In this document: positions 1 through 15,878 of the stretch, piece by piece
Layout of the letters: each line of letters starts with the position of its first letter
Position numbering within the stretch: position 1 is the first letter of the stretch
The notes under the pieces: model-generated
What the model was told of the DNA's origin: nothing
What the model saw: the letters and a program-made list of their open reading frames with translations, nothing else
Database searches by the model: none
Assembly (NCBI GenBank): GCA_011051915.1
Contig: DRKF01000101.1
Location: 1-15,878 of the forward strand
Origin: Acidimicrobiales bacterium
GTDB lineage: Bacteria; Actinomycetota; Acidimicrobiia; Acidimicrobiales; Poriferisodalaceae
Reading direction: 5' to 3'
DNA: 15,878 nucleotides
Program-made: the position numbers and the translations under genes

Positions 1-152
1 GGAATGGGTCGGGGTCGGCTGGCCGGCCCCGGAGCTCCCGGGCCGGCAGGCCCCACGGTGGACGAAGTAGTGGAAGGCCCGATAGCCGGCGTGGGCGGGC
101 GCCGATGGACGGCGGTCTCACGGCCGGGATCAGCGCCGGCCGGGGCCGTTGA

Positions 153-791
153 TCAGCTGATGTTCAAGTAGATGCCGCTGCGTACCAGATCGGCGTTCGG
201 GTTGGAGCTGCCCTCCATCCAGAAGGCCTGGAACTCCTCGTCACTTGCCTGGGTGTCGGCGAATTCCCCGTAGGCATCGAGATCGGCATGCCCCACGGCG
301 ATCAACACGGTCATCGGGTGCTGGCCGACGACCGACTGCATCACCCTGGGAATCCCGCCCATGCGGATGAAATGAGCGGCACCGATCTGAACCTGACCGA
401 CGAAGGCGGCCATTCTGCCCGGGTGTGCCCGCCACTGTGTTGCCGATACGACGCCCAGCGGACGATCGGGATCGGGCTGGTAGCCCGCATCGACATCGAA
501 GAACAGTGAGCTCTCGACCTGTTCCGCCGGCTGGTCGGCCCCGACCCGTGCCCAGAACTCCTGCCAACCCTCATCGGCCATGACCCGCTGCAACGACGCC
601 GCCCAGTCGGCGTTGTCGGCATGGGTGATCGTGGTGGTGATGGAACCGACGTCTCCGCCGGCGAGAGGCTGCAGGGCCGCGGCCTGAAGTCCGATCCGGC
701 GGAGATGCCCAACGGCCTCATCCGTCGCTGCGAGGTGGGCGGCCGCCCGGCCGGGAAGAGTGCGGAACCGAGCCAGAGAAGTGACAGCCAT
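153..791 (-). CDS. Hypothetical protein of about 212 aa; fold or family not recognised (possibly a DinB/MDMPI-like metal-binding fold, unverified)
   Basis: ORF 153..893; the internal Met at 791 is preceded by a strong SD (cacAGGAGGccaccATG on the minus strand), so 791 is the preferred start. Amino-acid composition is sensible for a protein. An AT-rich palindromic element lies 70-110 bp upstream. Confidence 0.45.
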   Translation of the reverse strand: MAVTSLARFRTLPGRAAAHLAATDEAVGHLRRIGLQAAALQPLAGGDVGSITTTITHADNADWAASLQRVMADEGWQEFWARVGADQPAEQVESSLFFDVDAGYQPDPDRPLGVVSATQWRAHPGRMAAFVGQVQIGAAHFIRMGGIPRVMQSVVGQHPMTVLIAVGHADLDAYGEFADTQASDEEFQAFWMEGSSNPNADLVRSGIYLNIS

Positions 792-860
792 GGTGGCCTC
801 CTGTGAACCACCGGCGATTCCCTTATCGGAAACCAGCGCCCGACAGCACAACCGGCACCC

Positions 861-910
861 TACTGGCAAATATAAATATTTGTCCACTATCAATAAATAG
901 TAATTGTCTG
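861..910 (-). promoter_or_regulatory. AT-rich island with a perfect inverted repeat CAAATAT-AA-ATATTTG (867-882); putative promoter/operator for the 153..791 gene
   Basis: A roughly 45-bp stretch of >80% AT sits in a 70% GC contig, immediately upstream of the minus-strand gene start and downstream of the flotillin stop. The 7-bp arms with a 2-bp spacer look like a dimeric repressor site. TTGATA and TATATT-like hexamers are present on the minus strand. Confidence 0.35.
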
Positions 911-968
911 GATCAGCTCGAGGGTGTCGAGTTCGTCGGTTCGGCGGTTCAGGACCGGCTTGATCGTC

Positions 969-2240
969 TCAGGAATCCGAGGTCGACGGTCGGGCCGGGG
1001 CGCTCAGCCGGGACAGGATGTCCACTCCGGTGGCGTTCTCGATCTGCTCGGACAGCTTGACCACCGAGCCGGGCAGTTGGCTGAGCATTTGAGGCAGTCC
1101 GGCCTCGGCGCCCCCTCCGTCGATGATCGATATGCGGTCGATGTCGATCCCGTTCACGGTGCTCACGATCTTGTCGATGATGTCGGGCAGCATGTTCAGT
1201 ACGAAGATCTCCTCGGCATCGTCACCCGCCGAGCGGTACTGCTCGACCAGGCGTCGGAAGACCTCGATCTGGGCCTGACCGTCCTCGATGATCTTGGCGG
1301 CCTCACCCTTGGCCTGTAGTTCCAGGGCCTCCTTGTTGGCCCGGGCCGGAGCGATCACGTCGGCCTCGAGACGGCGCTTCTGCAGCTCGATGCGGGCCAG
1401 CTCCAGTTCCTGCTCGGCCACCACCCGGGACCGGTCGGCCTCCACCTTGGCCTGCTGCTCCTTGGCGACGGCGATGAGGTCCAGCTCGGCGGTCCTCACC
1501 CGGAGCTCGTTCTGACGTTCCACCACCTCCAGTTCGGCCTCCACCCGGGCGATCTCGGCCCTCTTCTGGGCTGCGGCCTCCTCGGCCTGGGCCTCGGCCT
1601 GGCGCTGGGCCTCCGCCACCCGGGCCTCCTTGAGGACCAGAGCCGTCTGGCGCCGCCCGACCGAGTCCAGGTAGCCGGCCTCGTCGGTGACGTTCTGGAT
1701 CTTCAGGACATCCAACTCGAGACCCAGCTTTCTGATGTCGTCGTCGGCCTCCTCGATCAGGGTCTGGGCGAACTTGAGCCGGTCCTCGTTGACCTCCTCG
1801 GGGGTGAGGGTGGCGAGCACGCCGCGGAGGTTCGCCTCCAGGGTCTCCTTGGCCAGGCGGGGAATGTAGTCCGCCGGTCGTCCCAGGAAGCGTTCGACGG
1901 AGTTCTCCAACAGGCCGGCCCTACTGGACAGCTTGATGTTGGCGATGCCCTGGACATTGAGGGGGATGGCGCCCCTGGAGTAGGCGTTCTGCACCGCCAC
2001 CTCGATGGCGATGGTGTTCAGGTCCATGAACTGGACCTTCTCGATTATCGGCCAGCGGAGGGTTCGACCACCGCGGAGCACCCGGTAGCCGACCTTGGTG
2101 CCGTCGGGCATCTCCCGGGTTCGACCGGTTATGACCGCTATCCGGTTGGGGGGACAGATGACGATGAACGACTTCACGGCCAAGGTGACCACTATCAGGG
2201 CCAGGGCGACCAGGGCGGCCACGGCGATCAGGAAACTCAC
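969..2240 (-). CDS. Flotillin-like SPFH/band-7 domain protein (YqiK/FloT-like)
   Basis: N-terminal TM helix, then an SPFH core (IAVITGRTRE...VQFMDLNTIAIEV...), then a long Ala/Glu/Gln-rich coiled-coil flotillin tail (AEAQRQAEAQAEEAAAQKRAEIARVEAELE). GTG start at 2240 follows an AAGGA SD. The start overlaps the upstream NfeD stop in a GTGA arrangement. Confidence 0.9.
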   Translation of the reverse strand: MSFLIAVAALVALALIVVTLAVKSFIVICPPNRIAVITGRTREMPDGTKVGYRVLRGGRTLRWPIIEKVQFMDLNTIAIEVAVQNAYSRGAIPLNVQGIANIKLSSRAGLLENSVERFLGRPADYIPRLAKETLEANLRGVLATLTPEEVNEDRLKFAQTLIEEADDDIRKLGLELDVLKIQNVTDEAGYLDSVGRRQTALVLKEARVAEAQRQAEAQAEEAAAQKRAEIARVEAELEVVERQNELRVRTAELDLIAVAKEQQAKVEADRSRVVAEQELELARIELQKRRLEADVIAPARANKEALELQAKGEAAKIIEDGQAQIEVFRRLVEQYRSAGDDAEEIFVLNMLPDIIDKIVSTVNGIDIDRISIIDGGGAEAGLPQMLSQLPGSVVKLSEQIENATGVDILSRLSAPARPSTSDS

Positions 2241-2871
2241 GGGAGGTCCTTTCGGTCTGAATCTCCGCCGAGGGCGGAGAATTCGGTGATGAGGGCGACA
2301 CCCTCCCGGATCTCGACCACCACGACCCGGTCACCCCGGTCGAACTGACGGTCGGAGGAGGTGGGGAAGGTGCCGGCGACGAGTTGGAGCGGCTGGCCGT
2401 CGAGGTCGACCTCGATTCGACCCCGGGTGGAGGGGCCGACGGGAACGATGACCCGGGCGAGGTGGCCCGAGATCCGGTCGTCGGGGATGAGGCTGTCGGT
2501 GTCGGAACCCCTGAGAAAACTCATCAGGCGGGCGTTCACGTAGGCGGCGAACAATCCGAGGACGACAGCGGTTCCGGCCGTGAGGAGGGGGCCGGTTCCG
2601 ATCCATGTGAGAACCACCCCGGTCAGTCCGAAGAAGGCGGCGAAGAACACCAGAGACCGGAACGACAGCAGGCCCGACAGCAGGCCCACACCCTCGGACC
2701 CCCAGGGGTGATCGCCGTGGAGATCGGACTCCAGGTCCAGGTCCAGGTCGGTGCCGAGATCCAGGTCGATTCCCGAATCGATGTCGATATCGAGATCGGC
2801 GCCCGAGATGAGCAGAACCACCGTGATCACCCAGCCGAAGACTGCGGCGAAGACGTAGATCCCGAACATGG
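2237..2871 (-). CDS. NfeD-family membrane protein (YqiJ-like short NfeD with C-terminal OB-fold), partner of flotillin
   Basis: TM1 (MFGIYVFAAVFGWVITVVLLI), an acidic (Asp-Leu/Ile)n linker, two further TM helices, then a C-terminal beta-rich domain (GRIEVDLDGQPLQLVAG...GDRVVVVEIREGVALI) typical of the NfeD OB-fold. The preferred start is ATG 2871 (GGTGA SD 7 nt upstream); the longest ORF would start at 2938. The stop overlaps the flotillin GTG start. Confidence 0.8.
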
Positions 2872-3027
2872 CCTCATCACCCCCGTCCGGCCACCGGATC
2901 GTCCCTGCGGCCCCACCCGTCGAGCGGGAGATCTTCACCCGCGGTCAGATCCTATCGGAACCCCGCCGGTCGCCCACTGCGGCGACCGCCAGCGGCTCCC
3001 CGCCGCCGGGGTCGGTAGTCTGACCCG

Positions 3028-3831
3028 GTGCCGGAGTTGCCCGAGGTCGAGACCATCCGACGCCAGCTCGATCCTCTGCTGGGAGGGCGGACGATCGTCT
3101 CCGTGGAGTCTCATCCCGCTGCCAACTTCGTGTCGGCCACCGACGCGCAAGGGGCCCGGATCGACGGGGTCGGACGCCGCGGCAAGTATCTGATCGTGCC
3201 TCTCGAGGACGGGAGGGAGTTGATCATCCACCTCGGGATGACCGGATCGCTGCGGATCGCCCCGCCCGGCGACCGCGGTGACCGCTACGTGAGGTCACGG
3301 TGGGAGCTCGAAGGCGGCGATGTCCTCGAGTTCCGTGACGTGAGGAGGTTCGGACGGATCGCGGTGGTCGACGCCGGGGACTACCGGTCCCTGCCCACCC
3401 TCGCCCGGCTGGGCCCCGAACCGTTGTCACCCGGGTTCGACGGTGATGTCCTGTGGGCCGGGCTGAAGAGGAGCAACCGCCGGGTGAAGACCCAGCTCCT
3501 CAGTCAGAGACCCGTGGCGGGGGTGGGCAACATCTACGCCGACGAGGCCCTGTTCCGCGCCGGGGTGAACCCCGCCCTGCGGCGCGTGACCCGGGCCCAG
3601 GCCGGTCGCCTCGCACCGGCCATCACCGCGGTGCTCTCAGAGGGGATCGAGCACGGTGGCACGACTCTGAGGGACTACCGCACGGTCAGCGGCGAACAGG
3701 GAGGTCATCAGTTCCACCTGCTCTGCTACGGCCGGGCGGGTGAGCCCTGTGTGAACTGCGGGGAGGAGCTCTCCGGGCGGGTACTGGACGGTCGTTCGAC
3801 CACCTGGTGCCGAAGCTGCCAACCTCGGTGA
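3028..3831 (+). CDS. mutM: Formamidopyrimidine-DNA glycosylase (Fpg/MutM, Fpg/Nei family)
   Basis: GTG start is directly followed by PELPEVETIRRQL, which gives the catalytic N-terminal Pro after Met removal. The H2TH region is present, and the C-terminal zinc finger is CVNCGEELSGRVLDGRSTTWCRSCQ (CxxC-x16-CxxC). Confidence 0.88.
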   Translation: MPELPEVETIRRQLDPLLGGRTIVSVESHPAANFVSATDAQGARIDGVGRRGKYLIVPLEDGRELIIHLGMTGSLRIAPPGDRGDRYVRSRWELEGGDVLEFRDVRRFGRIAVVDAGDYRSLPTLARLGPEPLSPGFDGDVLWAGLKRSNRRVKTQLLSQRPVAGVGNIYADEALFRAGVNPALRRVTRAQAGRLAPAITAVLSEGIEHGGTTLRDYRTVSGEQGGHQFHLLCYGRAGEPCVNCGEELSGRVLDGRSTTWCRSCQPR

Positions 3832-3867
3832 CCCGCATCCCCGGGCCTTCCGGCGGGGACGTGCCGA

Positions 3868-5055
3868 TCAGGAACGGGGGATGCCCAGACGGGGATCGGA
3901 TACGGCATCGGTGAAGGCCTCGAGGGCCTCGGGCGAGGACACGACCCGCCAGTCGGTCTCCTTGTCGACCTCGAACCAGATGAACCCGACGACATCGGAT
4001 CGGGAAGCGATGGCGTCGATGACGTGGGAGATCCATCCCGCCTTCTGTCCCCCGTCCTCGGTGGCGCCGATCTCCGTGATCACGATGGGTCGGTCGGTGA
4101 ATGATCTGACGATGTCGATGGTCGGGCCGAACAGCTGATCGAAGGTGGGTACGTAGACGGAGGGGTCGATCCCGTTTCCGAGGTAGCCCACCAGCCCCAC
4201 CCAGTCGACGTAGTCGTCACCGGGGTAGAGGCCCTCCAGCGGGGTGAGGTTCGGATCGTCCAGGTTCGGATTCCACACCCAGATCACCTGATCGGCCCCG
4301 GCCCGGGTGAAGATGTCGTGCACGTGGCGCCAGGCGGCGACGTACTGTCCGGAGCGATTGCCGTTGGTGCTCTCGGCCCAGGGATACCAGTAGCCGTTCA
4401 TCTCGTGGGCGAACCGGATGGCCACGGGTCGGTCCCATTCGGCCAGCCCGGCGGCCCACTGCTCTATCTCCTCGTCGAAGTCACCGGCGATGATCCGGGC
4501 CAGGGCGTACTCGGGCTGTTCTCCCCGGCGACGATCGAACGTCGACTCCACCGTGTGGTCCCACGGTTCCCAGGCGATCATCGGAAGGTGCCCCGCCGCG
4601 GTGATCTGCTCGATCGTGGTCAGGTCGAAGTCGGGGGTGGCCCAGTCCCGGCTGATCATCACCACCTCGGGGTCCACGCCGGTCGCCCGGCTGAACTCCT
4701 CCACCTCGGCGAGTTCGCCGTTGGCTGTGCTCACACCGACGAAAGTGGTCCCCGGAGTGCCGACCAGGTCCATCCACGCGTAGGGATCGGGGGGAACGGC
4801 GGTGGTGGTGGGCCCGGTGGTTTCGGGGGGCCCCTCGGTGCCGGTGGTGGAGGGAGCCGGGTCCGGGGTGGACGAGGCCACGGTGGTGACCGGGGTGGCA
4901 GTGGTCGACGTCGGCCGGGGTACCAGGGTTGTCGGGGCGGATGTGGCGGCATCGCTGCTGGTGGCGGGCGACGACCAGGTCGCGAGAACACTGATCAGCC
5001 CCATCGCCACCACGGCGAGGACTATCACCAGTTGTGCGGTCCGGCCCTGGGTCAT
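3868..5055 (-). CDS. Membrane-anchored or secreted glycoside hydrolase family 26 (beta-mannanase/lichenase-type) protein with an N-terminal Pro/Thr-rich linker
   Basis: N-terminal hydrophobic anchor (LVIVLAVVAMGLISVLA), then an approximately 60-aa S/T/P-rich linker, then a catalytic domain with the GH26 signature RFAHEMNGYWYPWA (HEMNG.W..W motif, acid/base Glu) and VITEIGA (nucleophile Glu). It is divergent from the GT2 synthase gene. Confidence 0.7.
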   Translation of the reverse strand: MTQGRTAQLVIVLAVVAMGLISVLATWSSPATSSDAATSAPTTLVPRPTSTTATPVTTVASSTPDPAPSTTGTEGPPETTGPTTTAVPPDPYAWMDLVGTPGTTFVGVSTANGELAEVEEFSRATGVDPEVVMISRDWATPDFDLTTIEQITAAGHLPMIAWEPWDHTVESTFDRRRGEQPEYALARIIAGDFDEEIEQWAAGLAEWDRPVAIRFAHEMNGYWYPWAESTNGNRSGQYVAAWRHVHDIFTRAGADQVIWVWNPNLDDPNLTPLEGLYPGDDYVDWVGLVGYLGNGIDPSVYVPTFDQLFGPTIDIVRSFTDRPIVITEIGATEDGGQKAGWISHVIDAIASRSDVVGFIWFEVDKETDWRVVSSPEALEAFTDAVSDPRLGIPRS

Positions 5056-5258
5056 GATCTATCCATCGGAAGCAACCCGCCCATACATAGTGATGGCGAG
5101 GTCTCCCCGGTCACAACCCACTCCTCGCGGGGGAGGAAGAACGGGAGGACCCTCGCTGCCCGGGCGCGACCCGCACCGGTGAGCGCAGCACCTAAGTTCC
5201 CGGGGGTCTCCACCCGATCGGAACCTGATGTACTCCTCGATCCCGGAGATCCCCACCC

Positions 5259-7211
5259 GTGCGTGAGGTGGATCTCTCCCGACCCCCCCATTCGGTTCCG
5301 CTGGCCACCTCCCTGGGAGGGTTGGAGCTGGCGGACGCCCCTCCGCCGCGTAGTCCGGCGGCCAGATCCGCTGTACACGCCCTGGCCCTGCTCACGGTGG
5401 TGGTGACCCTCGGATACCTGGGCTGGCGTCTCCTGTTCACGGTCAACTGGTCCGGCTGGTGGCTCTCCGTTCCCCTGTTCCTGCTGGAGGCCCATCTGGG
5501 TCTGAGGATGATCGTCACCATCGTCGAGCTGTGGGACACCGACACGATCGATCCTCCCGAACCGGTGTCGTCCCTGGCACCGGCCGGGCTGAGGGTGGCG
5601 GTTCTGATCACGACCTACGACGAGGGCCCCGAAGTGCTGCTGCCCACGGTCACCGCGGCGCTGGGGTTGAGCCCCGCACACGAGACGTGGATCCTCGACG
5701 ACGGTCATCGGCCCCAGGTGAGAGCCATGGCGGCGGCCCTGGGGGCCCGGTACCTCACCCGGCCCGACAACTCCCACGCCAAGGCCGGGAACATCAACCA
5801 CGCCCTGGGGGTGGTGGAGGCCGATCTGGTGGCGATTCTCGACGCCGACCACGTACCGGAACCCGACTTCCTCAACCACACCCTGGGCTACTTCGAGGAT
5901 CCCGCGGTGGCCCTCGTCCAGACCCCGCAGGAGTTCTACAACAACGACTCGTTCATCCACAGCGGTGGGGACGGCTTCCACGAGGAGCAGTTCTTCCACC
6001 GGGTGATCATGCCCGGCAAGAACCGGTGCAACGCCGCCTTTTGGTGTGGCACCAACGCCGTACTCAGGGTGGCCGCCCTCGACTACGTGGGAGGGGTCTC
6101 GACCTCGACCATCACCGAGGACATGCACACCACGCTGAGACTGCACAAGGCCGGCTGGCGGACCGTTCACCACAACGAGGTCCTGGCCCGGGGACTCGCC
6201 CCCCGGAACTTCGCCGAGTTCCAGACCCAGAGGTGGCGATGGGGAGCGGGGGCCATGCAGTCGGTGGCCATGGAGAATCCACTCGTGTCGTCGGGGCTGA
6301 CGCCGGGGCAGCGGATCATGTACCTGGGCTCGGCCCTGAGCTGGTTCGACAGCTGGCGGACCCTCGGTTTCCACATCGTCCCCGCTGTGGTCCTCCTGAC
6401 CGGGGTCGCCCCCCTCACGGTTCCCTTCGGGCAGCTCCTGGCGGCCCTCGCCGTGGTTCACCTGCTCCACATGTCCACCAGCCGGGTGATGAGCCGGGGC
6501 CGGTTGCGCCTCCGGTCGACCCTGCTGTTCGAGGTTCTCAAGATGCCGGCGAACATCAGCTCGTCGCTGATCTACCTGCGACCGAGGAAACTGAGCTTCG
6601 AGGTCACTCCCAAGGGTCGTACCGGAACTGGTCGCAGTCGGCACTCGGTCCCGGTCATGATCAAGGCCCTGATCACCCTGGACGTCGTCGCCTGGGCCTG
6701 GGCCACGGCCACCATGGCGGGGCTGACTCCCGTCGGCTATCCGGGCCGGTTGCCGGCCCTGGCCGGGGTGGCCTGGCTGCTGATCAACCTCACCTTCCTG
6801 GCCCTGGCCGCCGAACGGATCCACGACGCGGGGTTCGGGTCGGAACGAAGGGCCGGTCACCGGGTGGGACTCTCCGTCCCGGCCCGAGTCGCCTGGAGCG
6901 GTGGTCCCGGAGGGGGCGATCATGGCGTCACCGCCATGGTGGAGGATGTTTCCCTGGCCGGGGCCGGCCTGGTCGTCGCCGCCGGGTCCCCGGTTCCCGA
7001 GGTGGGCTCCGAAGTCGTTCTCACCGTGTTCCTGGGCGCCGTACCCGTGACCCTGACGGGGTTCATCCGAAAGAGCACCGATCGTGGGTCCAGCGGGGAG
7101 CACTCGTTGGGAATCGAGTTCTCCGAGGGGCAGTGGCGCGATCTCTCCCGCCTGGCGAATGCCCTCTTCCGTGCCGGTCTGACGTCGAGGTTGGTTCCGG
7201 TGGCGGCGTGA
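5259..7211 (+). CDS. Processive family-2 glycosyltransferase (cellulose-synthase/BcsA-like beta-glycan synthase) with a C-terminal PilZ c-di-GMP-binding domain
   Basis: Two N-terminal TM helices, then a GT-A domain with ILDDGHRP (DDG), ILDADH (DxD), ITEDMHT (TED) and QTQRWRWG (QxxRW). Multiple C-terminal TM helices follow. The PilZ domain carries RRAGHR (RRxxxR, nt about 6846-6863) and, about 28 aa later, DVSLAG (DxSxxG, nt about 6945-6962). GTG start at 5259; the exact start is uncertain. Confidence 0.88.
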   Translation: MREVDLSRPPHSVPLATSLGGLELADAPPPRSPAARSAVHALALLTVVVTLGYLGWRLLFTVNWSGWWLSVPLFLLEAHLGLRMIVTIVELWDTDTIDPPEPVSSLAPAGLRVAVLITTYDEGPEVLLPTVTAALGLSPAHETWILDDGHRPQVRAMAAALGARYLTRPDNSHAKAGNINHALGVVEADLVAILDADHVPEPDFLNHTLGYFEDPAVALVQTPQEFYNNDSFIHSGGDGFHEEQFFHRVIMPGKNRCNAAFWCGTNAVLRVAALDYVGGVSTSTITEDMHTTLRLHKAGWRTVHHNEVLARGLAPRNFAEFQTQRWRWGAGAMQSVAMENPLVSSGLTPGQRIMYLGSALSWFDSWRTLGFHIVPAVVLLTGVAPLTVPFGQLLAALAVVHLLHMSTSRVMSRGRLRLRSTLLFEVLKMPANISSSLIYLRPRKLSFEVTPKGRTGTGRSRHSVPVMIKALITLDVVAWAWATATMAGLTPVGYPGRLPALAGVAWLLINLTFLALAAERIHDAGFGSERRAGHRVGLSVPARVAWSGGPGGGDHGVTAMVEDVSLAGAGLVVAAGSPVPEVGSEVVLTVFLGAVPVTLTGFIRKSTDRGSSGEHSLGIEFSEGQWRDLSRLANALFRAGLTSRLVPVAA

Positions 7212-7352
7212 GGACGGGAGAAGCAGAGAAGATCGCGACCGGGGGGCGGCGCCCGGCGTCCTCTGTGCGTAGTAGAAACTGAGGTGGTCTCCAATTTGGC
7301 GGCCACGTGCTACCGGAACACAGGACGTACTCACCGACACGGAGGATGGGAC

Positions 7353-7547
7353 ATGGGTCTCAAGGACTTCGCCGACAAGGCCAAGGATGCTCTCGGGGAT
7401 GCCCGCGAGAAGATCGAGGACGTGGCCGAGGCCGCCGTCGACAAGGTCGACGACATGACCGGGGGGAAGGTTCCCGACAAGGTCAAGGATCTCGTCGACA
7501 AGATCGACGGCGAGGACGACGACGCCGCCGAGGGCGCAGAGAGCTGA
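7353..7547 (+). CDS. Small acidic protein (64 aa), MT0933-like antitoxin / CsbD-like general-stress family
   Basis: ATG at 7353 has a GGAGGA SD 7 nt upstream. The sequence MGLKDFADKAKDALGDAREKIEDVAEAAVDKVDDMTGGKVPDKVKDLVDKIDGEDDD has the KAKD..G...DK.TGGK..DK.D pattern of the MT0933/Rv0909-like family. Confidence 0.6.
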   Translation: MGLKDFADKAKDALGDAREKIEDVAEAAVDKVDDMTGGKVPDKVKDLVDKIDGEDDDAAEGAES

Positions 7548-7644
7548 ACCCGGTGGAAGGGGGATGACCCTCCTCCGGTGGCAATCGCCGATCCGCGTCC
7601 CCTCGGGTGAACCGGACCCGGTGGTCACCGATCGAGAATGAACC

Positions 7645-7673
7645 GGAGGCGGGACCGTCGAGGTCCCGCCTCC
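7645..7673. terminator. Perfect 11-bp GC-rich hairpin (GGAGGCGGGAC-cgtcgag-GTCCCGCCTCC) between convergent genes; putative bidirectional intrinsic terminator
   Basis: An exact 11-bp inverted repeat with a 7-nt loop lies about 95 bp past the small-protein stop and about 100 bp past the coiled-coil gene stop. It is followed by cgcgttctc. Actinobacterial terminators often lack long U-tracts. Confidence 0.4.
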
Positions 7674-7771
7674 CGCGTTCTCGAGCTGTTCCGCGTCGGT
7701 GCGCTGTCCGGATCGGGTGGGGTCCCGGGTGCTGGTCCCGGCTCGGCCACTGCCGAGGGCGTCCGGGCTTC

Positions 7772-9175
7772 TCAGATCGGGATGATCTCGGCCGGAACTC
7801 CCTCGGGCATCAGGGTGGAGTCGCGCAGGTCGATCGTCGGTTCCGACGCCTCGGTCCCCTGCGGCGCCCCCGATTCGGAGTCGGCTGGGTTCCCGGCGGC
7901 GGGCTCGGCCGCGGCGGCCAGCTCGGTGCGCAGGTCCCTCAGTTCGGCCCGGAACCCGTGCACCAGGTGGGCGAGGGTGATCTCCTCGAGGTCGCTGCCT
8001 CTCATGGTGTTGATGGTGTCGGCCAGTTCGGTGGCGGTCACCACCCCGGGAAGAGCCGAGTTCGAGCGGAGTTCGGCCAGCTCGGCCGACATGTCGTACA
8101 CCGCGGTCGACAGGTCGGCTGTCTCGGCCTCCACGCCCTCCATCGTCGACAGCCGTGCCGCCATGTCGTCCACGGTGGCGGAGAGCCGTTCGATGGACGA
8201 CGCCTGGCGTTGATGGGCGGCCATCAGCTCCCTCCGGACGGCGACCACCGTCTCGGCGAGGTTCTCCACGGACTCCTCGATCCGGCGGGTGTCACCCGAC
8301 GGTCGATCGTCGGCGACGGCCTCGCGTCGTAGTTCCACCATCGCCCGGGCCAGTTGCTCGATGGAGCGGTTGACCGTCGCGATCTGTTCGCTTCCGGCCA
8401 CCTCGGTACGGATCTCGGCCCGCAGCAGATCCACGCCCTCGGTCAACAGAGCCAGGTTCTCATAGAGGCTCTCGACGCGGGCGGGAAGGTCGAGCAGGGG
8501 TACGAGCGTCTCGTGAACGGTGTCGACGGTGCGGGCCGTCGCGGCAACCGTGTCGGGAACAGCGGCCAGGGCCTCCTGGGACCGGACGAGCTGATTGACC
8601 TGTTCGTGGATACGCCCCAGACGGGTCGGGGTCGCCGCCAGGGCCTGGGCCATCTCCAGCAGCCTGTCGATGCGGGGATCGGGTTCGGTCGGCTCCTCGG
8701 GTTCGGCCATGACCTGGAGGATCTCGAGGACCTGGCCCAGCCGAGGGTCGGACACGGGTTCGTTGCGCAGTTCTTGGAGCAGACCCAGCATCTGTTCGAT
8801 ACGTGGGTCTGCGGCGGTCACCGGAATCTGCCCGATGCGCGGGTCTGCGGCGGTCACCGGTATCTGTTCGACTCGGGGGTGGATGCCGGCTCCCACACTG
8901 GTGATGGGTCCCGGGGTGTTCACCGGGGGAGGGGTGCTGTGGTTTCCCGTCGTGGTCGGGTTGGCGGCGGGTGCGGGCCACCAACCGCCGGTGGCGGCCG
9001 GCGGTGCCGAGGGTGACAGCCGTCCCGGCTGGGCGATGATCTGCTCGCACCCGGGGCGTAGTCCGGCGCAGGTCGTTCCCGTCGAGGGGCAGACGCAGTA
9101 GCCGCCCTCCGGTGCGACCGTCATGGCGGAGTCGTCACCGTCCAGAGCGATTCCGAAGTCGTAGCAGTAACCCAT
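7772..9175 (-). CDS. Hypothetical 467-aa protein with a Cys-rich N-terminus, Pro-rich linker, DPR(I/L)xQ repeat block and long coiled-coil C-terminal region
   Basis: The minus-strand ORF has protein-like composition, whereas the overlapping plus-strand ORFs are Arg/Gly-rich artefacts. The GGAGGG SD lies before ATG 9175. The repeats are HPRVEQ / DPRIGQ / DPRIEQ / DPRLGQ / DPRIDR. The C-terminal 300 aa show a Leu/Glu/Ala/Arg-rich heptad pattern. Confidence 0.6.
   Translation of the reverse strand: MGYCYDFGIALDGDDSAMTVAPEGGYCVCPSTGTTCAGLRPGCEQIIAQPGRLSPSAPPAATGGWWPAPAANPTTTGNHSTPPPVNTPGPITSVGAGIHPRVEQIPVTAADPRIGQIPVTAADPRIEQMLGLLQELRNEPVSDPRLGQVLEILQVMAEPEEPTEPDPRIDRLLEMAQALAATPTRLGRIHEQVNQLVRSQEALAAVPDTVAATARTVDTVHETLVPLLDLPARVESLYENLALLTEGVDLLRAEIRTEVAGSEQIATVNRSIEQLARAMVELRREAVADDRPSGDTRRIEESVENLAETVVAVRRELMAAHQRQASSIERLSATVDDMAARLSTMEGVEAETADLSTAVYDMSAELAELRSNSALPGVVTATELADTINTMRGSDLEEITLAHLVHGFRAELRDLRTELAAAAEPAAGNPADSESGAPQGTEASEPTIDLRDSTLMPEGVPAEIIPI
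8796..8867. repeat. Imperfect 36-bp tandem duplication inside the coiled-coil gene, encoding IPVTAADPRIGQ / IPVTAADPRIEQ
   Basis: cgatacgtgggtctgcggcggtcaccggaatctgcc is followed directly by cgatgcgcgggtctgcggcggtcaccggtatctgtt, with 5 mismatches in 36. Confidence 0.8.
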
Positions 9176-9389
9176 CTCAGTCCCGCCCTCCGTGTGGCCC
9201 GTGGGTACACAGACCCCGGTACCGCCGGTGGCGGTCGCGTATTCCCTCAGCGGTCATCAATCCACCCCGGATTCTCGTCCCGCGGACCCCAGGGCCCGCG
9301 CTGTCGTCTCCGGGGCTCGTCGGCGGCGGCGGACAGTGGGTTAGGAGTGGGAGATCGGACCGCCTCCCCGGTCGGATTAGTTTCGGGGA

Positions 9390-10382
9390 ATGACGATCGA
9401 CGCTCTGAACCTCTCCGGTGCCCCGACCCCCCTCCAGAGGGCGGATCGACTCGGGCGGGAGCTGGGATTCCAGCCCGGTGCCCTGATGATCAAGCGCGAC
9501 GATCTGACCGTGTTCGGGGTGGGAGGGAACAAGGCCCGCAAGCTCGACCATCTCTGCGCCGATGCCCGGAACCGGGGTTGTCGGACCCTGGTCACGGGTG
9601 GAGCCGTCCAGAGCAACCATGTGCGCATGACGGCGGCGGCCGCGGCGATGCTGGGCCTGGAGTGTGTCGTGGTGCTCGGGGGTCGGGAGGACTCGCCCAT
9701 GGAGGGGAACCTGCTCCTCGACCGCGTGTTCGGCGCCAGAACGGTGTTCACCGGCGCGGTCTACTCCGATGAGTTGGAGGAGGCCATAGCGGAGGAGGTC
9801 GACCGCCTGGACAGCCGGGGTGAGGCTCCGTATCTCATACCCCTCGGAGGCTCGTCCCCGATCGGGGCCCTGGGTTACGTCGACGCCGCCCGGGAGATAG
9901 CTGCGGAGGCCTCCGGAGCGCCGGTGGTCTACACCGCCTGTGGATCGGGAGGCACCCACGCCGGTCTGGTCGCCGGTCTGGGTGACCACGCCCGGGTGGT
10001 CGGGGTGGATGTCGGCGCGGTCCGCGACATCGGGACCAAGGTCGCTTCCCTGGCCCCGATGACGGCGGCGGCGGCCGGGATGGCCGAACCGAGGGGGGAG
10101 GTGAGGTTGGTGAGCGGCCAGATCGGTCGTGGCTACGGAGCACCCACCGAGGCCGCCCGGGAGGCCATCCTGCTGGTGGCGCGAACGGAGGGAATAGTGC
10201 TGGATCCGGTGTACTCGGGCAAGGCCATGGCCGGGCTTGTCGCCGATCGGCGGGAGGGACGCCTGGGGAGCGATCAGCCCACCGTGTTCGTGCACACCGG
10301 TGGCCTTCCCGCCCTGTTCACCTCCCGCTACCGCGACTGGCTGGCGGGGAACGGGAATGCGGTGGCTTCCGACGGACAGTGA
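9390..10382 (+). CDS. PLP-dependent D-cysteine desulfhydrase / 1-aminocyclopropane-1-carboxylate deaminase family enzyme
   Basis: TPLQR...MIKRDDLT..GGNKARKLD is the Lys-containing PLP motif of the ACC deaminase/DcyD fold-type II family, followed by a Gly-rich CGSGGTHAG loop. Length is 330 aa. Confidence 0.8.
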   Translation: MTIDALNLSGAPTPLQRADRLGRELGFQPGALMIKRDDLTVFGVGGNKARKLDHLCADARNRGCRTLVTGGAVQSNHVRMTAAAAAMLGLECVVVLGGREDSPMEGNLLLDRVFGARTVFTGAVYSDELEEAIAEEVDRLDSRGEAPYLIPLGGSSPIGALGYVDAAREIAAEASGAPVVYTACGSGGTHAGLVAGLGDHARVVGVDVGAVRDIGTKVASLAPMTAAAAGMAEPRGEVRLVSGQIGRGYGAPTEAAREAILLVARTEGIVLDPVYSGKAMAGLVADRREGRLGSDQPTVFVHTGGLPALFTSRYRDWLAGNGNAVASDGQ

Positions 10383-10427
10383 CCACTGAGGGCCCGGCCC
10401 GGTCCGGCCGGACGGTGAAGTCGCCGG

Positions 10428-11174
10428 TCAGCCGTCTCCGTCGGTTGCCAGCACCCGGCCGAACAGGGACAGCATCCGCCGCCAGCTGTCCTCGGCGGCC
10501 TCGTCGTCGTAGCCGACGTGCATCGGGCCCACGGCGGTGACCTTCTTCAGCATCCCGTCGGGGTGCTGGTTCATGAAACTGTGTCCGACACCGGGGTAGA
10601 TGACGACGTCATGGTCCACACCCAGGTCGTCCAGTACGGCGTCGAGCCTCCTGCCGTGGGAGGCGAAGAGACGGTCGCGCTCCCCGAAGCCGCCCACGAC
10701 CGGGCACACCCCGGCCAGCTCGGAGGGGTCCTTTGGTACGTCACCGTAGAAGTCGGCCGTGGCCCGGATCGGGCCCTTGACCCCGTACATCAGGGCGAAC
10801 CCACCGCCCATGCAGAACCCGGCGGCGGCCAGGCGTTCCCCGTCGACCTCGCTGCGGTCGGCCAGCCAGGAGCGGGCCACGTCGAGATCGTCGAAGGCCT
10901 GCCCCTCCCGGTTCCTGAGGGCCTTGAACACCCGGGCCACACAGGCCGGTCGGAACCCGGATCCGAAGAGGTCCGGGGCCAGGGCGGCGTATCCGGCCTC
11001 GGCGAAGCGGGCGGCGATTCGGCGGATGTCGTCGGTCAACCCGAAGATCTCGTGGATCACCAGCACCCCGGGCAGCCCGGCGTCGGTGTTCTCCGATCCG
11101 TCGGGCAGGGCGAAGGAGGCGTTGATCGAGCGGCCGGATCCGGCCGCGATGTCCACGTCGAACTGGAGAACCAT
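10428..11174 (-). CDS. Dienelactone hydrolase family alpha/beta hydrolase
   Basis: GVLVIHEIFGL...AAAGFCMGGGFAL (nucleophile elbow G-x-C/S-x-G) ...YPGVGHSF, typical of DLH/carboxymethylenebutenolidase. ATG 11174 has an AGGAG SD 8 nt upstream. Confidence 0.75.
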   Translation of the reverse strand: MVLQFDVDIAAGSGRSINASFALPDGSENTDAGLPGVLVIHEIFGLTDDIRRIAARFAEAGYAALAPDLFGSGFRPACVARVFKALRNREGQAFDDLDVARSWLADRSEVDGERLAAAGFCMGGGFALMYGVKGPIRATADFYGDVPKDPSELAGVCPVVGGFGERDRLFASHGRRLDAVLDDLGVDHDVVIYPGVGHSFMNQHPDGMLKKVTAVGPMHVGYDDEAAEDSWRRMLSLFGRVLATDGDG

Positions 11175-11255
11175 GTTCGGGCTCCTGGGGGTTGTGGGGA
11201 CTGGCCCCGGCCGGACACGGAAATCGCGCCCGTCAGGGACTGCTGGTGTGCAAAC

Positions 11256-11352
11256 ATGGTTCCACCTAGAAAGGAGGTGGTCCCACCAAATGAACTGTAT
11301 CTGTAGGACCTTGGAGGTGGCCGGGCGCTGAGGCGACCCGCCACGGGTCGCC
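11256..11352 (+). promoter_or_regulatory. AT-rich structured island with a 15/16-nt complement of the 16S rRNA 3' tail (AGAAAGGAGGTGGTCC), flanking anti-SD-like CCACCT/CCACC segments, mini-ORFs, and a downstream 8-bp GC hairpin (11332-11352)
   Basis: The plus strand at 11268-11283 is complementary to the actinobacterial 16S 3' end (...GGATCACCTCCTTTCT), with only G for A at one position. CCACCT (11262-11267) can pair with AGGTGG (11275-11280), and AGGTGG can alternatively pair with CCACC (11283-11287). ATG at 11290 opens a 13-codon ORF, MNCICRTLEVAGR. A second GGAGGTGG lies at 11312-11319. The hairpin is GGCGACCC-gccac-GGGTCGCC. Confidence 0.35.
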
Positions 11353-11567
11353 TCTGATCGCTCAGCGATTCAGGTGGCGACTCCAACCCGGACCACCGGA
11401 ACCCCGGACCCCGCGGCCTGGTCCTGCCGCGGCATCGACGAGGGCTCACCCGCCCCGCCGATGAAGGTGTCCGGGGTTCTTCCGCGTCCGCCCGGTTCCG
11501 GAGCGGAGACCAGTGGTGCGGGACGACGATTCCCCGGCGACCCGAGGGGGTCTCCGTATCGGCAATC

Positions 11568-13028
11568 ATGGTGGTCATGATCGATCCCCAACTCGTCAGA
11601 GCCTCGGTGGAGACCGCGTGGGATTCGGGAATCGTGGACGTGCTGCGGCGCTACATCGAGATCCCCAACAAGAGCCCGGCGTTCGACCCCGGGTGGTCCG
11701 ACCACGGCCACATGGATCGGGCCGTGGAGATGTTCGTCGCCTGGGCCCGGTCCCGGCCCATCGACGGTCTGACGGTGGAGGTGGTGCGTCTGAGCGGACG
11801 GACCCCGCTGATCCTCATCGAGGTTCCCGCCACCGCGGCCGGGTCCGACGAGGATCCCGACCGCTCCGAACCCCGGACCGTTCTTCTCTACGGGCATCTC
11901 GACAAGCAGCCCGAGATGGAGGGCTGGGACGCCGACAAGGGTCCCTGGCAGCCGGTGCTCGTCGGTGAACGTCTGTACGGCCGCGGTGGGGCCGACGACG
12001 GCTACGCCATGTTCGCGGCCCTCTCGGCGGTCGAGGCCGTCCGGGCGGCGGGGGGCAGCCACTCCCGTCTGGTGATCATGATCGAGGCATCGGAGGAGTC
12101 GGGCAGTCCCGATCTCCCGGCCTACGTGGACCATCTCGTTCCCCGCCTGGGGACGGTCGACCTCGTCGTGTGCCTCGACTCGGGGGCCGCCGACTACGAC
12201 GCCCTGTGGGTCACGACCTCGCTTCGGGGTCTCGCCGGCGGGACCCTGGAGGTGACGATGCTCGAGGAGGGCCTCCACTCGGGCTCGGCCAGTGGCGTGG
12301 TCCCCTCGACGTTCCGGATACTGCGCCATCTCCTGGATCGGGTCGAGGACTCCGCGACCGGGCAGATACTGCTTCCCGAACTGAACGCGCCGATTCCCGC
12401 CTCGGTGGTCACCGCCGCGGTGGAGTCCGCCGAGGTCCTCGCCGACGAGGTAGTCGAGTGCCTGCCCTTCGTGGAAGGGGCCCGGGCGGTGTCCGATGAC
12501 GTGGCCGAACTCGTGGTGAACCGGACATGGCGCCCGACGCTCTCGGTGACCGGACTCGACGGTGCACCCCCACCCGAGGACGCCGGGAACGTGCTGCGCC
12601 CCCGAACCCGGGCGAAACTGTCGTTCCGGCTGCCGCCCACCGTGGACAGTCAGGCGGCCCTGGAGGCGATCGAGCATGCTCTGACGTCCGATCCTCCCTA
12701 CGGGGCCCGGGTGGAGCTGACCGAGGGGGAGGCCGGTCCGGGTTGGTGCGCTCCGGAGCTCGAACCGTGGCTGGCCGCGGCCCTCACCACCGCCTCGGAG
12801 ATCCACTTCGGTCGCCCGGTGGGATTCCAGGGCGAGGGGGGCTCCATCCCCTTCATGGGCATGCTGGGTGAGAGGTTTCCCTCCGCCCAGTTCGTGGTGA
12901 CCGGGGTGCTCGGACCGGGCTCCAACGCCCACGGCCCCAACGAGTTCCTGGATCTCCCCACCGCTCGCCGGCTGACCGCGTGCGTGGCCCACGTTCTCGA
13001 CGGGCATGCCACGAGGAGCCGGTCATGA
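11568..13028 (+). CDS. M20/M25/M40-family metallopeptidase (dipeptidase/carboxypeptidase-like, with dimerisation domain)
   Basis: LLYGHLDKQP (metal-binding His/Asp), RLYGRGGADDGYAMFAAL (the M20 G-x-x-DDK/G motif), IMIEASEESGS (catalytic Glu-Glu). Length is 486 aa. Confidence 0.85.
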   Translation: MVVMIDPQLVRASVETAWDSGIVDVLRRYIEIPNKSPAFDPGWSDHGHMDRAVEMFVAWARSRPIDGLTVEVVRLSGRTPLILIEVPATAAGSDEDPDRSEPRTVLLYGHLDKQPEMEGWDADKGPWQPVLVGERLYGRGGADDGYAMFAALSAVEAVRAAGGSHSRLVIMIEASEESGSPDLPAYVDHLVPRLGTVDLVVCLDSGAADYDALWVTTSLRGLAGGTLEVTMLEEGLHSGSASGVVPSTFRILRHLLDRVEDSATGQILLPELNAPIPASVVTAAVESAEVLADEVVECLPFVEGARAVSDDVAELVVNRTWRPTLSVTGLDGAPPPEDAGNVLRPRTRAKLSFRLPPTVDSQAALEAIEHALTSDPPYGARVELTEGEAGPGWCAPELEPWLAAALTTASEIHFGRPVGFQGEGGSIPFMGMLGERFPSAQFVVTGVLGPGSNAHGPNEFLDLPTARRLTACVAHVLDGHATRSRS

Positions 13029-13089
13029 CGGGGTTCGACCGGGTCAAACCGACCTGCCGGCCGGTGTCGACGGGGATCGGAGTGGGTAT

Positions 13090-13290
13090 ATGACCGACGG
13101 AACCCCCGAGATGTTGAAGTTCGAGTGTCCGCGTTGCCACCGGGAGACGTCGGCCCGGTTCTACGGCCCCTGTGAGGAGTGCCGTGAGGAGCTGATCGCC
13201 ACCCTCGGTGGTGAGGCCAGAGATGTCGAGGTGGCCGAGTACGAACCGAAGATGAACGTCACTCCCAACCAGGTCGCCACCAAGGACTAG
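13090..13290 (+). CDS. Small zinc-ribbon protein (66 aa), CPRC-x11-CEEC; its 3' end is the first unit of a 68-bp tandem repeat
   Basis: ATG 13090 has GGAG 8 nt upstream. It lies about 60 bp downstream of the M20 peptidase on the same strand. It has four Cys in two CxxC pairs. The last 20 codons plus the stop are re-copied three more times downstream. Confidence 0.5.
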   Translation: MTDGTPEMLKFECPRCHRETSARFYGPCEECREELIATLGGEARDVEVAEYEPKMNVTPNQVATKD

Positions 13291-13498
13291 ACGTGAAGGT
13301 GGCCGAGTACGAACCGAAGATGAACGTCACTCCCAACCAGGTCGCCACCAAGGACTAGACGTGAAGGTGGCCGAGTACGAACCAAAGATGAACGTCACTC
13401 CCAACCAGGTCGCCACCAAGGACTAGACGTCGAGGTGGCCGAGTACGAACCGAAGATGAACGTCACTCCCAACCAGGTCGCCACCAAGGACTAGACGT
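13223..13498. repeat. Direct tandem repeat array: 68-bp unit repeated four times with no spacers (MIRU/VNTR-like minisatellite)
   Basis: The unit is acgt[g/c][a/g]aGGTGGCCGAGTACGAACC[g/a]AAGATGAACGTCACTCCCAACCAGGTCGCCACCAAGGACTAG. TAG stops fall at 13288, 13356, 13424 and 13492, exactly 68 bp apart. Only 3 variable positions occur among the copies. Each unit contains the mini-ORF MNVTPNQVATKD*. Confidence 0.95.
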
Positions 13499-13539
13499 TC
13501 GGCGGGTGATCCCGGTGAGACTGGCCCGTCGAGGTGCGA

Positions 13540-14700
13540 TCAGGTCAGGCTCGGGGCCAGTCGGTCCAGGGCCCGGGCGATCTCGTCACGGTCCCCGGCG
13601 TAGCTGAAGCGCACATAGCGGTTGCCGCGGGTCGGGTCGAAATCGATGCCGGGGGTGGCGGCCACACCGAGTTCGCTCAACCAGCGACGGCACAGATCCT
13701 GACTGTCGTCGGTCAGGTGGGAGACGTCCGCCCACACGTAGAAGGCACCGTCGGCGGGGGCCAGGCGATCGAGACCCATCTCGGGCAGGCGGGAGACCAT
13801 CAGGTCCCGGTTGGCCCGGTAGCGGGCCACGTTGGCGTCGAGCTCGGCGGTGGCGTCGAAGGCGGCCACGGCAGCCAGTTGGGCCAGGGTCGGGGGCGCG
13901 ATGGTGAGGTTCTGGGCCAGTCTCTCGACCGGAGTCAGCAGGCCGGTGGGCAGCACGGTCCATCCCAGGCGCCAACCCGTCATCGAGTAGTACTTGGAGA
14001 AGCTGTTGACGACTATGGGGTCCCCGGGAAGTCCCACGGCCGTCTCCGCCGGGGTCCCGAAGGTGATGCCGTGGTAGATCTCGTCGGAGATGAGGGTGAT
14101 GTCCCTGGTGGCGCAGTACTCCGCCAGTTCCGCCAGGGCCCCGGGGCGCAGCACCGTGCCCGTCGGGTTGGACGGACTGGCGAGCATCACCCCGTCGAGA
14201 TCCCCGGCGGCCTCCAGGTCGTCGGGCGTCAACCTGAACCCGGACTCCGCCGACAGAGGTACGTCGACGGCTTCCATGCCCAGGGCCGTCAGGGTATTCC
14301 GGTAGCAGGGATAGCCGGGGCTGGTGACCGCCACCCGGGAGCCGGGAGCGAAGGCGGCGATGAAGATCAGGACGAACGCCCCCGACGCCCCCTGGGTGAC
14401 CACAATCCGGGACGGATCCACGATCTCGTCGTACCAGTCGGCGTAGTGGGCGGCTATGGCCTCCCGCAGGGGCTGGTGGCCCAGAGCGACGGTGTAGCCG
14501 AGACGGTCGTCGTCGAGGGCTCTGCGGGCCGCCTCGAGCACCGCGGCGGGAGCCGGTGTCGCCGGCTGGCCCACCTCGAGGTGCAGCACCTCCAGGCCCG
14601 CCTTCTCGCGGGCGGCGGCCTCTCTCATCACCTCCATCACGTGGAAGGGGGGAATCAGGTGGCTGGGAATCTGGCGACGATCGTGCTGAGCTCCGTTCAC
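13540..14700 (-). CDS. Class I/II PLP-dependent aminotransferase (aspartate/aromatic aminotransferase-like)
   Basis: N-terminal PSHLIPPFHVMEVM, TSPGYPCY, ASPSNPTG, and NSFSKYYSMTGWRLGW (the SxSK PLP-Lys motif followed by the conserved Arg region). GTG start at 14700. Confidence 0.85.
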   Translation of the reverse strand: MNGAQHDRRQIPSHLIPPFHVMEVMREAAAREKAGLEVLHLEVGQPATPAPAAVLEAARRALDDDRLGYTVALGHQPLREAIAAHYADWYDEIVDPSRIVVTQGASGAFVLIFIAAFAPGSRVAVTSPGYPCYRNTLTALGMEAVDVPLSAESGFRLTPDDLEAAGDLDGVMLASPSNPTGTVLRPGALAELAEYCATRDITLISDEIYHGITFGTPAETAVGLPGDPIVVNSFSKYYSMTGWRLGWTVLPTGLLTPVERLAQNLTIAPPTLAQLAAVAAFDATAELDANVARYRANRDLMVSRLPEMGLDRLAPADGAFYVWADVSHLTDDSQDLCRRWLSELGVAATPGIDFDPTRGNRYVRFSYAGDRDEIARALDRLAPSLT

Positions 14701-14765
14701 GAGCCGATCATGCCACCGTGGCGGCGGGGGTGTGATGTCGTGTCGATGTCGGGCGGGGCGAGGGA

Positions 14766-15110
14766 TCAGTCGTCGACCACGGTCACCGGTCGGGCGGCGG
14801 TCTCGAGGTCCAGCACTTCCTCCCCGGTGGTCTCCGATGTCGAGCCGGCCAGGTTCACCACCTGGCGGGGCCGCCGGTCGATGAGGACGTTCCGCGGGGG
14901 GCGATGAGGCTCATAGGAGGCGATCACGCAGCGCTCCGATATCGTCGCCGCCGCCTCGGTCAACCAACGCTCGCGGGCCCGGTCGACACACTCACAGGGC
15001 CCGGCCAGCAAGCGGGCCCGATGACGGATGACCACACCCATCCCACCCAGGGCCGCGATCAGCCCCAGCAGTACGGAGGGGTCCAGGGTGGAGACGGAGG
15101 TCGGAGTCAT
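14766..15110 (-). CDS. Hypothetical small membrane-anchored protein (114 aa)
   Basis: The ORF has one predicted TM helix (VLLGLIAALGGMGVVI) and protein-like composition. It has no recognisable SD and I recognise no family, so it may be spurious. Confidence 0.35.
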   Translation of the reverse strand: MTPTSVSTLDPSVLLGLIAALGGMGVVIRHRARLLAGPCECVDRARERWLTEAAATISERCVIASYEPHRPPRNVLIDRRPRQVVNLAGSTSETTGEEVLDLETAARPVTVVDD

Positions 15111-15198
15111 CGCCTGTCATGTCGACGCACCCGACCCCGGGCTGAAGCGATGATGTGACGATCTGACGACGTGGAGATCCCCGAGCGGGTGGTCCCGG

Positions 15199-15858
15199 TC
15201 AGATCACCCGGTTCATGGCCGAACGAAGGACCTCGTGGTCGAAGGTCTCATGGGGGTCGGGTACATATCCCTCGTAGAACCGGGTGCCGGCCCGTACCAC
15301 CCTGGTCTCGGCCAGGCGGTCCATCACATCGCGTAGCTGGGGTCCGGAGTAGGCGGTGGCTCCCAGGACCGCGATGGTGCCGATGATCCCCCTCCAGAGG
15401 GGAATGAGTGTCGCCAGGCCCGGGAGAACCCAGCGGACGAAGGCCTGGGCCCGGCCCGGCGTACCCAGCGTGTGGATGTCGACCACCCGGATACCGGCAA
15501 TCAGGCGACCCGGGGTCTGCCCGGTGGTGCTGAGAAACCCGACCTCGTAGAACATCCCCACCACGAACGCCAGCAGGGTGAAGACGAATACATCGCCCCA
15601 CGGTGAGGGGGCCAGCACGATCATGGCCCGCGGCCAGGTGGTGGCCACCACCGAGAACAGAAGGCCCAGACTGAGCCACCAGACCACGAACCCGTCGATC
15701 AGGCGGGCCAGGAACCGGCGGAACATGATCCCCTGACTGTCGGGCCGGACCCTCGGTGGCGTGGAACCGGTCGGGTGCCGCCCCGGCCCCGACCGGACCG
15801 AGTCGCTGCCCTGACCGTCTCGGGACGGACGGTCGGTGACTCCAGTTGGGCTCTGCAT
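15199..15858 (-). CDS. RDD-family membrane protein
   Basis: MFRRFLARLIDGFVVW (R-x-D-D-type motif) is followed by 3 TM helices and GQTPGRLIAGIRVVD, characteristic of the RDD family. A strong SD (GAGGGGG) lies 7 nt before ATG 15858. The N-terminal 44 aa form a Pro/Gly/Ser-rich disordered extension; the alternative start is ATG 15726. Confidence 0.7.
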   Translation of the reverse strand: MQSPTGVTDRPSRDGQGSDSVRSGPGRHPTGSTPPRVRPDSQGIMFRRFLARLIDGFVVWWLSLGLLFSVVATTWPRAMIVLAPSPWGDVFVFTLLAFVVGMFYEVGFLSTTGQTPGRLIAGIRVVDIHTLGTPGRAQAFVRWVLPGLATLIPLWRGIIGTIAVLGATAYSGPQLRDVMDRLAETRVVRAGTRFYEGYVPDPHETFDHEVLRSAMNRVI

Positions 15859-15878
15859 CGGCTACCCCCTCGGGGCAA

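Follow-up and report, generated by a model that had tools for sequence, protein, structure and literature searches.

The locus studied here raises the question of what a divergent gene pair in an Acidimicrobiales bacterium makes, and whether its two proteins work together. The original prediction read one gene as a processive synthase of the GT2-PilZ type without BcsB and the other as a membrane-anchored GH26 hydrolase. We followed this up in the whole 15,878-nucleotide stretch (the window) and in related genomes. Both open reading frames, at 3868-5055 on the minus strand (GH26) and at 5259-7211 on the plus strand (synthase), were retained in a GC3-based gene call. The same call threw out a long antisense open reading frame at 5052-7628 as a gene.

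Between the two genes lies a divergent intergenic region of 203 bp (5056..5258), which we examined by sequence and by alignment with locus L081, the relative at 87% identity. This region presumably carries the promoters of both genes. Two blocks are conserved with L081, at about 5053-5082 and 5205-5232, and ATCGGAA occurs in each. Searches of the intergenic region for a sigma-70 consensus and for Rfam families gave no match.

The synthase

The plus-strand gene encodes 650 amino acids and a stop codon. It starts with GTG, and we consider this start confirmed because L081 has ATG at the same aligned position. The protein is a BcsA-like processive GT2 synthase fused to a PilZ domain, as had been predicted. 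Pfam gave matches to Glyco_tranf_2_3 (E = 1e-27), Cellulose_synt (33.8 bits, cutoff 24.7) and PilZ (29.6 bits, cutoff 22.5), and the top Foldseek matches of the AlphaFold model were BcsA structures, with a TM of 0.72-0.73 over about 630 columns for E. coli and Rhodobacter BcsA.

About eight transmembrane helices had been expected. The model and hydropathy instead give six membrane-spanning helices plus amphipathic interface helices. Two of the six are N-terminal (aa 33-61 and 64-91; 5355..5531, plus strand, like all synthase coordinates here). The alignment with E. coli BcsA begins at BcsA residue 193, and the additional N-terminal helices of BcsA are missing. The C-terminal membrane region (aa 349-522; 6303..6824), defined by the model, hydropathy and BcsA alignment, holds helices at about 349-381, 390-411, 466-486 and 497-522, and an interface helix at 418-439.

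The cytosolic GT-A catalytic domain with its interface helix (aa 113-338; 5595..6272) was delimited from the Pfam GT2 match, invariant columns and the model. It carries DDG (147-149), DAD (195-197), TED (286-288) and QRWRW (324-328). A QxxRW motif is present as predicted, at another position: it had been placed at Q322-T-Q-R-W326, and alignment with Rhodobacter BcsA shows that the homologous motif is Q324-R-W-R-W328. The same alignment defines the gating loop (aa 440-465; 6576-6653), which contains F447-x-V-T-P-K-G453, with FEVTPK opposite FAVTAK of Rhodobacter BcsA. The PilZ domain (aa 529-637; 6843..7169), recognized by Pfam, motifs and model, folds in the AlphaFold model into a beta-barrel (536-621) followed by a C-terminal helix (626-637). 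Its motifs are R531-x-x-x-R535 and D563-V-S565-x-x-G568, and R531 and R535 align with R580 and R584 of BcsA.

The DDG, DAD and TED motifs, the gating loop and the PilZ motifs do not vary among 14 homologues at 45-87% identity. No catalytic, gating-loop or PilZ motif known from BcsA is missing, and all of them hold across homologues. The PilZ motif residues hold down to 45% identity while the remainder of that domain is variable. The position that matches BcsA E371 is Arg316, and it varies among homologues.

The GH26 protein

The minus-strand gene (ORF, translation and Pfam agree) encodes 395 amino acids and a stop codon, and its product matches Glyco_hydro_26 with E = 6.1e-15 (55.8 bits, cutoff 20.2). 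The predicted membrane anchor and Pro/Thr linker are both present. Hydropathy shows a hydrophobic anchor at aa 3-31 with a Kyte-Doolittle peak of 2.62, and the AlphaFold model has a helix at aa 3-27 (4975..5049, minus strand, as for the features below). We take this helix to be a predicted signal anchor, or else a signal peptide that stays uncleaved, and because Arg5 stands ahead of the hydrophobic helix, we predict that the catalytic domain is extracellular. The linker (aa 29-92; 4780..4971) is rich in Pro, Thr and Ser, with 19 Thr, 14 Pro and 8 Ser in 64 residues, and is disordered, with pLDDT below 50 across aa 29-81.

The catalytic domain (aa 93-395; 3871..4779) is a (beta/alpha)8 fold according to the model, Foldseek and phmmer, and its pLDDT exceeds 90 for the most part. 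It contains H217-E218-M-N-G221 and T327-E328. Alignment with CtLic26A E109 and E222 assigns E218 (4402-4404) as the acid/base and E328 (4072-4074) as the nucleophile; both are invariant in 22/22 homologues. The sequence supports a membrane-anchored extracytoplasmic glycanase with intact catalytic residues.

The sole close solved relative of this protein is CtLic26A, the Clostridium thermocellum lichenase, which is the GH26 module of CelH, a cellulosomal enzyme with several domains that breaks down plant glucan. In phmmer CtLic26A matched across the full domain with E = 1.4e-39, whereas the best mannanase structure reached 1.5e-10 from the single sequence and mannanases align only over a core of about 100 residues. 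A profile of the family gave 4.2e-60 for CtLic26A and 1.8e-15 for the best mannanase. Foldseek also puts CtLic26A (2cip/2bv9) first, with a target TM of 0.87-0.90 and an rmsd of 2.2-2.5 A, while all other GH26 structures, mannanases included, have a target TM of 0.69 or less. The window protein and CtLic26A are 40% identical over 251 aligned residues, a likeness to one characterized lichenase that does not fix the substrate. They share both catalytic Glu residues, the HExNGxWxPW and KETDWR motifs, and 35 of the 51 family-invariant residues that could be aligned. Judged by these comparisons, the window enzyme is not mannanase-like and belongs to the lichenase branch of GH26. It differs from CtLic26A in being stand-alone, membrane-anchored and genetically tied to a synthase, and an insertion typical of its family (about aa 170-215), with invariant residues of its own, is missing from CtLic26A.

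Conservation of the gene pair

We compared 80 species-level synthase loci from 42 Actinomycetota genomes and 38 Chloroflexota genomes. A GH26 gene flanks the synthase in 11/42 of the former and 0/38 of the latter. These 11 loci are spread over several separate synthase clades, and their orientations and copy numbers vary (L033, L057, L058, L073). The glycanase is not obligatory, because GH26 is absent from the flanks examined in 69/80 loci. It does adjoin the synthase in the relatives at 87% and 58% identity despite differing downstream genes. In the reverse test, all 18 of the closest metagenomic GH26 relatives adjoin a processive GT2. The two genes are co-conserved, in support of the original prediction. 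The GT2s beside those 18 are mostly of a PilZ-less type. The same type occurs in cultured Kitasatospora, Micromonospora and Dactylosporangium, where the GH26 coding region overlaps or abuts the GT2 in one operon. In Kitasatospora the GH26 is followed by a GH12 glucanase; GH12 enzymes are mostly beta-1,4-endoglucanases. No other glycoside hydrolase family was recurrent beside these synthases.

In members of the window's clade, an unrelated Fpg gene belongs to the conserved block as well, and some members add an S58 peptidase gene. Since Fpg shares the synteny, adjacency of GH26 and synthase within this clade could be simple inheritance. An MT0933-like protein and a 467-aa coiled-coil protein had been proposed as accessory or scaffold components. 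They recur only in L081. The relative at 58% identity has other genes in their place, and no further locus carries them; because of this restriction to the closest relative we place them outside the module. Nothing in the window's neighbor genes supports tip localization of the CslA-DivIVA kind. Our literature search found no paper describing a GT2-PilZ and GH26 pair, in agreement with the view that the combination is undescribed.

Comparison with known synthases

In the BcsA-BcsB-BcsZ systems of Rhodobacter (Cereibacter) sphaeroides and E. coli, the synthase is likewise a processive GT2 that carries D,D,D,QxxRW and TED motifs, a gating loop of the form FxVTxK and a C-terminal PilZ domain with RxxxR and DxSxxG, and a dedicated extracytoplasmic glycanase is encoded beside it. 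The window synthase has the same overall fold as BcsA at 24-28% identity. It lacks the BcsA part N-terminal to the aligned region, leaving six helices rather than eight, has Arg316 in place of the salt-bridge residue E371, and scores under the NCBIfam equivalog cutoff. The glycanase is GH26 instead of GH8. In line with the original prediction, we found no BcsB-like subunit in the window, and the search of 167 related loci found none either.

RiGT2 of Romboutsia ilealis, a BcsB-less GT2-PilZ protein that makes (1,3;1,4)-beta-glucan (PMC10374906), is a precedent for a synthase of this kind. RiGT2 and Cgs of Clostridia resemble the window synthase in being single-subunit GT2-PilZ proteins, about 640 aa long and with two transmembrane helices at the N-terminus, in monoderm hosts without bcsB, and RiGT2 is 34% identical to it over 348 aligned residues of the GT core. 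However, RiGT2 falls in a separate clade and is no nearer than BcsA or BgsA, with 27.6% identity over 555 aligned columns. Its host phylum is different, and the passages searched in that paper mention no adjacent glycanase. BgsBA of Sinorhizobium meliloti, which makes a mixed-linkage beta-glucan, has a GT2 of comparable size (27% identity) that is regulated by c-di-GMP, and a diguanylate cyclase gene adjoins its operon. By contrast with the window synthase, the C-terminus with which BgsA binds c-di-GMP is not a PilZ domain, and BgsA has a periplasmic adaptor, BgsB (PMC10374906). We found no BgsB homologue for the window, nor does a GH26 gene lie within 4 kb of bgsA. Because the window synthase is equidistant (27-28% identity) from cellulose synthase and two mixed-linkage glucan synthases, its sequence is silent on the product.

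Streptomyces CslA is not known to have a PilZ domain, and the Streptomyces glycanase CslZ is a GH6 enzyme. The CslA-GlxA-CslZ system otherwise resembles the window in having an actinobacterial processive GT2 and a neighboring glycanase gene without BcsB, and cslA is linked to glxA (PMC8892547). A GlxA-like oxidase was not found in the window.

Probable product and gating, and alternative explanations

The product we favor is a mixed beta-1,3/1,4-linkage beta-glucan over crystalline cellulose or mannan, because the GH26 sits in the CtLic26A branch; this is the weakest step of our explanation. The original prediction had allowed a mannan or a mixed-linkage glucan, and with CtLic26A as the only full-length match, a glucan with a lichenase-type cleavage site fares well and mannan does not. 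We give almost no weight to the reading in which the synthase makes beta-mannan or glucomannan and the GH26 is its cognate beta-mannanase: mannanases match only the short core and fall well behind in Foldseek, and the best alignment of the synthase is with UDP-glucose-using BcsA enzymes. In its favor, NCBI calls the window protein a 'beta-mannanase', homologues are named beta-mannanase or mannan endo-1,4-beta-mannosidase by NCBI and JGI, and most characterized GH26 enzymes are mannanases (PMC13390465). Plain cellulose (beta-1,4-glucan), with the GH26 as a non-orthologous substitute for the BcsZ endoglucanase, is unlikely but by no means far-fetched. [quoted passage not shown] On the other hand, the enzymes described for GH26 are mannanases, beta-1,3-/mixed-linkage xylanases and a single beta-1,3/1,4-glucanase, and cellulases are not among them (PMC10470212); that glucanase is the close relative CtLic26A. 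RiGT2 also shows that a protein with BcsA-like sequence features can make a mixed-linkage glucan (PMC10374906).

Inherited synteny alone, with the GH26 as a forager on environmental glucans unrelated to the synthase product, seems quite improbable to us. Fpg and the S58 peptidase, clearly unrelated to polysaccharide synthesis, do share the block, and CtLic26A itself works on plant glucan. Yet the pairing recurs across unrelated synthase clades in several arrangements, the reverse test found a processive GT2 every time, cultured actinomycetes have GH26 with a different GT2 type in one operon, and a single-pass anchor with a linker suits a cell-surface role more than a secreted forager. By analogy with BcsA, we believe that the synthase is probably gated by c-di-GMP. 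It is unlikely that the PilZ domain is structural only, a reading that would leave the polymer module otherwise as described. In favor of the structural reading, RiGT2 requires PilZ yet showed no c-di-GMP binding or response in its published assays, and c-di-GMP gave no stimulation in vitro (PMC10374906); BcsA E371, which forms an autoinhibitory salt bridge with R580, is replaced by Arg316 at a position that varies; and about one third of the synthase homologues have no precomputed PilZ Pfam match. Against this, R531, R535, D563, S565 and G568 are invariant in a domain that otherwise varies, and D563-V-S565-x-x-G568 fits the refined PilZ consensus [D/N]hSxxG (bioRxiv 10.1101/814665). There is no GGDEF or EAL gene in the window, but EAL/GGDEF-EAL genes directly adjoin homologous synthases in L074, L078 and L080 and lie a few kb away in L036, and EAL and GGDEF proteins are the commonest recurrent neighbors of the GH26-less homologues.

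Proposed module

We consider it reasonably likely that the pair is a BcsB-independent, c-di-GMP-gated beta-glucan synthase with a cognate GH26 glycanase, which would make it a minimal synthase-dependent exopolysaccharide module in a monoderm member of the Acidimicrobiales. By homology, the 650-aa enzyme would polymerize a UDP-sugar, likeliest UDP-glucose, at its BcsA-type GT-A site, and the nascent beta-glycan would pass through the synthase's own six-helix channel without BcsB. Binding of c-di-GMP to PilZ would shift the FxVTPKG loop and open the active site, as in BcsA. Tethered outside by its anchor and flexible Pro/Thr linker, the GH26 enzyme would cut the nascent polymer; the cleavage may free the polymer, set its length or remove it, as with BcsZ, PssZ and CslZ elsewhere. 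Together, the two genes probably make and trim a secreted beta-glucan.

The synthase

Clustering of open reading frames without a coding filter was flooded by spurious high-GC frames, so we called genes with a GC3-based procedure that was validated on the window. This call kept the ORF at 3868-5055 on the reverse strand, which encodes the 395-aa membrane-anchored GH26 protein, and the ORF at 5259-7211 on the forward strand, which encodes the 650-aa GT2-PilZ synthase; it dropped a long antisense ORF at 5052-7628.

The synthase matches four GT2 models in Pfam (best 1e-27), Cellulose_synt with 33.8 bits (cutoff 24.7) and PilZ (PF07238) with 29.6 bits (gathering cutoff 22.5). The NCBIfam cellulose synthase catalytic subunit aligns to residues 38-637 with E = 1e-100, and the scores against the equivalog models were 337.8 bits for TIGR03030 (cutoff 699.1) and 248.3 bits for PRK11498 (cutoff 992). 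Because 337.8 bits is far under 699.1, the synthase is BcsA-like and not an orthologue of BcsA by the NCBI criterion.

Aligned to BcsA, the catalytic signature reads DDG147-149, DAD195-197, TED286-288 and QRWRW324-328, and all of it, the last motif as Q324-R-x-R-W328, is invariant in 14 homologues of 45-87% identity. In the same alignment the gating loop F447-x-V-T-P-K-G453 is invariant, as are R531, R535, D563, S565 and G568 of the PilZ domain. The PilZ motifs, R531xxxR535 and D563-V-S-L-A-G568, fit the RxxxR and [D/N]hSxxG patterns. Against Rhodobacter BcsA, R531 and R535 stand opposite R580 and R584, and FEVTPK of the loop (FEVTPKG447-453) stands opposite the FAVTAK gating loop. The autoinhibitory salt bridge of BcsA is conserved on one side only: R531 corresponds to R580, but the salt-bridge partner of R580, E371, is replaced by Arg316, at a position that varies among the homologues.

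The AlphaFold model (pLDDT 75.9, pTM 0.76) has two N-terminal transmembrane helices, a GT-A domain, and four more transmembrane helices around the second of two interface helices (318-338, which carries QRWRW, and 418-439). A PilZ beta-barrel at 536-621 and a terminal helix follow, and the gating loop is modelled with low confidence. The model and hydropathy give six transmembrane helices instead of the roughly eight that had been predicted. The top Foldseek matches are BcsA of E. coli and of Rhodobacter (E = 3.6e-33, TM 0.72-0.73), with plant CesA and CslF6 well behind. With the motifs invariant, the Pfam matches above cutoff and the barrel present in the model, the description of a BcsA-type processive synthase with an intact C-terminal PilZ domain holds.

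The GH26 glycanase

The sequence of the GH26 protein is the same (100% identity) as that of a public protein that NCBI names 'beta-mannanase'. It matches Glyco_hydro_26 (PF02156) with E = 6.1e-15 and 55.8 bits (cutoff 20.2). The model and hydropathy show a hydrophobic helix at residues 3-27, a disordered Thr/Pro-rich linker and a confident TIM barrel of (beta/alpha)8 fold (pLDDT 82.8). Both catalytic glutamates, E218 and E328, are invariant among the homologues; profile, fold and active site all agree with GH26.

GH26 is reported to comprise mannanases, xylanases of the beta-1,3 and mixed-linkage kinds and only one beta-1,3/1,4-glucanase (PMC10470212). We found that CtLic26A, the lichenase module of Clostridium thermocellum CelH, matches the whole GH26 domain (E = 1.4e-39 with the single sequence, 4.2e-60 with a profile of 22 homologues), whereas the best mannanases match only a core of about 100 residues (1.5e-10 and 1.8e-15, respectively). 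The window protein and CtLic26A are 40% identical over 251 residues; of the family-invariant positions that can be aligned, CtLic26A shares 35 of 51, among them both catalytic glutamates and a C-terminal KETDWR motif. In Foldseek, the target TM was 0.87-0.90 for CtLic26A (rmsd 2.2-2.5 A) and at most 0.69 for every other GH26 structure. This likeness over the full domain, in sequence and in structure, is well above that to mannanases and xylanases and puts the window protein on the CtLic26A sub-branch, of which only one member has been characterised. The lichenase reaction (EC 3.2.1.73) splits those beta-1,4 bonds in glucans that come after a beta-1,3 linkage. We believe that the public 'beta-mannanase' annotation of the family is probably wrong. 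The family also has an insertion at about residues 170-215 with invariant residues of its own, which could alter the subsites.

Conservation of the pair

We looked at the pair from both sides. Starting from the synthase, we used 80 species-representative genomes with a homologous synthase and found that a GH26 gene adjoins it in 11 of them (11/42 Actinomycetota, 0/38 Chloroflexota, with the phylum taken from the record titles). The pairing is complete in the window's own clade (5/5). The remaining paired cases lie elsewhere in the synthase tree, on separate branches, and there the GH26 gene is upstream, downstream, or present in two to three copies. The closest relative (L081, 87% identity) is syntenic with the window throughout, and in a 58% relative the divergent pair is retained but all the genes downstream are different. 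The two genes are conserved together in related genomes, as the original prediction requires. Local synteny alone is weak proof, however, because the conserved block in the window's clade also includes Fpg.

We consider the test that starts from the GH26 to be the stronger one. Among 80 metagenomic relatives of the GH26, the closest (41-59% identity) lie beside a processive GT2 in 18 of 18 cases. One of these GT2s is of the PilZ type, at a locus that appears to come from the same organism as L003, a locus of the window's wider clade. In the other 17 the GT2 is a different, PilZ-less one, just upstream on the same strand. Of the 62 more distant relatives, many of them on short contigs, only about 6 had any GT2 nearby.

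No other glycoside hydrolase family was found among the recurrent neighbours of these synthases, and the search for an alternative glycanase partner in the loci without GH26 likewise gave none. Chloroflexota synthases have housekeeping genes as neighbours. In the Limnocylindria-type loci of this phylum (L008, L009, L014, L015, L018, L026, L061, L066) the genes next to the synthase encode a GDSL-like acylhydrolase and a secreted protein of 400 aa that belongs to no family, and not a glycanase; these genes may have different accessory functions or simply reflect local synteny. In the wider clade of the window a conserved 294-aa SAM-dependent methyltransferase (L082:11921-12805, with equivalents in L001-L004, L083 and L088) follows the synthase on the same strand. 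Next come an Asn-synthase-like gene and a GT4 cluster, which lie on the opposite strand. None of these genes occurs in the window or in L081. In the relatives that carry it, the methyltransferase might modify the polymer.

A second operon type

The PilZ-less GT2 shares 31% identity with the window synthase in the GT core. It is a processive enzyme of 647-668 aa with IIED replacing TED and with QQKRW, and the GH26 gene lies directly 3' of it. The GH26 proteins of these operons are 45-53% identical to that of the window. The operon occurs in cultured Kitasatospora purpeofusca, Micromonospora sp. NBC_01796 and a Dactylosporangium; the loci are L085:5995-9383, L086:5996-9143 and L087:6061-9134, with metagenomic examples, many from soil, at L089-L105. 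In Kitasatospora, a gene for a GH12-ricin protein comes next after the GH26 gene, and in two of the metagenomic loci (L104, L105) there is a GGDEF gene some 2 kb upstream. A literature search found nothing on a PilZ-less GT2-GH26 operon. Because these are cultured, genetically tractable actinomycetes that carry the same GH26 clade with a second type of GT2, the product can be identified by experiment. We regard this operon as the most useful by-product of the analysis, as it opens the question to experiment.

Comparison with known systems and the likely product

BcsA makes cellulose, and mixed-linkage glucan is the product of both BgsA and RiGT2, the GT2-PilZ synthase of Romboutsia ilealis. 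The window synthase is 27.6% identical to RiGT2, 27.2% to enterobacterial BcsA and 27.0% to BgsA of Sinorhizobium meliloti. In a neighbor-joining tree, of which we used only the topology, the actinobacterial and chloroflexal synthases form their own clade outside that of RiGT2. We tried to read the product from the synthase phylogeny and set this aside, as the family lies no nearer to any one of BcsA, BgsA and RiGT2 than to the others. Since the product cannot be read from the sequence of the synthase, only the GH26 points, provisionally, to a mixed-linkage or otherwise non-cellulosic beta-glucan.

In architecture the best precedent is RiGT2. Like the window synthase it is a BcsB-less GT2-PilZ protein, about 640 aa long, that has two transmembrane helices at its N-terminus; it is shown experimentally to make (1,3;1,4)-beta-glucan (PMC10374906). 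BcsA proper differs in its obligate partner BcsB. As originally stated, no BcsB-like subunit was found: there was no Pfam match in any ORF of the window and no tblastn match, within the limited sensitivity of that search, in either the window or the 167 loci searched. The BgsBA system has a membrane-fusion partner, BgsB, and a non-PilZ C-terminus that binds c-di-GMP, whereas the window has a canonical PilZ domain and, by tblastn of the same limited sensitivity, no BgsB homologue there or in any locus compared. Judged by its sequences, the module is no BcsA equivalog, falls outside the RiGT2 clade and is not a Bgs system. By analogy, it would work as the BcsA/BcsZ pair does, pared down to two genes to suit a monoderm envelope.

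Connection to c-di-GMP

Among 87 neighbours of the actinobacterial loci without GH26, EAL is the most frequent family and GGDEF is also present, which supports a connection to c-di-GMP. Homologous GT2-PilZ synthases have a GGDEF-EAL or EAL gene as their immediate neighbour, at L078:9788-12283, L080:10059-10874 (cultured Antribacter soli) and L074:83-1321; in L036 such a gene (L036:1381-2022) is about 5.8 kb upstream. PilZ motifs alone do not guarantee a response, because c-di-GMP did not stimulate RiGT2 in vitro (PMC10374906). For the window synthase, the conserved motifs and the comparison with BcsA suggest gating by c-di-GMP, with the caveat of the absent E371 equivalent.

Other features of the window

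The original prediction had also suggested that two neighbouring genes, an MT0933-like ORF (7284-7547, probably starting at Met24) and a 467-aa coiled-coil protein (7772-9175, reverse strand), could be accessory or scaffold parts. Among the loci compared, both are present only in L081, and on that ground they were rejected as accessory parts. The 467-aa protein has no Pfam family and only weak coiled-coil matches in NCBIfam (SMC, PspA), and is 67% identical to its L081 counterpart. Its N-terminus is rich in Cys, and its other features are a stretch rich in Pro, repeats of the motif DPR(I/L)xQ and an extended acidic, helical region, the source of the weak coiled-coil matches. A 12-bp GC-rich hairpin at 7645-7673, between these two convergent genes, is probably a terminator.

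In the divergent intergenic region, the blocks at 5053-5082 and 5205-5232 are identical or nearly so between the window and L081, and the remainder has diverged. Both blocks contain ATCGGAA, and the second has the palindrome CCGATCGG. On the comparison of these two sequences, the blocks may be a shared operator. An Rfam scan of the window found no family, c-di-GMP riboswitches included, and a search of 3700-7700 found no match to the sigma-70 consensus. Elsewhere in the window, an SPFH/Band-7 gene (969-2240, reverse strand) overlaps by 4 nt the upstream gene for a 233-aa multi-pass membrane protein (2237-2938, reverse strand), for which no family match was found. This arrangement (969-2938) resembles NfeD-SPFH operons and is kept in L081.

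What the pairing may mean

In the full-text literature we found no account in which a GH26 is linked with a PilZ synthase, nor any of such synthases in Acidimicrobiia, in line with the suggestion that the combination is undescribed. GH26 genes have been noted, uncharacterised, in other actinobacterial exopolysaccharide clusters (PMC13390465). It is possible, if rather doubtful, that the pairing of GH26 with GT2 is the sign of a pathway, spread across the phylum Actinomycetota and so far unrecognised, by which a mixed-linkage or otherwise non-cellulosic beta-glucan is made and secreted. This pathway would have a PilZ-gated form (Acidimicrobiia, Nitriliruptoria and some Mycobacteriales) and a PilZ-less form (cultured Kitasatospora, Micromonospora and Dactylosporangium, and many soil metagenomes). 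If true, Actinomycetota would have their first mixed-linkage glucan system, and a lichenase-type GH26 would for the first time be the dedicated processing enzyme of a synthase.

Acidimicrobiia are abundant in oceans, lakes, soils and sponges, and nearly all of them are uncultured. To our knowledge, little is known of their surface polymers and second-messenger outputs, and the module is a concrete, testable candidate for a c-di-GMP output in this class. BcsB-independent synthases that carry PilZ would extend past Clostridia, and the lichenase branch of GH26, whose one known enzyme is cellulosomal, would gain a likely native role in exopolysaccharide processing.

Follow-up and report, generated by a model that had tools for sequence, protein, structure and literature searches.

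The extended Shine-Dalgarno (SD) sequence in the divergent spacer between the DLH and M20 genes is the 5′ end of a structured RNA of about 220 nt, which runs on the + strand from about 11264 to about 11482, both ends being predicted from sequence (the window, here and below, is the whole stretch of 15,878 nt that was analysed). By comparison of sequences and covariance models, this RNA belongs, as a divergent copy, to the actinobacterial Ms_IGR-5 family (RF02471), and we count that membership as established. We consider it rather probable that the locus is an independently transcribed gene for a structured sRNA, most likely working like the rre small mRNAs of alpha-proteobacteria, by analogy with which the RNA probably docks ribosomes.

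The initial annotation, made without database searches, had described an AT-rich island carrying a near-perfect complement of the 16S rRNA 3′ tail, and its literal observations agree with the sequence (Table 1). The divergent spacer measures 393 bp. The 16-mer AGAAAGGAGGTGGTCC differs from AGAAAGGAGGTGATCC by a single mismatch (15 of 16 positions identical), adjoins CCACCT on its 5′ side and is directly followed by CCACC. The 13-codon ORF, the upstream ORF with Pro-Pro pairs, the second GGAGGTGG and a GC hairpin, here of 10 bp, are all present as well. The term AT-rich suits the core (11253-11312, 46.7% GC, compared to 68.1% for the window) but not the whole RNA (67% GC), and the super-SD is no island, being one end of a conserved RNA. 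The statement that no annotated feature explains it was half right: a match to RF02471 exists, but it does not reach the cut-off.

Indeed, a search of the entire window with Rfam at gathering threshold gave no match, and the Ms_IGR-5 model aligns with 11264-11386 (+) at 28.3 bits (E=1.3e-4), below the gathering cut-off of 45 bits, a threshold set on a model dominated by mycobacterial sequences. The L31-Actinobacteria leader model was discarded at 20.4 bits, also below its cut-off. Homologues were sought in other genomes with an exact 24-base pattern based on the super-SD motif, which retrieved at least 120 loci with one match each; among the matches listed, the family is present in single copy per sampled genome across Actinomycetota. 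Because the pattern forces GGTCC, GGAC and GAGGTGG, the invariance of these blocks is not independent evidence. On the Rfam model the retrieved homologues reach scores between 48 and 190 bits and are genuine Ms_IGR-5 members, with a gradient from Mycobacterium (175-190) through Micromonospora (98) and Nonomuraea (56) to Acidimicrobiales (49) and, below the cut-off of 45 bits, the subgroup of the window (L001, L026, L034 and L074). A covariance model (R1) was built without the window from 62 non-redundant members of the family, many of them above the Rfam cut-off; it matches 11260-11399 (+) at 66.8 bits (E~1e-13), the runner-up match reaching 11.6 bits. The window and the family have in common their sequence blocks, helices and mini-ORF position, a 5′ start of ACAC or ACC followed by GAAAGGAGG, and an end after P5. 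The subgroup differs from the family at large in a bulged A in P2, in TGA rather than TAG as stop codon, in the junction GGCGACUCCAA in place of GGCGAAUnCC, and in a predicted extended -10 promoter where others have a -35/-10 pair.

Table 1. Features of the window and of the RNA gene within it (window positions).
Feature	Position	Strand	Remarks
DLH ORF	10428-11174	-	
Extended -10 element, TGC + AAACAT	11249-11257	+	Predicted by comparison with relatives; putative TSS A11264
Pro-Pro ORF, MVPPRKEVVPP	ATG at 11256		
CCACCT	11262-11267		Adjoins the 16-mer on its 5′ side
P1, 5′ strand CCUAG	11265-11269	+	Pairs with 11310-11314 (CUUGG) at 4/5 positions, one U·U
SD1, extended Shine-Dalgarno	11268-11283	+	16-nt complement of the canonical 16S 3′ tail, one G·U
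P1b, 5′ strand GUCC	11280-11283		3′ part of SD1
Mini-ORF MNCICRTLEVAGR	11290-11331	+	ATG 11290; 13 codons + TGA (stop 11329-11331)
AGGACC	11305-11310	+	GGAC is the P1b 3′ strand; hexamer is a candidate pseudoknot partner
SD2, second GGAGGUGG	11313-11320	+	Within the mini-ORF as codons E-V-A
P2, 5′ strand GGUGGCCGGG	11316-11325	+	Pairs with 11387-11397
P2a and inserts	11326-11379	+	CGCU 11326-11329 with GGCG 11376-11379, around P3 and P4
P3 and P4	11330-11354, 11357-11369	+	Variable hairpins enclosed by P2a; 10-bp GC hairpin at 11330-11354
Junction ACUCCAA	11380-11386	+	Conserved, one-sided; family consensus GGCGAAUnCC, subgroup GGCGACUCCAA
P2, 3′ strand CCCGGACCACC	11387-11397	+	A11392 bulged
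3′ domain	11399-11479	+	P5 around P6 and P7, then UUCUUCC tail
P5	11399-11411 with 11466-11479	+	11+2 bp
P6	11412-11431	+	Loop CUGGUCCU at 11418-11425
P7	11433-11437 with 11459-11463	+	Within P5
M20 ORF	11568-13028	+	

Paired with the canonical tail GGAUCACCUCCUUUCU, SD1 would form 16 contiguous pairs, 15 of them Watson-Crick and the mismatch appearing as a G·U wobble; this tail is the canonical 16S 3′ end rather than the host's own, the source being a hydrothermal-vent MAG contig that carries no rRNA. The chance test confined to the window is weak (up to 3 mismatches allowed, 0.10 matches expected per shuffle, at least one match in 20/200 shuffles), and the decisive evidence is conservation: among the matches listed, 8/8 distinct variants of the 16-mer keep 13-16 contiguous Watson-Crick or G·U pairs with the canonical tail, with AAGGAGGTGGTCC imposed by the search pattern. 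Within the RNA, the AGAAAGGAGGUG part of SD1 lies in an internal loop. SD2 ends 8 nt before the stop codon of the mini-ORF, and its GGUGG opens the long-range helix P2.

P1, P2 and P5 covary in the family. In the family alignment, 88.5% of the cells are paired, compared to 29-43% in slid controls, and compensatory cells number 127 versus 36 in shuffles, 0/500 of which reach that value; RNAalifold recovers P1b and the inner part of P2. Covariation is seen in P1 (AU38/CG17/GC6; CG44/AU12/GC5; GC41/AU13) and in the inner pairs of P2 (UA51/CG11; CG30/GC11/UG10/AU5/UA5). The RNA is assigned to the + strand because G·U pairs are frequent. A minus-strand reading as a 16S rRNA fragment (GGACCACCTCCTTTCT) was rejected, with no SSU match and with many G·U pairs that fit the + strand only, and a tmRNA-like reading, suggested by the ORF and the T-loop-like GCGAAUCC, was dropped when ARAGORN found no tRNA or tmRNA. 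The window itself forms P1, P1b, P2, P2a, P5, P6 and P7, and its full-length fold has z = -4.16. All 10/10 pairs of P2 form and are recovered in the single-sequence centroid fold. P1, with its U·U, is weak in the window.

The inserts within P2a vary in length across the family. Directly 3′ of P2 follows P5, a helix of ~12-13 bp (median 12 bp) whose sequence differs by clade, and the 3′ domain with its UUCUUCC tail is, as modelled, the probable 3′ end or terminator. A GTCC lies 10-55 nt 3′ of P2 in 99/112 copies among the matches listed, and in the window AGGACC could form a candidate pseudoknot of 6 bp with the P6 loop GGUCCU (11420-11425). Among the matches listed, 57/89 copies are paired at the flanking position GGAC+1:GUCC-1, with 5 pair types, a result matched by 0/5000 shuffles. 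The basis for the pseudoknot consists of two flanking positions only, paired in 64% and 44% of copies. A possible contact between the junction GAAUUCC and the P1b loop, arrived at by reading sequences, was inconsistent across clades and was abandoned.

The mini-ORF starts in the P1b loop, its ATG lying 6 nt past the 16S complementarity, and proceeds through GGAC, the P1 3′ strand, SD2 and the P2 5′ strand to a UGA spanning P2a and P3. Sequence comparison across the family shows its frame and stop to be conserved. Among the matches listed, the stop position is fixed in 103/104 distinct copies (TAG 79, TGA 12, TAA 12, never TGG), and ATG, GTG or TTG occurs in frame in 88 copies, as opposed to 2 and 3 copies for the two remaining frames; in relatives the frame survives substitutions. 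Across the family, 7-13 nt separate GGAGG from the start, which follows the 16S complementarity by 2-7 nt. Fourteen Acidimicrobiales copies have CTG alone in frame, and about 2-3 copies are without any start. Family-wide conservation supports the earlier view of the extended SD and the 13-codon ORF as functional features that go together. Two more specific roles for the peptide were considered and set aside: a cysteine-sensing leader, brought up by the Cys codons of MNCICR and by PALP, CBS and rhodanese genes nearby, finds no counterpart in most family peptides or in those of the close relatives L127, L129 and L133, which are without Cys; and a macrolide-type R-x-R arrest motif is common as RTR, but GTL, WTC and RTL occur too.

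Promoter-like elements directly upstream of the RNA, together with the lack of a universal neighbour, suggest a stand-alone RNA gene. A scan of the window for consensus sigma-70 promoters and terminators found none, and the promoter was recognised only through comparison with relatives: a TGTG-n-nAAAnT motif 7 nt upstream of the 'ACC' start is kept in the window and in L125-L127, L129 and L133, with a similar TGn+CAnAAT in Acidimicrobiia copies and TTGcc-N17-TAgcgT in Actinomycetes copies. Among the 120 loci listed there is no universal synteny around the RNA. Ms_IGR-5 was first found in Mycobacterium smegmatis. It was validated by RNA-seq in S. lividans (PMC8079986), its TSS and 3′ end were mapped in S. 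avermitilis (PMC8780764), and a discrete transcript of ~180-230 nt has thereby been shown in Streptomyces. The searchable literature gives the family as a non-coding sRNA, a description from which the conserved ORF is absent. Searches for M. tuberculosis candidate names, the nucleotide motif and peptide strings returned nothing, and those on Rv0813c and in sRNA reviews nothing relevant.

The initial annotation had proposed a translationally controlled leader of the downstream M20 operon. As a cis-acting attenuator, in which translation of the mini-ORF would decide between termination at P5 and read-through into the peptidase gene, this is unlikely, even though relatives (M20 identity 86, 85, 67, 66 and 64%) have the RNA 5′ of M20 and in the same orientation, with a gene upstream of the RNA that differs (DLH, MT0933-like or PALP). 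P5 with a U-rich tail resembles a regulable terminator, as with the U-tract between P5 and M20 in L127 and L129, and between the RNA and M20 the window shows no obvious strong terminator. However, this arrangement is consistent only in the clade of the window: no M20 homologue is near the RNA at any of 120 other loci among the matches listed (0/120), where the commonest downstream neighbour is a convergent gene, the nearest downstream gene being a convergent THAP4-like gene at 22/120 loci and such a gene being present at 31/120. In L133 an acyl-CoA dehydrogenase gene intervenes, and no RNA is present within 4 kb of the M20 orthologues of Ilumatobacteraceae type (63% identity). Moreover, the PALP...M20...aminotransferase block is syntenic throughout the clade, so that the linkage of RNA and M20 may be merely inherited. 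The spacer from P5 to M20 is not conserved, the mini-ORF has no regulatory codon run, and no antiterminator alternative was identified. The proposed sensing mechanisms, an RNA thermometer or an EF-P/polyproline attenuator working through CCACCU:AGGUGG and AGGUGG:CCACC hairpins and the Pro-Pro ORF, retain next to no probability. The 6-bp CCACCU:AGGUGG hairpin can form in the window and is present in the MFE fold of 11240-11400, but the centroid fold of the full-length RNA leaves the 5′ region open. The thermometer is removed because its partners are not conserved: among the matches listed, the 6-bp CCACCT occurs in 1/110 distinct copies, most having 3 pairing bases, and CCACC in 2/110, so that they are restricted to the lineage of the window, and the SD box is in the family a conserved internal loop rather than a conserved sequestering hairpin. 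With a TSS at A11264, the first CC of CCACCT would not even be transcribed. The EF-P reading falls because the ATG of the Pro-Pro ORF lies inside the predicted -10 box, upstream of the putative TSS, and because the ORF is rare in the family, an upstream ATG ORF occurring in 16/121 copies and Pro-Pro in 3/121 among the matches listed.

Two other readings start from the RNA itself. That its two GGAGGUGG boxes seed on C-rich or anti-SD-like RNAs (6C sRNA, mRNAs), as in a trans-acting sRNA or sponge with an incidental or secondary ORF, we regard as quite unlikely. In several actinobacteria the family has been both annotated as an sRNA and detected, and a stand-alone gene with two exposed purine-rich boxes and a stable 3′ domain would suit this role; yet pairing alone leaves unexplained a frame-specific start and a stop fixed in three codon types, and SD2 is base-paired within P2. 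A small-protein gene whose functional product is the 13-aa peptide is improbable. It would account for a start, frame and stop conserved phylum-wide and for the recurrent C-terminal xT-x-EVA-x-x, and the peptides of rreB and rreR each show conservation inside their own clade. Against it, the conserved residues come from paired nucleotides or from the pattern-fixed GGAC and GAGGTGG; R, G or W stands ahead of Thr, which means that the position preceding GGAC accepts any base; the codon that comes next covaries with the P1 5′ strand and encodes R/L/S/C/T/P/E/H; and the N-terminus and the length (12-19 codons) vary. On these sequence grounds the peptide does not look selected, its residues appearing to follow RNA pairing. 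The earlier suggestions of a small-protein gene and of a standby site or sponge nevertheless came close to the family, whose nearest analogues are the rre genes.

For the ribosome-docking sRNA gene that we prefer, we infer the docking of 30S subunits, translation in the host, the pseudoknot switch and any downstream function. The extended SD would dock 30S subunits unusually tightly, and initiation and translation of the mini-ORF would unzip P1, P1b and P2, so that the fold, stability or activity of the RNA would be coupled to ribosome engagement. The peptide would be a by-product of translation, because its residues are dictated by RNA pairing. The GUCC of the 3′-domain loop would probably compete with the SD-adjacent GUCC for the single GGAC, giving two states of the initiation region. 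It is tempting to speculate further that Ms_IGR-5, rather than being a non-coding sRNA, is the actinobacterial counterpart of rre, a phylum-wide, single-copy ribosome-docking mini-mRNA with an ORF kept for remodelling, a GUCC/GGAC toggle and a role as readout or buffer of free 30S subunits or translation capacity; this extended proposal is possible, and we advance it as tentative.

The super-SD is neither an oddity confined to a single intergenic region nor, probably, a switch specific to M20. It marks a small RNA gene whose conservation across Actinomycetota is among the widest, with Mycobacterium and antibiotic-producing actinomycetes among the carriers. The Rfam model misses whole classes (part of Acidimicrobiia, Thermoleophilia), and annotation would benefit from a broader one. 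The frame-conserved mini-ORF that follows 16 nt of anti-16S sequence, with a peptide that seems unselected, links the family to the rre small mRNAs of alpha-proteobacteria, and this link can be followed up in hosts that are easily worked with, M. smegmatis and Streptomyces among them. If the proposal is true, a ribosome-docking RNA that arose independently in two phyla would define a general RNA class, and the RNA would report or buffer free 30S subunits or translation capacity.

Among known systems, rre-like genes have been reported in Caulobacterales (Hahn et al. 2016, PMC5711450), and rreB, an mRNA of 165 nt, combines 17 nt of anti-16S sequence with an sORF of 14 codons; it binds 30S, is weakly translated and has a stability that depends on the start codon (PMC5711450). 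The RNA described here resembles rreB and rreR as a stand-alone small transcript, with a housekeeping-type promoter in rre and a predicted one in the window; in 16-17 nt that can pair with the 16S 3′ end just ahead of an sORF (14-18 codons and directly following in rre, 13 codons in the window); in a complement that is single-stranded only in its 5′ part, the remainder lying in a hairpin, as predicted here; in the absence of context conservation between orders; and in ribosome association, suggested indirectly for Ms_IGR-5 by ribosome footprints on the homologues of M. abscessus and M. smegmatis (PMC4974804). Differences are also apparent. The rre genes belong to alpha-proteobacteria and Ms_IGR-5 to another phylum, and the RNA of the window is longer (~220 nt versus 165 nt), with its ORF in long-range helices, another SD-like box within that ORF and an extensive 3′ domain. 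In rre the complementarity runs into a GTG start, whereas the ATG, TTG or GTG of the family stands clear of it, and rre peptides are conserved within clades, whereas the Ms_IGR-5 peptide follows RNA pairing. The CC2171 RNA of Caulobacter (RF01867) also has GAAAGGAGGUGAUCC near its 5′ end and a GC-rich terminal hairpin; its match in the window, 20.9 bits compared to a cut-off of 75 (E=0.025), is limited to the SD box and one hairpin, and was taken as a resemblance only, not as membership. With leader-peptide attenuators and liberated attenuator sRNAs such as trpL/rnTrpL, of which stand-alone versions exist, the RNA shares a very short ORF, translation of which would rearrange the helices that follow, but it has neither regulatory codon runs nor a downstream operon conserved across the family, and no conserved terminator/antiterminator alternative emerged. 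The closest functional parallel is with the rre small mRNAs.

The 393-bp spacer separating the dienelactone-hydrolase (DLH) and M20 peptidase genes does contain, as the initial annotation had stated, a complement of the 16S rRNA tail, AGAAAGGAGGTGGTCC at 11268-11283. A check of the sequence also located the CCACCT immediately 5′ and the CCACC immediately 3′ of this 16-mer, a second box GGAGGTGG at 11313-11320, a GC hairpin (10 bp, 11330-11354), an ATG at 11290 opening the mini-ORF MNCICRTLEVAGR with its TGA stop at 11329-11331, and a Pro-Pro ORF from the ATG at 11256. The sole mismatch to the canonical complement places a G opposite U, so that the whole 16-mer is able to pair with the canonical tail through 15 Watson-Crick pairs and one wobble. 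The AT-richness ascribed to the region holds for a 60-nt core (46.7% GC vs. 68.1%), but not for the structured RNA of about 220 nt as a whole. The extended Shine-Dalgarno (SD) is a real feature, well beyond chance expectation, and identifies the element as a divergent copy of Ms_IGR-5 (Rfam RF02471), a small RNA already known across the phylum.

At curated Rfam thresholds the whole window gives no match. A permissive scan finds Ms_IGR-5 at 11264-11386 (+) with 28.3 bits against a cut-off of 45 (E=1.3e-4) and, more weakly, the Caulobacter sRNA CC2171. Homologues were sought in one genome per species with the exact pattern AAGGAGGTGGTCC-N15-45-GGAC-N2-6-GAGGTGG, derived from the window and the Rfam consensus, which fixes GGTCC, GGAC and GAGGTGG; at least 120 loci in other genomes matched, once per locus. 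Among the matches listed are Actinomycetes (Mycobacterium, Micromonospora, Nocardioides, Nonomuraea, Pseudonocardiales, Kineococcus and others), Acidimicrobiia, Thermoleophilia and three Terriglobales (Acidobacteriota) MAGs. The Rfam cut-off is passed by 11 of 18 loci tested, with scores declining steadily from 175-190 bits in Mycobacterium to 49 bits in Acidimicrobiales, and the most window-like copies among the matches listed (L001, L026, L034, L074) fall under it. A covariance model built from 62 non-redundant members, with the window left out, scores the window at 66.8 bits (E~1e-13, 11260-11399, +), the next best match reaching 11.6 bits. This score points to a divergent Ms_IGR-5 member, missed by an Rfam model of too narrow scope, and we regard membership of the window element, under the curated threshold and clearly homologous, as almost certain. 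The Terriglobales copies (L017 2623-2818, -; L061 about 4485-4548; L092 about 1297) have a longer, 19-codon ORF, e.g. VEDSGSRRLDIWTSEVAEG, and L017 exceeds the Rfam cut-off (47.7 bits); they could mean that the family spans phyla, that it was transferred horizontally or that the contigs were misbinned.

Helices of the Ms_IGR-5 element and flanking genes in the window
Feature	Position	Strand	Remark
DLH gene	10428-11174	-	PF01738
P1	11265-69 with 11310-14	+	forms in window, one U·U
P1b	11280-83 with 11306-09	+	forms in window
P2	11316-25 with 11387-97	+	forms in window
P2a	11326-29 with 11376-79	+	forms in window
P5	11399-11411 with 11466-79	+	forms in window
P6	11412-31	+	forms in window
P7	11433-37 with 11459-63	+	forms in window
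M20 peptidase gene	11568-13028	+	PF01546

Comparison of copies shows that P1 joins the initial bases of the RNA to the stretch immediately 3′ of the conserved GGAC, and that an inner hairpin GUCC...GGAC (P1b) holds the start codon within its loop; the SD box AGAAAGGAGGUG is located in a one-sided internal loop between the two. The long-range helix P2, whose 5′ strand starts inside the second GGAGGUGG, is extended by P2a, which holds the stop codon, encloses variable hairpins (P3 and P4 in the window) and is followed on its 3′ side by a conserved junction (GGCGAAUnCC in the family, GGCGACUCCAA in the window). The 3′ domain consists of P5, a helix of ~12-13 bp directly after P2, enclosing P6 and the small hairpin P7; the P6 loop carries GUCC in 99/112 copies among the matches listed. 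In a MAFFT alignment of the family, 88.5% of cells are paired, with changes on both sides at 15 pairs and 127 compensatory cells vs. 36 in shuffles (0/500), while slid controls are paired at only 29-43%. P1b and inner P2 were recovered independently by RNAalifold, and the frequent G·U pairs fit the + strand alone. The full-length window fold is far stabler than shuffles (z = -4.16), its centroid holding P2, P3, P5, P6 and P7.

The P6 loop carries the same GUCC as the segment following the SD box, and a single GGAC is available as partner for both. Among the matches listed, the position after GGAC pairs with that before the loop GUCC in 57/89 copies (UA 17, CG 12, GC 12, UG 9, AU 6), a count reached by 0/5000 shuffles, and the position before GGAC with that after GUCC in 39/89, again with 0/5000 shuffles as high. 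In the window the match extends to 6 bp (AGGACC 11305-10 with GGUCCU 11420-25). The 5′ GUCC is lost in one relative (L129), which keeps GGAC and the loop GUCC. This natural variant (L129/L130 4710-4859), with GGGGAUGAC in place of GGUGGUCC, lacks the P1b 5′ strand and retains the ORF frame. Such evidence, two partly paired positions in related sequences, is at most suggestive of a candidate pseudoknot through which the initiation region may adopt two alternative states.

The stop codon of the mini-ORF lies at an identical position in 103 of 104 distinct SD-to-stop segments among the matches listed (TAG 79, TGA 12, TAA 12), and TGG (Trp) occurs there in none of them, though purines occupy both variable positions. 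An ATG, GTG or TTG 4-14 nt past GGAGG is in frame with this fixed stop in 88 segments, compared to 2 and 3 for the other two frames; for ATG alone, 42 are in frame and 1 out of frame (again among the matches listed). Variable loop length results in ORFs of 12, 13, 14, 15 or 19 codons, and the frame is kept despite substitutions in close relatives of the window (MNCTCRTLEVVGR, MSSHKRTLEVVGR, MISESRTLEVAGR, MANNNRTLEVAGR). The codon overlapping GGAC encodes R, G or W, which implies that any base is tolerated before GGAC; the next variable codon falls in the 3′ strand of P1, which covaries, and specifies R, L, S, C, T, P, E or H; and the residues E-V-A correspond to the second GGAGGUGG, where P2 begins. 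Peptide residues being set by RNA constraints, selection appears to act on ribosome start and stop and not on the peptide made, and from these sequence patterns we conclude that the mini-ORF, but probably not its peptide, is a family feature. CTG is the only in-frame start in 14 Acidimicrobiales copies among the matches listed, and a few copies lack any start. In CTG-only copies of this type (L009, L014, L024, L036, L050, L060, L080, L085, L087, L107, L108, L113) the CTG candidate always follows GGAGG at a distance of 8 nt. Either the very strong SD drives initiation at CUG, or translation was lost in this subgroup.

Actinomycetes copies feature TTGcc-N17-TAgcgT ~7 nt ahead of the RNA start. 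An extended -10 element, TGTG-n-nAAAnT, is common to the window and its relatives 7 nt ahead of 'ACC', from which A11264 is the likely predicted transcription start; the Rfam consensus shares this start and runs to just past P5. No universal neighbour gene was found among the matches listed. In Mycobacterium, Streptosporangiales and Pseudonocardiales, one flank of the RNA is occupied by a YgfZ-like, class-IV aminotransferase or FUR gene and the other by a convergent THAP4/nitrobindin-like gene; the neighbours are different in Micromonospora and several Acidimicrobiia. This pattern fits a stand-alone RNA gene. Published data agree with such a reading: Ms_IGR-5 was detected by RNA-seq in S. lividans (PMC8079986), its start and 3′ end were mapped in S. 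avermitilis (PMC8780764), and ribosome footprints cover it in M. abscessus and M. smegmatis (PMC4974804).

Sulfur/cysteine-related genes recur near the RNA across unrelated lineages at inconsistent orientation and distance (L001, L027, L057, L088, L003, L005, L028, L046, L099, L100 and mycobacterial loci): a PALP enzyme upstream in the window (9390-10382, +), L129 and L133, PALP+CBS (cluster c6) in Acidimicrobiia and Micromonospora, and rhodanese and DsrE-like genes in Mycobacterium and Streptosporangiales. A 467-aa ORF of the window (7772-9175, -) has no Pfam match, and similar family-less genes of 436-449 aa adjoin the PALP gene in relatives L125, L126 and L129. Directly downstream of M20 lies an ORF of 65-66 aa without Pfam match (about 13090-13290, +; nearby in L133), conserved in that it is called in L121-L125 (66 aa at L121 4523-4723), L133 and one further contig.

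Among several options, the initial annotation had suggested for the SD and its flanks an RNA thermometer or an EF-P attenuator. Among the matches listed, the proposed upstream 6-bp sequestering partner CCACCT occurs in 1/110 distinct copies and the downstream CCACC in 2/110, and an upstream ORF with Pro-Pro in only 3/121 copies, that of the window starting in the predicted -10 box; both readings are therefore rejected. The same option took the element for a leader of the M20 operon. In this hydrothermal-vent MAG and in relatives with M20 identities of 86, 85, 67, 66 and 64% the RNA lies upstream of M20 in the same orientation, and two relatives have a clear U-tract after P5, ahead of M20. The gene on the other side of the RNA varies among these relatives, one of which has an acyl-CoA dehydrogenase gene between RNA and M20; the sequence separating P5 from M20 is not conserved; and no such RNA occurs within 4 kb of Ilumatobacteraceae-type M20 genes (63% identical). 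The PALP ... M20 ... aminotransferase block is itself syntenic in the clade of the window. We read the linkage as inherited gene order, and a local cis effect on M20 by read-through is unlikely. The unconserved spacer of the window also holds a weak sub-threshold match to the L31-Actinobacteria ribosomal-protein leader (11492-11542, +; 20.4 bits vs. 35, E=0.23). Another clade-specific co-directional neighbour, like M20 in the window, is an MBL-fold (RNase Z-like) gene in Micromonospora (L002, L003, L005, L028, L046, L099, L100), about +250 nt from the RNA start and only ~20-30 nt past its end.

As the most likely mode of action, proposed with moderate confidence, a ribosome would dock on the RNA and translate a 'dummy' mini-ORF, whereby the RNA would be remodelled. 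Ms_IGR-5 is already known as a family; this reading is new for all of it and moderately interesting, and a literature search, in which not all journals were covered, found no paper that connects Ms_IGR-5 with rre genes or with a conserved ORF. The system nearest to it in mechanism would be the rre small mRNAs of alpha-proteobacteria. The rreB RNA (~165 nt) has its own RpoD-type promoter and terminator, 16-17 nt complementary to the 16S 3′ end and single-stranded only in the 5′ part, and an sORF of 14-18 codons; it binds 30S strongly, is weakly translated, relies on the start codon for its stability, and lies in a genomic context that is not preserved from order to order (Hahn et al. 2016, PMC5711450). 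Genes of rre type are reported in Caulobacterales, which fits the weak CC2171 match of the window, and not in Actinobacteria (PMC5711450). The start codon lies inside the complementarity in rre, whereas in Ms_IGR-5 it follows a few bases beyond; moreover, Ms_IGR-5 differs in a mini-ORF that forms part of long-range helices and contains a second SD-like box, in a peptide not conserved as such, and in its large 3′ domain.

Follow-up and report, generated by a model that had tools for sequence, protein, structure and literature searches.

Bacterial VNTRs in general are formed by slipped-strand mispairing or by unequal recombination. Microhomology-mediated tandem duplications, which are independent of RecA, are known from the genetics of Escherichia coli and Salmonella, where those usually studied are kilobases long. 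The locus described here had initially been likened to a third system, the MIRUs of mycobacteria. Their tandem units measure 46-101 bp (PMC3914561). In the summaries given of the original work, MIRUs are interspersed, with related units at many loci, 41 of them in H37Rv (Supply et al. 1997, 2000, summarised in PMC3914561 and PMC12548453). They are apparently mobile and insert at start codons, and the ORF of the element, at a -4 spacing from the downstream gene, is coupled to it (PMC12548453).

The window, the whole stretch of 15,878 nucleotides analysed here, contains one strong tandem array. TRF places it at 13229-13498, with a period of 68, 4.0 copies, 98% matches, no indels and a score of 519, and finds no other strong array. 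When every base is compared with the one 68 nt further on, the array extends over 13221-13498, or 4.09 units. It consists of four head-to-tail 68-bp units without spacers, and a 45-nt core gives four matches with at most one mismatch where dinucleotide shuffles lead to an expectation of 0.00. All the unit borders that follow are on the plus strand and are those of the register comparison.

Unit 1 (U1, 13221-13288) is the native coding tail of the preceding gene. It starts AGATGTCGAGG, contains the left-border microhomology AGATGT and the junction bases CG, and is identical to the single copy found in two public contigs (L002 and L085). U2 (13289-13356) starts AGACGTGAAGG, with a derived GA junction and with CCG inside; in another public contig (L004) U1 is also followed by the GA junction of U2. 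U3 (13357-13424) has the same start, AGACGTGAAGG, and the same GA junction, and CCG has become CCA, a change that is synonymous in the frame of the tail. U3 with its variants is found again in three other assemblies (L001, L003 and L088). U4 (13425-13492) starts AGACGTCGAGG, and its CG junction is the primary junction expected from a duplication mediated by AGAYGT. A partial fifth unit, AGACGT at 13493-13498, forms the right-border microhomology, matching the AGATGT of 13221-13226 at five of six bases. Unique sequence begins after it, and the native intergenic sequence of 13499-13539, as defined by gene coordinates and sequences, is common to the one-copy allele. The GA junction is thus common to U1/U2 and U2/U3, and the G to A change lies in U3 alone. 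Differences between units number three in 204 extra bases (~1.5%).

These results bear out most of what the initial annotation had read directly from the DNA. It had described four head-to-tail 68-bp copies with three variable positions, and in its register these are the CG/GA dinucleotide and the G/A; the extended register adds one further difference in U1, T/C at offset 4. Translation of 13090-13290 verifies its statement that the first unit forms the last ~20 codons and the TAG of a 66-aa CxxC...CxxC gene. Each later unit does contain VAEYEPKMNVTPNQVATKD-TAG and an ATG mini-ORF, and the arms of the GGTGGC...GCCACC inverted repeat are present in the unit. The array also lies, as was said, in the gap between convergent genes, the M20 peptidase on the plus strand and the aminotransferase on the minus strand being identified by Pfam.

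The zinc-ribbon mini-gene from which U1 is drawn lies at 13090-13290 on the plus strand. Its 66-aa product, MTDGTPEMLKFECPRCHRETSARFYGPCEECREELIATLGGEARDVEVAEYEPKMNVTPNQVATKD, has the motifs CPRC...CEEC and ends in VAEYEPKMNVTPNQVATKD directly before the stop codon, and the last ~20 codons and TAG are those of unit 1. Unit 1 closes with an in-frame TAG of its own, which is why copy number does not affect the protein. The earlier claim that changes in copy number never extend the protein therefore stands, while the reason offered for it, that 68 is not a multiple of 3, is irrelevant. The 66-aa gene is called on four public contigs. Its frame is open further upstream as far as another ATG, at 13006, from which the product would have 94 aa and the gene would overlap the end of the M20 gene; the ATG at 13090 is favoured by the public gene calls (66 aa) and by a GGAG motif before 13090. 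The N-termini of the homologues are of variable length.

Homologues of the protein number 966 at E ≤ 0.01, and most among those listed are 57-88 aa in length and end in ...TKD. A genome scan places the family at no fewer than 585 species loci, nearly all labelled as Acidimicrobiia or Actinomycetota MAGs. In an alignment of 26 members the most conserved segment is the C-terminus, YEPKMNVTPNxVATKD, ahead of the zinc-binding core, and YEPKMNVTPN is invariant or nearly so. In the tail codons of 43 species the first and second positions are fixed and third positions vary by 0.2-1.6 bits. Conservation therefore acts at the level of the protein and not at that of the nucleotide sequence or the RNA. 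The protein has no Pfam match above threshold, with sub-threshold matches to DUF7129 (20.2 bits against a 30-bit cut-off) and HypA, and no match in NCBIfam. A PDB profile search returned only generic zinc-ribbon ribosomal proteins, at E ≥ 0.005. The protein is a member of a large uncharacterised and unannotated family.

Upstream and co-oriented lies the gene of an M20 family peptidase (11568-13028, plus strand; Pfam PF01546 and PF07687). It precedes the zinc-ribbon gene in only 3 of 80 other-species loci, and so is not a conserved partner. Downstream and convergent is a class I/II PLP aminotransferase (13540-14700, minus strand; Pfam PF00155, E = 2e-56, and NCBIfam), which public gene calls give as 365 aa at 13540-14637. 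The sole certain physical effect of the array is to widen the stop-to-stop gap of these convergent genes, which is 45 nt in the one-copy allele and 249 nt in the window. A functional link of the zinc-ribbon gene to the M20 peptidase or to the aminotransferase was considered and rejected, as the context is conserved at few loci only. Clustering of the neighbours at ~80 zinc-ribbon loci revealed a variable gene neighbourhood with no dominant partner. The largest cluster, at 20 of the ~80 loci, is a convergent gene ~22 nt downstream of the zinc-ribbon gene, which by eye we take to be a luciferase-like oxidoreductase.

At 80 Acidimicrobiia loci from other species the tail motif does not occur a second time, whichever frame is read. 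The closest species among the species representatives returned (L005, 83% amino acid identity) has the same convergent aminotransferase, and there the gap is an unrelated 105 nt with no repeat. Because the family is widespread, the tail is its most conserved segment and no other species of the 80 has a second copy, the array is a local, lineage-specific re-copying of coding sequence together with 8 nt downstream, and not an inserted element. One copy is the ancestral state, since all other species have one. Two further candidates were discarded. Capture of the gene by a repeat is ruled out by the tail being the most conserved segment of the protein with freely varying synonymous sites, and a repeat that recurs as a feature of the family is ruled out by its absence from all 80 loci and by the unrelated gap in L005.

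Public contigs were recovered by exact-protein look-ups. The identical four-unit array is present in a k127 contig from a hydrothermal-vent run (L001, SRR4453772), which has 15 SNPs in 9681 nt relative to the window, and in GCA_026990965.1 (L003), with 8 SNPs in 5885 nt. A k141 contig (L088, ERZ27262687) ends inside the array, reading partial U2, GA, U3(A), CG, U4 and tail. L004 (JOHN19-1, SAMN10217895) reads U1-GA-U2, then 100 N, then the tail. Since the k-mers of the k=127 and k=141 assemblies each span two junctions, the GA-to-GA and GA-A-CG combinations must occur in single reads. Logan contigs assembled at k=31 from three runs (SRR13853571, SRR7787236 and SRR8439053) begin or end at the array borders. 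The three right-hand contigs, one per run, start no more than one base from the earliest 31-mer to include a tail-specific base. On the left-hand side one contig (L096, SRR7787236) ends at the last 31-mer with the U1-specific T, and another (L095, SRR13853571) ends 4 nt further into the array. Such breaks at unit ends imply that the reads hold both continuations, unit then unit and unit then tail. At the equivalent of 13498 a Logan contig (L090, SRR13853571) has a 1-nt insertion exactly at the right border of the array, AGACGGTTCGG as against AGACGTTCGG; the extra base is a strain variant, or else an error of sequencing or assembly at the repeat edge. Literature look-ups with the run, project and assembly accessions gave no match.

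The window, L001 and L003 each have four copies; L088 shows no fewer than 2.8 and L004 no fewer than two. A single copy is present in L002 (JOHN19-1, SAMN10217877) and in L085/L089 (JGI 3300028400). L002 and L085 have in common three linked SNPs, 15164G, 15180T and 15753C, which are absent from all the covering contigs that are repeat-bearing or broken (the window, L001, L004, L088, L090 and, in part, L091 and L092). The JGI one-copy contig starts exactly 126 nt before the first tail-specific base, so that unique flank, U1 and tail all fall within its first 127-mer. A k of 127 is the usual maximum for 150-nt reads. If, as we assume, the contig was assembled at k=127, the one-copy k-mer would be present in the reads, and the start of the contig would mark the branch to a multi-copy allele in the same sample. 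The data argue that the one-copy contigs are real alleles and not collapses made by the assembler, although with assembly-based evidence they could in principle be such collapses. A difference in copy number between near-identical strains, one versus at least four, is supported by these assemblies, with two states seen. The variation between strains anticipated in the initial annotation is thus seen (one copy in L002 and L085, and three to four or more in the window, L001, L003 and L088). Its term hypervariable is not borne out, as only two states were seen (one, and four or more) and the four-copy array is identical in several strains; polymorphic is the better word.

A second minisatellite of variable copy number is found within the window. 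This is a 36-bp repeat at 8790-8871, inside a minus-strand ORF (7772-9175), with 2.3 copies in the window and 4.1 in L003 (1402-1550). The host protein is 467 aa in the window and is called as 491 aa in L003, and it has no Pfam match. As 36 is a multiple of 3, changes in copy number keep the reading frame. This repeat too breaks assemblies, as both L002 and L004 start there (window positions 8782 and 8758). TRF also reports an imperfect tandem repeat at 1566-1628, of 33 bp in 1.9 copies with 80% matches and nested periodicities of 6 and 12 bp. Elsewhere an 858-aa ORF on the minus strand (5052-7628), with no Pfam match, overlaps two plus-strand genes called in L001, at 6255-7211 and 7353-7547. 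These encode a 318-aa protein with a weak PilZ match and a 64-aa protein that resembles the MT0933 antitoxin, and the 858-aa ORF is probably a shadow ORF of high-GC DNA. A minus-strand ORF at 9177-10295, antisense to a PALP-domain gene (9390-10382, plus strand), resembles this case.

The one-copy allele points to how the array may have arisen. In L002 the sequence reads ...GCCAG-AGATGTCGAGG...AAGGACT-AGACGTTCGG..., with AGATGT and AGACGT, an imperfect 6-bp direct repeat, exactly at the borders of the unit. Crossover or slippage at these two hexamers predicts a junction in which AGACGT is followed directly by CGAGG, and the U3/U4 junction matches this. We propose that in a one-copy ancestor replication slippage or illegitimate exchange would have taken place between short imperfect direct repeats, the AGATGT in codons 44-46 and the AGACGT whose first base is the A of the TAG stop codon. 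Duplication of the intervening 68 bp would have created the predicted junction, and slipped-strand mispairing or unequal recombination between units could then have raised the number to four. CG would have changed to GA in one unit that was then copied, giving U2 and U3, with G to A following later in U3. At any copy number the 66-aa protein would be unchanged; the array would be tolerated because each unit carries a stop codon and unit 1 stays in frame.

Expansion by slippage had been suggested from the outset, and with microhomology at the borders and the predicted junction between U3 and U4 slippage or unequal exchange is very likely the origin of the array. The order of events given here is our reconstruction, and neutrality is suggested by the absence of signal. 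Taken as a whole, we think it likely that the array is a lineage-specific minisatellite, near-neutral under selection, that was built from the 3' end of the gene itself. The suggestion that it is recent or actively homogenised fits less well. The same three variants, in the same order, are present in four assemblies that differ by SNPs elsewhere, and the array has therefore been stable across the divergence of the strains. The differences between units (~1.5%) exceed the divergence of the flanks between strains (0.1-0.5%), and the array could be older than assumed, or maintained.

Several other explanations must be set against this origin from the gene's own end. All of the sequences come from short-read metagenome assemblies, and assemblers evidently struggle at the locus, leaving the 100-N gap of L004 and several contigs that end in or at the array. 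An array of this kind might then be created by a loop in a de Bruijn graph that is traversed repeatedly, or by strain variants unrolled into tandem copies. Yet independent assemblies at k=127 and k=141 give the same order of the four units, the assemblies with the array differ by SNPs elsewhere, and the k=31 contigs of three further runs branch at unit ends. Graph assemblers are more prone to collapse a tandem repeat than to expand it, and four copies is therefore a lower bound. The assembly artefact that the initial annotation had allowed for is thus extremely unlikely, the ordered variants recurring in three other assemblies. A MIRU-type element, a member of an interspersed and possibly mobile family that overlaps the end of a gene by chance, would also be a spacer-less tandem array with a unit of this size (68 bp, within the 46-101-bp range; PMC3914561), with small ORFs, an overlap with a gene end and a copy number that differs between strains. 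Here, however, the homology of the unit with the conserved C-terminus of a gene family of at least 585 species runs codon for codon, and none of the 80 other-species loci examined has the repeat; the gene was the source of the unit and not the site of its insertion. The interspersed copies envisaged at first did not appear. We found no further copy of the unit in the 15.9-kb window at up to three mismatches, nor in the other fetched loci, and an exact search with a 46-nt core, which misses diverged copies, found this locus only in 241 million JGI metagenome records that include the organism's own sample. This leans strongly against dispersal of the unit to other loci. The setting is convergent, whereas MIRUs lie at start codons and couple to a co-oriented gene (PMC12548453), and the host belongs to the Acidimicrobiia and not to Mycobacterium. 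We regard a MIRU-type element as very improbable.

The array might instead be a functional 3' extension, either by modulating, as a spacer or an RNA element, how far the convergent zinc-ribbon and aminotransferase transcripts read through and overlap in antisense, or through mini-ORFs translated by termination and reinitiation to give free copies of the conserved tail peptide. The widening of the gap, with no terminator detectable in either allele, is in keeping with the former, and the array is stable across several strains. For the latter, U2 and U3 gain a GTG through their CG to GA change; it lies 3 nt past the TAG before it, has AAGGA 6 nt upstream, and opens a 21-aa ORF, VKVAEYEPKMNVTPNQVATKD, in whose frame the sole internal substitution (CCG to CCA) is synonymous. 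Against this, folding of the RNA is no better than that of shuffled sequences. The minimum free energy of the array is -99.3 kcal/mol, that of shuffles averages -101.3 (z = 0.40), and single units (U2 on both strands, and U1) and the one-copy allele give z from -0.44 to 0.61. A consensus scan gave no terminator-like or promoter-like site, and Rfam no match at the gathering threshold or at E ≤ 1. The 6-bp arms of the inverted repeat are fully complementary at only 4 of 76 family loci, and are therefore a by-product of Val-Ala and Ala-Thr codons, incidental to codon choice. A structural RNA or terminator role is accordingly rejected, and with it the early proposal of a terminator or 3'-UTR element that affects both genes. 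Shine-Dalgarno energies are -2.5 kcal/mol for the ATG mini-ORF (12 aa) and -4.9 kcal/mol for the GTG mini-ORF (19-21 aa), against a background mean of -5.2 kcal/mol over all 20-mers of the window. Even the stricter value of -5 is reached or bettered by 53% of random 20-mers, and no mini-ORF has a ribosome-binding site better than background. Among the 80 other species none has a tail-only gene or a duplicated tail, a single synonymous change has no statistical weight, and one-copy and multi-copy strains coexist. A functional extension in either version is therefore unlikely. That units 2-4 in particular are active, with termination at TAG and reinitiation 3 nt downstream at GTG releasing free 21-aa VKVAEYEPKMNVTPNQVATKD peptides, is highly improbable. 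If it were so, the dose of a peptide made of the tail alone would depend on copy number, this peptide would mimic the C-terminal interaction motif of the full-length protein or compete with it, and the array would be a gene-fragment amplification that acts as a tunable modulator.

Read as a near-neutral minisatellite, the locus is a clear case in nature of a microhomology-mediated duplication that selection on the protein cannot see, because the stop codon is part of it, and that can grow into a minisatellite. With a difference of ~204 bp it offers a strain marker, by PCR or read length, for co-occurring strains of uncultured Acidimicrobiia, and it illustrates how tandem repeats fragment or collapse short-read metagenome assemblies. 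Its importance is modest. It is no new kind of element, and it does not extend the MIRU family beyond the mycobacteria.

Comparison with the known systems places the array as follows. Like the microhomology-mediated duplications of E. coli and Salmonella, the first duplication is bounded by a short direct repeat, here the imperfect 6-bp AGATGT/AGACGT, and has the predicted junction; unlike them the segment is only 68 bp, and it has since been amplified to four copies with point changes. The resemblance to MIRUs is one of form. A 68-bp unit in the size range, spacer-less tandem arrangement, overlap with a gene terminus, small ORFs and copy-number polymorphism are all found. Unlike MIRUs, the unit was found at a single locus, with no sign of mobility, in a host of the Acidimicrobiia and not Mycobacterium. 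It is not of independent origin, being derived from the conserved coding sequence of the flanking gene, and there is no stop/start overlap with a co-oriented downstream gene. Since the array lies between convergent genes, no translational coupling is possible. Of the MIRU-like locus proposed in the initial annotation there remain the size of the unit (period 68), the tandem form and the copy-number variation seen in assemblies; the independent element and the coupling do not hold, and no dispersed copy was found. Bacterial VNTRs and minisatellites, such as the ETR loci of M. tuberculosis, are closer. They too have spacer-less, high-identity head-to-tail units of tens of bp, a copy number that varies in close strains, short direct repeats at the borders and partial overlap with coding sequence. 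They differ from the present array in that here the unit runs from inside a gene to just beyond the stop codon, so that the extra copies are untranslated pseudo-tails and the protein never changes, and in that only two allelic states (one, and four or more) are seen. The general features of the class, head-to-tail units of ~10-100 bp at one locus with strain-variable copy number, are all present, and the array is an ordinary bacterial minisatellite or VNTR that is MIRU-like in form only.
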